Shown here: positions 1 through 64,000 of the stretch, piece by piece
How the letters are laid out: each line of letters begins with the position of its first letter
Numbering within the stretch: position 1 is the stretch's first letter
Source of the DNA: Longimicrobiales bacterium
GTDB taxonomy: Bacteria; Gemmatimonadota; Gemmatimonadetes; Longimicrobiales; Gaopeijiaceae
Assembly: GCA_965238005.1 (NCBI GenBank)
Contig: OZ250165.1
Location: forward strand, 1,600,001 to 1,664,000
Length of the DNA: 64,000 bases
Reading direction: 5' to 3'
Program-made: the position numbers and the translations under genes
The notes under the pieces: generated by a model
Database searches by the model: none
Told to the model about the DNA's origin: nothing
Seen by the model: the letters and a program-made list of their open reading frames with translations, nothing else

Positions 1-1
1 C

Positions 2-1645
2 CTGGGGGATTCCCTGATCGTCGATCCGACCACCGGGAAGACCCGAATCCAAGTGACGGTGGAGGAGGGTGTGGAGTACTATCTCGCGGACTTCTCCATC
101 AACGGGAACAGGGAGTTTTCCACCGAGCGGCTGGAACGGTTTTTTCAGCCGGAGGAGGCAGGTCTTTTCACGACCGTTCTCGGCCAGGAGCGGCTCCCGG
201 TCTTCGACTCCGTCGCCTTCCAGGCGGCCACCGAGGAGGTGACGCAGCTTTACCGGAACGAGGGATATCTCTACGCCCAGATCGTTCCGTACGTGAACCG
301 GAATCCGGCGAGCGAGGGGGAGCCCGCTACGGTGAACGTGGGTTGGACGATTCGGGAGGAAGTTCAGGCGTACGTCGCGAGAGTCGATATCGAAGGCAAC
401 GAGTACACGTACGCGCGGGTCATCCGTGACAAGATCTTCATCCTCCCAGGGGACGTGTACTCGCAGGAGCGCATCATGCAGAGCTTCCAGAATATCTCTT
501 CGCTCGGCTACTTCGACGTGCCGATGGAGTTTCCGTCCATCCAGGCCAACGAGGACGGGGACGTGAACGTCACCTTCAAGGTGACCGAGAGGCCGACGGG
601 GGCGATCAACTTCGGTACCTCCGTCGGCGGCTTTTCGGGCCTCGCCGGGTTCGTCGGCTACGACCAACCGAACCTCTTCGGGAAGGGCAAGTCCGGAAGC
701 ATACGATGGGACTTCGGCCGGTTCGCCAACAACCAGACGATGAGCTATACGGACCCCGGAATCTTCGAGTCACTCGTGAGTGGGTCGCTGAGCCTGTTCA
801 ACACCCGTGACCGGTTCATCAGCTTCCAATCCGGACGGCGACGGAGGGTAGGTGCTTTCGCCCGCTTCGGATTCCCGATTGCCGGTGCGCGCTTCACACG
901 GCTCTTTGCCGGTTACGGCCTGTCCCGCACGAAGTTCACGCTGCTGGGCCGCAGCGTCGATCAGTCCCTCTTCGGTCGTCCTCCGGGCACCCAGAGCACA
1001 GTCACGGTGGGCATCGCTCGCTCGACCCTGAACCATCCGGTGTTCCCCACCGTGGGTGGCCGCCAGACGGTGAACGTGGATCTCACCGGCGGGCCCCTCG
1101 GAGGGAACGGCAAGTTCATCAAGACGACGGCCGAGGGTTCGTGGTGGATTCCTGTGGGGGTGGTGGGCGGTGATGTCAATCAACCCGGCTCCGGCCTCTC
1201 GTTCACGTTGGGAATGACCTTCAGGGCCGGCGCCATCCAGGGAGACAGCGAGCGCTTCCCGTTTGAGCGCTTCTGGATGGGTGGTATCCAGTTCGGTGAG
1301 CGGCTCAGGGGGTACGACGAGACCACCGTCACGCCCGAAGGGTTCTTCCCGGAGCGGTCCAGGGAGATTCTCGACATCGACAGGCTGGGGACGGCGTTCT
1401 TCTCCATGACCACAGAGCTGGCATTGCGAATGGGAGCTCAGTTCTCCGTATCTCTCTTCTTCGATGCCGGCGACGTCTGGCGCAGCCCCTGGGAATTCGA
1501 CCCCACGAAGCTGCGGAGGGGCGCGGGCGTCGGCGTTCTGTTGGTAACACCGTTCGGTCCCGTGGGGCTGGACTATGCGTACGGGTTCGACAAGCCTGAG
1601 CCTGGTTGGCAGCTGCACTTCAACCTGGGCGGCGGCGGGTTCTGA
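2..1645 (+). CDS. bamA: Outer membrane protein assembly factor BamA (5'-truncated by window edge)
   Basis: POTRA-like repeats then a beta-barrel with RLRGY and TPFGPVGLDYAYG motifs and C-terminal F; frame open from position 2; upstream of skp-lpxD. Confidence 0.93.
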   Translation: MGDSLIVDPTTGKTRIQVTVEEGVEYYLADFSINGNREFSTERLERFFQPEEAGLFTTVLGQERLPVFDSVAFQAATEEVTQLYRNEGYLYAQIVPYVNRNPASEGEPATVNVGWTIREEVQAYVARVDIEGNEYTYARVIRDKIFILPGDVYSQERIMQSFQNISSLGYFDVPMEFPSIQANEDGDVNVTFKVTERPTGAINFGTSVGGFSGLAGFVGYDQPNLFGKGKSGSIRWDFGRFANNQTMSYTDPGIFESLVSGSLSLFNTRDRFISFQSGRRRRVGAFARFGFPIAGARFTRLFAGYGLSRTKFTLLGRSVDQSLFGRPPGTQSTVTVGIARSTLNHPVFPTVGGRQTVNVDLTGGPLGGNGKFIKTTAEGSWWIPVGVVGGDVNQPGSGLSFTLGMTFRAGAIQGDSERFPFERFWMGGIQFGERLRGYDETTVTPEGFFPERSREILDIDRLGTAFFSMTTELALRMGAQFSVSLFFDAGDVWRSPWEFDPTKLRRGAGVGVLLVTPFGPVGLDYAYGFDKPEPGWQLHFNLGGGGF

Positions 1646-1661
1646 TCAGGGAGCATCTCTT

Positions 1662-2186
1662 ATGCGAAGAGTCGTTTTGTTCACGTGCGCCCTCCTCATG
1701 TTGGGTGGGACCGCAAGGGCGCAGACCGCTGAGAGTGGTCTCAGGATCGGCTACGTCAACTCTTCGGCCATCGTAACCGGGAACGCGGATGCCATGGCAG
1801 CCCAGGAGCAGTTCAAGAGGGAGATGGTACCTTTCGAGAGCGAGCTGAAGGCCCTGGAGACCGAGATCGGTCAGCTGTTAAGCCGCTATCAGGCGCAGCA
1901 GGTCACGTTGAGTCCCGACACCCGCAGAAGCCGCCAGCAGGAGATCCAGCAGAAGCAGCAGGAATACCAGAATCGCATGGGGGAGATCGAGGCTGAGGCC
2001 GCCAGGCGCCAGGAGGAGCTCGTGGGGCCCATCATGGAGCGCATCAACGACATCATCCAGGATATCCGGCGGGAGGGCTCGTACACGTTCATCTTCGACG
2101 TCTCTGCCGGTGGGTTGATCGCAGCCGACGAGGCCTTCGACTTGACGGACGAGGTGATCCAGAGGTTGGCCACCCAAGGAGGCTGA
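1662..2186 (+). CDS. skp: OmpH/Skp periplasmic chaperone
   Basis: Signal peptide, RIGYVNS, coiled coil, DLTDEVI end; ATG at 1662 after GGAG; bamA-skp-lpxD synteny. Confidence 0.9.
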   Translation: MRRVVLFTCALLMLGGTARAQTAESGLRIGYVNSSAIVTGNADAMAAQEQFKREMVPFESELKALETEIGQLLSRYQAQQVTLSPDTRRSRQQEIQQKQQEYQNRMGEIEAEAARRQEELVGPIMERINDIIQDIRREGSYTFIFDVSAGGLIAADEAFDLTDEVIQRLATQGG

Positions 2187-2190
2187 CATA

Positions 2191-3249
2191 GTGAAGGCCA
2201 GCCCCGCGGGCCACACCCTGGCTGATCTGGCGTCCCTGGTGGGGGGACGCGCCGTAGGAGACGTCGAACTCTCCGTCAAAGGGATCGCCACCCTCGCTCA
2301 CGCGGGACCCGACGAGTTGGGGCTGCTGGCCGATCGCACGTACCTCAAAGGAGTACCGGAGAGCAACGCCGGCGCGCTCCTGATCTCCGAAGAGCTTGAC
2401 CCCGAAGTGACCGACGCGCCCAACCGCTTGGTCGTCGAGAATCCTCGCGAGGCCTTGGCCTTCCTTATCGGCCACTTCCATCCGGAGCCGCCGCGCCGCC
2501 CCGGCATCCACCCCACGGCGGTCATCGGCGAGCGGGTCCAACTAGGTCTGGACGTCAGTGTGGGGCCGTACGTGGTGGTGGAGGACGACGTGGTCATCGG
2601 CCACCGAACCACGCTCCACGCCCACGTCGTGGTGCGGCAGGACGCGCGGATAGGCGACGATTCGGTCCTGCATCCTCACGCGGTCCTCTATCCTCAGGCC
2701 CGCGTGGGCAACCGAGTCGTGCTCCACGCGGGTGTGCGCATCGGCGTGGACGGCTTCGGGTACACGCCCAGCGGCGGCGAGCCGAAGAAGATCCCTCATG
2801 TGGGTCTCTGCGTGATCGGAGATGACGTGGAGATCGGCGCGAACAGCTGTGTGGATCGCGGCTCCATCGGTCGTACCGAGCTCGGCAACCAGACCAAGCT
2901 CGACAACCTGGTTCACATCGGGCACAACGTCAGCGTCGGGCCCCACAGCGTGATGTCGGCCATGGTGGGCATCGGGGGGTCGACGAGTATCGGAGCCGGC
3001 ACGATGTGGGGTGGGCAGTCAGGGGCCATGGATCACCTCGAGATCGGGGACGAGACCAGAGTGGCCGCCCAAGCGGGGCTCATCGACAACCTACCCTCGG
3101 GGAGCACGGTGGCCGGCTTCCCGGCCCGGCCGATCAGGGACTTCTTCAGGGCCAACGCGGCCATGTATCGTGTCGCGGACTTGAGGCGGCGCGTACGGAA
3201 CATGGAGAGGGCTCTAGGGCTTGGCCGCAGCCGAGAAGACGCCGAATAG
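2191..3249 (+). CDS. lpxD: UDP-3-O-acylglucosamine N-acyltransferase
   Basis: Hexapeptide repeats, DGFGY, KLDNLVHIGHNV. Confidence 0.95.
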   Translation: MKASPAGHTLADLASLVGGRAVGDVELSVKGIATLAHAGPDELGLLADRTYLKGVPESNAGALLISEELDPEVTDAPNRLVVENPREALAFLIGHFHPEPPRRPGIHPTAVIGERVQLGLDVSVGPYVVVEDDVVIGHRTTLHAHVVVRQDARIGDDSVLHPHAVLYPQARVGNRVVLHAGVRIGVDGFGYTPSGGEPKKIPHVGLCVIGDDVEIGANSCVDRGSIGRTELGNQTKLDNLVHIGHNVSVGPHSVMSAMVGIGGSTSIGAGTMWGGQSGAMDHLEIGDETRVAAQAGLIDNLPSGSTVAGFPARPIRDFFRANAAMYRVADLRRRVRNMERALGLGRSREDAE

Positions 3250-3251
3250 GA

Positions 3252-4535
3252 ATGGTTTACACCAAACAACGCACGTTGGCTGGTGAAAGGGCCCTTGAGG
3301 GCATCGGCGTGCACTCCGGGGAGTCCGCGACACTGACCATGAAGCCGGCCGACGGCGGAGGGATTCGCTTTCGTCGCATCGATGTGGAGGGGCAGCCCGA
3401 GATACCTGCGGATCTGGACCACGTGGTGGGAACGGATCTGGGCACGAGCCTCGGAGCGGGCGACGTCACGGTCTTGACCGTGGAGCACGTCATGGCGGCT
3501 CTGTCGGCCGCAGGGATCGACGATGCCATCCTCGAGCTCACGGGTCCCGAGCCCCCCATCCTGGATGGCAGCTTCCAGCGCTACCTGGATGCCATCTCCG
3601 AGGTAGGTGCGGTAGAACTGGACGAGCCTGCGGAGGTTCTGGCCGTGCGGAAGGCCCTGACGGTGAGTGTCGATACCGGAGCGTTGTACGTGGCGTCGCC
3701 CGCGGAGGACCTGCGCATCTCGGCGACCATCGACTTCGAGCATGCGACCATCGGACGCCAGTTCGGCACGTTCGACGTCACGGAGGAGGCCTTCCGTAGC
3801 GAGATTGCGCCCGCTCGGACGTTCGGGTTCCATCGCGACGCCAAGGAGCTACAGGAACGTGGGCTCGCCCGGGGCGCGTCGCTGGAAAACACGATCGTAC
3901 TGGATGACGACGGTGTCATGAATGACGGTCTTCGATTCGAAGACGAGTTCCTGCGTCACAAGGTGGGCGACCTCATCGGCGACCTAGCGCTCATCGGCGG
4001 ACGGATTCAGGGGCACATCGTGTCCGAGAGGCCCAGCCACAAGGGGAACATAGCTTTGGCCAGGGCGTTGAAGGATCACGCACGGAAGGGAGCGTCTCAA
4101 TTCCCAGTGGAAGTTCAACGTATCATGGAGTACCTGCCCCACCGGTATCCCTTCCTCCTCGTGGATCGGGTCCTGGAGTTCGAGTCGGGCAAGAGGATCG
4201 TCGGCATCAAGAACGTGACGATCAACGAGCCCTTCTTCCAAGGACACTTTCCCGGACACCCCATCATGCCCGGGGTCCTGATCATCGAGGCCATGGCGCA
4301 GGTGGGCGGGCTTCTGCTGATGGACACGGTGGCCGACCCGGAGGACAAAATCGTCTACTTCATGTCGCTCGATAACGTGAAGTGGCGGAAGCCGGTGATC
4401 CCTGGGGATCAGCTGGTCTTCGATATCAAGATGGTCCAGTTCCGCAGGAACGTGTGCAAGATCAGGGGCGTGGCACGAGTGGACGACAATGTGGTGGCGG
4501 AGGCGGATCTGATGGCAAGGATCATCGATAGATGA
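3252..4535 (+). CDS. lpxC/fabZ: Bifunctional LpxC deacetylase / FabZ dehydratase
   Basis: [29 protein letters not shown], then [11 protein letters not shown] and FFQGHFP; ATG at 3252. Confidence 0.95.
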
Positions 4536-5347
4536 GCGATACATACTGGAGTGAGCGGGCCGACGAGCGGACCGATGTCCAGGTCCACCCGACGGCCATC
4601 GTCGACGCCGGCGCGCGCTTGGGGGGGGACGTGGTCGTGGGCCCGTTCTCCATCATCGGCCCCGGGGTCGCCGTGGGGAACGGGACGATCATCGGCCCCC
4701 ACGTGTTGATGGAGCGCGATACGACCATCGGGGAGCAGTGCCAGATCGCTCAAGGAGCCGTGCTGGGGACGGACCCTCAGGACCTCAAGTACGAGGGCGA
4801 GGCGTCACACCTCTACGTGGGCGACCGCACGGTGATCCGCGAGTACGCCACGCTCAATCGCGGAACCCGGGCATCCCGCAAGACGGTGGTAGGAAGTGAC
4901 TGCCTGATCATGGCGTACGCCCACATCGCCCACGACTGCGAGATCGGGAACCACGTCATTCTGTCGAACGCCGTGAACATGGCGGGCCATGTCGTCATCG
5001 AAGACTGGGTCATCATCGGTGGGATCACCGCCATCCATCAGTTCGTGCGCATCGGCGCGCACTCGTTCTGCGGCGGCGGATCCCGCATACCGCAGGACAT
5101 ACCGCCGTACATCAGGGTGGCGGGCAACCCGGCCAAGCTCTATGGCCTGAATACGGTCGGTCTGGAGCGTCGCGGCGTGTCCGAGGATGTGAAGCGGGCT
5201 CTCAAGCAGGCGTATCGGACCCTCTTCCAGTCAAAGCTCAACCTCTCCCAGGCTCTGGACCAGGCGGAGGAAGAGGTGGCACAGATCCCCGAGGTAAGGC
5301 ACCTCCTGACCTTCATCCGGGATAGCGAGCGTGGCATCACGACCTAG
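4532..5347 (+). CDS. lpxA: Acyl-ACP--UDP-GlcNAc O-acyltransferase
   Basis: VHPTAIV, PQDLKY, HIAHDC, HQFVRIG. Confidence 0.95.
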   Translation: MSDTYWSERADERTDVQVHPTAIVDAGARLGGDVVVGPFSIIGPGVAVGNGTIIGPHVLMERDTTIGEQCQIAQGAVLGTDPQDLKYEGEASHLYVGDRTVIREYATLNRGTRASRKTVVGSDCLIMAYAHIAHDCEIGNHVILSNAVNMAGHVVIEDWVIIGGITAIHQFVRIGAHSFCGGGSRIPQDIPPYIRVAGNPAKLYGLNTVGLERRGVSEDVKRALKQAYRTLFQSKLNLSQALDQAEEEVAQIPEVRHLLTFIRDSERGITT

Positions 5348-6356
5348 CAGGTCGTCGTCCGGTTCACCCGCTATCGGCGTCGTAGGCGTCGGGAGCCTCG
5401 GCTATCACCACGCTCGAATCCTCGCTTCCCTCGACGGAGTCCACATGGCGGGCATCTACGACGTCGACGCGGACCGGGCCCATGAGGTAGGTCATACGCT
5501 GGAGCTGGAGGTCCACTCCGGCCTGGACTCGCTCCTCGATGCGGCGAACGGGCTCGTGGTGGCGGTCCCCACCGTCGAGCACGAGGCTGTGGCCGTGGCG
5601 GCGCTGGGGCGGGGCGTGGACGTACTGGTGGAGAAGCCTCTGGCGCCGTCCCTCGAGGCTGCGGACCGCATCCTGGAGGCTGCCGAGTCAAGCGGTGCGA
5701 TGATCCAGGTCGGGCACATAGAGCGGTTCAATGCCGCCATCCGAGCCGCAGAGCCTTTCCTCCAGGCCCCTCTCTTCATCGAGTCGCACAGGCTCGCTCC
5801 CTTCGTTCAGAGAAGTACCGACGTAGCGGTCGTTCTGGACCTGATGATCCACGACGTCGACCTGGTGCAAAGCCTCGTAGGGAGGCCCATCAAGGATGTC
5901 GCCGCTACGGGGATGCCGGTTCTGACGCCCAGCATCGACATCGCCAACGCGCGGCTCGGGTTCGAGGGAGGGGCGGTGGCGAACCTCACCGCGAGCCGGG
6001 TATCGATGGAGCGGATGCGAAAGCTCCGCATCTTCCAGGAGTCCGGATATATCAGCCTTAACCTCGCCGACGGAACGGGCGAGTTCCTCAAGCTGAAGCA
6101 GGATCTGCCGTTGTTCTCGGGCGGCGGACACATCGAGATGCCGAGGGAGGGTGGGCTCGCCGATATCGTGGAGCGAGTTCCTCTGCAAGGTGACGGTGCA
6201 GAGCCTCTGGCCAAGGAGCTGGAGAACTTCCGTGACGCGGTGGCGGGGCGGGGGGCACCGGCCGCGGACGGTGAGGACGGACGCTCTGCCCTGGCGGTAT
6301 CCCTATTGATCGAAGAGCGCATCGAGACCTATGTCGCTGATACGAGTCCGGCGTGA
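5331..6356 (+). CDS. Gfo/Idh/MocA oxidoreductase, GnnA-like
   Basis: GVGSLG NAD fold, EKP, GHIERFN, DLMIHDVD; lies between lpxA and lpxB. Confidence 0.8.
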   Translation: MASRPSRSSSGSPAIGVVGVGSLGYHHARILASLDGVHMAGIYDVDADRAHEVGHTLELEVHSGLDSLLDAANGLVVAVPTVEHEAVAVAALGRGVDVLVEKPLAPSLEAADRILEAAESSGAMIQVGHIERFNAAIRAAEPFLQAPLFIESHRLAPFVQRSTDVAVVLDLMIHDVDLVQSLVGRPIKDVAATGMPVLTPSIDIANARLGFEGGAVANLTASRVSMERMRKLRIFQESGYISLNLADGTGEFLKLKQDLPLFSGGGHIEMPREGGLADIVERVPLQGDGAEPLAKELENFRDAVAGRGAPAADGEDGRSALAVSLLIEERIETYVADTSPA

Positions 6357-6465
6357 CCGGAAGAAGAACTGGATCGACAACAAGAAAGGGCTGCCGCCGC
6401 GGCAGCTCATCTTCCTCCTGGTCCTCCTCCTCATCGTGATCTGGTACCTGGGTGTCCGATTCTGA
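6331..6465 (+). CDS. 44-aa small membrane protein (below ORF-track cutoff)
   Basis: MSLIRVRRDRKKNWIDNKKGLPPRQLIFLLVLLLIVIWYLGVRF; basic N-terminus plus one TM helix; overlaps both neighbours. Confidence 0.6.
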   Translation: MSLIRVRRDRKKNWIDNKKGLPPRQLIFLLVLLLIVIWYLGVRF

Positions 6466-7603
6466 GGGCTCTGTGGGCAAAGGAACGCCCACGATCCTCA
6501 TGCTTGCCGGGGAGGCCTCGGGTGACCAGCACGGGGCGCGTGTCGCCCGGGCCCTGAAGGCACGATGGCCCGGGTGTCGTCTGCTGGGCCTGGGTGGCGA
6601 GGGCATGAGGGCCGAGGGCGTGGATCTGTTGGCGGATCTCGATCGGCTCGCCGTCATGGGCTTCGCCGAGGTTCTCGCGCATCTGCCTTTCTTCTACCGC
6701 CTGGAACGCCGCATCCTGGCTCTCCTCGACGGTGGCTCCATCGACCTCGTTCTCCCCATCGACTATCCCGGCTTCAACCTCAGGATCGCGAGGGCGGCGC
6801 GGCGGCGTGGCATCCGGGTCCTCTACTACATCGCTCCTCAGGTGTGGGCCTGGAAGCCCGGTCGGGCCCGGCGGCTCGCCGAGGATTGCGATCACCTGGC
6901 CGTGATACTCCCGTTCGAGATGGACGTCTTCCAGGAGGCGGGAGCTCGAGTGACCTTCGTCGGCCACCCGCTGCTCGACGAGGACGTGCCGGAGCCCGAT
7001 CCGGTCGGGTTTTGCAAGCGCTGGGCTCTCGATCCGGACAAGCCGATCCTGGCGCTCTTTCCGGGGTCCCGGTCACAGGAGCTGTCTCGACACCAGGAGC
7101 TGTTCCTCGCCACCGGCAGACGACTGAAGAGCGAGAGACCCGATCTCCAGATGGCGTGGGCCAAGGCCTCGTCGGCTCACGCCTCGGCGTTTGCGGGTTC
7201 GGACCTGCCGGTGGTGGACGACGCTCGGAGCCTGCTGGCGCATGCGAGGGCGGCCCTGGTGAAGTCTGGCACGACCACCCTGGAAGCGGCGCTCCGAGCC
7301 ACGCCGTTCGTGACGGTATATCGGACTCATCCCGTTACGTACCTTCTCGCCCGTCTGCTGATCAGGGTCGACCGAGTGGCGTTGGCGAACCTCGTGGCGG
7401 GGGAGGACGTCGTACCGGAAGTGCTTCAGGGGTCGGCAACACCGGAGTACCTGGCCTCCCTTCTCGAGCCTCTTCTCGATCCGGAGTCCACTGAGCGGGG
7501 CCGCATGATCGAGGGACTGGGGCGTGTGCGCGGTGCCCTGGGTGAGCCGGGGGCTTCGGAGCGGGTGGCGGACCTGGTGGCGCGGGTCTTGGAGAGGGCA
7601 TGA
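6452..7603 (+). CDS. lpxB: Lipid-A-disaccharide synthase
   Basis: AGEASGD, IDYPGFN, YIAPQVWAWK, PGSR, SGTTTLE. Confidence 0.95.
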   Translation: MSDSEGSVGKGTPTILMLAGEASGDQHGARVARALKARWPGCRLLGLGGEGMRAEGVDLLADLDRLAVMGFAEVLAHLPFFYRLERRILALLDGGSIDLVLPIDYPGFNLRIARAARRRGIRVLYYIAPQVWAWKPGRARRLAEDCDHLAVILPFEMDVFQEAGARVTFVGHPLLDEDVPEPDPVGFCKRWALDPDKPILALFPGSRSQELSRHQELFLATGRRLKSERPDLQMAWAKASSAHASAFAGSDLPVVDDARSLLAHARAALVKSGTTTLEAALRATPFVTVYRTHPVTYLLARLLIRVDRVALANLVAGEDVVPEVLQGSATPEYLASLLEPLLDPESTERGRMIEGLGRVRGALGEPGASERVADLVARVLERA

Positions 7604-8259
7604 AAAGGCGCACCTCGGGGCTGCAGTATTCCGCGGCGGGGATCCTGGGCCAGGGCCTGATCGGAACACTCTTCCTGACCGTTCGCTTCCAGACGATGGG
7701 AGAGGACCGTCTCCGCCCGTTCCGGGACGCCGGAACGCCGGTCATCTTCGTCTTCTGGCACGGGCGCCTCCTTCCGCTGATCCACGGCCACCGCCACCGG
7801 GGGGCCGTGGTGCTCGTGAGCGAGCACGGCGACGGCGAGTACATCACGCGGATTCTCGAGCGGTTCGGCTTCGGCACCGTTCGAGGCTCGAGTACCCATG
7901 GAGGTGTGCGCGGCCTCAAGGGACTCATCCGCGCGGCCCGGCAAGGCTACGATCTGGCCGTAACGCCCGACGGCCCACGCGGCCCGAACCGCGAGCTCAA
8001 GCCCGGGGCCCTTACGGTTGCACGCATGACGGGGCTGCCGCTCATTCCCGTCGGTGTGGGAGCGAGCTCAAGTTGGCGCGCCGACAGCTGGGATCGTTTC
8101 CTGGTGCCCAGACCCTTCTCGACGGTTCAGATCGCCTATGGAGAGCCGTGCTTCATCGCCAGGGATGCCGTCGAGGCGGAGATCGAAGATACGGTACGGA
8201 CCGTGACACAGGCCCTCGCCGACTTGTCGGTGCGGGTTGGGGACACAGTGGACTGGTGA
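7600..8259 (+). CDS. DUF374 lysophospholipid acyltransferase family protein (LpxJ-like)
   Basis: FWHGRL, SEHGDGE, RGSS, TPDGPRGP, SWDRFLVPRPF. Confidence 0.8.
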   Translation: MKRRTSGLQYSAAGILGQGLIGTLFLTVRFQTMGEDRLRPFRDAGTPVIFVFWHGRLLPLIHGHRHRGAVVLVSEHGDGEYITRILERFGFGTVRGSSTHGGVRGLKGLIRAARQGYDLAVTPDGPRGPNRELKPGALTVARMTGLPLIPVGVGASSSWRADSWDRFLVPRPFSTVQIAYGEPCFIARDAVEAEIEDTVRTVTQALADLSVRVGDTVDW

Positions 8260-9266
8260 GGAATCTCCAGGCGTGGCTGCGGCGGGTTTGGAGTGGAGAA
8301 GCAGGGTTCTTGGGTGGGATCGTGAGTGCCGTGCTCTGCCCCGTGGAGTTGTTCTATCGGGGAGTGATCGGCCTCAGAAACCGGGGATACGATTTGGGAG
8401 TTCTTCCCACCACCGAGCCGCCCATCCCGGTGATCTCGGTAGGTAATCTGGCCGTGGGAGGGACGGGAAAGACACCCTTCTCGGGCTGGCTCGTTTCGCG
8501 TCTCGAGGAGATGGGTCGTCGTCCGGCTCTCGTCATCCGGGGTTACGGGTCGGACGAGGTACGGCTGCACCGCGCCTGGAATCCGAGTGCCGTGGTGGTT
8601 GTGGACCCCCAGCGACTCAGGGGCGTTGCGCTGGCGGCGGAGCGAGGAGCCGACGTGGCCGTCTTGGACGATGCCTTCCAGCATCGTGCCATCGGAAGGC
8701 AGGTGGACATCGTGCTGGTCGCGGCGGAGCACGGGGCCCGGCGTGCGCTTCTGCCGAGGGGGCGCCTCCGGGAGACGCTCCGATCACTCGCCCGGGCCGA
8801 TGCGGTTGTGGTCACCCGCAAGACGGCGAGCCGCGCGGAGGCCGACCGGATCGGCGGGCATATTGAAGCTGCCGTCCCAGGCATTTTGGCACAGATCAGC
8901 TTCGAGGCCGCGGCGTGGACCGATCTCGACGGGTCGGTCGTTTCACCTCCACTCGGTGAGGATCTCGTGGCGGTGACCAGTGTGGCCGAGCCCCAGCCGT
9001 TCCAGGAGATGGTGCGGGACCAGACGTCGAGTGCAGTCGAGAGCTTCGCGTTTCGCGATCACTTTGTGTTTCAACAAGCCGACGTTCGGCGAATGGTGAA
9101 GGAGGCGGGTGGACGCTCCATCGTCACCACGGAGAAGGATGCGGTGAAGCTGAAGGACTTCTCGGAGATGCTGCCGTCGACGTACGTGTTACGCTTGCGG
9201 GTGGCCTGGGAGTCCGGCCACGACGATCTGATGGCCCTCATTGAAGATGCGCTGGAGGGCGGATGA
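8256..9266 (+). CDS. lpxK: Tetraacyldisaccharide 4'-kinase
   Basis: SVGNLAVGGTGKTP, RGYG, DDAFQH, TTEKDAVK; GTG at 8256 overlaps the upstream stop. Confidence 0.93.
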   Translation: MRNLQAWLRRVWSGEAGFLGGIVSAVLCPVELFYRGVIGLRNRGYDLGVLPTTEPPIPVISVGNLAVGGTGKTPFSGWLVSRLEEMGRRPALVIRGYGSDEVRLHRAWNPSAVVVVDPQRLRGVALAAERGADVAVLDDAFQHRAIGRQVDIVLVAAEHGARRALLPRGRLRETLRSLARADAVVVTRKTASRAEADRIGGHIEAAVPGILAQISFEAAAWTDLDGSVVSPPLGEDLVAVTSVAEPQPFQEMVRDQTSSAVESFAFRDHFVFQQADVRRMVKEAGGRSIVTTEKDAVKLKDFSEMLPSTYVLRLRVAWESGHDDLMALIEDALEGG

Positions 9267-9742
9267 CCATCACCGTCGTCGCCGTCGGGCGTGCCGGATC
9301 ACCCTTGAAAGCCGCGGTGGAGGAATACGAGGCTCGGGCCAAGCGGTACTGGAAGCTGAGCGTGGTCGAGCTCCCCTCCGGCACGGCAGGCAATAGGAGG
9401 GGTGACGCGGGGCGGGCCGTCAGGACGGAAGAGAAGCTCATCCTGAAGAAGCTATCGGACCGTGCCGAGGTCGTCGCCCTCACGCGGGCCGGTACGCATA
9501 TGAGCTCTCCGGAGCTGGCAAGGTATCTCGAGGACCGTGCTCTCCGTTCGATCCCCGAGGTAACCTTCGTCATCGGCGGGGCTTTCGGGCTCGGAGCCGG
9601 CGTATTGGAGCGCGCAGATCGCACCTTGGCCCTTTCGGCGGGCACGCTTCCGCATGAGCTTGCACGGCTGGTGTTGGCCGAGCAGCTCTACCGCGCCGGG
9701 ACGATCGTGAGAAACGAGCCGTATCACAAAGGGGGGAAGTGA
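9263..9742 (+). CDS. rlmH: 23S rRNA pseudouridine-1915 N3-methyltransferase
   Basis: FVIGGAFG, LPHELARLVLAEQLYRA, PYHK. Confidence 0.95.
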   Translation: MTITVVAVGRAGSPLKAAVEEYEARAKRYWKLSVVELPSGTAGNRRGDAGRAVRTEEKLILKKLSDRAEVVALTRAGTHMSSPELARYLEDRALRSIPEVTFVIGGAFGLGAGVLERADRTLALSAGTLPHELARLVLAEQLYRAGTIVRNEPYHKGGK

Positions 9743-11337
9743 TCGAGTTACTCATCGGGAAGCCGGAGGGCTCCCCGTTCGTAGACGCCTATCTGAGGGG
9801 TGATCCGGGCGTCGCTCCGTACTTCAGCGGCTCCTGGCTGGATCCCGAGGCGTACCGGGACATGCTCGAGGGCATCGATCGACGCTTCGACGCCGCTGCC
9901 CGGCGGCGGGCGCTAGAGGCCTTGAACACCCCGGGTGGGGTGGGGCAGGAGAGGCTCGATCGCTGGGTGGAGGGTTCCGGGCTCGTGGTCACCACAGGAC
10001 AACAGCCAGGGCTCATGGGAGGACCGCTGTACTCCCTCTACAAGGGGCTCACCACGGTTCGCCTGGCGGAGCGGCTCGAGGCGCTCCTCGACAGACCCGT
10101 CCTGCCCGTGTTCTGGGTGGCATCCGAAGACCACGATTGGGAGGAATCCGATCATGCCTACCTGATCGACGGGTCCAATCGACTGACCCGCGTGCAGGTG
10201 CCGGACCCGGGGCACGGCAACCGTGCCATTCACCGGGTTCCCCTCGACGGCGAAGTTGCAGGTATGGTTGCACAAATCGAGGAACTCGTTCCCAATACAG
10301 AGTTTAGCGGTTCATATATCGAGTTGATTCGAGATGCCTACGCGCCTGGGGTTACCCTGGCTGACGGATTTCGCACCGTGCTGTCCGCGCTTCTGGAGCC
10401 CCTGGGCGTGCTCTTCACGGACGCGGCGAATTCTGCTCTGAAGGCCTCCTCCAAAGAGATTCTCCTGGCCGAGCTGGACCGGGCAGAAGCGCACGAGGAG
10501 ATGCTTCGGGAGGACGCCGAGAAGCTCGAACGGGCCGGATACTCACTCCAGGTGCCCATTCTCGAGGGGGGCGTGAATCTCTTTCTGGAGGCTCCCGCGG
10601 GTCGCGAGCGATTGTACAGGCATCCCGACGGTTTCGAGCTGCATCGTTCCGGTGAGACGGTGACTGCGGACGGTATCCGCTCACGGGTCGAGGAGGATCC
10701 TCTGGTCTTGAGCCCCAACGTACTGCTCCGTCCCGTGGTGGAGAGCACGGTGTTTCCGGTCGTGAGCTATGTGGCCGGCCCCGGGGAGCTGGCCTATCAC
10801 GGCCAGATCAGGCGGCTTTACGAGGCGCACGGCCTCAGGATGCCGGTCATCTTCCCGCGACACGCCGTGACGGTCGTAGAGACGAAGATCCGGAAGGTCA
10901 TCGACAAGTTCGACCTGGAGCCCGAGGATCTCAGGCGCCCTCACCACGAGATCGCCTCCGAGATCGCCCATGAGGACGTCCCGGAGGCCGTTCGCCGGGC
11001 CCTGGGGCAGCTCAGGGGATCCATCGGGGAAGGGTCTCGAAGGCTCCTGGATTCCGCACGGGAGATCGACTCCACGCTCAAGGGGCCGGTGACCCACGCG
11101 CGCAACGCCGCGCTGGCCGCTTTTCAGGACCTGGAGCGCAAGATCGTACAGAGTGTGAAGCGCGAGAACGAGATCGCCCTGGCCCAGCTCGAAAAGGCGC
11201 ACCTGCACCTCTTTCCGGAAGGTAAGCCACAGGAGAGGGTCCTGAATCCGCTGTACTACCTGGCGCGGTATGGGAACCCGTTCATCGAGGCGCTAGTACA
11301 TGGATTCAAGGTGGATTTGACCGACGGGACGGAGTAG
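9739..11337 (+). CDS. bshC: Bacillithiol biosynthesis cysteine-adding enzyme
   Basis: VTTGQQPGL.GGPLY..YK, FWVASEDHD, SPNVLLRP, GPGELAY, PQERVLN. Confidence 0.9.
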   Translation: MIELLIGKPEGSPFVDAYLRGDPGVAPYFSGSWLDPEAYRDMLEGIDRRFDAAARRRALEALNTPGGVGQERLDRWVEGSGLVVTTGQQPGLMGGPLYSLYKGLTTVRLAERLEALLDRPVLPVFWVASEDHDWEESDHAYLIDGSNRLTRVQVPDPGHGNRAIHRVPLDGEVAGMVAQIEELVPNTEFSGSYIELIRDAYAPGVTLADGFRTVLSALLEPLGVLFTDAANSALKASSKEILLAELDRAEAHEEMLREDAEKLERAGYSLQVPILEGGVNLFLEAPAGRERLYRHPDGFELHRSGETVTADGIRSRVEEDPLVLSPNVLLRPVVESTVFPVVSYVAGPGELAYHGQIRRLYEAHGLRMPVIFPRHAVTVVETKIRKVIDKFDLEPEDLRRPHHEIASEIAHEDVPEAVRRALGQLRGSIGEGSRRLLDSAREIDSTLKGPVTHARNAALAAFQDLERKIVQSVKRENEIALAQLEKAHLHLFPEGKPQERVLNPLYYLARYGNPFIEALVHGFKVDLTDGTE

Positions 11338-11349
11338 CTTCAAAACATC

Positions 11350-11628
11350 ATGATTCCACTCATCTTCGTGCTCGTCCTGCTGATTCCGATTCTGGCCATC
11401 ATATTGGATTCGCCGGTGGGACGGGCTCTCGCGGGGCGGCTCGAGAGGCGCGGCTTGGGGTCCGGCAACGATAAGGTCACCGCGGAGCGTCTCTCCTCCC
11501 TCGAAGGGGAGTTCGAGCGGCTGACTTCCGAGGTGCGCCGCCTCGAGGAGGAGAGCCAGTTCCTGAACAAGCTCCTCACGGAGCGCCCGGCTTCGGAAGT
11601 GCTTCCGCCCGGTGATCGAGACGCGTAG
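11350..11628 (+). CDS. Small membrane-anchored coiled-coil protein
   Basis: N-terminal TM helix then heptad-like region; fills the bshC-murJ gap. Confidence 0.7.
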   Translation: MIPLIFVLVLLIPILAIILDSPVGRALAGRLERRGLGSGNDKVTAERLSSLEGEFERLTSEVRRLEEESQFLNKLLTERPASEVLPPGDRDA

Positions 11629-13261
11629 CCCCGATCCCACAGTGGGCCGACGCTCCCGTGCCGCCTTCATGGTCGGCGCGGGCATTTTTTTCAGTCGGAT
11701 CAGCGGCTTCGTGCGCGATGTGGTCTTCGCATACTTCTTCGGAAACACGGGACTGGCCGATGTCTGGCGCGTATCGCTAAAGACCCCGAACGTCATCCAG
11801 AACCTGCTGGGAGAGGGGACGCTGAGCGCCTCGGTCATCCCGGTCTACGCAGAGTTCCTGGAGGAGGGCAGGAAAGAAGACGCAGGCCGGTTCGCCGGGG
11901 CGGTCCTCGGCATCCTGATGGTCGTGGCCGGCGGGGCGGCGCTCATCGGTGTCCTCCTGGCGCCTACCCTGGTGCCCGTCTTCTTCTTCCGGTGGGACCC
12001 CCAGAAGCTCGCACTCACCACGGTCATGGTTCAGATCCTCTTTCCCATGACAGCGGTTCTCGTGGTCTCGGCCTGGGCGCTGGCGATCCTCAACAGCCAC
12101 CGCCGGTTCTTCGTCTCCTATGTGGCGCCCGTGGCCTGGAATGGCGCCATTCTCCTCACCATGGTCGGGTTGGGCTTCGGGGTGGGCTGGACGGGCTCCG
12201 CGCTCCTCTTGGCGGTGGCGGGGGGCGCCTTCGGCGGCGGGGTGCTCCAGTTGGTGGTGCAGCTCCCCTACGTCGTGCCGCTCTTGGAGCACTTCCGCCT
12301 CTCCGTGAGCCGGACCGCATCGGGAGTGAAGGAGGCCATCCGCAACTTCATCCCGGTGGTGGCGGCGCGTGGCGTCGTGAACATCGGCAGCCTTCTCGAC
12401 GTGTTCCTCGCTGCGCTCCTCGTCGAGGGAGCGGTGGCGGCGCTGGGTTACGCCCAGACCCTCTACATCCTACCGATCTCCCTGTTCGGGATGTCGATCG
12501 CGGCGTCGGAGCTGCCTGAGCTTTCCCGGCAGCGAACGCGACCGGCCGAGGAGTTGGCGGCTCAGGTCTCCAGCGCCCTCGAGCGCATCCATTTCCTCTT
12601 GATTCCGTCGACCATCGCGTTCGTCCTCCTGGGAGATCTGTTCATCGGCGGCATCTACCAGCGGGGAAGCTTCCTCGCCACGGACATACCCGTGGTCCAC
12701 GCCGTATTGGCCGCGTATGCGCTGGGGCTTCTGGCGTCATCGGGCTCCCGGGTGCTCTCTACCGCGTTCTACGCGCTTCGCGATACTCGGACGCCCGCGC
12801 GGATGGCCTATCTGAGAGTGGCCGTGTCTCTGGCCATAGGGGTGTCCCTGATGTTCCCCCTCGACCGGTTCAGCTCCGGAGGCCTCCGCTTCGGGGCCGT
12901 GGGCCTGGCCCTGGGTGCCTCCATCGCCGCCTGGCTCGAGTACGTGATGCTCCGCGGTCGGCTCGTTCGAGCCCTCGGCTCCCACGGGCCCAGGTCCGAC
13001 GTGCGGTCTCGCCTCCTCGCGGCGGGTGCTATCGCAGCGCTGGCCGCCGTGGCGGCCAAGTGGGCGTTGGGCTCCACCGTGCCCCGCCGGGACGGTCTAC
13101 TCACGGGGCTGATGGCCGATTCCGCTCCCTGGCTCCTCCAGCCGGCTCTTGCGGTGGGAACGGCCCTGATATTCGGTGTAGTATACCTCGTCACGAGCGC
13201 TCGGCTCGGCGTTGGCGTCCCCCTGCGGCATCTGCTCCGGGGCGGCGCAAATACCCAGTGA
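11612..13261 (+). CDS. murJ: Lipid II flippase MurJ
   Basis: SRISGFVRD, LLGEGTLSASVIP, multiple TM helices, FYALRDTRTP. Confidence 0.93.
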   Translation: MIETRSPDPTVGRRSRAAFMVGAGIFFSRISGFVRDVVFAYFFGNTGLADVWRVSLKTPNVIQNLLGEGTLSASVIPVYAEFLEEGRKEDAGRFAGAVLGILMVVAGGAALIGVLLAPTLVPVFFFRWDPQKLALTTVMVQILFPMTAVLVVSAWALAILNSHRRFFVSYVAPVAWNGAILLTMVGLGFGVGWTGSALLLAVAGGAFGGGVLQLVVQLPYVVPLLEHFRLSVSRTASGVKEAIRNFIPVVAARGVVNIGSLLDVFLAALLVEGAVAALGYAQTLYILPISLFGMSIAASELPELSRQRTRPAEELAAQVSSALERIHFLLIPSTIAFVLLGDLFIGGIYQRGSFLATDIPVVHAVLAAYALGLLASSGSRVLSTAFYALRDTRTPARMAYLRVAVSLAIGVSLMFPLDRFSSGGLRFGAVGLALGASIAAWLEYVMLRGRLVRALGSHGPRSDVRSRLLAAGAIAALAAVAAKWALGSTVPRRDGLLTGLMADSAPWLLQPALAVGTALIFGVVYLVTSARLGVGVPLRHLLRGGANTQ

Positions 13262-13283
13262 ATCCGCTTTTCTTCCTCGTCCG

Positions 13284-15101
13284 ATGATTCAGGATCAACT
13301 CCGAGGGCTTCCGTCGCGTCCCGGCGTCTACCTCTTCAGGGACGCAGCGGGCGACATCCTCTACGTCGGCAAAGCGAAGTCCCTCAGACCACGCGTCAGG
13401 AGCTACTTCCGCGGCTCTGGCCAACCCTTGAAGACAGAGGAGCTGGTCCGGCACGTCCAGGGCGTCGAGACGATCGTCGTGGGGTCGGAGGCCGAGGCCC
13501 TCATCCTCGAGGCCAACCTCATCAAGGAGCACCGGCCCCGCTTCAACATCCAGCTCCGTGACGACAAGCGGTATCCGTATATCAAGGTGACGACAACGGA
13601 GCCCTTTCCGCGGGTCTTCGTGACGCGAACCCTGAACGACGACGGGTCGCGTTACTTCGGACCGTATACGTCGGTGGGATCCATGCGCGAGGCCCTGGAG
13701 ATCATCAAGCGGCTCTACACGGTCCGTTCCTGCCGTTATGACCTCCCCCGGGAGGCGCCGGAGCGCCCCTGTCTGGACTACCACATCGGACGCTGCCTGG
13801 CTCCCTGTGTAGGCTACCAGGACCAGGCTTCGTACGGGGCGATGATCGACGAGATCCTGAAGGTGCTGGACGGAGAGACAGAGGAGGTGCGACAGCGCGT
13901 GGAGAAGCGGATGCGCGACGCCTCCGTGGAGCTGGATTTCGAGCGTGCCGCCCGCCTTCGGGATGTCCTCGCGGCCCTCGACGCCCTCGCCCGTCAGCAG
14001 AGGGTCGAGAAGCTGAGAGGCGGTGACTACGACGTGGTAGGCCTCGCCAGAGACGGAGAGCTGGCCGCCGCCGTGGTGATGCGCATTCGACGGGGCGTGC
14101 TCCTGGGCCGCGACACGCTGCGATTCTCGGACGTAGGCGAGGAGAGCGACGCCTCACTTCTCACGACCTTCGCTTCGCGACACTACCTGAGCCGGGGCAC
14201 CGGCGGCGGTCGGAATCTCCCGAAGGAAGTTCTGGTCCCCACCGAATTCGAGGACATGGACCTCCTCGAGGAGATCCTCCTCGACGAGGCGGGGCGCAAG
14301 GTAGGCATCTACGTTCCCAAGAGGGGGGCGAAGAAGCGCCTCTCGGAGCTCGCAGGCGACAACGCTCGTCACGCCCTGGAGGATCGCCTGACGGCCACCG
14401 AGCGGGTGCAGGATCGGGCCGAGGAGGTGCTCTACGACCTCCGCGATCGCCTGGACCTGAAGGTCGTACCCCGCCTGATGGTGTGCTTCGACATCAGCCA
14501 CACCCAGGGGACCGAGACCGTGGGGAGCGCCGCCGTGTTCGAGAACGCCGAGCCCAAGAAGGCCGAGTATCGGCACATGCGTATCAAGGGCGATTGGGGC
14601 AACGACGACTACCGGTCCATGGCCGAGGTGGTCAGTCGGTACTTCCACCGCCGGCTCGAAGAGGAGCGGCCGCTTCCGGATCTGGTTCTCATCGACGGAG
14701 GGAAGGGCCAACTGGGGGCCGCGCAGAACGCACTGACCGAGCTGGGCGTTACGGATGTCGCACTGGCGTCCCTGGCCAAGCGGGAAGAGCTCGTCTACCG
14801 CCCCGGGAGACGAGAGCCCTTCCGCCTCGGGCGGCGGAACAAGGCGTTACATGTTCTCCAGAGGATTCGGGATGAAGCTCACCGGTTCGCCGTGACCTAC
14901 AATCGGAAGCTCCGGCGGAAGAGAACCGTGCGGAGTGATCTCTCTGAGATTCCCGGCATCGGTCCCGAGAGGCAGAAGCTCCTGCTCATGCGATTCGGGT
15001 CGGTTCGAGGGGTCAAGTCGGCCAGCGCCGAAGAAATCGCTAGGCTCCCGGGCTTCAGTGGGACCCTGGCGGCGCGAGTTCTCACCTACCTGGGACAATA
15101 G
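13284..15101 (+). CDS. uvrC: Excinuclease ABC subunit C
   Basis: PGVYLF..YVGKAKSLR GIY-YIG domain, CFDISH, IDGGKGQL, RDEAHRFA, HhH. Confidence 0.96.
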   Translation: MIQDQLRGLPSRPGVYLFRDAAGDILYVGKAKSLRPRVRSYFRGSGQPLKTEELVRHVQGVETIVVGSEAEALILEANLIKEHRPRFNIQLRDDKRYPYIKVTTTEPFPRVFVTRTLNDDGSRYFGPYTSVGSMREALEIIKRLYTVRSCRYDLPREAPERPCLDYHIGRCLAPCVGYQDQASYGAMIDEILKVLDGETEEVRQRVEKRMRDASVELDFERAARLRDVLAALDALARQQRVEKLRGGDYDVVGLARDGELAAAVVMRIRRGVLLGRDTLRFSDVGEESDASLLTTFASRHYLSRGTGGGRNLPKEVLVPTEFEDMDLLEEILLDEAGRKVGIYVPKRGAKKRLSELAGDNARHALEDRLTATERVQDRAEEVLYDLRDRLDLKVVPRLMVCFDISHTQGTETVGSAAVFENAEPKKAEYRHMRIKGDWGNDDYRSMAEVVSRYFHRRLEEERPLPDLVLIDGGKGQLGAAQNALTELGVTDVALASLAKREELVYRPGRREPFRLGRRNKALHVLQRIRDEAHRFAVTYNRKLRRKRTVRSDLSEIPGIGPERQKLLLMRFGSVRGVKSASAEEIARLPGFSGTLAARVLTYLGQ

Positions 15102-15226
15102 CCGGCAGCACTCAGGACCGGAGGTCGAGCCCTGTCGCGCGACAAAGCGACTCGTGTGATGAAACACGGCGAGAGTTTTGCAGTATATTTTATCGGGCGC
15201 CGTGATCGGCGGATTGCCGCCCCTTG

Positions 15227-15262
15227 GCGGTAGTTCTAAATTACGCGGTAGTCCTAAAGTAC
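15227..15262. promoter_or_regulatory. Tandem 18-bp imperfect direct repeat upstream of TPR gene
   Basis: GCGGTAGTTCTAAATTAC / GCGGTAGTCCTAAAGTAC (16/18) in an AT-rich spacer. Confidence 0.4.
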
Positions 15263-15300
15263 ATGGTCTAGACACACTGGTCTTATAGGAGGGTTATCCG

Positions 15301-16674
15301 ATGTACCTCCGTGCGGGGCTTTTCCTATTTGCTATCGCCGCCATACTGGCGCCTTCCCAAGCTTCGACCCAGGACAAGCCTCGTATGACGAGCGAAAACC
15401 TGATCGTCGGCCTCATGTTACAGCGGGCGGCCGATGAGGAGGACGAGGTGGCTGCCGCCGAGTTGTACCGAGAGGCCGTCGAGGCCAGCTACGACGCTAT
15501 CGAGGCATACCCGCACAATGCCACGGGGTATCTGCACCTGGGCGCAGCCAGGTTGGGGTTGGGCGAGTATCTGGCCGCCGACAGCGCCTTCAACACGGCC
15601 GAGGCCATCTATCCCTTTTACATCGACGATGAAGATGGGACGGGCCCCTTCCGCGAGAACGCGTGGGCCGATGCCTATAACGAGGGCATCGCGGCGCAAA
15701 GGGCGGGGGACAACGAGAACGCCCTGACGCACCTCGCCAGGGCCAACCAGATCTTCGACGGGCGTCCGGAGGCGTATCTCAACCTCGGGGCCACCTACGC
15801 GAACACGGGCCAGCTGGACGCCAGCATCGAGGCCTGGAAGAGTGCGATCGAGGTCATCAACTCACCGGACTCCAAGCCAAGGAACGAACAAGAGCGGCTG
15901 CAGTGGGTCAGCCAGTACGGGCCCATGGCCCTCGAAAACCTGACCCAGGTCCTGTACCGGGCCGATCGAGCTGAGGAGGCCGTGGCCATCTACGAGAAGA
16001 TCCTCGCGGACGATCCCGACAACGGCCCGGCACGGACCGGCCTTGCGATCGCCCTCGCACAGTCGGGCCAAGCGGAAGGTGCCTTGAGCATCTACGACGA
16101 GATCCTGGAGCGCGATGACGCCTCGGCGCGGGACTACTACACCGCCGGGGTGACGCTCTACACTGCCGAGGCTTACGACCGCGCCGCGACCGCGTTCGAG
16201 AAGGTGCTCGAGCGGGCACCCATGCACCGCGACGCCCTCCAGAACCTGGTGCAGGCCCTGGCGCTGGAGGAGAACTACGAAGCTCAGCTCCCCTACTCCG
16301 AGAAGCTCCTGGAGATGGACGGAAAGAACTACTTTGCCCATCAGGTGCACCTCAGGGCTCTCTCCCTGCTGGGGCGCACCGAGGACCTCGGCCCCATGGT
16401 GGCAGCGATGACGGCGCTCACGTTTCTCGTGGACAACCTCCAGCTCCAGCCGACGAGTAGGGGAGCCCGCGTCACGGGTTCCGTGACCAACAAGCTGCTC
16501 GAGGAAGGTGCCTCGGTTACTCTCCGTTTCCACTTCTACGACGACGGGGGGAATGAGCTCGGGACTCAGGACGTGTCCGTGCTCGTGCCGCCCGTGGACG
16601 GGGCTCAGCAGTTCCAGGGTTCCTTCAACGCCGAGACCGATGTGATGGGGTACAGCTACGAGGTCATCAGCTAG
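15301..16674 (+). CDS. Exported tetratricopeptide-repeat protein with C-terminal beta domain
   Basis: Signal peptide, many TPR helices; GGAGG RBS. Confidence 0.85.
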   Translation: MYLRAGLFLFAIAAILAPSQASTQDKPRMTSENLIVGLMLQRAADEEDEVAAAELYREAVEASYDAIEAYPHNATGYLHLGAARLGLGEYLAADSAFNTAEAIYPFYIDDEDGTGPFRENAWADAYNEGIAAQRAGDNENALTHLARANQIFDGRPEAYLNLGATYANTGQLDASIEAWKSAIEVINSPDSKPRNEQERLQWVSQYGPMALENLTQVLYRADRAEEAVAIYEKILADDPDNGPARTGLAIALAQSGQAEGALSIYDEILERDDASARDYYTAGVTLYTAEAYDRAATAFEKVLERAPMHRDALQNLVQALALEENYEAQLPYSEKLLEMDGKNYFAHQVHLRALSLLGRTEDLGPMVAAMTALTFLVDNLQLQPTSRGARVTGSVTNKLLEEGASVTLRFHFYDDGGNELGTQDVSVLVPPVDGAQQFQGSFNAETDVMGYSYEVIS

Positions 16675-16763
16675 TGTCCCGTTGCCAAAGTGTCTCGGCC
16701 AGTCGAGGGCACGGTGCATCCGACCCTCTTGGTGGCTCGCGAACTTCGGCAACGGAACACTAG
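16671..16763. mobile_element. CTAG-bounded MITE/REP-like element, copy 1
   Basis: Terminal inverted repeat CTAGTGTCCCGTTGCCAAAG / CTTCGGCAACGGAACACTAG (18/20); related copies at 41630 and 45575. Confidence 0.65.
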
Positions 16764-16800
16764 GAGTATCTGTCCGAGGAGACGGCCGACGAAGAAAGCG

Positions 16801-16838
16801 AAAGACCGGGCGTCCCAAGCGGGCGCCCGGTCTTTTTT
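16801..16838 (+). terminator. Rho-independent terminator
   Basis: AAAGACCGGGCGTCC-loop-GGGCGCCCGGTCTTT then T-run. Confidence 0.8.
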
Positions 16839-16871
16839 CGCCCCTACGGCCCGTTTAGATTAACGCCCGTC

Positions 16872-16944
16872 GCGGGCGTAGCTCAGTTGGTAGAGCATCA
16901 GCTTCCCAAGCTGAGGGTCGCCGGTTCGAGTCCGGTCGCCCGCT
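16872..16944 (+). tRNA. tRNA-Gly(CCC)
   Basis: GCGGGCG/CGCCCGC acceptor stem, TCAGC-TTCCCAA-GCTGA anticodon arm, GGTTCGAGTCC T arm; CCA not encoded. Confidence 0.97.
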
Positions 16945-16957
16945 TTCAGGAAACACC

Positions 16958-16998
16958 AAGCGCCGCAAGGCTTTCCGGCCCTGCGGCGCTTCTCTTTT
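16958..16998 (+). terminator. Hairpin terminator after tRNA (inside island)
   Basis: AAGCGCCGCA...TGCGGCGCTT stem then CTCTTTT. Confidence 0.65.
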
Positions 16999-17038
16999 CC
17001 GGTGTCCGTGTCAGCGTGGTAACGCTGGTGGTAACAAA

Positions 17039-17527
17039 TCAGAGGGCTGCGGTGGCTGCTAGGAACCGCGCCAGCGCCCGGGGTACGTCCGCTCCCTCGA
17101 GACGGAGTTGGTCTGGAACGCGCGCTACGGCGTCCTTGATCATCGGCACCAGCGCTTTCTCACACCCTCGATCCTCCCACTCGTCGAGCTCGCCATGATC
17201 CGAGCGCTCTCCCCCGAGGTGTGACGCAAGTTGCGTCGCCTGATTCCACCAGTCCTCCTCCTCCTCTGTCCAGTTGCCTCGATATGGGTTCGGATCTACC
17301 AACTCTCCGTACTTGATGTCCTTCGCTGCCTTCCCGCCTCCACCGTGGGGAGAGCGCTCGTGAAAGAACTCCAAGAGGTTACGAACGTGTGTGGCATAGG
17401 TGGTCCTCATCGAATGCCAGATGATGGGGAGGTACTCGCACGAGGGGTTCTTCATCTCCACATGCAGTTCCAGGAATCGCGCCATCTCGTGGGCGGCGTG
17501 GCGCGCCCTCGTGCCGTCCTCCATCAT
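17039..17527 (-). CDS. Hypothetical protein
   Basis: 162-aa ORF with GGAGG RBS, translationally coupled to the integrase end. Confidence 0.6.
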   Translation of the reverse strand: MMEDGTRARHAAHEMARFLELHVEMKNPSCEYLPIIWHSMRTTYATHVRNLLEFFHERSPHGGGGKAAKDIKYGELVDPNPYRGNWTEEEEDWWNQATQLASHLGGERSDHGELDEWEDRGCEKALVPMIKDAVARVPDQLRLEGADVPRALARFLAATAAL

Positions 17528-18150
17528 GTCGCCTCCTGAAGAGCGCGAATCCGGTCCCCTAGCTTCTTCTCGTACTCCTGTACGAGGAACTCCACGACCT
17601 CCTTCCCGCCGACCTCCGCCCGGTCGTGGAGATGGCCATACCTGTCCTCGATCATGTTCAGTGACCGGTGGCCGAGCTCACGCGCCACCGTGTAGAGCGC
17701 CACGGGCCGACCCCGGTCCAGCGTCTGGATCCTGGCCGCCGTGTAGGTGTGCCGAAGCTGGTGTAGGCGCACGTCCCCATTATTGAAACCGGCCCGCGTG
17801 ACGATGTGGTCGATGGGCGCTAAAGCCTTCCTTACGCGCACAGTCGGCCCGAAGTGGATCGTACTGCCCGCCGCCCTCGCCGTAGCAATGTCTTGCAATG
17901 GTGGAGATGGCAGTGGCAGGACGTTCCTGCAATCTTGTGACTGACTTCAGATGAATCGAGGGCAACGGTCGGTGGCACGATTCCTGAGCACCGCCAACCG
18001 CCGGCCAGAGAAGGTTGACATAGGCCTTCGGACCCGCTGGACCAACGTCACCTGGATCTCAGCCAGGAACCGCTCGGCACCTACAACGGCGGCCAGTTCA
18101 GGCTTGAGGACCTTGAGCGCGACATTGGCGCAAGCAGAACCCGGCCTGCA
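17524..18150 (-). pseudogene. Tyrosine recombinase/integrase remnant
   Basis: C-terminal HQLRH, ELGH and RY catalytic motifs in 17524-17898; upstream part frameshifted or missing; 5' limit approximate. Confidence 0.8.
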
Positions 18151-18457
18151 ATGACGTTCTGAGCGTCTTCGGGATTTATTCGGTATCCTGGGTAGGCTGG
18201 AGCGTTCTCGTGGCTTAGGGGGCCGTTATCGGCTTGCTCGCCCCAGAGGAGGTTCATGCAACAATATTCTACAAGCTAGGTGATCCTGGGCAGAACACCG
18301 TCGATATGGAGGCTGACTTGCTGCCGACCTCTGTCGCCTGGCATACTCGGACGTAAGCGACCGTACCTCAACGGTGAAGCACGCGAGGTCGTAAAGCGTT
18401 CTTTCAGCCGTTCGGGATGTCGGCTGACTCGGTTCTCTGAATGGAGGGGCATCGATC

Positions 18458-18748
18458 ATGTTCGTCGTGCAAGACACTTTCAAGACCAAGCCCGGAAAGG
18501 CCAACGCGCTCGTAGAGGTGTTTACCGCAGCGGCTCCACACCTCGCTGCCGATGGAGTCCACGCGCATCGAGTACTCGTCGATCACGTCGCGGACTACTG
18601 GACTGTGATCTTCGAGTCCACAGTCGAGGATCTCGACACGTACTTCGCGTTCACAGAGAACCAAGCAGCGCGCGAGGCCATGGCGGGGTATATGGACCTT
18701 GTCGTGAGCGGTAGTCGTCGCATCTACCGGATAGCGTACGAGGGTTGA
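18458..18748 (+). CDS. Small ABM/NIPSNAP-like alpha+beta barrel protein
   Basis: 96 aa, GGAGG RBS, F.TKPGK start pattern. Confidence 0.6.
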   Translation: MFVVQDTFKTKPGKANALVEVFTAAAPHLAADGVHAHRVLVDHVADYWTVIFESTVEDLDTYFAFTENQAAREAMAGYMDLVVSGSRRIYRIAYEG

Positions 18749-18854
18749 GTCTCGCAGTGCTTGGACGTTCTGCCTAACACAACTTGAAAGCACGCCCCCT
18801 GTGGGTACCGTGGAGTTGCGAAACAACCATGGACCACAGCAGAGGGCGGCTCTC

Positions 18855-20459
18855 ATGAAGCGGAACACCAAGTATGTGGGGCTCGACGTGCACCAGGCAA
18901 TGACGGTGGCGACGGTTCGGAGCGAAGGGGGGCGTGTGATCGCGCGCAGCGTGGTGGAGACGAGCGACGAATCGATAAGGGAGTTCTTCAGCGCGATGGC
19001 TGGGTCGGTGCACGTGGTGTTCGAGGAGGGAACACAGGCGCAGTGGCTCTACGACCTACTGAGTCCTCGTGTAGACCGGGTGATCGTGTGCGACCGCAGA
19101 GGCGAGAAGCGATCGGGCAACAAGGGGGACCAGGTCAATGCCGACGAACTGTCGGAGCAGTTGCGGTGCGGCAGCCTGCGAGCGGTATACCACGGCGCAC
19201 ACGGCCGGGCCGATCTCAAGGAGCTGACTCGAGCCTATCGCAACCTCGTCGAGGACGGCACGCGCGTGATGCTGCGGCTCAAGGCACTCTTCCGTGCGCG
19301 GGCCATCCGAACCACGGGCGGCGGTGTCTACCAGCCGAAGGGGCGCGCCGCCTGGGTCGCACAGCTACCCGAGCACGGTGCTCGGCTACGTGCCGAGACC
19401 CTGTACGCTCAGCTCGATGTGCTTCGGACTCAGCGCAAGAAGACCAAGGCGGCCATGGTCGCTGAAGCGAAGCGCGATCCGGCCTTTGGGGTGCTCGAGA
19501 CGATCCCCTACTGCGGGCCCGTGCGTATCGCGCTGTTGTTGGCAACCATTGGTACGCCTTGGCGCTTCCGCACGAAGCGCAACCTGTGGGCCTATGCCGG
19601 ACTCGCCGTGGTCACCCGCTCGAGCGCCGACTACGAGTTGTTTGATGGGCGCCCTCGTCGTCGTCGTCGCCCGCCGCTCACGCGAGGGTTGAACCCCAAC
19701 CACAATCGCGTACTCAAGAATGTCTTTAAGGGCGCCGCCAACGTAGCCATCGGACGTCGGGGCCCTCTACAAGATTTCTAACTCGCCGTGGTCACCCGCT
19801 CGAGCGCCGACTACGAGTTGTTTGATGGGCGCCCTCGTCGTCGTCGTCGCCCGCCGCTCACGCGAGGGTTGAACCCCAACCACAATCGCGTACTCAAGAA
19901 TGTCTTTAAGGGCGCCGCCAACGTAGCCATCGGACGTCGGGGCCCTCTACAAGATTTCTAACTCGCCGTGGTCACCCGCTCGAGCGCCGACTACGAGTTG
20001 TTTGATGGGCGCCCTCGTCGTCGTCGTCGCCCGCCGCTCACGCGAGGGTTGAACCCCAACCACAATCGCGTACTCAAGAATGTCTTTAAGGGCGCCGCCA
20101 ACGTAGCCATCGGACGTCGGGGCCCTCTACAAGATTTCTAACTCGCCGTGGTCACCCGCTCGAGCGCCGACTACGAGTTGTTTGATGGGCGCCCTCGTCG
20201 TCGTCGTCGCCCGCCGCTCACGCGAGGGTTGAACCCCAACCACAATCGCGTACTCAAGAATGTCTTTAAGGGCGCCGCCAACGTAGCCATCGGACGTCGG
20301 GGCCCTCTACAAGATTTCTATCACCGAATGATCGAGCGCGGGATGCGCGAGGAGCTCGCCCGTGTGACGCTGGCGCGTAAGCTCGCCGCGCTCACCCTTC
20401 GTCTACTCAAAACCGGAGAAGTCTTTGATCCGACCCAGCTGAGTCGACCCCAAATATAG
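18855..20459 (+). pseudogene. IS110 transposase disrupted by a 4x180-bp tandem repeat
   Basis: VGLDVH, VVFEEG, KGDQVNA, YAGLAVVTRSS, LARKL; TAA at each repeat junction; collapsing the repeat gives 354 aa. Confidence 0.88.
19601..20320 (+). repeat. Perfect tandem repeat, 4 x 180 bp
   Basis: Units start at 19601, 19781, 19961 and 20141 (ACTCGCCGTG...GATTTCTA). Confidence 0.97.
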
Positions 20460-20959
20460 AGGGGGTTCGTCGTCCCGGAGCGTAGGGTGCAGCGTATGAC
20501 CCTCGATCCCTTGGAACGTCGAATCCCCGGACGACGGTGCGGGAGGCAGTCTCAACGCGAGACGTACGCCCGGCTCGCAGTCATGCCGAGGCACGAGTCT
20601 AACTCCAGGCCCTTCCGCAGAACCCGAAGAAGTGTCAGGCCGGCCCGAGGCTGAGTCTCAGATAGAACCATGGTTCGCGTCGTACGACCCAGGTCCACTC
20701 AATCAAGTCCGGACGGATCGATCATCCAAGCGAGGATCATCATGGCCCACACGAAGACTGACTCATCCAGCACACCGCTCTCTGACGATCCGGCTAATCC
20801 AACCAAGGGGCTGAGTGCCAAGCCCAACACGGCTTCGCATCCAGCCGGGGCGGAGCCCGCTCTTGACACTCTCTTTCATAGAACTTCTCGCGATTCTGCT
20901 GCACGACAAGAATGCCGACCGCAAGCGAAATGCGCGACCCTGGGCCGCGCGCACCGACC

Positions 20960-21270
20960 TCATTCCGCGGAGCCTTCGGACGCCGCGAAGAGACGCCACT
21001 CGCCGGGGATCCCCTTCAGTGCATGAGCTCCGCGGTCGACGAATCCAAGGCCGGAACCGGCAACGAGGTCCTTGACGGTCCTGGAGACGAGAACCTCGTT
21101 GGCCTCCGCACAGCCCGCGACGCGGGCTCCAAGGTGTACCGCGATTCCCAACACCTTGTCACCCACCACCTCGCATTCGCCGGTGTGCAGGCCCGCCCGA
21201 ATCGCGATCCCCAGGTCAGCGACTGCGTCACGGATCGCACACGCACAGCGGATCCCCCGGGCCGGCCATC
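20960..21270 (-). pseudogene. Class III adenylate/guanylate cyclase C-terminal fragment
   Basis: IRAGLHTGECE, GIAVHLGARV, EVLVSRTVKDLV, LKGIPGEW; no start or N-terminal half. Confidence 0.85.
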
Positions 21271-23487
21271 GCGCCCCGTGACGGACGGGCCGACCCAGGC
21301 TCCCCCCTCGCTCAGGACGCGCACCCACGCGCCCCCGATCGGGAGTCCAGACTGGTCGTCCACGACCGTTCCGCGGATGACGGGCTCGAGGGAAGCGTTC
21401 CCCGGTCCCACGACCTGGGAGGCCCAGAACGAACGCTCCTCCGCCGCAACCAGGAGGGAGGCCGCGTCCGCGGGAAGGAGAAAGCGGCCCTCCTGGAGCC
21501 CGCGCACGGTCTCGGAGACTCGTCTGAGGTAGGCGTCCCGTGTCGGGTAGCGTTCGAGAATCGCGGGGCGGGGATCCCCTGACGCCTCCCGGTCGGCCCG
21601 GGTGACCGGGAAGTCGAAGACCGACCCCATCCAGCGGGTGAGCATCCCGTCGGCTCCCCACGCCTCGGTGCGGAGGTTCCATCCCGTCCGGGTGTCGACC
21701 GGTACCGCGATGTCGGGAAGCCTGACTCCCGCCACGTCGTTGCCGTCCGAGTCCACCGCAGGCACGAGGGTCGTGTAGCGCTCTCCCACCCGGGGCGGCG
21801 CGTTGTCGGAGATGCCCGCGGTCCTCCAGCGGGGACCTGGGTCGAGGCGGATCGGCCGGTAGACCGCGGTCGGCATCCGTGATCCCGGGATGTCCGGGAA
21901 GGAGGCCCTGTAGACGTCCAACGTCACGAGCGTACCGTCGTCGATCCGGGGGTAGCGGTTCGGAGGCGGCTCGACCCCGTCGGCTACCCATTCGTCGAGG
22001 GCGGCGAAGAGTGCGCGGCTGACGGGCCCTCGGCTCAGACGGTTCAGGGGGTTGTCGTAGTGCCCACCCGTCATGGACGTGTGTGGGGCCCCGGTCACCA
22101 TGTAGATGCGGACGCTGGGGTCCGGATCGATGTCCCGGGTCCCCTGGACGTCGGTGTGCAGGAGCGACGCGGCGCGGCTCCAATACTCGGTCGAGGTCTG
22201 GAGGAACATCACCTTCGGGACGTTACCCGCCGCTCGTGCCCGCTCGAACATGTCCCCCCGCTCGCCGGTCAGGGGGTCCTCCTGCGGGACCGAGGTGAAG
22301 GGAAAGAAATCGGACGGGTAGAGGTTCTCCTCGTGCTGGCTCCCGTGCCGGGTCGTCTGCCAGAAGCGGTAGTTGAAGAGCCCCTTGCCGCCGCCCGCGA
22401 CCTCGACAAACACCCCGTCGAAGACCGGGCGGCCTTCGGTGTCCGTATTGAAGCCGTCCCAGATGAAGTGGTGCAGGTAGCGGCCCGACTGCGACACGCC
22501 GAAGCCGTAGGCCAGGCGGATCGCTCCGGCGAGCGGGTTGGGCTGCCCCATGTCGTCGGACTCGGCATACCGGAAGAAGGAGACCGGGTCGCGCACGTTC
22601 GCCATGCCCAGCCCTGTCACACGGGGGTTCTCCGCCATGTAGACGAGATCGTAGAGCCACCCGAGCCGGAATCCGTCGTGTACGTAGAGTTGGGACGCAT
22701 CCGGGATGACCTGGCCGTTCTCGTGGCGCGCGAACCCCCACGCGTCCCTCGGAATCTCCGTCGGGGCGGCGCTCCGGTCGGGGCGCATGGTCAGGGTCGC
22801 GTTCCCGTTGTCCAGGGTCGCGGAGGGGTACGAAAGCGATGCGCCCCAGTCGAAGGGGATGCTGTAGAGGAGCTGGTCGGCGGACTCGCTGCTCTGGGTG
22901 ACGAAGTTGTTGCGGTAGAGCTGGTAGCCTCCACTCTCCATCTCGACGTAGACCCTTCCTGTGAGGGTCGCGTCGTCGTCGCTCGCCACCGGCACGTCGG
23001 TCGTGAGTCGGCCGCCGCCGGGGAGCACGTCACCACTCCAGCCGGTCCACAGCACCGAGTAGCCACGCTCCATCAGGAAGCCGCTCCCCGCCCGATCGGG
23101 GTCGTTGCCGCCCGCACCGTTGAAGGTGCCGAGCGCGACCTTGCCACCCCGGTTGTTCACGTCGTAGAGGAGCCGGCCGCTCCCGCGGGACGGGTCCACA
23201 GGCTTGAGTAGGTAGAAGTCCGTGCGGACCTCCACACGGCCTCGCTGATTGACGGGTGCGCGATGAATGTCGGTGATGCGCTGGTTGGCAGGATCGTCGG
23301 GATCCACCTCCAGGTAGAGGCTGCCCACGAGCCGCTCGTATGGACCGACCTCGCCGAAGGACTGGCCGTCCGCGAACGGCTCCCGGCGGTCGATCTCGAT
23401 CCGCGCGACCTGGGCGAGCCCCGTCGCCGGCAGGGCGGCCCAGACGAGCGTGATCGCGCAGAGGTGGGCTACGCGGGAGCCCTTCAC
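21016..23487 (-). CDS. Exported alpha/beta hydrolase-domain protein, C-terminus truncated/fused
   Basis: GTG start coupled to the upstream stop, signal peptide, GVSQSG nucleophile motif, VDSDGN; tail runs into the cyclase fragment out of frame. Confidence 0.8.
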   Translation of the reverse strand: MKGSRVAHLCAITLVWAALPATGLAQVARIEIDRREPFADGQSFGEVGPYERLVGSLYLEVDPDDPANQRITDIHRAPVNQRGRVEVRTDFYLLKPVDPSRGSGRLLYDVNNRGGKVALGTFNGAGGNDPDRAGSGFLMERGYSVLWTGWSGDVLPGGGRLTTDVPVASDDDATLTGRVYVEMESGGYQLYRNNFVTQSSESADQLLYSIPFDWGASLSYPSATLDNGNATLTMRPDRSAAPTEIPRDAWGFARHENGQVIPDASQLYVHDGFRLGWLYDLVYMAENPRVTGLGMANVRDPVSFFRYAESDDMGQPNPLAGAIRLAYGFGVSQSGRYLHHFIWDGFNTDTEGRPVFDGVFVEVAGGGKGLFNYRFWQTTRHGSQHEENLYPSDFFPFTSVPQEDPLTGERGDMFERARAAGNVPKVMFLQTSTEYWSRAASLLHTDVQGTRDIDPDPSVRIYMVTGAPHTSMTGGHYDNPLNRLSRGPVSRALFAALDEWVADGVEPPPNRYPRIDDGTLVTLDVYRASFPDIPGSRMPTAVYRPIRLDPGPRWRTAGISDNAPPRVGERYTTLVPAVDSDGNDVAGVRLPDIAVPVDTRTGWNLRTEAWGADGMLTRWMGSVFDFPVTRADREASGDPRPAILERYPTRDAYLRRVSETVRGLQEGRFLLPADAASLLVAAEERSFWASQVVGPGNASLEPVIRGTVVDDQSGLPIGGAWVRVLSEGGAWVGPSVTGRDGRPGGSAVRVRSVTQSLTWGSRFGRACTPANARWWVTRCWESRYTLEPASRAVRRPTRFSSPGPSRTSLPVPALDSSTAELMH

Positions 23488-24287
23488 CTCATCTCGCCCT
23501 CGTAACGGATGACCCTCGCTCGGATCGTCGAGTCCAGGAGGGGCCACTCTTGATCCAAGTATGCGTTGCCGCCCTCCACGATGTCGCCCTGCCTTCCCTG
23601 CCGCACCCCGCTCCCCGAGCTCTCGCCGTATCCCGAGTAGAGCTGGTCTACGACGTCCATCCCCTCGACCACCTGTCCGAAGATGGCAAACGGCTCCCCG
23701 TCGTTGCGCGTGTTGTCCCCGACGTTGATGTAGATCTGGGTCGTGCGGTTCTCGGGCACAGGCGCTTGGGCGAACGCGAACGAGCCCCGAACGTTGCTGC
23801 CGTACTTGGGATCGTCGGGGATCGGATGGGCCTGCCACACTGCGTTCACGGCGGGATCGCCGTGAAGACCCCATTGAACGATGTAGTTGGGGTTCACGCG
23901 ATGAAACCGCGTGTCGTCGTAGTAGCCGAGACGGACCAGGTTGTAGAAGCGGTCCGCGCCGTGGGGCCCGTGTTCCCGCACCACCTCGGTGACGAAGTCC
24001 CCCTTCGACGTCTCGAAGCGGGCGTGCCAGACCGGGGGCGAAGGCCTCCTCCACTCGGAGTGGGATGCATCGAGCAGGACGCTTTGACGCTCCGCCGTTG
24101 GAACGGTGTCGGGGAAGGGCATGCCGAGTTCGATGACGTTCGCCTCAGCGGTCGACCCCGCAGGGTCCGCGCCGCTGGAACTGGCGGGCTCCGGGGACGT
24201 GCACGCGGCGAGAAGGAGCATCGCGGGAAGAACTCCCGCTACGATGTGTGGGGCGGCCCGTCGGTGCTCCACGGCGGTTTTCACCAT
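23484..24287 (-). CDS. Cyclophilin-type peptidyl-prolyl isomerase (lipoprotein)
   Basis: LLAAC lipobox, FETSKGDF, RFHRV, QWG, TTQIYIN, FGQVVEGMDVVD. Confidence 0.88.
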   Translation of the reverse strand: MVKTAVEHRRAAPHIVAGVLPAMLLLAACTSPEPASSSGADPAGSTAEANVIELGMPFPDTVPTAERQSVLLDASHSEWRRPSPPVWHARFETSKGDFVTEVVREHGPHGADRFYNLVRLGYYDDTRFHRVNPNYIVQWGLHGDPAVNAVWQAHPIPDDPKYGSNVRGSFAFAQAPVPENRTTQIYINVGDNTRNDGEPFAIFGQVVEGMDVVDQLYSGYGESSGSGVRQGRQGDIVEGGNAYLDQEWPLLDSTIRARVIRYEGEMR

Positions 24288-24473
24288 TCACGGCTCCTGT
24301 TCGTGGCCAGGGGTCCGTCGGCCTGCATGTGACACCCCCTTCCGTGAACCAACACCTCCGGGGGCGCCCGCATACGTCATCGACAAACACCTTCATGATC
24401 GGTCTCCCAACTGGTATGCCATCCGCACCGGAATGTCCAGCATCCCCATGAGCGTGGTGCACTGCCGGCTGAT

Positions 24474-24800
24474 TTACTCCTCGGTTGTGCCCATCTCAGC
24501 CGCAACCTCCTTGGCCGAGACCAGTTCGATATGTCGCGTGCATTCCCCCAGCGGGTGTACGGCCTGCCGTGAATCGCCATAGACCCAGACCGCGAGCCTT
24601 ATCCCGGCCTGGCGTTCCCCCTTTTTCCTGACGCACGCAATCCCTTCCTGCTTGATGTCAGCCAGTCGCTTCGCCGCGATGCCTCTTACGCGGGTCAGTT
24701 GGTCAACGGACGCGAACGGTTTCACACGTCGCAATTCGATGATCTGTTTCGCTCGCACGGGACCGATGTGCTTGATCTCCTGGAGCTGCTCGAGGCCAGC
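24474..24800 (-). pseudogene. ComEA-like helix-hairpin-helix fragment
   Basis: AGLEQLQEIKHIGPVRAKQII...FASVDQLTRVRGI; no 5' end. Confidence 0.7.
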
Positions 24801-24808
24801 CCGCTGTC

Positions 24809-25063
24809 GTGCCGCCGCCGAAATGGAAGATGGCGTTGCTCATCATCCTCGCCATCTACCCGCTGCTGCTCATCGTTCTTCCGCTCATGGGAACGGTCTT
24901 CGACATTCCGTACCTGAGTGTCCCCATCACGATCGGCTCCGAGTTCGTGGTGAGGACGTTCGTCACTGCGGTGATCCTGGTGACGCTCATGACGTGGGTC
25001 GCCATGCCCTTTCTCACCAGGCTGTTCCGGGGCTGGCTGTACCCGGCCCCCGGGGGTGAGTAG
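24809..25063 (+). pseudogene. C-terminal membrane fragment of an ABM-family protein
   Basis: PPKWKMALL...YP and LMTWVAMP.LTRLFRGWL motifs; N-terminal domains absent. Confidence 0.55.
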
Positions 25064-25287
25064 CAGCCCGACCTCGATCCCGGTAGCCTTGACCTAAATA
25101 AGGACTCTCCGCTCAACGATCACGTCTATACGAGAGCCTGCAATGGGTGCGCTATCGGTGGCGACTCGCTCGCATCTGGTGAACCGCATTCTTCTCGCTA
25201 TTTTTCCCTCGGGCAAGTTCAGAACGGCTGCTCATCGTCCCACTCCCGGGCGGGAGCCGCGCTCGGGCCTCCTTGAGGGGGAATCCC

Positions 25288-26640
<1,353 letters not shown>

Positions 26641-26864
26641 GAGCTAGCTTGGTCCGAAGAACGCCGCCGGAGCTCCTGGCAACCCACCTGACGGTCGTCA
26701 CCCGCTGTTGTTGGCCCACATGATCGTGTGCGCCGTCTGTGCGCCGCGAGGCGGCGAAAGGCGGTAACACCAGTGGTAACAAAACCCACTGACGCTAGTG
26801 GGCGAACGAAAACCGAAATGTCAGTCTTTATGCGCGTGTGTGGCGCTGGCTGACGCCCGTTTCT

Positions 26865-26909
26865 AGCTTCCCAAGCTGAGGGTCGCCGGTTCGAGTCCGG
26901 TCGCCCGCT
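26865..26909 (+). repeat. att site: duplicate of tRNA-Gly 3' half
   Basis: Identical to 16900-16944. Confidence 0.93.
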
Positions 26910-26920
26910 CTCTATAACTA

Positions 26921-26957
26921 AAAGCTCAGCAGCGAGTTACAGGTGCTGGGCTTTTTT
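26921..26957 (+). terminator. Terminator after att (probable original tRNA terminator)
   Basis: AAAGCTCAGCA...TGCTGGGCTTT then T-run. Confidence 0.65.
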
Positions 26958-27279
26958 ATGAGTCGGGCCGGTTGCGACGCCAGTGACAATCGCAGTTCGG
27001 GCCCAGGGGCAAAGAGGGGGGTGGGGGGGCCTAGCGGTTGGCAGCCTCCAACGCCATCAGGTGCTCATTCTGACCACCACGGGTAGCAGGGAAGAGGAGT
27101 TCCTGTAGACCACCGTCCTGTTCACGCTAACTACGTGCTCGAGATCTCCAGGACCGTCCCCGCGGAGAGCGTAACGAGAAACCAGTTGGCGGCCGTGCTC
27201 TGTATCGACATCGTGCTCAAGGAGTAGAGGCTCTCCGGTTCCGGTTGGACCCCGTCGCTTCGTCACTGTAATGTGCCGC

Positions 27280-27978
27280 ATGCATTCCACTCGCTCTCAC
27301 CTCGCGCTGATCGTTCCGGCTTCGAACACGGTCATGGAGCCCGACTTCCACCGCACGGGGACCGACTTCCCCTGGACGGTGAGCACGTGGCGCATTTTCC
27401 TCGAGAGTGTCACGGAGGAGGCCGAGATCCGCATGCTGCAAGAGGAGCTTCCCAGGTGCCTCACGCAGATCGCAACCACGGCGCCGGACCTGGTGGTCTT
27501 CGGATGCACTTCCGCCGGCTCCCTGGGAGGGCTCGGACACGACCGGGAGATGATCGATGACATACATGCCCGTACGGGTGCGAGCGTCGTTACCGTGATC
27601 AGTGCGATGCTCGCCGAGTTGGAGGCGATCGGGCCCAGCCGGGTTGCCGTCTTCACCCCCTACCCCGATGAGCTGACGTCGAGCGTGACGCGCTGTGTGG
27701 CCGAGGGCGGGTACGAGATCGCATGCGCGAAGGGAATGCAGCTTCGCGACAATGGGGACATCGGTCGAGTGACTCCCCCCGAGATCACGAATTTCGTTCG
27801 GACGGGGATGGTGGGCGTTTCCGCGGACTGTGTCTTTCTTTCCTGCACGAACTGGCGTGGCATCGAAGCGATGGATGTCCTCCGAGGTGCACTCGGTGTG
27901 CCCGTACTCTCCAGCAACCAGGTCACCCTGGAGGCCAGTCGTCGCGAGGCCACCATGGCTCCCGCAGCGAGGTCTTGA
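27280..27978 (+). CDS. Asp/Glu racemase / maleate cis-trans isomerase family protein
   Basis: VPASNTVMEPDF, GCTS, TPY, SCTN, SSNQ; two catalytic Cys. Confidence 0.85.
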   Translation: MHSTRSHLALIVPASNTVMEPDFHRTGTDFPWTVSTWRIFLESVTEEAEIRMLQEELPRCLTQIATTAPDLVVFGCTSAGSLGGLGHDREMIDDIHARTGASVVTVISAMLAELEAIGPSRVAVFTPYPDELTSSVTRCVAEGGYEIACAKGMQLRDNGDIGRVTPPEITNFVRTGMVGVSADCVFLSCTNWRGIEAMDVLRGALGVPVLSSNQVTLEASRREATMAPAARS

Positions 27979-28023
27979 TGGGCTCGGAGCCCTCGGTGTA
28001 ATGGGGCCAGGAGCGGCTTCGTC

Positions 28024-28137
28024 ATGACCGTCTATCTGATCCTTTTGTCGGCAGCAGGCATCTGCGTCGTTCCGATGGCGCTCATGCTCCTGTTCGAACG
28101 CAAGGAGAAGCGGGAGCAGATCCGGGAGGATCGCTGA
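28024..28137 (+). CDS. 37-aa small membrane protein, putative SSS accessory subunit
   Basis: MTVYLILLSAAGICVVPMALMLLFERKEKREQIREDR; GGAG RBS; TGATG overlap with the symporter. Confidence 0.7.
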   Translation: MTVYLILLSAAGICVVPMALMLLFERKEKREQIREDR

Positions 28138-29570
28138 TGGACCTCGGGCTTCTCTCGGCCTTCATCGCCTACTCCATCTTCATCCTGGGAGTCGGCGTAT
28201 GGGGCTACCGCAAGAAGTCCTTCGAGTCCTACGCCGTGGCCGACCGCACGATGGGCTTGGGCCTGGCGACGAGCGCCTTTGTCGCGACCTTTCTCTCAGC
28301 TGTCACGATCATCGGAGTCTCGGGATACGCGTCGATCAACGGCTGGTCGGCGGCGGCCTTCACCTGCTACGGCTACGCGCTCGGTTGGATCCTCCTTCTC
28401 GTGGCCTCGGGCCGACTGCACCGGGCTCGCCTCACGACCGTGCCGGAGTTCCTGGGCCTGCGCTACGAGTCGACGGGGCTCAGGGCGTTCTCTGCGCTCA
28501 CCATCATTGCCCTCTACTCCATCACCCTCGTCGTTCAACTCCTGGCCATCGGCATCACGATGAACACGCTGATCGGATTGGACACGTCGGTCTCTATCCT
28601 GACGGTGGGCGTCGTCTTCGTGAGCTATACGATGCTAGGTGGGCTCGCGTCGGTTCTTCGTACCGACATCGTCCAGGCGGCCCTTCTGGCCGGCGGTGTG
28701 CTCCTGGCGGCAGGCGTTGTCCTTTGGCGAACGGGCGGCGCGGTCGTCACGGCCCCCCCTGCCCACCTGGGAGGCTTCTTTGGCGGCAGCGTGAGCAACA
28801 CCAGCGACTTCATCGGATGGATGCTCGTATGGGGCTTGGGCATCCCGACCCAGTCGTACTATCTACATCGTTTCTACGCGAGCCGGGACGTCCGCGTCGC
28901 GCGCGGTCAGATCGCGTTCGGGGCGATCCTCGTCATGGGGATTCTCCTCTCCGTGATACTGGTCGGGACCGGCGCCGGCATGCTGGTCCCCGCCGACGAG
29001 CTCGGGGATGGAGCCTTCCCATATCTGGTGAAGAACGTAATCGGGGGATGGGCCAGTCTCCCGATCCTGCTCGCGATCACCGCGGCGATCCACTCCACGA
29101 CGGACGGCCTCCTACACATCGTCGGCCTCTACTTCGCGGTAGACGTCTATCAGCCGTTCAGGCCCGACACCGCCGGGGAGGTTCTTCTACGGGTGAGCCG
29201 TAAAGCCACCTTCATCTTCGGAGCAATAGCGACGGTAGTGGCCGCCTACGTTTCGGCCCATCCGGTCCCCCTGATCAGCTTGATCGCCAGCGTCGCATGG
29301 GGTGGAATGGCTTCGACGCTCTTCGCGCCGCTCTTTTTCGGTCTCTTCTGGCGTAGGGCGACTCGACAGGGCGCCCTGGCGAGCGCCGTCGCAGGGCTGA
29401 CGTTCTCGATCGCCGCTTTGGCCCTCAAGCGCGCCGGACTGATGACCATTCACGAGATCTATCCGGGCGTGATCGCCTCGCTGACGCTCATCGTCGCGGT
29501 GTCCCTGGCCACGAGGGGCAACTCGGAGTCCACGCTCGCGCGATTCTTCCCGGAGTCGGCGCGGGCCTGA
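28137..29570 (+). CDS. Sodium:solute symporter family protein
   Basis: About 13 TM helices, ATFLSAVTIIG, TVPEFLGLRY, GGLASVLRTD. Confidence 0.9.
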   Translation: MDLGLLSAFIAYSIFILGVGVWGYRKKSFESYAVADRTMGLGLATSAFVATFLSAVTIIGVSGYASINGWSAAAFTCYGYALGWILLLVASGRLHRARLTTVPEFLGLRYESTGLRAFSALTIIALYSITLVVQLLAIGITMNTLIGLDTSVSILTVGVVFVSYTMLGGLASVLRTDIVQAALLAGGVLLAAGVVLWRTGGAVVTAPPAHLGGFFGGSVSNTSDFIGWMLVWGLGIPTQSYYLHRFYASRDVRVARGQIAFGAILVMGILLSVILVGTGAGMLVPADELGDGAFPYLVKNVIGGWASLPILLAITAAIHSTTDGLLHIVGLYFAVDVYQPFRPDTAGEVLLRVSRKATFIFGAIATVVAAYVSAHPVPLISLIASVAWGGMASTLFAPLFFGLFWRRATRQGALASAVAGLTFSIAALALKRAGLMTIHEIYPGVIASLTLIVAVSLATRGNSESTLARFFPESARA

Positions 29571-29882
29571 AGCTTCTCGCGGGGTGCGCGTACGGTCCTG
29601 CCAATCGCTGATGACAACGCGCCAGGGGAAACCGGAGAGGCCGCGCGCGAGAAACTCGTGTACCCGGTCGATGGTAGACATGGCCATCCGTTTTCTGATT
29701 CCCGGCGGAACATGTCAGATTGTAATCCGCGACGCACCCCTCCATCATCGCGTCCAGATGCTTAAGCCGTTAACGGCCCTCTAACCCACGAGGGCGCTCC
29801 GGCCCAACGACCTCGGCTCCCTTGCTCGACACGCGACCGCCTGTGAGCTAAACTGGGAGGAGGCTGCCGTGCAGGTGAAGGA

Positions 29883-31328
29883 ATGATGAACATATCCGCC
29901 CGACAATTCGTCGTCACACTACTCCCGCTGATCGCCATCGCTGTTCCGAACGAAGCGCGTGCGCAGAGCTCCATGCCGTCGCACGGCTTCAAGGTGGGCA
30001 GACCGTTCCCCACTTTGTCGCTCCCGTCCCTCGATGACGGGCGGCCCGCGTCTATCGCCGACTTCCGCGGTCAGAAGGTCATCCTGCACATCTTTGCATC
30101 TTGGTGAGCAGGCTGTAGGCGACACGTGCCCGGGTGGCACAACGCGACCGAGAGCCTCCAGGACATCGGCAGCGTACAGATGGTCGGGATCATCCAGGAG
30201 CAGCACCCCGACCGGGCCCGCCTCTTCATGCAGTGGAAGCAGATGGGATGGCCCATCCTTGTCGACTCGTACGATCTGCTGGAGGCACCTCACGTGCCGA
30301 TCTCCCTCGCTATCGACGAGAGCGGGGTGATCCGGAAGATCCTCCCAGCGATGCAGGAGGACGGCAGCATCACCGAGGACTTTCTAGAGGAGAGCTTTGG
30401 CTCCGCACGGGACGAGCCGTCGGCACCCACTCCTCCGCCGGACGTGGCTGCCCTCTATGCGCGAGCACAGTCCGAGGGCAGCGCGGAGGCGTGGAAGGCC
30501 TATGGCGACGCGATCGCTGTGTTGGGCGGGGCCGGCCGAGTGGACCAGGCTATTGACGCGTACGAGCGCGTGGTGAGCGAACAGCCTGAAGACGGCATGG
30601 CGCACTTCCGCCTGGGCGTCGCCTACCGTATGCGCTACGACTCGGACGGACGGCGCGACGGCGACTTCCAGAAGGCCGTCGACGAGTGGTCCGCCGCGCT
30701 CGAGATCGATCCCAACCAGTACATCTGGCGCAGACGCATCCAGCAGTACGGGCCCAGGCTCGACAAGCCCTACCCCTTCTACGACTGGGTCGTCACGGCC
30801 CGCGACGATATCCAGGCCTGGGGCGAAGAGCCTGCTCCACTCGCCGTTGAGCCTCGCGGCTCCGAGTTTGCAAGCCCAGAACGGGACTTCGTCGCCAGCC
30901 TGGACGCTCCCCCAGAGCCCGACCCTCTGGGTCGTGTGCTTCGCGACGAGGACCAGTTCATCGAAGTCGAGGCCGTCGCTGTCCCGGCCGGGATCGCTCC
31001 CGGCGTGGTCACCCGGCTGCACTTCTCGTTCCGACCGATCCAGCGCACGGAAGCACACTGGAACAACGAGGCCGAGGAGATGGTCCTCTGGCTCGATCCG
31101 CCCGAGGGATGGGAAGTCGAGACCAGGATGTACGGCTATCCGCTCCCTCCCGAGGTGGTGTCACTGGAGACTCGCGTGATCGAGGCTGAGATCCGTGCGC
31201 CCCAGGAGCTCGGCCGCGGCCCGATCACGATACCGGGATACGCCCTCTACTACGTCTGTGAGAACGTGAACGGGATCTGCATGTATAGGCGTCAGGATCT
31301 GGAGGTGGAGCTGCGGCCCAGGAGGTAG
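29883..31328 (+). CDS. Putative exported selenoprotein: TlpA/AhpC-type thioredoxin (UxxC) + TPR + DsbD-N-like domain, 481 aa with TGA read as Sec
   Basis: ORF 29883-30107 ends FASW-TGA and continues in frame as AGC into ORF 30126-31328; hairpin follows the TGA. Confidence 0.85.
30108..30156 (+). promoter_or_regulatory. Candidate bacterial SECIS element
   Basis: GTGCC-CGGGT-GGCAC apical hairpin (30126-30140), GCG/CGC and GGCT/AGCC lower pairs; loop about 24 nt after the TGA. Confidence 0.6.
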
Positions 31329-31432
31329 GCTGCTACCTCGAATCCTGTGCGCGCAGGCCACCTTATCATGTCATTACACTGAGCCTCGTCGCGCCAGGTG
31401 CATCCGGCTCCTGTGCCATCGTCCCCTCGTGA

Positions 31433-31507
31433 GAGGACGTCAAGCACAACCGCAAGGTGGCCCTCAAAGTCTTGAAGCCCGAATTCGCTGCGGTTGTCAA
31501 GGACTAA
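31433..31507 (+). pseudogene. Ser/Thr kinase subdomain II fragment
   Basis: EDVKHNRKVALKVLKPEFAAVV then stop. Confidence 0.7.
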
Positions 31508-31529
31508 GATGACGACTGGAGGTTCAACG

Positions 31530-31794
31530 ATGACAGGTCGCACAGGCGTACCCGGTGGGTTGGAGCTCGGCATGCTTGCGATGGTCCTCTGCGCCCCACA
31601 TCCCGGTTCGAGCCAAGACGTGCAGCAAACCTCTTGCTCGGATATCAGTGTGTTGAGCTCGGTGGAAATCCTGCTCTCGTGTGCCACCACCGGGGACGAG
31701 CTCGCTCAATTCAGTCTCGGGCTGATGTACGAGTCCGGTTTGGGGGTGCCCGAAGACGATGTCGAAGCAGTTCGCTGGTACCGATTAGCGGCAG
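31530..31794 (+). pseudogene. Sel1-repeat protein truncated by IS3
   Basis: AQFSLGLMYESGLGVPEDDVEAVRWYRLAA abuts the IS end. Confidence 0.8.
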
Positions 31795-31918
31795 TGGAGC
31801 TGTCCCGTTTCAGTGGACGGGTGAACACTGAGGTTTATAGTCTGTCCCCCTCGCTGGGGAGAGGAAAGCTTCCCCCGCGCAGCGGGGGAGTAAAGGGCAA
31901 CTTGGCCACGCAGGTTTC

Positions 31919-32770
31919 TCATGCTGCCGCTCCGTGGCGACGCTCGAAGTTGATGGGCGACAGCTGACCCAGTGCCGAGTGTCGCCTCCGGGGGTTGTAG
32001 AAGCCCTCGATGAAGTCGAACACGGCCATCTTCGCCTCGGCCTGGGTCCGGAAGCGCTGCCGGTCGAGTAGCTCGCACTCGAGCGTCGCGAAGAAGCTCT
32101 CGCACATCGCGTTGTCGTAGGCGTCGCCCACGGAGCCCATCGAGGGCCGCACACCGACATCGTTGCAGCGTAGGCCGAAGGCGATCGAGGTGTACTGGGT
32201 TCCCTGATCACTGTGATGGATGACGCATTCGGGCCGGCGCTGCCAGGTCGCCATGTTCAGCGCGTCCAGGACGAGCTCGGTGCGCAGGTGCGTAGCCATC
32301 GACCACCCGACCACCCGCCTGCTCCAGACGTCGAGCACAACCGCGAGGTACAAGAACCCCGCCCAGGTCGGGATGTAGGTGATGTCGGCCACCCACAACT
32401 GGTCTGGCCCGTCTGCGCTGAAGTCCCGCTCGATGAGATCCGGCGCGGGACGGGCGTCCTCGTTGCGCCTGGTCGTCTTCGGGCCGCGCCGCCTCCGGCT
32501 AGCTCCCACAATCTCGGCCTGCTTCATGAGCCGGCCCACCCGCTTCTCACCGACCCGCTCGCCAGCTTCCTTGAGGTCCGCGTAGATGCGGGGCCGGCCA
32601 TAGACCCTTCGGTTCTCGCGCCAGACCGTCTCGATCCGCTCTGTGAGCTCCTCATCTCGCTTCGCCCGAGCCGAAGGCTCGCGATCCAACCAGGCGTAGT
32701 AGCCGCTGGGGGAGAGATCCAGCACACGGCACATCGCCCGCACAGGGAAGTCGGCCTGATTCGTCTTCAT
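31919..32770 (-). CDS. IS3 transposase OrfB (DDE)
   Basis: WVADITY, HHSDQG, DNAMCESFF. Confidence 0.93.
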   Translation of the reverse strand: MKTNQADFPVRAMCRVLDLSPSGYYAWLDREPSARAKRDEELTERIETVWRENRRVYGRPRIYADLKEAGERVGEKRVGRLMKQAEIVGASRRRRGPKTTRRNEDARPAPDLIERDFSADGPDQLWVADITYIPTWAGFLYLAVVLDVWSRRVVGWSMATHLRTELVLDALNMATWQRRPECVIHHSDQGTQYTSIAFGLRCNDVGVRPSMGSVGDAYDNAMCESFFATLECELLDRQRFRTQAEAKMAVFDFIEGFYNPRRRHSALGQLSPINFERRHGAAA

Positions 32771-33081
32771 GAACTCGAACCCCGTTCCGGGATCGAGTTG
32801 CTCTCCCGAGCAAACCAGGCGGCGGCTTTTTTTAGAATCTCCTGCTCCATGCGCAGACGCTTGTTGTCACGCCGAAGCTGCCTGAGTTCCCCACGCTCCT
32901 CCGTCGTCAGCCCGTCACTGCGACGGCCTTCATCCAAGTCAGCTTGTTTGACCCAGTTCCGTATCGCCCCGTTTGAGGGCTCGAACTCCCGGGCCAGCTC
33001 CTCCACGGAGCGGCCCGACCTGACCAACTCGACCATCTGCCGCCGAAACTCCGGCGGGTACGGCGCATGTGTTCTTGGCAT
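32767..33081 (-). CDS. IS3 transposase OrfA
   Basis: YPPEFR HTH, ILKKAAAWF; A-AAA-AAG -1 frameshift signal at 32826-32833. Confidence 0.92.
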   Translation of the reverse strand: MPRTHAPYPPEFRRQMVELVRSGRSVEELAREFEPSNGAIRNWVKQADLDEGRRSDGLTTEERGELRQLRRDNKRLRMEQEILKKAAAWFARESNSIPERGSSS

Positions 33082-33217
33082 CGTGGACTCCTCCTGTCTC
33101 CCTCACTACTGAGGTGTCCACCAAAGCGGGTCAACTCCACTAGCTCAGCACACAGTGGATCAAGGTGGATTGAGGTGGAATGGCGACCGTCTACTGAGAG
33201 CCGGCGGCCGGCTCGGC

Positions 33218-33601
33218 TCAGAACTCCTCCAGCAGCTTCTTGGCCTTCTTGGGGTTGTCGCAGACGATGGCGATCTCGACGAGGTCGCCCGTGATCCCGG
33301 TGACGTAGAGCGCCTCGAGGTTGATCCCCGCATCGCCGAGTCGGTTCGTGACGACAGCGAGCTCGCCCGGGCTGTTCTCGAGTAGCACGGTGTGCACTTC
33401 GCTCTCCTGGAAACGGATGTTCGCTTCCTGGAATGCGCGGCGTGCTACTTCGATATCGTCGGGGATGATGCGCGCGATCGCGTGGCCGCCGACACTGACC
33501 ACCGCGAGTGCCCTGATGTTGGCACCGCGTCGCGCGAGCGCCTGCGCCACCCGGGCGAGATCGCCGGGGTGATGCGTCAGTTGGATCGAGCAGTCCTTCA
33601 T
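33218..33601 (-). CDS. Tandem ACT-domain protein
   Basis: HHPGDLARV..L...GANI and NSPGEL....LGDAGINL. Confidence 0.85.
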   Translation of the reverse strand: MKDCSIQLTHHPGDLARVAQALARRGANIRALAVVSVGGHAIARIIPDDIEVARRAFQEANIRFQESEVHTVLLENSPGELAVVTNRLGDAGINLEALYVTGITGDLVEIAIVCDNPKKAKKLLEEF

Positions 33602-34197
33602 GGTCCTCTCCTGTGAAGACAGCGGAAGCCACACCCGTCATCCCTAGAGTTTGATTCTTCGGGTACATCCGAAGGTGTCTGTGACTTGGCTAATCATGCA
33701 AGATTCTCGAACCAGCATACCAACAAGAGCCTCAGGTGTATCCTCGCACTTCTCCACGATGTCATTCCGTGCGCGCGCCGGTGCATCCGTGGCCTCAAGG
33801 CATTCCTGGGACTGACATTCCCGGAGGAGTTCGTCCTGCTGATCTGGGGGAAGGTCACGGAGGGATGGCTACACCGTCGCTCATGACTAGCTCCTCTTTC
33901 TACACAGGGGAATCCAGTGGTAACGCCCGGTGTTCATTCAATGTCCACCGGATGGTCGTGAAGGAGGGCATCTCCTACGACCCTCATGAGCTGCTCAGCT
34001 CGGTGAAGGGTAAGATCGGCCCCACGGGGCCGGAGGACCTGGCGAACTTGTAGCGTCATGAGGCTGGCCATGGATCGGCGTGGCCGTCGCGTGCTGGTTC
34101 ATGGACGCGGGGGTGATCTATCGCTTCGACGGGTTGAGGAGGGTAGACTTCGGGCAGCAGCGACCCTCATGCTCACACGATCACAAGGAGGGCATCC

Positions 34198-34623
34198 ATG
34201 TGGGTAGGGCGACTCGTGGACCTCATCGAGGACCATGCGGATGAGTTGACCGAGCGGCTCGTACGTAGGATGCGTGAAGATCCGCGGACGACCGGTTACC
34301 GCCAATTCGATGATGAAGAGATGGGAGAACGGGCCCGCGAAGTTTACTCCCACCTCGGGCGATGGCTCGGAGAGACCTCCGAGAGTGCCGTCGAGGCCGA
34401 GTACTTTCGTCTCGGCAAGATCAGGTGTGCGGAGGGGATACCGCTCTCCGAGGTGGTCATGGCGCTCCTCTTGGTCCGTCGCAATCTGTGGCAGTTCGTC
34501 GAATCCCGGGGCGCCGACACCATCCTGGAGCTCCGACAGGAGCTCGACCTCGAGCTGCTCGTGGTCCGTTTCTTCGACCGAGCCATTTTCCACACGGTAC
34601 GGGGGTATGAGTCCGGGGGCTGA
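34198..34623 (+). CDS. Helical protein, RsbRD-N-like
   Basis: GGAGG RBS; LG..R..EGIPLSEV and FFDRAI....GYE pattern. Confidence 0.7.
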   Translation: MWVGRLVDLIEDHADELTERLVRRMREDPRTTGYRQFDDEEMGERAREVYSHLGRWLGETSESAVEAEYFRLGKIRCAEGIPLSEVVMALLLVRRNLWQFVESRGADTILELRQELDLELLVVRFFDRAIFHTVRGYESGG

Positions 34624-34727
34624 CGGCGCATCCTGATCTCGCGGCGGTCATCATGAATCGGCGATGATCATGAAGTGGTCGGTCGGGATCGCCCAGGGCG
34701 AAGAGGCCTCTCGGCCCGTTGGCCGGC

Positions 34728-35852
34728 TCAGCAATGCACGAACTCGTGCCCCTTCGGCATCAGCCGGAAGGGGATCTCGTCGCACATTCCCGTCAGTTTC
34801 GGTCGTAGCGTATCCAGGACTTCGCGGTCCGGAGCGAACACCAGCACGCTGCCCCCGCCTCCAGCCCCCATCGGGAATGCCTCGGCGCCGAGTGCGGCGG
34901 CGTGCTCGCCCAGCGCCTCGGCCCCGGCCATGTAGGGTGGCACGAGATCGACCCGCACCTGCCTGAATCCGCGAATGCTCTCGAGCACGCGCTCCCAATC
35001 ACTCAGGCGCAGCCCCTCACGGTACTCGTAAGCGTATCCCGGGAGGTCCGTCAGTCGCGGGAAGGACTCCTCGTCGCGGAGCATGCCGCACCAGGTCTGG
35101 TTGACGGTGGAGCTGAACCGCGTCTTCCCGGTATGGAAGACCGCCATGCGTTCCTCCAAAGCTTGGTATTCGTCAGGCGGGACGAGCTCGTAACGCACGG
35201 ACGTACCGAGGCCCTGGCGAGGCTGCCCCGGGATCCCCCACGGCAGCCAGACGTAGTCCACGACGCCACCCCAGACCACGTTGGACTGTTCCTGGGTGCC
35301 GGTGAGACTGGTGCCCAGATCCTGCTCAAGACGTGAGGCCAGAGCAACGATCTGGGGTCCATCCATGGGGTCGCCGGCCAGACGATTGGCCAGGAGGCAC
35401 ACCGCGGTCATGGCCGTTGCCGAGCCCCCGAGGCCCGCCGACAGGAGCCCCGGGCGCAGGCTATGGAGATGAAAGGCCACGCCACTCAAGCCGAAGGCAT
35501 CGGCCGCTTTGACGAGCCAGTTCTGCTGCGTTGCCGCCACCTGCCCAGCCCGCGCCGCCACCTCCGTGCCATACTCGGACGAGCGGACTGCGATCATGCC
35601 GGTTTCGTAGGGGTGGGCCTCGACCCGCGACCCCGTGTCGATGGTCAGGCAGATGGTGCGGGGAAGCGCTGCGCTCCACGCTGCGGTGGGGTCGGAGTGC
35701 GGATCGTCAGGCCAGATGGGAGGTCGCCACAGCCCCTGCTGGAACTCACGCATGTCCAGAGTGGAGCCCGGTCCGTCGATGCGGTGGCGGGCGATGATCG
35801 TGGGGAGCTCACCCTTCTCCTGGGCGGCCTGCAGCCGGGCACGCAGGTCCAA
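34728..35852 (-). CDS. GHMP-family sugar kinase
   Basis: SAGLGGSA motif II, GTQEQ, MGAGGGG motif III. Confidence 0.8.
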   Translation of the reverse strand: MDLRARLQAAQEKGELPTIIARHRIDGPGSTLDMREFQQGLWRPPIWPDDPHSDPTAAWSAALPRTICLTIDTGSRVEAHPYETGMIAVRSSEYGTEVAARAGQVAATQQNWLVKAADAFGLSGVAFHLHSLRPGLLSAGLGGSATAMTAVCLLANRLAGDPMDGPQIVALASRLEQDLGTSLTGTQEQSNVVWGGVVDYVWLPWGIPGQPRQGLGTSVRYELVPPDEYQALEERMAVFHTGKTRFSSTVNQTWCGMLRDEESFPRLTDLPGYAYEYREGLRLSDWERVLESIRGFRQVRVDLVPPYMAGAEALGEHAAALGAEAFPMGAGGGGSVLVFAPDREVLDTLRPKLTGMCDEIPFRLMPKGHEFVHC

Positions 35853-35866
35853 GGGACTGAGGTTCC

Positions 35867-37252
35867 CTAGGGGAGCGAGGTGGGCTCGCTGGCCATCCAG
35901 CCCGTATTGCCACCCGGGGACTGCACGTACAGGAATCCCTCGAAAGTCCCCAGCACCGACACGCCCGTGCCGGCCTCCACAGCCTCCATCATCGGCGCGC
36001 CGTCACTGGGACCACTCACCAACGGGGAGGTCCGTGCCACGACCTGCCTCCGGAGAGGCTCACTCACGGCCTCGGTGAGGCGGGCGGCCACAAAACCGGC
36101 CTGTCCGTCCGGGAGGCGTACCCGATACCATGGCCCGGCAGCCGCCAGGACTCGCACGGGGGTGTGCTCCTCGAGCTCGACCACCACCGTGGCTCGACGG
36201 GTGGGCCCCCCTCTCAGCCGGATCCCTTCGTTGACCGTGCGGGTCCACGCGCCCAGATGGTCCAAGGGAGCGGAGGTCGCCACCAGGTCCTGGGAGGGCT
36301 TGTAGAGGAAGTAATACGGGTCCACCGGTCCCTCTCTCCGCCGGTACACCCCGAAGTGGAGGTGCGGCGGGGTGGTTCGGGCGTTGCCGGTGTTGCCCAC
36401 GAACCCGAGGAGGGTGCCCTTGGTGACCCGCTCCCCAGACTGAACGACCTGGCTGTCGAGGTGAGCGTAGTAGATCGAGTTGGGCTCCACGGAGTCGCGG
36501 ACCCAGACGGTTTTGCCGCCGATCGCGGTGTTCCGGACCCGACTGACCTGTCCGTCCGTGGCGGATAACACGGGCGTGCCCCTGGGAGCGAAGATGTCCA
36601 CGCCGTGATGGCTGCGCCGTCCGGCGTCCCGGTCGGCACCAAAGCCGCTCAGAATGGCCCGGTTGTTGCGGCCCTCTACCGGGAAGGCCATGGATGCTTC
36701 GGCCCTCAGGACTATGCGGTAACGGCCCCCTCGGAGGAGCTCGGGTTGCAGGCGGACCACGTAGCTGGCGCCGCGGCTCGCCACGTACTCCACCATCCCC
36801 GGAACCGAGTCAGACGAGAGTACGGGCAGTGGAGCCCGCTCCGGGGTGCTCTGCATTCGGTAGACGTCCACGAACAGCCTGGTAGGCTCACCGCCGTTCA
36901 GCTCCACGTCGATGGAGAGCCGCTGACCCCGCCTGAGCTCCACCAGATAGCTTCTGGCATCCGGTGACTCGGGAAAGAGGAAGCCCTCCTCTTCGAAGGG
37001 AAGCCCGACCGTGGGGGGTTCGTCGAGAGCGCGGGCCGCCGCCTCCGACCACGCCGTGCCCAGGGCGGTCTCGGCCAGACCTACGGCGCGAAGGGACTCG
37101 AAATACGCTTCATGAGGCGTCAGATCGCGGAACTCGTTCCGGATCTGATCGACCTGTTCGCAGGCGGAAATGAAGAGTAGGGCGCCAAGGATCCCGCCGA
37201 CACGACACGACCACACTCCGCCCCATCCTCTTCGATAGTGCTCAGTCCTCAT
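35867..37252 (-). CDS. M23 metallopeptidase lipoprotein with SH3-like domains
   Basis: ISAC lipobox, HHGVD, YAHL, PHLHF, C-terminal LRGGP...WYRV...GFV. Confidence 0.9.
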   Translation of the reverse strand: MRTEHYRRGWGGVWSCRVGGILGALLFISACEQVDQIRNEFRDLTPHEAYFESLRAVGLAETALGTAWSEAAARALDEPPTVGLPFEEEGFLFPESPDARSYLVELRRGQRLSIDVELNGGEPTRLFVDVYRMQSTPERAPLPVLSSDSVPGMVEYVASRGASYVVRLQPELLRGGRYRIVLRAEASMAFPVEGRNNRAILSGFGADRDAGRRSHHGVDIFAPRGTPVLSATDGQVSRVRNTAIGGKTVWVRDSVEPNSIYYAHLDSQVVQSGERVTKGTLLGFVGNTGNARTTPPHLHFGVYRRREGPVDPYYFLYKPSQDLVATSAPLDHLGAWTRTVNEGIRLRGGPTRRATVVVELEEHTPVRVLAAAGPWYRVRLPDGQAGFVAARLTEAVSEPLRRQVVARTSPLVSGPSDGAPMMEAVEAGTGVSVLGTFEGFLYVQSPGGNTGWMASEPTSLP

Positions 37253-37387
37253 GTGCCCAATCTACGCATTTTTGCCATTCGGGTTCCTGTCCTGCTCAAC
37301 GATGTCTACCGCCCTGTACCATAATTGAACGGAATTGTTGAGATTTCTATGATGCTCGACATCCTTCCTGACCAGAGGGCCCCTTAC

Positions 37388-38674
37388 ATGGTACGAATCG
37401 CCGAGATCGAAGCCGGCAGCATTGCGGACGAACTCCACCTCGAGATCGGGACGCGCGTCGTCCGGATCAACGGGCAGCGAGTCCGCGACGGCATCGACCT
37501 GACCTTCCTCCTGGCGGAGAGCACTCTCGAGCTCGAGACCGTGAACCCGCACGGGGACGCGGTCTTCTACGAGGTCGAGCGTGAGCCGGGGGAGCCCGTC
37601 GGCATCATCCCGGCGCCCGACACGATTCGTGAATGTGCGAACAAGTGCGTGTTCTGCTTCATCGACGGGAATCCCAAGGATGTGCGTGACACACTCTGGC
37701 TCAGGGACGACGACTTCCGGCTCTCGTTTACGTACGGCAGCTACGTGACGCTCACGAACCTGGGTCCCAGGGGGATGGAGCGCCTGGTGGAGCAACGAAT
37801 CAGCCCGCTCTACGTGAGCGTGCACGCCACGGAGCCCGAAGTACGTGAGCGTTTGCTGGTCAACGAACGGGCCGGCCTCATCATGGAGCAGCTCCGGTTT
37901 CTGCTCAAGGGCGGACTCGAGGTCCATATCCAGGTCGTGCTCTGTCCCGAGTGGAACGACCGTGAGCACTTGGACCGAACCATCGACGACCTCTACGCGC
38001 TGGGGGAGGGCGCTCGGTCATTGTCGGTCGTGCCAGTGGGGCTCACGAAGTACAATCTGGGCCGCCCCGTCCGGCTCCTGACACGGGAAGAGGCCTTGGC
38101 GGCCATCGGACAGGTGGATCGCATCCGGCAACGGGCCCTTGAGGAGCGGGGCCGAGGTTGGTGCTACGCCGCCGACGAGATGTACTTGATCGCCGGCGGC
38201 GATTTTCCCCCGGACGAATACTACGACGAGGCCTCCCTCACGGAGAACGGGGTGGGTGCCATGAATCGCTTCGTGCGCGAGTTCGAGAAGGGACTGCCCC
38301 ACGCGCCGGCCCTTCCGGGGCGTACGCTTCGCATCGTGACCGGACTGTCGATGGAGGGGCTGTTCCGGGAGAGGGCGCCGCGCCTGGCTGAGGCCACCGG
38401 AGCCCAGGTGGACGTGATCGGCGTGGTGAACGATTTCTACGGTGACAGCGTGACGATAGCCGGACTCCTCAGCGGTCGGGACATCGTACAGGCCGTGGGC
38501 GACACACGGGAAGACGAGCTAATGCTCCTGCCGGCCGAGGCGCTCAACGCCGATGACCTGTTCGTCGACAGCCTGCCGCTGGGAGAGGTTCGAGCCGCCC
38601 TGGCACCGGCGGACGTCGTGACCGGGTACGACCTCCTCGAGTGCCTCGGAAGCCTCTCGGAAACGCACGCATGA
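37388..38674 (+). CDS. DUF512 radical-SAM-like protein with N-terminal PDZ
   Basis: CANKCVFC, DDDFRLSF, ENGVG, AGLLSG. Confidence 0.88.
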   Translation: MVRIAEIEAGSIADELHLEIGTRVVRINGQRVRDGIDLTFLLAESTLELETVNPHGDAVFYEVEREPGEPVGIIPAPDTIRECANKCVFCFIDGNPKDVRDTLWLRDDDFRLSFTYGSYVTLTNLGPRGMERLVEQRISPLYVSVHATEPEVRERLLVNERAGLIMEQLRFLLKGGLEVHIQVVLCPEWNDREHLDRTIDDLYALGEGARSLSVVPVGLTKYNLGRPVRLLTREEALAAIGQVDRIRQRALEERGRGWCYAADEMYLIAGGDFPPDEYYDEASLTENGVGAMNRFVREFEKGLPHAPALPGRTLRIVTGLSMEGLFRERAPRLAEATGAQVDVIGVVNDFYGDSVTIAGLLSGRDIVQAVGDTREDELMLLPAEALNADDLFVDSLPLGEVRAALAPADVVTGYDLLECLGSLSETHA

Positions 38675-38689
38675 GTCGGAAGCGCACGC

Positions 38690-40006
38690 ATGCGTAGGAC
38701 CTTGCCGGTGGTAGCCGTGGTGGGCAGGCCCAACGTGGGAAAGTCCACCTTTTTCAATCGCGTGATCGGCGGGCGCGTCGCCATCGTTGACGAGCGGCCC
38801 GGTGTCACCCGGGATCGGAATTTCAGCAAGGTCGACTGGGCCGGTCATCACTTCTACCTGGTCGATACCGGAGGCGTGATCGAGGGCAGTGACGAGCCCT
38901 TGGATCGGGCGATTCGAGAGCAGGCTTACGCCGCCGTGGCGGAGGCCGACGTCATACTCTTCCTCGTGGACGGCAAGGCCGGCGTCCATCCTCTGGACGA
39001 GCGCCTTGCGGAGATCCTCAGGAAGAGCGGCCCCCCCGTGCTGCTCGTCGTGAACAAGATGGACAACCTTCCCCGGGACCAGAGTCATCTGGACCTCTGG
39101 AGCCTGGGCATGGGCGAGCCAATTCCCGTGAGTGCCCTTTCGGGAAAAGGCTCGGGCGACCTCCTGGATGCCGTGGTGGCCAGTCTTCCCGAGCAGCAGG
39201 ACGTGGAGGAGGAGGCTGGTGTGATCCGGGTAGCCGTGGTTGGAAAGCCGAACGTCGGGAAGTCGAGTTTTGTGAACCGGCTCTTCGGGGAAGATCGGGT
39301 GGTGGTGAGTGAGGTGCCCGGCACCACCAGGGATCCGGTGGATTCACTCCTCCAGTATCACGGCAAGAACCTCGTTTTCGTGGACACGGCGGGGCTCCGC
39401 CGACAATCCAAGATCAAGGACTCGCTGGAGTACTATTCGGTCCTGCGGACGGCCAAGGTCGTGCGCGAAGCCGACGTGTGTCTCGTTCTCGTCGACGCCA
39501 CCGAGCCCATTCACGTGCAGGACCTCAAGGTGGCCGAGCAGGCCTGGGAGGCGGGCGCGGGCGTGATCCTCGTAGCCAACAAGTGGGATCTGGTCGAGAA
39601 GGATCACAAAACCGCCCCGCAGTTCGAGAAGGATCTGAAAGAGCGGGCACCTTTCCTTCGATGGATTCCGGCGCTGTTCACCTCCGCTCTATCCGGTCAA
39701 CGGGTCAGGAAGTGCCTCGACGTGATCCTCGAGGTCCAGGAGGAGCGGCACCGGAGGATCGCCACCGCCGACGTCAACGAGGCCCTGGCGGGACTGCTGC
39801 GCCACCAGCCACCTCCACACAGCCGGGGCCGTCGGGTGAAGATCCGATACGGGACGCAGGTCTCGGTCGCGCCTCCCACCTTCATCTTCTTCGCCAATCT
39901 CCCAAAGGCTCTTCCCGAGCACTACATTCGCTACGTCCACAACAACCTCAGAGATCGTTGGGGGTTCGTGGGAAGTCCCATCCGAGTCCGCTTCAGGGAG
40001 AACTGA
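38690..40006 (+). CDS. der: Ribosome biogenesis GTPase Der
   Basis: Two G domains, GRPNVGKS and GKPNVGKS. Confidence 0.96.
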   Translation: MRRTLPVVAVVGRPNVGKSTFFNRVIGGRVAIVDERPGVTRDRNFSKVDWAGHHFYLVDTGGVIEGSDEPLDRAIREQAYAAVAEADVILFLVDGKAGVHPLDERLAEILRKSGPPVLLVVNKMDNLPRDQSHLDLWSLGMGEPIPVSALSGKGSGDLLDAVVASLPEQQDVEEEAGVIRVAVVGKPNVGKSSFVNRLFGEDRVVVSEVPGTTRDPVDSLLQYHGKNLVFVDTAGLRRQSKIKDSLEYYSVLRTAKVVREADVCLVLVDATEPIHVQDLKVAEQAWEAGAGVILVANKWDLVEKDHKTAPQFEKDLKERAPFLRWIPALFTSALSGQRVRKCLDVILEVQEERHRRIATADVNEALAGLLRHQPPPHSRGRRVKIRYGTQVSVAPPTFIFFANLPKALPEHYIRYVHNNLRDRWGFVGSPIRVRFREN

Positions 40007-40011
40007 CCCTC

Positions 40012-40629
40012 GTGAGTCCGTACGTCCTCCTCGCGCTGGCGTACGTCGCCGGTGCGACCCCCACGAGCCACGTCGTCGGGAAGGGCGTGTACGGGATCGA
40101 CCTGCGGACCGAGGGAAGCGGGAACCTGGGAGGCACGAACGCATTCCGGGTGCTCGGCTGGAAGGCGGCGCTTCCGGTCATCGTGGTGGACATCTTGAAG
40201 GGCTGGTTCCCTGTGTGGTACTTCCCACAGATCCATGGTGACGCGCCATGGACGTGGGCTCTGGTGTATGGCGGCGCGGCCATCGTCGGGCACGTCTTCT
40301 CCTTTTGGGTGGGCTTCAAGGGAGGGAAGGGGATGGCCACCAGCGGCGGCGTATTCATTGCGGTGGCGCCCTTGGCGCTTCTCGCAGGTCTAGCGACCTG
40401 GCTGATAGCGGTGATCGGGACGCGCATCGCTTCCGTGGGCTCGCTGAGCGCAGCCCTGGTCGTGCCCGTGGTCGTCTACTTCACTCCGAACCAGGGTGGA
40501 GACATCACCTTTTGGTTCACAATAGGCCTGACCCTGTTCGTGATCTGGTCCCACCGCTCGAATATCGGGCGGCTCCTCAGGGGTGAGGAGCAAGCGTTGC
40601 GGACACGGGAATCGGGAGGCTCGGCTTGA
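40012..40629 (+). CDS. plsY: Glycerol-3-phosphate acyltransferase PlsY
   Basis: GSGNLGGTN, KGGKG, HRSNI; GTG at 40012. Confidence 0.93.
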   Translation: MSPYVLLALAYVAGATPTSHVVGKGVYGIDLRTEGSGNLGGTNAFRVLGWKAALPVIVVDILKGWFPVWYFPQIHGDAPWTWALVYGGAAIVGHVFSFWVGFKGGKGMATSGGVFIAVAPLALLAGLATWLIAVIGTRIASVGSLSAALVVPVVVYFTPNQGGDITFWFTIGLTLFVIWSHRSNIGRLLRGEEQALRTRESGGSA

Positions 40630-41633
40630 CACAGGTCGCCGTCGTAGGTGCCGGAAGTTGGGGCACGGCCCTGGCTGCACTTCTGGCCAAGAAAGGACAC
40701 GAGGTGCGGTTGTGGGCGTACGAGCCGGAGGTCGCTGAGGAGATTAAAGGGCTGGGCGAGAACCGAACCTACCTACCCGGCGTCAAGCTCCCCTTGAACC
40801 TCGAGTGCACGACGGACATGGAGACGGCACTGGGTGACGCCGACGTCGTACTTTCGGTGAGCCCGTCCCAGTTCGTAGGCACCGTCATGGGCGAGGCGGC
40901 CGCCTACATGCGGGACGACGCCCTCGTGGTGAGCGCGTCGAAGGGGATCGAGACGTCCACGCTCCGACGAATGGACGAGGTCCTGTCGAGCGTCTTGGGT
41001 CCTGCCCAGATGGAGGGTTTCAGTGCTCTCTCCGGGCCGAGCTTCGCCGTCGAAGTGGCTCGAGAGGCGCCGACCGCCGTGGTGGTGGCCAGTAGCTCGG
41101 AGGAGGCGGCCCTCCAGGTACAGGACCTCTTCCAGACCGGGCATTTCCGTGTGTACACCGGGACCGACGTGGTTGGCGTGGAGCTGGGTGGAGCGCTCAA
41201 GAACGTCATCGCACTGGGGGCCGGGGTGACGGCGGGATTGGGCTTTGGACACAACACCCTGGCGGCCCTCATGACCCGAGGGCTGGCGGAGATTCGCAGG
41301 CTGGGAGTCGCCATGGGCGCTCAGGCGTCCACCTTCTCGGGCCTGGCCGGCATGGGAGACCTGGTCCTCACGTGCACGGGATCTTTGAGCAGGAACCGCA
41401 CGGTCGGGTATCGCCTCGGTCAGGGCGAGGCCCTCGAGTCGATCCTCGGCGACATGACGGCGGTGGCCGAGGGGGTCAGGACGGCCCAGGCCGTGCATGA
41501 TCTCGCCGAGCGTTACGGGGTAGAGATGCCCATCGCGGAAGAGGTTAACGGGATGCTGGTGTTAGGGACCGAGCCGAGGCAGGCTCTGCAGAACCTCATG
41601 GAGCGCGACCCGAAGCCCGAAGAGTGGTACTAG
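40626..41633 (+). CDS. gpsA: NAD(P)H glycerol-3-phosphate dehydrogenase
   Basis: GAGSWGTALA, GALKNV, GDLVLTC...SRN. Confidence 0.96.
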   Translation: MTQVAVVGAGSWGTALAALLAKKGHEVRLWAYEPEVAEEIKGLGENRTYLPGVKLPLNLECTTDMETALGDADVVLSVSPSQFVGTVMGEAAAYMRDDALVVSASKGIETSTLRRMDEVLSSVLGPAQMEGFSALSGPSFAVEVAREAPTAVVVASSSEEAALQVQDLFQTGHFRVYTGTDVVGVELGGALKNVIALGAGVTAGLGFGHNTLAALMTRGLAEIRRLGVAMGAQASTFSGLAGMGDLVLTCTGSLSRNRTVGYRLGQGEALESILGDMTAVAEGVRTAQAVHDLAERYGVEMPIAEEVNGMLVLGTEPRQALQNLMERDPKPEEWY

Positions 41634-41755
41634 GGCCGGATGCATCGGTGCTCGAGCCGAGAGACCTTCATGTTCGCCGTGAGCGCCGAGTTGACCGCGA
41701 GACAATCGAGCGCAGCGAGATCAATGGCCGAGACACTTCTGGGACACCACACTAG
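41630..41755. mobile_element. CTAG-bounded MITE/REP-like element, copy 2
   Basis: CTAG at both ends; GGCCGAGACACTTCTGGGACACCACA end shared with the 45575 copy. Confidence 0.55.
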
Positions 41756-41765
41756 CGACAGGGAA

Positions 41766-42143
41766 ATGATGATGGATGAGCCCATCGCCAAGAAGGAGTA
41801 CTACTCCATCGGTGAGGTCTGTGAGCTCACCGGCCTCAAACCTCACGTCCTTCGGTACTGGGAGACGCAGTTCGAGCTCCTGCACCCCACCAAGAACCGG
41901 GCCGGTAACCGGGTATTCCGTCCCAAGGAGATCGAGCTGGTGCTCCTGGTGAAGCACCTGCTCTACGAGAAGAAATTCACGATCGACGGGGCCCGGCAGA
42001 AGCTGCTCGACATGCGGCAGCGGGGCGAGATTATGGAGGGCAAGAAGGACGTGGTGGACCAGGAGTTCCTGGGCGGCATGAAGCAGGACCTGAATCACCT
42101 CAAGGAGGTTCTCACCGCCCCGCCGAGTCGGCTTCCGTCCTGA
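41766..42143 (+). CDS. MerR-family transcriptional regulator
   Basis: YYSIGEV, HVLRYWETQF, FTIDGAR. Confidence 0.9.
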   Translation: MMMDEPIAKKEYYSIGEVCELTGLKPHVLRYWETQFELLHPTKNRAGNRVFRPKEIELVLLVKHLLYEKKFTIDGARQKLLDMRQRGEIMEGKKDVVDQEFLGGMKQDLNHLKEVLTAPPSRLPS

Positions 42144-42892
42144 TGCGGATCCTCTGCACCAACGACGATGGATTCCTGGCGCTGGGCATCCGCGTTTTGG
42201 CCTCGGCCGCCCGGAACTTCGGCGAGGTCACCATCGTGGCCCCCGATCGCGAGCAGAGTGCCACGAGTCACTCACTGACGCTTCATCACCCGCTCAGGGC
42301 CCGACGCTCCACGGACGGCGTCCTGGTCGTAGACGGGACGCCCACCGACTGCGTCATCCTAGCGGTGAGCGAGCTTCTGGAGGGTCGGCCGGACATGTGC
42401 CTCTCGGGTGTCAACCACGGCGCGAACATGGGCGAGGACGTGCTCTACTCCGGAACGGTGGCTGCCGCCATGGAGGCCACGGTCATCGGGATACCGGCCA
42501 TTGCCATCTCGTATACCGGTGACTCCTTCGAAGATCTCGAGGCGTGGGAGCCGATTCTCGTTGAGCTTCTGAGAGGCATCGTCGGCCAGGATGAGCTTCC
42601 AAAGGACACGTTGTTCAACGTGAACCTTCCTGAGGTGGATCCAGGCGACGTAAGAGGCATCCGCGTGACGTCCCTGGGAAAGCGGCGATACAGCGACAGC
42701 CTCACCCGAGCCCTCGATCCGTCGGGCAACGAGTATTACTGGATCGGCGGTGGCGAGATCAGCTGGAGTGGAGACGTGGACTCGGACTTCAGGGCGGTCG
42801 ATGAGGGGTATGTGTCCGTGACGCCCCTCCACCTCGACCTGACCAACTACCGGCTCCTCGAGGAGATTCGTGGGTGGCAGCTGACTCTCTAG
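42143..42892 (+). CDS. surE: 5'/3'-nucleotidase SurE
   Basis: TNDDG, SGVNHGAN, YSGTVAAA. Confidence 0.95.
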   Translation: MRILCTNDDGFLALGIRVLASAARNFGEVTIVAPDREQSATSHSLTLHHPLRARRSTDGVLVVDGTPTDCVILAVSELLEGRPDMCLSGVNHGANMGEDVLYSGTVAAAMEATVIGIPAIAISYTGDSFEDLEAWEPILVELLRGIVGQDELPKDTLFNVNLPEVDPGDVRGIRVTSLGKRRYSDSLTRALDPSGNEYYWIGGGEISWSGDVDSDFRAVDEGYVSVTPLHLDLTNYRLLEEIRGWQLTL

Positions 42893-43560
42893 ACGATCGA
42901 AGCTTCGTCGGCTACCGGCGCAAGCTCATCGAGGAGATCCGGGAGCACGGCATCGACGACATGGAGATCCTCCACCTCTTCGACCAGGTGCCCCGCCACC
43001 TGTTCGTGCCCCAGGGCGTTTGGCCCAGAGCGTACGAGGACGCCCCGATCCCCATCGGGTACTCGCAGACGGCTTCCCAGCCGTCTCTTCAGGCCCTCTA
43101 CCTCTCGATCTTGAAGCCCACCACCGACGAGACCGTGCTCGAGATCGGTACCGGAAGCGGGTATCTGACGGCCCTGTTGGCTATGACAGCGAACCGCGTG
43201 TACTCGGTGGAACGGGTACGGGAGCTCTCGGCGCGTGCCCGGGTGGCTCTGGACGAGCTACGTCTGAAAAACGTGGCCCTCATGGTGGGAGATGGGACGA
43301 TCGGATGGAGGAAGTATGCTCCCTTCGACGTCATCGTGGTGTCCGCCGCGTCCCCATCGATTCCCAAGGCCTTCCTGGATCAACTGGGCGAGGGAGGCCG
43401 CATGCTCATCCCTGTGGGATCGAGGGAACACCAGGACCTCATCCTCGTTCGCCGAGAGGATGGAGAGATCCAGCAGGAGGTGATCCAGGGCGGGTGCACC
43501 TTCGTGCCGCTCCTCGGCCGATTCGCGTGGGCTTCGGAGCATCCGGAGGCCGGCGCTTGA
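42874..43560 (+). CDS. pcm: Protein-L-isoaspartate O-methyltransferase
   Basis: VPRHLFV, EIGTGSGY, FVPL; follows surE. Confidence 0.94.
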   Translation: MAADSLDDRSFVGYRRKLIEEIREHGIDDMEILHLFDQVPRHLFVPQGVWPRAYEDAPIPIGYSQTASQPSLQALYLSILKPTTDETVLEIGTGSGYLTALLAMTANRVYSVERVRELSARARVALDELRLKNVALMVGDGTIGWRKYAPFDVIVVSAASPSIPKAFLDQLGEGGRMLIPVGSREHQDLILVRREDGEIQQEVIQGGCTFVPLLGRFAWASEHPEAGA

Positions 43561-44177
43561 CCTCTCTTGTGGCCGAGGGGCGCAGGGGACCCATCCGCAG
43601 ACTCTACGACTGGGTGCTCCGCTGGGCCGATACTCCTTACGGGCTACCCGCACTGGGTGCGCTTGCCCTGGCTGAGTCATCGGTCTTTCCCATCCCACCC
43701 GATCCGTTGCTCATGGCGCTCTGCCTGGGTGCTACGTCACGATCGCTCAGCTTCGCCGGGGTCGCCACGGCAACTTCCGTCATCGGAGGCATGATCGGGT
43801 ACGGGATCGGCTCGCTGGTCTGGCTCGGAGTGTCGGAATTCTTCTTCACGTACGTTCCGGGTGTCACGCCCGAGGCGTTCGGCAGCGTCCAGAGCCTATA
43901 CGAGCGGTGGGACTTCTGGGCCGTGTTCGCGGCCGGACTCACTCCGATCCCCTACAAGGTCTTCACCATTTCGGCCGGTGTGTTCGCCATCAACTTCCCG
44001 ATCTTCGTGCTGGCCAGCGTTCTGGGCCGTGGACTCAGGTTCTTCCTCGTTGCCGGCCTGATCTACCGGTTTGGATCGTCCATAAACGCCTTTATCGACC
44101 GCTACTTCAGCCTTCTCACCTGGGCTTTCGGCTTTCTGGTGGTCTTGGGCTTCGTGATCGTAGAGTTCGTTCTCTGA
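43557..44177 (+). CDS. YqaA/DedA-family membrane protein
   Basis: AESSVFPIPPD, GLTPIPYK, RGLRF. Confidence 0.88.
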   Translation: MTSLVAEGRRGPIRRLYDWVLRWADTPYGLPALGALALAESSVFPIPPDPLLMALCLGATSRSLSFAGVATATSVIGGMIGYGIGSLVWLGVSEFFFTYVPGVTPEAFGSVQSLYERWDFWAVFAAGLTPIPYKVFTISAGVFAINFPIFVLASVLGRGLRFFLVAGLIYRFGSSINAFIDRYFSLLTWAFGFLVVLGFVIVEFVL

Positions 44178-44270
44178 GAAACACGTTTGTTTACAGGGTC
44201 GTGGGAGGCCTATATTGACTGTGAGGAGCAGCCCCCAGCTGCAAGGCCCCCAGTCGGTCGGAGAACTTCT

Positions 44271-44678
44271 ATGAGCGACGAGGCAGGATCCGAGCGGGAG
44301 ATGATCGAGGCGGAGTCGACCAATGAGGACGGTCGCCTGACCGACGACGTCGACATCCCGAAGGAAGCGTTCATCTCTCCGGACGAGCCCCTCGTTCGGG
44401 ATGAGTTTCGAGATGCACTGATCTCTCCCGACGAGCCCATCGAACGAGCCGACGACGATAGTGGGGTCGTGGTGGGCATGGACGGATCGAGCGAGCATGA
44501 GTCGGTCCGCTTCTCCGGTGTGCATCTGGAGCCGGAGCAAATGGCCGCGGTCTTGGAGGACGTCGCGGCGGCGCTGAAGGAGCACGGAATCAACGGTCTT
44601 CGGCCAACGCCCGGCACACCCCACTTCGAGAGCGTGCTCAAGGCCTATATCGCCGGATACTATTCGACTGACTACTGA
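44271..44678 (+). CDS. Acidic hypothetical protein
   Basis: GGAG RBS; internal repeat AFISPDEP/ALISPDEP. Confidence 0.6.
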   Translation: MSDEAGSEREMIEAESTNEDGRLTDDVDIPKEAFISPDEPLVRDEFRDALISPDEPIERADDDSGVVVGMDGSSEHESVRFSGVHLEPEQMAAVLEDVAAALKEHGINGLRPTPGTPHFESVLKAYIAGYYSTDY

Positions 44679-44768
44679 TCGACTGGGGCGTCGTCATACC
44701 CCAGACGGAATCGACCCTCGCGGCCTGGTGGCCCCGGGGGTCGACGCGTCGGTGCCGTCGCGGGCCTT

Positions 44769-45578
44769 ATGCAGCCAATGAGACCGATGATCGCGTCGGC
44801 GGCGCTGCTTGTGCTCGGGTTGGCGAGCCTTCTGAGCGCTCCTGCCGTCGGGCGCGCTCAGGAGGTGGTGCCGGACTGGCTGCTGAGCCTCCGTCTTCCG
44901 AACGCGGGCGCCAAGTCCGTCATGACTCCCACAGGATGGGGCGCGGCCTACGGCTCCTTCTTCGCCGGCGCAGGGGTCTCCGAGCGGAATCCCTATCTGC
45001 CCAGTTCGGATGGCGTGATGGCGCTGGGGGTCGGGGTCGGGGATCCTGTGCTCAATATCGGCCTCCAGCTTGGAGTTACGGTCTCCGACCTCAGTGAGTT
45101 TGACAACTATGCGTACTCGTTCAAGCTGCATCGCTACCTAGGGCAAGGGACCGCCATCGCAGTGGGTGGCGAGAGCCTACTTACCGGTGGTCCCCTCGTC
45201 GATGACTTGGGCGAGACGTTCTATCTGGTGGTGAGCCACGTCGTACAAGGGGTGGCATTGCCCCGCCCCGGTGTCGGCCGTCTCCACTTGAGCGCCGGCG
45301 TGGGGTCTGGACGCTTTGCCAATAGGAGCCCCCGGGACGTGTCGGAGGGGAAGGGTGACAACGGGACCTGGGTGTTCGGCAACGCGGCCGTGGAAGTGGC
45401 GAAGGACCTGAACCTCCTCGTGGAGTGGAGCGGGATCAACCTCCATGCGGGCGTGAGCAAGGCGTTTCAGGTCGGCGACGTGGCGATCTCGCTTTCGCTG
45501 GCCGCTGCGGACCTCACGGATTATTCGGGTGACGGTGCCCGCCTCCTGGGAGGTGGCGCCGTGGCGGTGGGGTTCTAG
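44769..45578 (+). CDS. Putative outer-membrane beta-barrel protein
   Basis: Signal peptide, amphipathic Gly-rich strands, terminal Phe. Confidence 0.6.
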   Translation: MQPMRPMIASAALLVLGLASLLSAPAVGRAQEVVPDWLLSLRLPNAGAKSVMTPTGWGAAYGSFFAGAGVSERNPYLPSSDGVMALGVGVGDPVLNIGLQLGVTVSDLSEFDNYAYSFKLHRYLGQGTAIAVGGESLLTGGPLVDDLGETFYLVVSHVVQGVALPRPGVGRLHLSAGVGSGRFANRSPRDVSEGKGDNGTWVFGNAAVEVAKDLNLLVEWSGINLHAGVSKAFQVGDVAISLSLAAADLTDYSGDGARLLGGGAVAVGF

Positions 45579-45644
45579 TGTTCCGTTGCCCACGGATGCA
45601 CCGTGCCCTCGACGGGCCGCGACACTTCTGGGACACCACAATAG
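45575..45644. mobile_element. CTAG-bounded MITE/REP-like element, copy 3
   Basis: CTAGTGTTCCGTTGCC and GGATGCACCGTGCCCTCGAC.GGCCG.GACACTT match the reverse complement of 16671-16763. Confidence 0.6.
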
Positions 45645-45653
45645 GGTGCGGGT

Positions 45654-46053
45654 GATGACGATCCGGGCGTGCGTGCTGTTGTTGGTGATCGGTGGGGCCG
45701 TGTTAATGGCGCCTGGCGGTGTGGCGGGGCAGGAGGTTGCCGGCGACGTAATGATGCCTCCACCCAGGGAGCTGGCTACTTCTACTCCTGCGGCGAGCGG
45801 GCTGGGCATGGGCAGAGGTACCGCTGGTCTCGAGACCATGGCGGCGTACCGGACGGCGGTTGAGAACGTGGTGGCCCAGGTGCGGGCCGGCACTGTGAGT
45901 GAGAGTGAGGTCCGGGAGCGGCTCGGGGATGTGATCGTGTCGCTGCTGATCAAGGCCGGGGTGATGTCGTTCGGGGGTGACCGAGCCTCATGGCCCACAT
46001 TCTCAGCCCGCCGGAAGGCACCACGTTGCCTCACCTCCGGACGCAAGCCGTAG
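45654..46053 (+). CDS. Hypothetical exported protein (3' end possibly degraded)
   Basis: Signal-peptide-like MTIRACVLLLVIGG. Confidence 0.35.
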
Positions 46054-46191
46054 GGTCCTTGATCCTCGCCAACCTCATCCCGCTTTGCGGTGCGCTCTTC
46101 CTGGGCTGGAGCGTCGGGCGCTCATGCTCGTGCCCTACCTGCGGATGGGCGTCATGTTCGGCAGCATCGTCCTGGGTGCGCTCATCATGGC
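46050..46191 (+). pseudogene. Membrane protein remnants (DUF6498-like)
   Basis: LILANLIPLCGALFLGWS and PYLRMGVM pieces in different frames. Confidence 0.4.
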
Positions 46192-47670
46192 TTACTGCCT
46201 GCTCCCATCCGGCCGGATCTCGCTGATCGGGACCGTGGGCACCTTCTGGACCACTCCCGTCTGCCGCACCAGCCTCTCGATGTCGTCCAGCTCCATTGGC
46301 AGGAAGGCGGTGAAGTTCTCGACGCCGTCTTCGGTCACCACCACCGTGTCCTCATAGCGCAGGTACAGGTTCTCCTCCGGGACCCAGAGCTGGGGATCCA
46401 CCGAGAAGACGAGTCCCGGCTCGAGGGGCGCGCCCCGGTACCTCCCCACATCGTGCACGGTCATCCCAACGGTGTGGGAGAAGACGCCGCCCCCGGTCCC
46501 CACCAGCCGCCGCGCCGCCTGCTCGTAGATGGGCTTCGAGAAGCGGGTGCGGGCGAACACTGCCTCCATCGCCTCCGCCGCTTCCTCCATGATCTGCTCG
46601 GGTGTGACGCTGGGGCGGATCCGCAAGAGCACCGCCTTGTGGTACTCGAGGACAAACTGGAGCAGCTCCCGCTGCCGCGAGTCGTACCGCCCGTTTACTG
46701 GCCAGACGCGGCCGACATCCGACACGTAGTAGCGGTAGTCGGGGGCGTAGTCCATCAGCACCAGATCCCCGTCCTTCAGCTGCTCCGTGTTCCGGAAATA
46801 GTGCGCCCGGTTGATGTTTTCGGTGCCGGAGGCCGTGATGGACCGGTATGCCTCCAGTCGCGCCCCGTCTAGAAGAAAGACGTAGCGCGCCGCCGCGTCC
46901 AACTGATACTCGTACACTCCAGGCTCCGTGCTGCGCATGGCCTCCATCAGGCTGAGGCCCGACAGCTGAGCGGCACGGCGCAGCAGCGCGATCTCCCGGG
47001 GACTCTTGATGGTGCGCATCTCGTCCAGGATGGGGTTAAGATCCCGGAGCTCGGCCCGCCGGTGACGCGCGTGGAGAAGGGCTACGAACCGGCGCTGGCG
47101 CGAGAGACCGACGTCCCAGAAGTCCATGGCGCGCGCCACCTCGGCGGCGATCAGCTCGCCTCGGCTCTGCTGGGCGCCCTCCGCCGGGCTGAACTCGGCG
47201 TAAATCACCGGGGCAGGGCCTCCTCGCCGACCCCCAGCCGGCTCTCCCAGCGGCCAGTTCTGGGCCCTCATCGCCTCCACCGGCTCCACTGCGTCCACCC
47301 CGATCAGACGCCGGATCAGATCCGCATCGTCCGCCGATAGCTCGAGACCCTCGTTCTGCGCCAGCCGCTCGTCCCGACGCGGCAGATAAAGCGTGGCCTT
47401 CCGCCTTCGCCCGTCCAGCAGAAGATACGCTCCCGGCATCTCTACCCCCGACAGGTAGTACATCGTGTTGTACTGCCGCGGGTAGATGAAGCCATCGGTC
47501 TTGGGCATCCCCTGCACCACCGCCACGCCGTCGCTGCCGATGGCGTCGAACAGCTTCGCCCACCGCGCCTGGAACTCTTCGGGCGGGAAGTCGCTCTGGT
47601 AGAACTGCGCGGGGGCGGGCTCGACCCACGCGGCAGTCAGGGCAAGGACGATCAGCATTCGCGCGACCAT
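46192..47670 (-). CDS. Exported Xaa-Pro aminopeptidase (M24)
   Basis: RTIKSPREI, LMDYAP..YVSD, HTVGMTVHD, RYED. Confidence 0.9.
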   Translation of the reverse strand: MVARMLIVLALTAAWVEPAPAQFYQSDFPPEEFQARWAKLFDAIGSDGVAVVQGMPKTDGFIYPRQYNTMYYLSGVEMPGAYLLLDGRRRKATLYLPRRDERLAQNEGLELSADDADLIRRLIGVDAVEPVEAMRAQNWPLGEPAGGRRGGPAPVIYAEFSPAEGAQQSRGELIAAEVARAMDFWDVGLSRQRRFVALLHARHRRAELRDLNPILDEMRTIKSPREIALLRRAAQLSGLSLMEAMRSTEPGVYEYQLDAAARYVFLLDGARLEAYRSITASGTENINRAHYFRNTEQLKDGDLVLMDYAPDYRYYVSDVGRVWPVNGRYDSRQRELLQFVLEYHKAVLLRIRPSVTPEQIMEEAAEAMEAVFARTRFSKPIYEQAARRLVGTGGGVFSHTVGMTVHDVGRYRGAPLEPGLVFSVDPQLWVPEENLYLRYEDTVVVTEDGVENFTAFLPMELDDIERLVRQTGVVQKVPTVPISEIRPDGSRQ

Positions 47671-47861
47671 GGGATGCTCCTTTGGATGCCGGGCCGCTCA
47701 CGCCGACGCCCAATGCGTCAGCTGAGCCTGTCAAAGAACGGGGCTACTCCTCCTCCATGAACGTCCGAGTCTCTGAGCTGCAAGCACTACCGGCTCGGCC
47801 TCACCTGCAAGGCGTTCCCCGACGGCATCCCCGAGAAGATCATCACCGGCCCAGCACGACA

Positions 47862-50162
47862 TCACTGTCCGCCAGGAGGGAGATGTTCGAGGAAGTACCG
47901 CGCGATGAGTCGGCGTACGTGGGGGGTGGACCCGGGGCCTTCCCTCAGCCCATGGTTGCGATCGGGGTACACCATGTAGTCGAACGGCTTGCCGAGCTCG
48001 ACCAGACGATTTACCAGATGCTCGACGTGCTGGAGATGGGTATTCGTCTCTCCCGAGCCGTGCATGATGAGTAGGCGCCCCTTCAACCCCTCGGCGAAAT
48101 TAAGGGGGTCCGCCAGGCGGTAGCCCTCGGGATTATCCTCCCGGGTCCTCATGTACCGTTCCTGGAACCCTGCATTGTACAGATCGGGCCGCGGCTTCGG
48201 GGCGACCGCGACGCCCACGTGATACTGGTCCGGCTTGCGAAAGAGTGCGTTCAACGTGTTGGTCCCGCCCGCGCTCCAGCCCCAGATCCCCACCCGCGAG
48301 AGGTCGACGTACGGCCGCGTGCGCCCCAGCTCGCGCAGGCCGGCCGCCTGCTCTTCGGTCGACAGCGGCCCCATGCTGGGGAAGATAGCCCGGCGCCAGG
48401 CCGCACCCTTGAGCGCCGGCGTGCCCTGGTTGTCCCACGACACCACCAGATACCCCTCGTCGGCGATCGCCTGATGGAAGAGGTGATTGCGCTGCTGGGC
48501 ATCCCAAGCGTTCTCCACCACGTTGTCCGCCGGCTCGGCGTAGATGAAGACGATCACAGGGTATTTCTTGCCCGCATCGAAGTCCCGGGGCTTGATCATC
48601 AGCGCGTCCATCACGATGCCGTTGCCGATGTCCAGCGTGAAGAACTCGGTCGGGTTTATGATCCACGCTTTCAACTTCTCGCGAAGCGCCGCATTGTCCT
48701 CCAGCACGCGCACGATGCGGTGGGAGGGGAGCTCGACGAGGTCGGTCACCGGCGGTGTGTCGAAGGTCGAATAGCTATGGAAGGCGTACCGACCGTCGGG
48801 CGACGGAACATACTGGTGGAACCCCGAGGCCGTCGCCGGCGTCACCCGTTCGGCCTTTCCGCTGCCGTCCAATGGGACGCGATAGAGATGGGACTCAGTG
48901 GCATTGTCGGGCGAGGCATGATAGTAGAACCAGCCTCCCGCCTCGTCGACCATGCCGGTGGGGTACTCGCGGCGGTAGATGGCGGGTTGGATATCGTGCG
49001 GCCCGGGCGTCAGCAGCGTCTGCGTCTTGCCGTCACGCGACAGGAGAAATGCGTGCCGCCAGCCGTCTCGCTCGCTGATCAGCAGGAACCTCTTGCCATC
49101 GCGTAGCGGCTCGAGCGTGAGACGCACCCACGCCGAGTCGCTTTCGTGGTACATCGGGGTGACCGCACTGGTCCGTACGTTCACGTAGAAAGCGCTGAAC
49201 ACGTCCCGTCCCCGAGATTGCTGCTCCAGCAGCAGCTCGTCGGAACTACCTGCCCAACTCGCGCTGAGGTAATACGTACCCGGTTTTCCCGGAACGGCGA
49301 TCCACTGGGTCGGGCCGCCATCCGCGTTCACCACGCCCACCCGTGTCGTCGCGATTGGGGTGCCCACCTTGGCGTAACGGGTGTCTCTCACCACCGGATA
49401 CGTTGCCTCAGTAAATTTGACGATCGGGAACCTCCCGACGCTCCGTTGGTCTCGCTGCGTGTAAGCGACCTTCTGCCCGTCAGGACTCCAGTAACCAGTA
49501 TTCGTGACGCTATCCGGTAGCGCATCCCGCGTGAGCACCACGTGTCGCTCAGTGTCGAGATCGTACACGTACAGGTTGCCCCCCCTCACGTAGAGGAGGT
49601 GCCGCCCATCGGGGGAAAGACCCCCCGACAGATCCCCAGACCCGCTACACGACTCGGCGTCGGAGACGAGCTTCCGAAGGGTGTGTGCCCTGCGGTCCAG
49701 CAGCCAGCAATCGCCCCCAGTGCCACCCCCGGGCAGCGGGCGGGTGTTCGAACGAAAGAGCATGCGCCCTCCGTCGGCCGAGAGGGCATAATCTTCGATG
49801 GTGAGCGGCTGGGAGGTACCCGCCGGCACAAGATCCGAAGCCGACACGAGTGTGCTGCGCTCTCCCGTCGCGGCATCGTACTGCACTAGCTCTCTTGACC
49901 GGTCTGCGCCGAGCTCGAGGGCCAGGTAACCGGAGCCATCTGGGAGCCACCGCAAGTCAACCAAACGCCCCCGAGGCATGATCTGTTCGGCCTCGAGCTC
50001 ATTCGTCGTATAAAGGGAATGGATCCGCGCTTCCAACGCCGCCGGCAGCTCCGCGCTACGCACGGCCTGCCGCGTGGCGGCGTCTGGCCCGCAACCAGCA
50101 ACGACAGCACACAGCGCCAGCGTGGTCACGGTCACCGTGGACTTGTGGACATCGGTGGTCAT
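47862..50162 (-). CDS. S9 dipeptidyl-peptidase IV family lipoprotein
   Basis: VAGC lipobox, beta-propeller, GWSAGG, HG motif. Confidence 0.9.
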   Translation of the reverse strand: MTTDVHKSTVTVTTLALCAVVAGCGPDAATRQAVRSAELPAALEARIHSLYTTNELEAEQIMPRGRLVDLRWLPDGSGYLALELGADRSRELVQYDAATGERSTLVSASDLVPAGTSQPLTIEDYALSADGGRMLFRSNTRPLPGGGTGGDCWLLDRRAHTLRKLVSDAESCSGSGDLSGGLSPDGRHLLYVRGGNLYVYDLDTERHVVLTRDALPDSVTNTGYWSPDGQKVAYTQRDQRSVGRFPIVKFTEATYPVVRDTRYAKVGTPIATTRVGVVNADGGPTQWIAVPGKPGTYYLSASWAGSSDELLLEQQSRGRDVFSAFYVNVRTSAVTPMYHESDSAWVRLTLEPLRDGKRFLLISERDGWRHAFLLSRDGKTQTLLTPGPHDIQPAIYRREYPTGMVDEAGGWFYYHASPDNATESHLYRVPLDGSGKAERVTPATASGFHQYVPSPDGRYAFHSYSTFDTPPVTDLVELPSHRIVRVLEDNAALREKLKAWIINPTEFFTLDIGNGIVMDALMIKPRDFDAGKKYPVIVFIYAEPADNVVENAWDAQQRNHLFHQAIADEGYLVVSWDNQGTPALKGAAWRRAIFPSMGPLSTEEQAAGLRELGRTRPYVDLSRVGIWGWSAGGTNTLNALFRKPDQYHVGVAVAPKPRPDLYNAGFQERYMRTREDNPEGYRLADPLNFAEGLKGRLLIMHGSGETNTHLQHVEHLVNRLVELGKPFDYMVYPDRNHGLREGPGSTPHVRRLIARYFLEHLPPGGQ

Positions 50163-50445
50163 CTCGCCTCCAGAGAAATTGGTCTCCTGGATATGCGCCC
50201 CGAAATCTGAACCGGTTTCGGGGCCGCTCCTCATAGTGACACGTCATCTGCGCATCCGCCACCCGGCCGAGCTCCAAGAGGTCCTGAGCCTCCAGTAGCA
50301 AGGAGCGATTCTCCACATTGAAGCGGGCCCGGAAGATCCAGGGATTGTCAAAGTACCGTGCGGAGAGGCCGCGAGGAACGCGCTACTCGACCAAGAGCGC
50401 GTAGGGGGGAGGATTCGTCTGCTCGAAGTTTGCGGCGTCCAGCGG

Positions 50446-53079
50446 CTAGTCGACCGTCAGCGCCGTCCTGGGATGGATCTGCGTTGCCCGCCGGGCCGGC
50501 GCGTAGGCTGCCGCTACCGTGATCGTCAGGAGAAGCAGCCCTACCGCAATGAGTGTGACCGAGTCCAGGCCCGGCGTGTCGTAGAGAAGCCCCTCGATGA
50601 ACCGTTCTGTGGCCAACGCGCCAGCCAGCCCTATTCCCAGTCCCAGGACTCCGAGCTTCAGGCTCGATCGGATCACGGCCCAACGCACTAGTGTAACGTC
50701 TGCCCCCAGGGCTACTCGAATACCGATTTCGCGAGTGCGGCGTGCGACGCTGAACGCCATGACGCCGTAGATACCGACTGACGCCAACCCGAGCGCCAAC
50801 CCCGAAAATACTGTCAGTACGAGCAGGCTCAGCCGCGGACGGGCGACAGCGTCACGCACTCTCTCATTCACCGGACGGAGTTCCGGAACCGCCAGGCCCG
50901 GCGCCATCCTGCGCATCTCCTCGCGGATCCCCTCGCGGATCATCGCTCCATCCGTCACTGCACGAATAACCACGTTCATCCTGGCCCACGGAGACCATGC
51001 ATACGACAGGTAGATGGTTTCGCTGGACGAGTCCTGGAGGGTGACGTCTCGGACGTCTTCCACCACGCCGACAACGCGCATCCGAGTTCCCTCCACATTC
51101 CCCCAAACGATGCGCTTGCCGAGTGGGTCTCCGGCCGGCCACAACACTTCGGCCAGGGATCTGTTGACTATGGCGACGGGATCTTCCTCGGTGTCGAAAT
51201 CGTCGAAGTGACGGCCGGCCAGCAGCGCCACGCCCATCGCATCGAACCATCCCGGTGTGACGGAACGCCAGCGGACCGGGTGGAAGTCGTCGAGTCCGTG
51301 AAGGTCAGGTCTGTCTTCGGCCACGAAGTTCGACGGGTCCGAGCCTGAGAACGGTTCTACCATGGAGGCTCCAGCTGCTCGCACCTCCGGCAATTCCTGA
51401 AGCCGGTCCATCAGTTCCGGGAGGAATCGGGCTCGTTCGTGCGCCGGGTAGCTCTCGCTCGGCATCATCAATTGACCCGTGATCACATGTGTTGGGTCGA
51501 AGCCCGGGTCCACATCCTGAAGGCGTAGGAAGCTGCGTGCCAGGAGGCTTGCTCCCGAAAGGAGAACGACGGCAAGTGCCACCTCAGTGACGACCAGCCC
51601 CCCCCGTACACGCATGTCGGTGGGCGATCCTGAACCGGTCCCTGACCGCAGGGCCAAGAACGAACTGCCCCTTGCATGGAGCATCGGGGCGAGTCCGAAC
51701 ACCAGACCGGCTACCATGGTCGCTGCAAGGGCGACGCCGAGAACGGTGGGGTCCAGGGTCGCTTCGTCCAGGCGGGGCAGGCCCGGGACCGCCGTAGCTC
51801 GGACGAGTGAGAGTGCCCATAAAGCCGACAACACGCCCAGCATGCCGCCTGCCAGGGACAACACCATGCTCTCGGTTACGAGTTGACCAAGGATCCTGCC
51901 ACGCCCGGCACCGATGGCTCTCCGAATCGCCACTTCCCGACGTCTCGTCGTCGCCCTCGCGAGGAGGAGATTCGAGACGTTGAGGCAGGCGATGAGCAAC
52001 AACGATCCGACTGCCCCCATCATCAACAGGGTGCCGCGCTCCACAGGAAGGCCCACGAGCCATTCGCGGAGCGGCTGGACCTCTGCGCTCCAACCCTCCT
52101 GGTCCTCCGGATACTCCGCGGACAAGCGGGCTGCGATGCCGGCGATCTCCGCTTGAGCGGCCAATGGGTCAATTTTGTTGGCCAGTCGTGCGACCACGTC
52201 GAGTTCGTGATTCGACCGAGAGCCGTCCAGCGTCGCGGAGTACGGCAGGAAGAGGTCCGACAGGTCCAGGAACGAGGGGGTGGAAATGATTCCCACGATC
52301 TCGCGTGGCTCGGTGTCCAGGATGAGCGTCTGACCGATGACAGAAGCGTCACGCCCGTACCGAGTCGCCCAGAAGGACTCGGAAATCAGCACCACGGCTG
52401 GGCGTTCTCCCGCACGGGCGTCGTCCGGACCGAAGTCCCGACCGGCGACGGGGGTCAACCCGAGTGTCGCCATAAACGCCGGTGTCGTGTGCCAGGTGAA
52501 TACCCTCTCCGCCTCTCCCTCCCACAGCAGGACCATGTCACGTCCAGAGAGGCCGCCCATGGATTCGAACGACGACGACTGCTCCGTCCATTCCGCGTAG
52601 TCGGGATCGGAGACCTGGAATTCGTCTCCCTGAGGTGTGAGCTCCACGATCCGGACAAGCCGGTCGGGCTCGTGGAAAGGCAACGGTTGCAGGACCACGG
52701 CCTGCAGAATGCCGAACATGGTCGTGGCCGCACCGATACCCAGGGCCAGAGTAGTCACCGCGACGAAGGTGAAACCGCGGGCACGACGTAGCTGTCGGAG
52801 GGTGAAGTTGACGTCCTGCCTGACGTGATCGACAAAGGCGCGGAGGCCGTCGATCTGGGTGTTGCGACGCTTCTCCTGCCGAAGTCGGAGCGAGATCCCC
52901 GTGACGTCCCCGAACATCGACTCGGCCTGTCTTCGCGCCGCGTCGGGAGCGACGCCCTCCTCAATCAGGTCCCGGGTCCGTGCCTCGATGTGGAAGCGGA
53001 CCTCTTCATGGACCTCGTCTCCAACGCTGCTTTCCCGTGAGCGGTCGTCCAACCGGAGAACTCTTCGAATTCCCTTCAT
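50446..53079 (-). CDS. ADOP-type duplicated ABC/MacB-like permease
   Basis: Permease prefix domain, TLALGIGA, LIACLNVSNLLLAR, RRTREIGIRVALGA. Confidence 0.92.
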   Translation of the reverse strand: MKGIRRVLRLDDRSRESSVGDEVHEEVRFHIEARTRDLIEEGVAPDAARRQAESMFGDVTGISLRLRQEKRRNTQIDGLRAFVDHVRQDVNFTLRQLRRARGFTFVAVTTLALGIGAATTMFGILQAVVLQPLPFHEPDRLVRIVELTPQGDEFQVSDPDYAEWTEQSSSFESMGGLSGRDMVLLWEGEAERVFTWHTTPAFMATLGLTPVAGRDFGPDDARAGERPAVVLISESFWATRYGRDASVIGQTLILDTEPREIVGIISTPSFLDLSDLFLPYSATLDGSRSNHELDVVARLANKIDPLAAQAEIAGIAARLSAEYPEDQEGWSAEVQPLREWLVGLPVERGTLLMMGAVGSLLLIACLNVSNLLLARATTRRREVAIRRAIGAGRGRILGQLVTESMVLSLAGGMLGVLSALWALSLVRATAVPGLPRLDEATLDPTVLGVALAATMVAGLVFGLAPMLHARGSSFLALRSGTGSGSPTDMRVRGGLVVTEVALAVVLLSGASLLARSFLRLQDVDPGFDPTHVITGQLMMPSESYPAHERARFLPELMDRLQELPEVRAAGASMVEPFSGSDPSNFVAEDRPDLHGLDDFHPVRWRSVTPGWFDAMGVALLAGRHFDDFDTEEDPVAIVNRSLAEVLWPAGDPLGKRIVWGNVEGTRMRVVGVVEDVRDVTLQDSSSETIYLSYAWSPWARMNVVIRAVTDGAMIREGIREEMRRMAPGLAVPELRPVNERVRDAVARPRLSLLVLTVFSGLALGLASVGIYGVMAFSVARRTREIGIRVALGADVTLVRWAVIRSSLKLGVLGLGIGLAGALATERFIEGLLYDTPGLDSVTLIAVGLLLLTITVAAAYAPARRATQIHPRTALTVD

Positions 53080-53420
53080 ACTGCCGACTCCCCCGAGGCA
53101 GGGCGCAACACTTTGGCCACCGCCTCCACGTACCGGTCCCAGGAGATCGTCTCATCAGCCAGTGCTTCCCAACCTCTGTCGGTAAGCTCGTAATACTTTG
53201 CCCGCCGATTGTTTTCGGAGAGCCCCCACGCCGACCCGATCCAGCCCTTGCTCTGGAGACGATGCAAGGCAGGGTACAGCGCGCCCTCCTCAACCTGCAG
53301 CACCTCCTCGGTGGCCGCTTTGATCGAACGTGTGATCTGGTATCCGTGCATGGGCTGTCTCACGAGCGTCTTCAAGATCAGCACGTCGAGAGTCCCTTGC
53401 AGGATATCGACACGGGTCAT
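53076..53420 (-). CDS. PadR-family regulator
   Basis: LQGTLDVLILK, HGY, EEGALYPALHRL, NRRAKYY. Confidence 0.93.
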   Translation of the reverse strand: MTRVDILQGTLDVLILKTLVRQPMHGYQITRSIKAATEEVLQVEEGALYPALHRLQSKGWIGSAWGLSENNRRAKYYELTDRGWEALADETISWDRYVEAVAKVLRPASGESAV

Positions 53421-53429
53421 CACGGAGCC

Positions 53430-53483
53430 TCCCATAAGATGAATAGGGGAATCTCGATCGACTCCCATAAGATGTCAAGGGGA
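53430..53483 (-). promoter_or_regulatory. padR promoter with two putative operator boxes
   Basis: TCCCATAAGATGAATAGGGGA (53430-53450) and TCCCATAAGATGTCAAGGGGA (53463-53483); TTGACA on the minus strand at 53473-53478. Confidence 0.7.
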
Positions 53484-53621
53484 CGGCCGTGGGGCGGGTC
53501 TCCAGCCTACCCCAGACTACCGAATAAAGCCCGAGTGTTTGCAGGCATCTGAGGGGCTTCTGCTTGCGCCTCCCGGCCCCCCAATAGGAGATTGACCTCG
53601 GTCTGATCCCGGAGTGCGCCC

Positions 53622-53681
53622 CTGTCCGATCCAGTTGCCCGCCTTAATGCGGCCCTGGAGGGCCGCTACCGCGTCGAGTGA
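53622..53681 (+). pseudogene. Ser/Thr kinase N-terminal stub 1
   Basis: (L)SDPVARLNAALEGRYRVE-stop. Confidence 0.75.
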
Positions 53682-53714
53682 CAGGTCGATCACCATTCAC
53701 CGGGAGGCCACCAG

Positions 53715-54029
53715 ATGAAATACTTGGTTGAGGCTCACGCATCTATGGAGCGAGGCAACGCGCTCGACGCGGAGGGTGGACCAGGTCCAATCTTCGCCCA
53801 CATCGCGGAACGTTTCAAGCCAGAGGCTATCTACGGGAACCCAATGCGACGACAGGCATTCCTCATCGTTGATCTGGACACCGCGGCCGACGTAGCTGAG
53901 CTCATGTATCTCTTCACGTGGGCGACGGGCAATGGGCCCACCTTCACACCGATCATGCCTGCTGAAGCGTTCGGACCAGCAATCGAGAGCGCGTTGAACG
54001 GGCCAGCTATCGGGAGACCGTGGTCGTGA
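53715..54029 (+). CDS. Small hypothetical protein (GYD/DUF3303-like)
   Basis: GGAGG RBS, 104 aa. Confidence 0.65.
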   Translation: MKYLVEAHASMERGNALDAEGGPGPIFAHIAERFKPEAIYGNPMRRQAFLIVDLDTAADVAELMYLFTWATGNGPTFTPIMPAEAFGPAIESALNGPAIGRPWS

Positions 54030-54080
54030 TTGAGCCCGCGGCGGCGCCCACGCAGGTTCCTTGGCCTTGAGCTTTGCCCA

Positions 54081-54251
54081 ATGTCCGACCCGATCACCCG
54101 CCTTAATGCGGCCCTCGAAGGCCGCTACGCCATCGAGCGCGAGCTGGGCGAAGGCGGGATGGCTACGGTCTACCTGGCCGACGACCTGAAGCACGAGGGC
54201 CAGGTGGCTCGCAAGTCGTCGTACACCCTCTTCACACGTGTGACATTTTAG
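54081..54251 (+). pseudogene. Ser/Thr kinase N-terminal stub 2
   Basis: MSDPITRLNAALEGRYAIERELGEGGMATVYLADDLKHEGQVARK then unrelated tail. Confidence 0.85.
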
Positions 54252-55714
54252 TGGGGTTCCGCGAAGTGCGTCGAATCGGGTGGGCGACATGCCTGATGGT
54301 GGCCGCTTGCAGCGGCGGTGACGCGACCTCCCCCGAGCTCCCTGCAGAGGGGCCGGTCGCATCCGTTCGCATGACGCTGGACACGATCACGATGGAGGTG
54401 GGCGTACTTCACGAGGGCCGGGCTACTCCGATCGATTCGCAAGGCGTCACCCTAGACGGTCGTGAGATCACGTGGTCGGTCGACCGCCCCGAGATCGCCA
54501 CGGTAACGGCAGAGGGTACGGTGACTTCTCTGGCAGTCGGCTCGACGACGCTGACAGCCACCAGCGAAGGCATCTCCGGGACGGCGCAGATCGTCGTCGT
54601 GACCTCGGCCTCACAGCCACCCTCGGTATGCGCGTTGGTCGGGAGCGGGCCGGAGAGTTACTGGAAACCCCGCTTCGCCCAATCCTCGCTAGGCGCCCTC
54701 AAGGTCGTGATGCTCTTCGCGGACTTCTCCGACGCCCCGGCCTCCGAATCGACCTCCGATCTCTACGATCTGCTTGTACCGACGGCGCAGGCCTGGTTCT
54801 GGGAGGTCTCCACCGGGAATTTTTCGTTGTCGGTGGACCGTGTCGACCCATGGTTCCGAGCGCCGCAGCCCTCCGGGTCCTACGACTGGAGCACCTTCGG
54901 GGGTCATCACCTTTACATATCGCAGGTGATGGGACTCGCGGATTCGGCCGTCGATTTCAGCCTGTACGACGCGGTTTTCATCGTCGCCAGTCGTGGTGCA
55001 GACCAGGTGGGATCGTCCGCGTTCCGTGCCTTCCCTGGCGGTGGGGTCGTGTTGGACGGACATGAGATCCGTTCCGCCGTCACCTTCGGAGTGGGTATCC
55101 ATAGCACGTCCTCCCCGGACTTCGGTGCGTTCGTCACCGTTCACGAGACCGGTCACATGCTCGGGCTGCCTGACCTCTACCTGTACGACGCCCCCAACTG
55201 GTTGGCGTCGCAGGCGGCGGTGGGCATGTGGGATCCAATGGCGTGGCTCGGTCTCGGCACCCATTTCGTCACTTGGCAAAAATGGAAGCTCCGCTGGCTC
55301 GATGATGACCGCATCGATTGCCTCGGACGTGCGAGCGTCGAGCGCACCGTCTTCCCTTTCGATGCCGCCAGTGGAACGCAGGCCCTCGTGCTCCCCACGA
55401 GCCTTGAAAGCGCAGTGGTGGTGGAAGTGCGAAGGGCTCGCGGATTCGACTCCCGTATCTGCGAGGAGGGCGTGCTCGTTTACTCCGTGTACGTGAACAT
55501 TCCGAATGGCCGTTTCCCCATCAGAGTCCAGTCGGCTCGCCCTGACAGAGACCCCGTGCTAGTTCAGGGCGAGGCATGCGGTCCACTCTATGAAAGCTCG
55601 TTCGGCCTCGGGGACGAACGAATTTCACTGTTCACGGACGAGTCCTCGGGCGTCACGGTGGAGGTGATAGAAGATCTCGGAGACGGGTACCGGGTGCGCA
55701 TCGATCGGAACTGA
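54251..55714 (+). CDS. M6-family metalloprotease lipoprotein with Ig-like domain
   Basis: VAAC lipobox, Big_2-like ITWS..PEIATV, HETGHMLGLPDLY. Confidence 0.85.
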   Translation: MGFREVRRIGWATCLMVAACSGGDATSPELPAEGPVASVRMTLDTITMEVGVLHEGRATPIDSQGVTLDGREITWSVDRPEIATVTAEGTVTSLAVGSTTLTATSEGISGTAQIVVVTSASQPPSVCALVGSGPESYWKPRFAQSSLGALKVVMLFADFSDAPASESTSDLYDLLVPTAQAWFWEVSTGNFSLSVDRVDPWFRAPQPSGSYDWSTFGGHHLYISQVMGLADSAVDFSLYDAVFIVASRGADQVGSSAFRAFPGGGVVLDGHEIRSAVTFGVGIHSTSSPDFGAFVTVHETGHMLGLPDLYLYDAPNWLASQAAVGMWDPMAWLGLGTHFVTWQKWKLRWLDDDRIDCLGRASVERTVFPFDAASGTQALVLPTSLESAVVVEVRRARGFDSRICEEGVLVYSVYVNIPNGRFPIRVQSARPDRDPVLVQGEACGPLYESSFGLGDERISLFTDESSGVTVEVIEDLGDGYRVRIDRN

Positions 55715-55850
55715 CCGGCACTCCAGTGTTGGGGGGGCTGATTCGCTTGCAGCCCGACACGCCTTAGACGCATCTTGTCCACCATGTTCGATCCCATCGC
55801 TCGCCTGAACGCAGCCCTCGAAGGCCGCTACACCATCGAGCGTGAGCTAG

Positions 55851-57452
55851 GAGTCTGCGCCGCAGAACCCTGCGGCGGCTATCTTTGGTGGTAGCGAAGG
55901 CATTGGGAAGGCTTGCGGATCACCGAGGGGGGTGAATGGGAACGACATTTCGACCGTACGATCCGGAGCAGATGTTGTTGCTGCCTCCGGATCTTCGGGA
56001 GTGGGTGTCGGAGGGTCATTTGGCGCACCATGTGAGCGACCTGGTGGACGCGGTGGAGCTGAGCGCGTTCTACGGGCGGTACCGGGGGGACGGGCGGCGC
56101 AACTCGCCGTACGACCCTCGGATGATGGTCAAGGTGCTGATCTACGCGTATGCGACGGGCACCTTCTCGTCGCGGAAGATGGCGAGGAAGCTGGAGGAGG
56201 ATGTCGCGTTTCGGATGCTGGCGGCGGAGAACTTCCCGAAGCACCGGACGCTGTGCGAGTTCCGCAAGCGCCATCTCGGGGATTTCCGGGCGGTGTTTGT
56301 GGAGGTGGTGATGCTCGCGCGGGCCTTGGGGCTGGCGGGGCTTGGCAGGGTGTCGGTGGACGGGACGAAGGTTCGGGCGAACGCGAACAAGCGCAAGGCG
56401 ATGAGCTACGGCCGGATGGTGACCGGGGAGCCTCGGCTGGAGGCGGAGATCCGGGGGCTGTTGGAGAGGGCCGAGGCGGTGGACGAAGCGGAAGACGAGC
56501 GCTACGGCGAGGAAGCATGCGGAGACGAGGTGCCGGAGGAGCTCAAGCGGCGCGAGGACCGGCTGGCGGCGATCCGGGAGGCGAAGGCGCGCCTGGAAGC
56601 CGAGCAGAGAGCGGCGGACGACGCACGGGGCCGCAAGCCGGGGCAGACGCGCAACCCGAAGGGCGGCAGGCCCTACAAGCGGGAGTACGGAGAGCCGGAC
56701 GAGGCGGCGCAGAGCAACTTCACGGACCCTGAGAGCCGGATCATGAAGACGAGTTCGGAGGGGTTCCAGCAGTGCTACAACGCACAGACGGTCGTGGAGG
56801 GGGAGAACCAGCTGGTGGTCGGGGCCGAGGTGACGGACAACGCGAGCGACCAGGGCCAGCTGGTGCCCATGGTCGACGCGGTGGCGCAAGCGTACGGCGA
56901 GACGCCGGCGCAGGTGCTGGCGGACACGGGCTATTGCAACGAGCGGGATCTCGAGGAACTGGAAGAGCGAGACATCGACGGGTATGTGGCGCTGGCCCGG
57001 GAGGGCAAGGCCGCCCCCACGGTTGACAAGGAGGAATATCCGGCGAAAGTCCGCATGGCGGAGAAGCTGGCGAGCGAAGATGGCCGCAGACGCTACGCAC
57101 GGCGAAAGTCGCAGGCCGAGGCGCCCATCGGCTGGATCAAGGAAGTGATGGGCTTTCGACGATTCAGCTTCCGGGGCCTCGAGAAGGTCCGGGCCGAGTG
57201 GACCCTCGTGTGCCTGGCACTCAATGTGAAGCGGCTGCACACCCTTCAGGCGGCATGACTGCACGAGGGTTCACCCGCATCTGCCGGCGCGAGGGCTCTC
57301 GTAGCTCTCTTGCCCCCCCCAACGCATCCATTCCGCTCTCCCGATCCGTCGCAGACACAAGTCCTCAACCTCCCAATCACCCGGATCCGCCTCGCCGCGG
57401 ACGGCTCGATGACCATTCGGCTCAGTCAGCTGTGCTTCTGCGGCGCAGACTC
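55851..57452 (+). mobile_element. IS1182-family insertion sequence
   Basis: Perfect 17-bp inverted repeat GAGTCTGCGCCGCAGAA; CTAG duplicated at 55847-55850 and 57453-57456. Confidence 0.93.
55936..57258 (+). CDS. IS1182-family DDE transposase
   Basis: LLPPDLREW, YDPRMMVK, SSRK, VDGTK, ADTGY, FSFRG. Confidence 0.92.
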   Translation: MGTTFRPYDPEQMLLLPPDLREWVSEGHLAHHVSDLVDAVELSAFYGRYRGDGRRNSPYDPRMMVKVLIYAYATGTFSSRKMARKLEEDVAFRMLAAENFPKHRTLCEFRKRHLGDFRAVFVEVVMLARALGLAGLGRVSVDGTKVRANANKRKAMSYGRMVTGEPRLEAEIRGLLERAEAVDEAEDERYGEEACGDEVPEELKRREDRLAAIREAKARLEAEQRAADDARGRKPGQTRNPKGGRPYKREYGEPDEAAQSNFTDPESRIMKTSSEGFQQCYNAQTVVEGENQLVVGAEVTDNASDQGQLVPMVDAVAQAYGETPAQVLADTGYCNERDLEELEERDIDGYVALAREGKAAPTVDKEEYPAKVRMAEKLASEDGRRRYARRKSQAEAPIGWIKEVMGFRRFSFRGLEKVRAEWTLVCLALNVKRLHTLQAA

Positions 57453-57758
57453 CTAGGCGAGGGCGGCATGGCTACGGTTTTCCTGGCCGATGACCTCATT
57501 GCGCTCTGAGATTGCTCGATCAAGGGGCACGAGCCGATTCCCGGACACCTGCGATCTGGAGACTATAGAAGCATTGTTGGTCGCAGGCGCCGATCTGAAC
57601 GGGGCAATCTGCTTCCGACGCCCCTCAGGATCCGCTACATAGTATACGTAGCGCCAGGGTGTCTGCCGTAATCCCGGCGCTCGTTTTCCCGGCGAGCCTG
57701 GCAGCCCAGGAGATGGGTTCGCCGGGCAAGGAAACCCTTCCGTGAGGCTGCTCGAGCG

Positions 57759-60398
57759 TTACAGGTTTGGCCGTGCCCCAGTCAATGCCGGACCATAGTA
57801 CAAGGAGTTGAACAACAGCATGAAAGTCCCATGAGTTTGAGCGCGGTTCTGGGGTCGAAAACCAAATAGAATGATCTTGCCCTGTCCATAATCGACTTCG
57901 ACCAAAGCCGGCTTGTTGTGTAAGATTTGATCTCCGATAAGACGACCGCTCATGAAAGGGTTGCTGTTGGGATAACTTGCGACGACTCGCAGACCCGATA
58001 GGAGGGCGTTGGTATCTTCTGAATTCATCTCATCGGTGTCGAGGAGTTCAAAGACCGGACTTCCATAGGAGAGCACGTTGGCGGTTTCTCCCATTCCATA
58101 TGCAATGGGATGCGCGTTGTCCACATCGACTTTGAGAATCGCGCTGGGTAAGAAGAACTCTGTGGAAGGATAGCTTCGAGACACATCCCGCAGCGGGACA
58201 TTGAAATGGTCTATGGGTAGCAGGCTAGAAACGTTAAAGGTGACTAGAGTCCCCCCGTCTCGCACAAATTGGAGCAATGCGGCCAAGCCGTTTTCTCCGA
58301 TTCCGCCGGCATATTGAGAGGGGACCGTTCCCTCCCGGTGACCACCGATAATGCGCTCAGAAGAAATATTCGGTAGAACGATGACATCGTATTTTTGATT
58401 GAGTCGTCCAGTGCGGATCTCTGCATCTTGAAGCGTCGTGTAGGGAAACTCCCAATTCTCGAAGATCCACCGGGTCCAGCCCTCGTCCATGTTGGCAACC
58501 CAAGGCTTATAGAGACCCAGCCGCAAAGGCCTCAGCTGCATGAGCCCACCGGGGGAGCGGCCGGACTGTATTTGAAGATTGAACTCTCCTGCTAAGGATT
58601 GGATCTTGCTGCCAATCCCGGTTCCGGAAGCAACGACCGTCCCTGCTGGGTATGTCGTCCCACCAGAAGTGAAGGATGTCACAGCCCACCCGACTTCGGC
58701 ACCCTCCTCCAAAAGCCGGTTGACGGCCCGGTAACTATCCAGGACGTTGTGGTCGAGAAAATAGGTATTCCCGCTGTCAGAGACTCTCCCCGCCGGGGGC
58801 TCCGCCCGTTCGATCGGCGTCAATTGTGCCTCGAAAGGAGAGTCCACCCTGATGGCCTCGACACCCATCTGGTAAGGAAGTGTCCACCCCGTCAAATCAA
58901 AAGTCCCTTCCGGCGGACCCCCCGGGTACTGTCGCCGGTCTGGATAGATCTGCGGGCCAAGCATGTCGATCAAATAAGGTCGATAGGCTTGGGACGCCAA
59001 AGCGACGTAAGTCCCGGCCGGAAATTCCCTGTTCTGGGTCTGGAAGGGTTCCACTGCTTCGTGGAACTCGATTCCACCTGCAATTAGCGTGTTGACCATC
59101 TTGGCAACTGTGTTGGGGTCTTTCTGGGCCTCAGGGATAAGATAGGCATACGGAGCTTCGCTTTCCCCCTTCTCGATGGAGTTCCTGGCCATGCGGTACA
59201 TGTTCAGTAAGTACTTGTCTTTGTGGATGGCCCCCGCCTCCAAGAAGCCAATCGCTGACCAGTAGCCATACTCAACGATGTCTCGCAGTCTCCACCATCC
59301 ACCGGGCCAAGGGCTAGGGTAATTGATGGTCTGGGTGTTCCCTTGTTGTTTGCCCAGTCCACCTCGCCGGCCAAGGTCGGCTGCGTCTTGAAATATCGGT
59401 GTGGCCAAAGAAGCGCTCGCAGCTTCGAAAAGAACGGTGGAAACGTTGTGCCAGAGGGAGTTCGTGTGGATCGCCGACATCCGCCAGTGGTTCCAGGCGG
59501 CGTAATGTATGACGCCTATTTTTCCCTGCTCTTCCAACACTGTTCGCATGTAGGCGCCGGTCAGTTCGATCTCACGGGTGAGTAAGGGGTCCAGAGAGTG
59601 ATGTCGCGGCTCGTATAGAGGTGAAAGAAACAAACGGGCATCCGAATTTCCCATTTGATGCATGTCCATGAAGAGCTGCGGGAACCACTCATGATAGAGG
59701 ATGTCGTTGACATACCTTGTCTCGATTTGAGTGTGCATGAATGAATCGCGGTTGTTATCATGTCCGACGTAATGGTGGTATAGCCAGGGCATCGGCGCGT
59801 TCTCGTAGGGTGTTCCCAGATTCTCGCGATACCAATCGACGATCATGATATTGCCGTCTGGGTTCCAGCTGGGAACGAACAAGAAGATCACGTCGTCCAG
59901 GATGGCCTGGATCTCCGGAGATTCATCAGTTGCCAGGACGTAGCCCAGCTCCGGGGACATCTGAGTAGCTCCGAGTTCGGTGGCATGCATGCTTGCGGTG
60001 ATCAGCGCAATGGTTTTGCCTTCTCCGGCCAACCGACCCGCCTCTTCTTCGGAGACACTGCCTTGGGCGAGTTTCTTGGCAATCTCCTTATACTTTTCTT
60101 TCTGGGATAGATTCTCCGGGGACGAGATGATGGCCAGCAGAAATGGATTGTCCAAAGTGGTCTTCCCTAACTCCACGACCTCGATGCGGTCACTTCCTTT
60201 CCCCAGAAGCTGGTAGTAGTCGACGATCTGGTCCCAACGAATCAATCTGGAATCAGCACCAGGTTGGTGCCCAAAGAATTCAACCGGTGTCGGGATATTC
60301 GCGACGTCGATCACCTGGCTACCGGCCGTCACGGGTAGGAGGAAAGCCAAGGTCAATACGTGAGTGAAAACTGATATTCTCTTTGATAATTTCTTCAC
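57759..60398 (-). CDS. Exported M14 zinc carboxypeptidase-family protein
   Basis: Signal peptide, HATE, NPDG, DNNRD, DMHQ; visibly lower GC. Confidence 0.88.
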   Translation of the reverse strand: MKKLSKRISVFTHVLTLAFLLPVTAGSQVIDVANIPTPVEFFGHQPGADSRLIRWDQIVDYYQLLGKGSDRIEVVELGKTTLDNPFLLAIISSPENLSQKEKYKEIAKKLAQGSVSEEEAGRLAGEGKTIALITASMHATELGATQMSPELGYVLATDESPEIQAILDDVIFLFVPSWNPDGNIMIVDWYRENLGTPYENAPMPWLYHHYVGHDNNRDSFMHTQIETRYVNDILYHEWFPQLFMDMHQMGNSDARLFLSPLYEPRHHSLDPLLTREIELTGAYMRTVLEEQGKIGVIHYAAWNHWRMSAIHTNSLWHNVSTVLFEAASASLATPIFQDAADLGRRGGLGKQQGNTQTINYPSPWPGGWWRLRDIVEYGYWSAIGFLEAGAIHKDKYLLNMYRMARNSIEKGESEAPYAYLIPEAQKDPNTVAKMVNTLIAGGIEFHEAVEPFQTQNREFPAGTYVALASQAYRPYLIDMLGPQIYPDRRQYPGGPPEGTFDLTGWTLPYQMGVEAIRVDSPFEAQLTPIERAEPPAGRVSDSGNTYFLDHNVLDSYRAVNRLLEEGAEVGWAVTSFTSGGTTYPAGTVVASGTGIGSKIQSLAGEFNLQIQSGRSPGGLMQLRPLRLGLYKPWVANMDEGWTRWIFENWEFPYTTLQDAEIRTGRLNQKYDVIVLPNISSERIIGGHREGTVPSQYAGGIGENGLAALLQFVRDGGTLVTFNVSSLLPIDHFNVPLRDVSRSYPSTEFFLPSAILKVDVDNAHPIAYGMGETANVLSYGSPVFELLDTDEMNSEDTNALLSGLRVVASYPNSNPFMSGRLIGDQILHNKPALVEVDYGQGKIILFGFRPQNRAQTHGTFMLLFNSLYYGPALTGARPNL

Positions 60399-60644
60399 TT
60401 GGGGCCCCCTCGATTTGACAGCGGTGCTATACGCAGATCCCATTCCTCATCTGGACCGGCCCAAAGTCACTGGAGCGGATAGGAAAATCAAGGGCCCTAC
60501 GAGGCCGAAGCCGGAGCTAGAGGAGGAGGCCGGATCGGAAGATCGAGGTAGGAGGACGGGACCACAGCGGCCTCGAACACCTCCTGGTTGGGTTCCATGT
60601 GCACATCCTCATGTGCCTCTGACCCGTCCATACACGGGGTTAGA

Positions 60645-60685
60645 GCACACCAACGTGCACACCAACGTGCACACCAACGTGCACA
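60645..60685. repeat. 12-bp tandem repeat x3.4
   Basis: (GCACACCAACGT)3 GCACA. Confidence 0.9.
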
Positions 60686-60858
60686 TTCTTCGGCGGGGGA
60701 GGCTTCGGTCTCCCCTGTCCTGCTTTTCCCCAGTGACGCAACAGACGAGTACCCAGTGCGCTGATGGCGCTTTGCGACCTCAGCGCGAGGCATGCTTCTG
60801 CTTGCGCCTACCGGCCCACTCTCGGATGTTGAACGCGGTCTGATCCCGGAGTGCGCCC

Positions 60859-60915
60859 GTGTCCGATCCAGTCACCGGTCTGAACGCTGCTTTGGAAGGC
60901 CGCTACGCCGGCTGA
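60859..60915 (+). pseudogene. Ser/Thr kinase N-terminal stub 4
   Basis: VSDPVTGLNAALEGRYAG-stop; same leader as stub 1. Confidence 0.75.
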
Positions 60916-61055
60916 GGCCTACCGCTATCTGTAGACGTCCCGCCGGTGACCAGTCTTCACGACCAATCTTCACGACTGTAGCCCTTCCCTAGCAGCCCGC
61001 GGTACCTTCATCAGGGGCTGCCCAACCGAAAGACGAGGGAAACGATGAGAAGGCG

Positions 61056-61712
61056 ATGGGAACGATCCGACTTCTTGCGCTCTGCCTGCTCCTGAGCGTC
61101 AGTGCTTGCGGCGACACCGTGGGGGAGGCCGCGCAGATTGATCTCGCCGCAGTGAGCGCGAACCTCCAGGGCAGAGCGCCCGACGTCTTCCGGGCCAGGT
61201 TCGAGACGAGCAAGGGAGACTTCGTGGTCGAGGTCACGCGTGCCTGGTCGCCTGCGGGGGCCGATCGCTTCTACAATCTCGTGAGTCACGGCTACCTCGA
61301 CGGTGTGCGCTTCTTCCGGGTCATAGAGGGTTTCATGGCTCAGTTCGGCATCAACGGTGACCCGGCACTGGCGGCCCTCCTTCGGGAAGAGAACATTCAG
61401 GACGACCCCGTCGCCGAGAGCAACACGCGAGGCAAGATGACCTTCGCGAAGACGGGCCAACCCAACTCACGGTCGACACAGATTTTCATAAACTTGGTCC
61501 CCAACACGAACCTCGACGACCTCGGCTTTTCCCCCTTCGGTGAGATCGTCGAGGGCATGGAAGTCGTGGACCAGCTGTACTCCGGCTATGGAGAGGGGGC
61601 ACCGCAGGGGACCGGGCCGAACCAAGGCCGCGTTCAGGCGGAAGGGAACGCGTACCTGAACGCCGAATTTCCCAACCTCGACTACGTGGAGCGGGCGTCG
61701 ATCGAAGGCTAG
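61056..61712 (+). CDS. Cyclophilin-type peptidyl-prolyl isomerase (lipoprotein)
   Basis: VSAC lipobox, FETSKGDF, RFFRV, QFG, STQIFIN. Confidence 0.9.
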   Translation: MGTIRLLALCLLLSVSACGDTVGEAAQIDLAAVSANLQGRAPDVFRARFETSKGDFVVEVTRAWSPAGADRFYNLVSHGYLDGVRFFRVIEGFMAQFGINGDPALAALLREENIQDDPVAESNTRGKMTFAKTGQPNSRSTQIFINLVPNTNLDDLGFSPFGEIVEGMEVVDQLYSGYGEGAPQGTGPNQGRVQAEGNAYLNAEFPNLDYVERASIEG

Positions 61713-61857
61713 CCACTTCGAACGAGGGGACGCATGCAGCGACTCATACGCCCCTACCGCGAACAGGGCCGCTGCGAGAGTGCTCGAAGAGGCGTGGATT
61801 ACGTCGTGAGGTCTAGATGGAGAATTCCGTGGACAATGAACACGAAGGAGATGAGAC

Positions 61858-62136
61858 ATGCCTAGGGTAGTGGTCACCGCGCAGGTTGAAGAGCTGGTCA
61901 AGTGGGAAGAGGGCTTCCGGACTCACGGAGACCTGTTCAGGAGTCAGACTGTATCCGGACCTATTGGTATCGCGACGAATGAGGACAACGAAGTTGCTGT
62001 CTGCTTCGATGCGAGCGATTTGGACAGGTTCCTCCAGGGGATGGATTCTCCGGAGACAGCCGAGGCCATGGCCCTCGATGGTGTCAAGCGGGAAACGGTG
62101 AAGGTCTTTGTCTTGGACAAGGAGTTCGTAGTCTAG
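61858..62136 (+). CDS. Small hypothetical protein (ABM-like)
   Basis: GGAG RBS, 92 aa, EAMALDGV motif. Confidence 0.7.
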   Translation: MPRVVVTAQVEELVKWEEGFRTHGDLFRSQTVSGPIGIATNEDNEVAVCFDASDLDRFLQGMDSPETAEAMALDGVKRETVKVFVLDKEFVV

Positions 62137-62150
62137 CTGGTGCCGGACCC

Positions 62151-62272
62151 ATGACCGATCCTATCTCTCGCCTGAACGTAGCCCTCGAAGGCCGCTACGC
62201 CATCGAGCGTGAGTTGGGCGAAGGCGGGATGGCTACGGGGTCTACTTGGCCGACGACCTGAAGCACGAGCGC
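62151..62272 (+). pseudogene. Ser/Thr kinase N-terminal stub 5 (frameshifted)
   Basis: MTDPISRLNVALEGRYAIERELGEGGMAT, 2-nt insertion, then VYLADDLKHER. Confidence 0.85.
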
Positions 62273-62384
62273 GAACAAGAGCGGAGTGAATGCCGATGCA
62301 GATGAGCGCCGTTTCTACCGGGATGACGGCAGTCATCGTGTTGGTAATGCTCTACCTGTTCTTCCGAGCGTTCTCAAGGCATAG

Positions 62385-63239
62385 GGTAGCGTTGAAGGCG
62401 AAGGCGACGTTCCCTTCGTAGAGGGCAGCGAAGAAACCGAAGAGTCAGGGCCATCTACGACCAGATCCAGTCAACACTCCGACGAATACGGCGACGAAGG
62501 TTCCGGCGGTGTAGGAGACGGACCGACTACCGATGCGACGGGCATGGGTGACGGCGATCACCAGTTCGACGAAGTTTACGACGAGACTGGCACACCGTAT
62601 CCCTAAAATCCCAACACGACGCCGGGCCTCGAGGGCGCCGCGCAGAACGCGCCCAGCTGGGACGCCGCGAACGACGCCTACAACTACGCGCAGCAAAACC
62701 CCGACGATCCCTTCGCCCAGCAGCAGCTTTACAGTAGCCTGGGCGCGATGGGCAGCAGCGAGACCGGTGGCAGCATCATGGAGGTCCTCCACATCATCAT
62801 GAAGGAGAGCATCAAGGAGGACAACGAGACCAAGCACATGAAGCTGCAAAAGCTCGACGAGTACAACAAGATCTCGAAGGCGTACGGTAACTCTTTGGAC
62901 ACTCTCTAGCAGATTTCCTCGGCGAAACTCGCGTTGAGGGAAAACAAAGATGAATCTGATGCGAAGGTGCGAGTGAACTACGATTTGTATGACACGTCCA
63001 CCGTGGGCCCCGACGGTAGGCCGATCAAGACCGACACGATCACCAAGAACGTCTCACGCAACGGCTTGAGCACCGAGACGAAGCGGCTCGAAAACCGGAT
63101 GGAAGAGCTGCGCAACGCTAAATAGAAGGTCACGAACGAGCTTCAACATCTGGATCAGATTGTGAATCAGACGATGCAAGGCATTGCGCGGATTTTGCGA
63201 GCTCTGGGTCAGATGCGGAGGCAAACTCAGCGAGACTAA
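62385..63239 (+). pseudogene. Fossil ORF of an acidic/coiled-coil protein with three in-frame stops
   Basis: Single frame, protein-like throughout; stops at 62604, 62907 and 63123. Confidence 0.6.
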
Positions 63240-63569
63240 AGACGGAGCGAGCCCGTTTAGCGCTGCGCTGCCGCACACCGCATGATGAGGCTTGGAACGC
63301 CCTGCCTAACCGCCCGCGTGAGGTGGTGGTATGGCCATCATCTATGAGAATCCGTCCAACGGCTACCGCGAGGTCTCCTCGGCTCCCTGGCTGTGGACGC
63401 TCGTGTTTGGCCCCTTCTATTTCGGTGTAAAGGGGTGGTTGCGTACAACCCCTTCCGCAAAAAACGGGTATAACAGCCACGAGAGCCCCACCCCGACCAA
63501 CTGTCCCTTCAACAAGGCAAGGTGGCTCTGGCGCGGAGGCGCCTGCGCAACGCCACGGTTTGGGCGGCT

Positions 63570-63852
63570 TCAGTCTGCGGGCGGCGCGCCACCGCTGGTT
63601 TGCTTGCGACGTTGAAGCAGGTAGCTCGCGAAAGAACCCAGTCCGCTGAACTTGTATTGGCCATCGACGTATTTCTCGATCACATAGAACGCGAAGTAAT
63701 AGAACCGCATGAATCCCCAGAGGGCGACGCCCAGAAGCAGCGCCACGCGGAAACTCGGGTTTTCCCAGAGGAGTATGGCGGAGGCGACCAGCCCGGTGAG
63801 AAGCATGAGAATGCCTTTGACAATAATCAGGCGGGAGTTGGAGATCTTTCAT
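63570..63852 (-). pseudogene. Small membrane protein, frameshift near start
   Basis: MKDL start is out of frame with LIIVKGILMLLTG...RFYYFAFYVIEKYVD. Confidence 0.5.
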
Positions 63853-64000
63853 GGCGTTCATGGCGCGGGCGGGATTCGTCGAGGTTTGCCCTGAATGTCG
63901 CATTGAATGTCCGGGTTCACCAGTCGATTTGGACTCAGTGGGGCGGCGGATAGGAAAGTGAACCGCCCTCTGGGGCCAGGAAGCAAAGAAGCGAAAACAA

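Follow-up and report, generated by a model that had tools for sequence, protein, structure and literature searches.

DsbD joins an Ig-like alpha domain (nDsbD), a membrane beta domain and a thioredoxin gamma domain (cDsbD), and its domain order is alpha-beta-gamma. ResA, CcmG and TlpA are single-domain Cys proteins, while the CnoX/YbbN chaperedoxins, which are cytoplasmic, carry a thioredoxin fold fused to tetratricopeptide repeats (TPR). As set out in passages of the CnoX report, some members of this family have a redox-active CXXC and others an inactive SXXC (PMC6282202). Among selenoproteins, passages of a review of the subject place UxxC motifs in Pfam and CDD families that also contain the protein described here, and NCBIfam holds a selenoprotein family, NF041054 (WAxxUGC_long), which may correspond to an entry of that review.

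The window, a stretch of 64,000 nucleotides from a Longimicrobiales genome, contains a gene whose predicted product can be set beside each of these systems. As in DsbD, a thioredoxin-fold module occurs with a DsbD_N-type sandwich that has a Cys pair on its terminal hairpin, the protein is probably extracytoplasmic, and relatives of the DsbD membrane module (CcdA, short) occur in the host. Unlike DsbD, it has no membrane domain in the polypeptide, its order is Trx-TPR-alpha and its thioredoxin module is TlpA/ResA-like with a putative selenocysteine (Sec); the Cys spacing is C-x6-C, whereas DsbD_N domains of the phylum have C-x3-4-C. With ResA, CcmG and TlpA it shares the fold, the Pfam families, export and the place of the active-site motif, and to these single-domain proteins it adds Sec, a TPR region and the DsbD_N-like domain. 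The likeness to CnoX, drawn from the description in passages of PMC6282202, lies in the fusion of a thioredoxin fold to TPR, and Ser forms of the present family (W-S-x-x-C with TPR) parallel EcCnoX; CnoX differs in having thioredoxin and TPR domains only and a WCGPC-type active site without Sec.

The best NCBIfam match is NF041054, which covers residues 43-289 (thioredoxin fold and TPR). Membership in that family was rejected, given a score of 62.7 bits (56.9 in the genome search) against a cut-off of 300 bits, and no protein of the host genome scored above this cut-off. The match to the 354-position model stops at residue 289 and does not reach the C-terminal domain. The motif W-A-x-x-U-G-C is likewise replaced, in the present family, by [FW]-A-S-W-U-A-G-C, that is, U-A-G-C and not U-G-C, with two residues between U and C. 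A literature search for 'WAxxUGC' found no paper.

Gene and reading frame

Positions 29883-31328 of the forward strand form a single frame of 481 codons, and its sole interruption is a TGA at 30105-30107, within FASW-U-AGC (local DNA tct tgg TGA gca ggc tgt, read as S-W-stop-A-G-C). The features assigned to this frame are the following.

29883..31328, + strand: whole gene, 481 codons and a TAG stop, with one in-frame TGA putatively read as Sec; orthologues are colinear across the TGA at 83 loci
29883..29963, + strand: probable Sec-type signal peptide, residues 1-27, with cleavage after ARA (between ARA and QSS), from the sequence read by eye
29994..30347, + strand: thioredoxin-fold domain of the ResA/TlpA/CcmG type, roughly residues 38-155, containing the active site W-U75-A-G-C78 as well as V138-P139
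30105..30107, + strand: putative UGA Sec codon, residue 75; the aligned codon is TGA at all 83 informative loci
30126..30140, + strand: SECIS-like hairpin GUGCC-CGGGU-GGCAC, codons +7 to +11 (V-P-G-W-H), all 5 pairs intact at 83 of 83 loci
30444..30749, + strand: TPR helical region, about residues 188-289, from Pfam TPR_14, TPR_2 and TPR_11 and the helices of the model
30711..30791, + strand: segment PNQYIWRRRIQQYGPRLDKPYPFYDWV, residues 277-303, where the family is most strongly conserved, with invariant or near-invariant columns in alignments A1 and A4
30945..31325, + strand: C-terminal beta-sandwich, a remote DsbD_N homologue by hhalign, about residues 355-481; domain model pLDDT 96.5
31257..31280, + strand: Cys pair C459-x6-C466 (YYVCENVNGIC) on the last beta-hairpin, both Cys at least 90% conserved

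The list of open reading frames holds two entries in this frame, 29883..30107 (74 aa) and 30126..31328 (400 aa, GTG start). The first-pass annotation had read them as one gene split only by TGA and coding for 481 residues, and the read-through translation bears this out, with a single TGA and the length proposed; the motifs that it had singled out (FPTLSLPSLD, FRGQKVILH, VPISLAIDESG and YYVCENVNGIC) were all found in that translation. In a full-length structure model (pLDDT 91.6, pTM 0.89), the signal peptide is followed by a thioredoxin fold resembling ResA/TlpA, then by TPR helices and, at the C-terminus, by a beta-sandwich. The signal-peptide features recognised by eye are a basic N-terminus, a hydrophobic core and the ARA-QSS junction, and pLDDT is low at residues 1-33. 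The N-termini of orthologues are also hydrophobic, with a lipobox-like L-x-x-C in some. As judged from these N-termini, the product is probably exported to the periplasm and, in some relatives, lipid-anchored. At the 83 orthologue loci no conserved neighbour gene that would suggest a donor or a client was found (the largest cluster of flanking ORFs is present in 5 of the 83).

Probable selenocysteine codon and SECIS-like hairpin

The apparent stop codon at 30105-30107 very probably encodes selenocysteine. The loci that conserve the TGA come from Gemmatimonadota, Acidobacteriota, Verrucomicrobiota, Planctomycetota and other phyla; in further homologues, position 75 is occupied by C, S, D or N. 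Contigs from other runs that span the codon retain the TGA; the only contig from an RNA library (X19, 30083-30261) reaches just 22 nt beyond the TGA on its left side and may stem from carried-over DNA. The host genome encodes selA, selB, selD and tRNA-Sec, with a TGA in selD itself, and SelA was found in all five other carrier genomes. None of the sel genes was met in the examined part of the window, as the first-pass annotation had noted, and all four are located elsewhere in the same genome. Sec-peroxiredoxins with the motif T-x-x-U are also encoded by the host, and in three further Sec genes of the host there are hairpins whose apical loops lie 18-32 nt past the UGA.

Bacterial SECIS elements are stem-loops directly downstream of the UGA with a G in the apical loop. 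Here, a stem formed by 30126-30130 and 30136-30140 begins 18 nt past the TGA, just 3' of the codon, and closes a CGGGU loop (30131-30135) that lies 23 nt past it, close to the 24 nt estimated in the first-pass annotation for a hairpin with a G-containing loop. Folded as a single sequence, the 81 nt that follow the TGA were no more stable than their shuffles (z = -0.05), so the significance of the hairpin depends on the comparison of orthologues. Among the 83 loci the only changes are to G-U wobble pairs, while the pairs that would extend the stem (21-37, 19-40 and 18-41) are formed in 69, 64 and 33 of the 83, respectively. No compensatory covariation was detected at these loci by RNAalifold and pair counts because the hairpin is nearly invariant, and synonymous-site entropy was therefore used in its place. 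Over 90 conserved degenerate codon columns, the minimum occurs at Val+7 (GTG in 83 of 83, H = 0), followed by Gly+9 (GGG in 70 of 74, 0.30), Pro+8 (CCC in 76 of 82, 0.44) and, outside the hairpin codons, Gly+2 (0.76), with all remaining columns at 1.26 or more. Conservation of the hairpin is partly forced by the conserved peptide HVPGWH. Codons +7, +8 and +9 are four-fold-degenerate and have the lowest synonymous variation of the 90 columns, and this comparison of codon usage shows a constraint acting on the hairpin at the RNA level.

Taken as a true stop, the TGA would mark a pseudogene or separate two genes, and gene callers and databases do annotate just the 400-aa part. Such a product would be without signal peptide and active site, whereas the 74 codons upstream are conserved in frame at 83 loci across phyla; in the structure model the TGA cuts one thioredoxin fold at its active site, and the non-Sec homologues are uninterrupted at this position. 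A true stop is thus highly improbable. The claim of a Sec codon in the first-pass annotation is upheld by the conserved TGA, the RNA-level constraint on the downstream hairpin and the Sec machinery of the genome, from which we infer Sec insertion at residue 75: SelB would decode UGA-75 as Sec, helped by the hairpin 18 nt downstream.

Thioredoxin, TPR and C-terminal domains

With scores above the gathering cut-off taken as the test for the two thioredoxin-fold Pfam families (PF00578 and PF08534), AhpC-TSA matched at 2.1e-10 (41.1 bits, cut-off 26) and Redoxin at 4.1e-8 (33.6 bits, cut-off 26.6). Foldseek retrieved ResA (3c73 and 1st9, E about 1e-8), TlpA (1jfu) and CcmG (1kng) with TMt values of 0.6-0.8, which together with the Pfam scores agrees with the TlpA/AhpC-type fold proposed at first reading. 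The W-U-A-G-C motif precedes the helix of residues 76-88, in agreement with a C/U-x-x-C at the start of helix 1. The TPR helices postulated for the middle of the protein are matched by three Pfam models above their cut-offs, TPR_14 (30.0 against 23.5), TPR_2 (29.4 against 27) and TPR_11 (29.1 against 26.8), and a profile search of solved structures with alignment A5 returned TPR proteins (consensus-TPR) and nothing else.

Profile-profile comparison supports the homology of the C-terminal domain to DsbD_N. Against 20 DsbD_N domains, hhalign gave a probability of 89.9, an E-value of 1.7e-6 and a score of 42.2 over 104 columns, with the match covering template columns 5-120 of 122 and C459 and C466 aligned with the two invariant, catalytic Cys of DsbD_N. 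The controls were clean: column shuffles, 99 of which were scored, reached 21.0 at most and the reversed template reached 12.9, with probabilities of at most 4.7 and of 0.2, respectively. Pfam itself was silent: residues 300-481 matched no family at E <= 10, and a six-frame search of the genome with DsbD_N (PF11412) gave no match at E <= 0.01. In searches with Foldseek and with VIA-align (a wide search and a second look), the domain matched generic Ig/MG-like sandwiches, DsbD-N not being among the matches listed; the best listed match to solved structures is the generic Ig-like 9fyo (Z 10.7, rmsd 2.1, 101 aligned). Of the named Atlas clusters, DsbD_N lies closest, which is a weak lead. The DsbD-N resemblance noted at first reading is thus retained on the hhalign result.

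Distribution and non-Sec homologues

A search of 185,579 species-representative genomes yielded 461 matching stretches, and the family comprises hundreds of protein clusters. The best 120 database homologues are all 376-425 aa long and cover 78-84% of the query, which indicates that they were called from just past the TGA; most of the 150 best representatives likewise begin after it. The database entries of the family are N-terminally truncated 'TPR' or 'hypothetical' proteins and, as these records have neither signal peptide nor active site, a widespread envelope redox enzyme would be invisible to annotation. The literature search found no published description of the Sec-thioredoxin-TPR-DsbD_N-like architecture, in keeping with the first-pass remark that it did not appear to have been described. 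The text of the selenoprotein review contains none of the terms TPR, tetratricopeptide, multidomain and periplasm, and its sole mention of DsbD refers to another family; the family may stand in that review under a generic name (e.g., Redoxin family protein, Thiol-disulfide isomerase-like protein or UGC-containing TlpA).

Homologues that do not have Sec are rare and mostly have Ser at position 75. There are 340 putative Sec forms, a status assigned from the start position of the database protein and not from DNA, as against 5 Cys forms. Both C-terminal Cys are kept in 334 of these 340 post-TGA forms (one Cys is missing in each of P0203 and P0332), whereas, of the 23 forms whose residue 75 is S, D or N, not one has the full pair. 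Among the five Cys-at-75 forms, P0258 (CxxC) and P0282 (CxxS) keep both C-terminal Cys and the other three (P0297, P0300 and P0306) are without the pair. In two quick trees, the loss of Sec with loss of the Cys pair requires at least four independent changes; these quick searches, on which the count of losses rests, indicate that Sec gave way to non-Sec forms independently at least four times. The rare non-Sec homologues, mostly with Ser, and their joint loss of the Cys pair are new here. These counts show that the Sec centre and the C-terminal Cys pair are evolutionarily coupled, though not absolutely, and the two redox centres are probably coupled in function as well. Such co-variation is consistent with a DsbD-like relay, in which electrons would pass from one centre to the other. 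For P0282, a homologue that naturally has the Cys form, a complex prediction pairing the thioredoxin domain with the C-terminal domain scored 0.00, a value with no bearing on binding either way.

Proposed relay and alternatives

In the reading put forward here, to which a probability of about 0.55 is given, the gene encodes an exported Sec protein in which the U75-x-x-C78 thioredoxin, the TPR region and the DsbD_N-like module serve as a soluble DsbD-like reducing pathway. The TPR scaffold would join the thioredoxin fold to the sandwich bearing the second pair, C459/C466, and a selenylsulfide or disulfide would be exchanged between the two centres. The Sec-thioredoxin module would be reduced by a CcdA membrane protein of the free-standing type (three CcdA-type ORFs are found in the host) and would in turn reduce the DsbD_N-like module, and the latter would hand electrons to clients in the envelope, which the TPR may recruit. 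The direction from CcdA through the Sec-thioredoxin to the DsbD_N-like module is tentative and has less than an even chance; we infer it together with the contact between the centres, CcdA as donor and the clients. In passages of the CnoX report, a thioredoxin-TPR protein, CcCnoX, is described as reducing DsbD-alpha in vitro (PMC6282202).

A rather unlikely alternative dispenses with the relay: the Sec centre would work alone, for example on apocytochromes or copper-centre proteins like ResA, CcmG and TlpA, while the TPR and the sandwich would bind clients and the C-terminal Cys pair would form only a structural disulfide within a binding domain of the Ig-like type. Structural disulfides are common in exported beta-sandwiches, the fold searches give generic Ig/MG-like matches alone among the matches listed, and three Cys-at-75 forms exist without the pair. 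A structural disulfide has, however, no reason to vanish with Sec, and none of the 23 forms in at least four lineages keeps the pair, which moreover falls on the catalytic Cys in the alignment with DsbD_N. The relay could also run in reverse, as a fused version of the step from nDsbD to CcmG, with the DsbD_N-like domain as the entry, reduced by another thioredoxin-fold protein, and the Sec domain as the exit to substrates. The Sec domain does resemble ResA, CcmG and TlpA, and proteins of this type are the acceptors of nDsbD in E. coli; nevertheless, CcdA feeds ResA-type proteins directly, a gamma-like donor was not identified, and at E <= 0.01 the host has CcdA-type proteins only, with no other DsbD_N and no full-length DsbD. 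This reversal is accordingly considered unlikely. Quite improbable is a thiol peroxidase, with Sec75 as the peroxidatic residue of an AhpC/TSA fold and the distant Cys pair acting in resolution. AhpC-TSA is the best Pfam match and Sec-peroxiredoxins occur in the same genome, but the motif is of the thioredoxin type, W-U-x-x-C at a helix start, unlike the T-x-x-U of the host Sec-peroxiredoxins, and the structural neighbours are the reductases ResA, TlpA and CcmG.

The protein proposed above would unite a Sec-thioredoxin and a second, DsbD_N-like redox centre in a single soluble chain, and suggests that an envelope reducing pathway built unlike DsbD is present in Gemmatimonadota, Acidobacteriota, Verrucomicrobiota and Planctomycetota, phyla in which envelope redox biology has hardly been studied. 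With the Sec form dominant and losses mostly to Ser, with decay of the partner Cys, the family constitutes a concrete and testable system. A speculative extension, doubtful as a whole, is that of a split, selenium-driven DsbD, in which the two periplasmic modules, a gamma-like thioredoxin and an alpha-like sandwich, would have separated from the membrane module and become fused to each other via TPR, with the thioredoxin module obligately dependent on Sec and Cys hardly able to replace it; on loss of Sec, mostly to Ser, the Cys pair would decay and leave a redox-dead, CnoX-like periplasmic binder. If true, the family would be among the few selenoprotein families with Sec as the usual form, and would offer a natural setting in which to ask why Sec is preferred to Cys. 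In the non-Sec forms as well, R285, Q288, G290 and W302 are invariant.

The gene almost certainly encodes an exported selenoprotein, from a widespread family that is mis-annotated systematically and is distinguished by a DsbD_N-like second centre, by the evolutionary coupling of this centre to Sec and by the dominance of Sec over Cys forms.

Reading Frame and Conservation of the TGA Codon

The region 29883-31328 (+) forms a single 481-codon frame with one break, a TGA in the context S-W-TGA-A-G-C. Two same-frame ORFs split by this codon alone had been described in the first-pass annotation, a reading borne out by the sequence and the mechanical ORF list, and every motif quoted there has been found in the window.

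29883-30107 (+): first ORF piece
30105-30107 (+): in-frame TGA
30126-31328 (+): second ORF piece, same frame

The TGA is retained in bridging contigs from other sequencing runs: record 19 of contig set X4 spans the codon with four differences, none at the TGA, and record 2 of set X1, possibly the source sample itself, with zero. In the protein database, the 120 best matches to the read-through product all have lengths of 376-425 aa, cover 78-84% of it and start right after the TGA. Of the 358 clusters found at E <= 1e-30 by an exhaustive search of representatives, 150 were listed, and most of these start at query residue 81-116. At the DNA level, an orthologue has been detected in 3 of 300 other genomes of the phylum, each with "1 TGA", and a scan of species-representative genomes gave 461 matching stretches, the best 80 of which were fetched. 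Among the 84 loci L009-L092 (L009 being the window itself and L013-L016 close relatives), TGA occupies the aligned codon in 83, within [FW]ASW-TGA-[AR]GC[RK]x[HR]V[PS]xW; in L056, the remaining locus, the contig end falls before the aligned site. The proposed Sec codon is thus conserved as TGA in all 83 loci covering it. The Bryobacterales orthologues L048, L068 and L082 carry U-R-G-C in place of U-A-G-C (CGG after the TGA) and have lipoprotein-like N-termini.

Selenocysteine Machinery of the Host

A genome-wide search for selA, selB, selC and selD, advised on first inspection, recovered all four functions in the host (4.84 Mb, one contig), which encodes SelA, a SelB-type factor, SelD and tRNA-SeC(tca); SelA was also found in five of five further carrier genomes tested. 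The host selD (L005, G000:C1:578521-579441) itself has one in-frame TGA, in HGAG-U-ASK, followed by the hairpin AGCUCGG-CAUGU-CCGAGCU, and is the selenoprotein form of SelD. An AhpC/TSA-family frame at G000:C1:3231467-3231868 (-) likewise has a single TGA in frame, in GHW-U-PYC, with the hairpin UCAGCUC-GGU-GAGCUGA after it, and probably encodes another UxxC selenoprotein. At G000:C1:1035994-1036069, ARAGORN reports a "tRNA-???" with the two-base anticodon "(ca)", possibly an unusual or degenerate tRNA-like call.

The Downstream Hairpin

The hairpin with a G-containing loop that had been noticed downstream of the TGA is present at 30126-30140.

30126-30130 and 30136-30140: stem, GUGCC and GGCAC
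30131-30135: loop, CGGGU

Taken as a single sequence, the region gives a fold no more stable than its shuffles (z = -0.05), so that comparative support is needed. All five core pairs form in each of the 83 sequences, where the sole changes are six that yield G-U wobble; C21-G37 adds a sixth pair in 69 of 83. Pairing alone proves little, since the 83 sequences show no compensatory covariation and the encoded peptide, HVPGWH, is itself conserved. Synonymous variation provides the decisive control, measured over the 90 conserved codon columns of the gene that are four- to six-fold degenerate. Counting codons downstream from the TGA, the three lowest entropies of the 90 fall on Val+7 (GTG in 83/83, H = 0), Gly+9 (GGG in 70/74, 0.30) and Pro+8 (CCC in 76/82, 0.44), followed by Gly+2 (0.76); all other columns have at least 1.26 bits. 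These minima show that the RNA is under selection, loop bases included, as expected of a SelB-binding element. In the same genome, selD and two peroxiredoxin-like Sec genes have hairpin apical loops 18-32 nt past the UGA.

Domain Architecture and Known Families

Pfam assigns AhpC-TSA/Redoxin to residues 37-151 and TPR to 202-280. The signal peptide, thioredoxin fold and TPR helices that had been read from the sequence all appear in an AlphaFold2 model built with a 94-row alignment (full-length pLDDT 91.6, pTM 0.89).

N-terminus: probable signal peptide, disordered in the model
Residues about 40-155: thioredoxin fold
Residues 188-289: TPR helices
Linker: very conserved stretch PNQYIWRRRIQQYGPRLDKPYPFYDWV, from alignment and model
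Residues 360-479: beta-sandwich

Foldseek groups the N-domain with ResA, TlpA and CcmG; orthologue N-termini are hydrophobic, and some are lipobox-like. The C-terminal domain has no Pfam match, and a six-frame search of the host genome with PF11412 (DsbD_N) has no hit either. Folded alone (pLDDT 96.5), the domain has only generic Ig/MG-like sandwiches among the structural matches listed, at a TM of about 0.45 in Foldseek and a best Z of 10.7 in VIA-align. In the ESM Atlas, the nearest Pfam-named cluster is DsbD_N on 28% of members (score 0.84), a weak lead that motivated a profile-profile comparison of 20 true DsbD_N domains, taken from the phylum's genomes, with 36 C-terminal domains of the family. 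With hhalign, the match reaches 89.9% probability (E 1.7e-6, score 42.2, 104 columns) over template columns 5-120 of 122, aligning both invariant cysteines and placing the family AHWNNE over the GWHxYWxNPGD segment of DsbD_N. The highest score among 99 scored column-shuffled templates was 21.0 (probability 4.7), and a reversed template gave 12.9. The C-terminus earlier called DsbD-N-like is accordingly supported, at the sequence level, as a remote DsbD_N homologue below the reach of Pfam, with a cysteine spacing of C-x6-C whereas DsbD_N of the phylum has C-x3-4-C.

Among NCBIfam models the closest is NF041054 (WAxxUGC_long), also a selenoprotein family, but its score of 62.7 bits falls below the 300-bit cut-off and its motif differs; "WAxxUGC" had no occurrence in a literature search. 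Table 1 of a 2026 review catalogues UxxC selenoproteins in Prx-like, TlpA-like (cd02966) and Redoxin families (PMC13188914), and its text contains no "TPR", "tetratricopeptide", "multidomain" or "periplasm". The present family may already be counted there under a generic name. In titles and abstract starts retrieved for the selenocysteine/DsbD/TPR/TlpA combination, the architecture is not described.

Joint Loss of the Two Centres and a Possible Electron Path

Full-length homologues without the TGA number 28, mostly Planctomycetota and Phycisphaerae records, and came from the representative search together with another that used a Ser form as seed. In an alignment of the complete set of 370 homologues with 330 aa or more, 340 begin after the TGA and are putative Sec forms; C459 and C466 are both kept in 334 of these, and four of the six exceptions appear C-terminally cut. 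Of the 23 forms in which residue 75 is S, D or N, none has both cysteines (P0288 and P0271 retain one each). Five forms have Cys-75: P0258 (CxxC) and P0282 (CxxS) retain both C-terminal cysteines, and P0297, P0300 and P0306 neither. The family therefore does include Cys versions, though very few. Trees from quick searches, built on residues 86-452 only so that neither redox centre influences the topology, give 6-7 changes of the non-Sec label, at least four forced by well-supported branches. Several Planctomycetota/Phycisphaerae forms, including P0204, P0260 and P0272, read W-S-x-x-C, W-S-x-x-S or W-D-x-x-S and keep the TPR and conserved linker without the Cys pair; they may be redox-dead, CnoX-like periplasmic binders. 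CcCnoX is a Trx-TPR protein that reduces DsbD-alpha in vitro, and its family also has redox-dead SXXC members acting as holdases (PMC6282202), a parallel for the Ser forms.

Three CcdA-type membrane modules are encoded by the host, in which the six-frame PF11412 search gave no DsbD_N elsewhere. Like the DsbD pathway, the putative selenoprotein combines two centres outside the membrane, one in a thioredoxin fold and one of DsbD_N type. The most economical reading would have CcdA pass electrons to U75/C78 and these in turn to C459/C466, which would deliver them to clients in the envelope; the TPR would serve as scaffold or recruiter. Electron flow between the two centres in the reverse direction and a peroxidase role are both kept as rivals, as is a structural role for C459/C466; a functional link between the centres would predict their repeated joint loss, which a disulfide with only a structural role would not. 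About 250 kb before the window lies a three-part redox cluster (L097:344-2130, G000:C1:1348965-1350751), a candidate to act as donor system for exported selenoproteins.

L097, first part: AhpC/TSA gene with in-frame TGA (TRG-U-TIQ)
L097, second part: AhpC/TSA-like ORF, opposite strand
L097, third part: best CcdA/DsbD_TM match of the genome

Genomic Neighbourhood

No conserved flanking gene has been found, the largest cluster occurring in 5 of 83 loci. The window neighbours are an Amdase/racemase-like gene, a sodium:solute symporter, an IS3-type transposase and an ACT-domain gene. The IS3-type insertion sequence (31919-33081, -) lies directly downstream of the putative selenoprotein gene and has two overlapping ORFs, HTH_Tnp_1 followed by the rve integrase core, in the usual frameshift arrangement.
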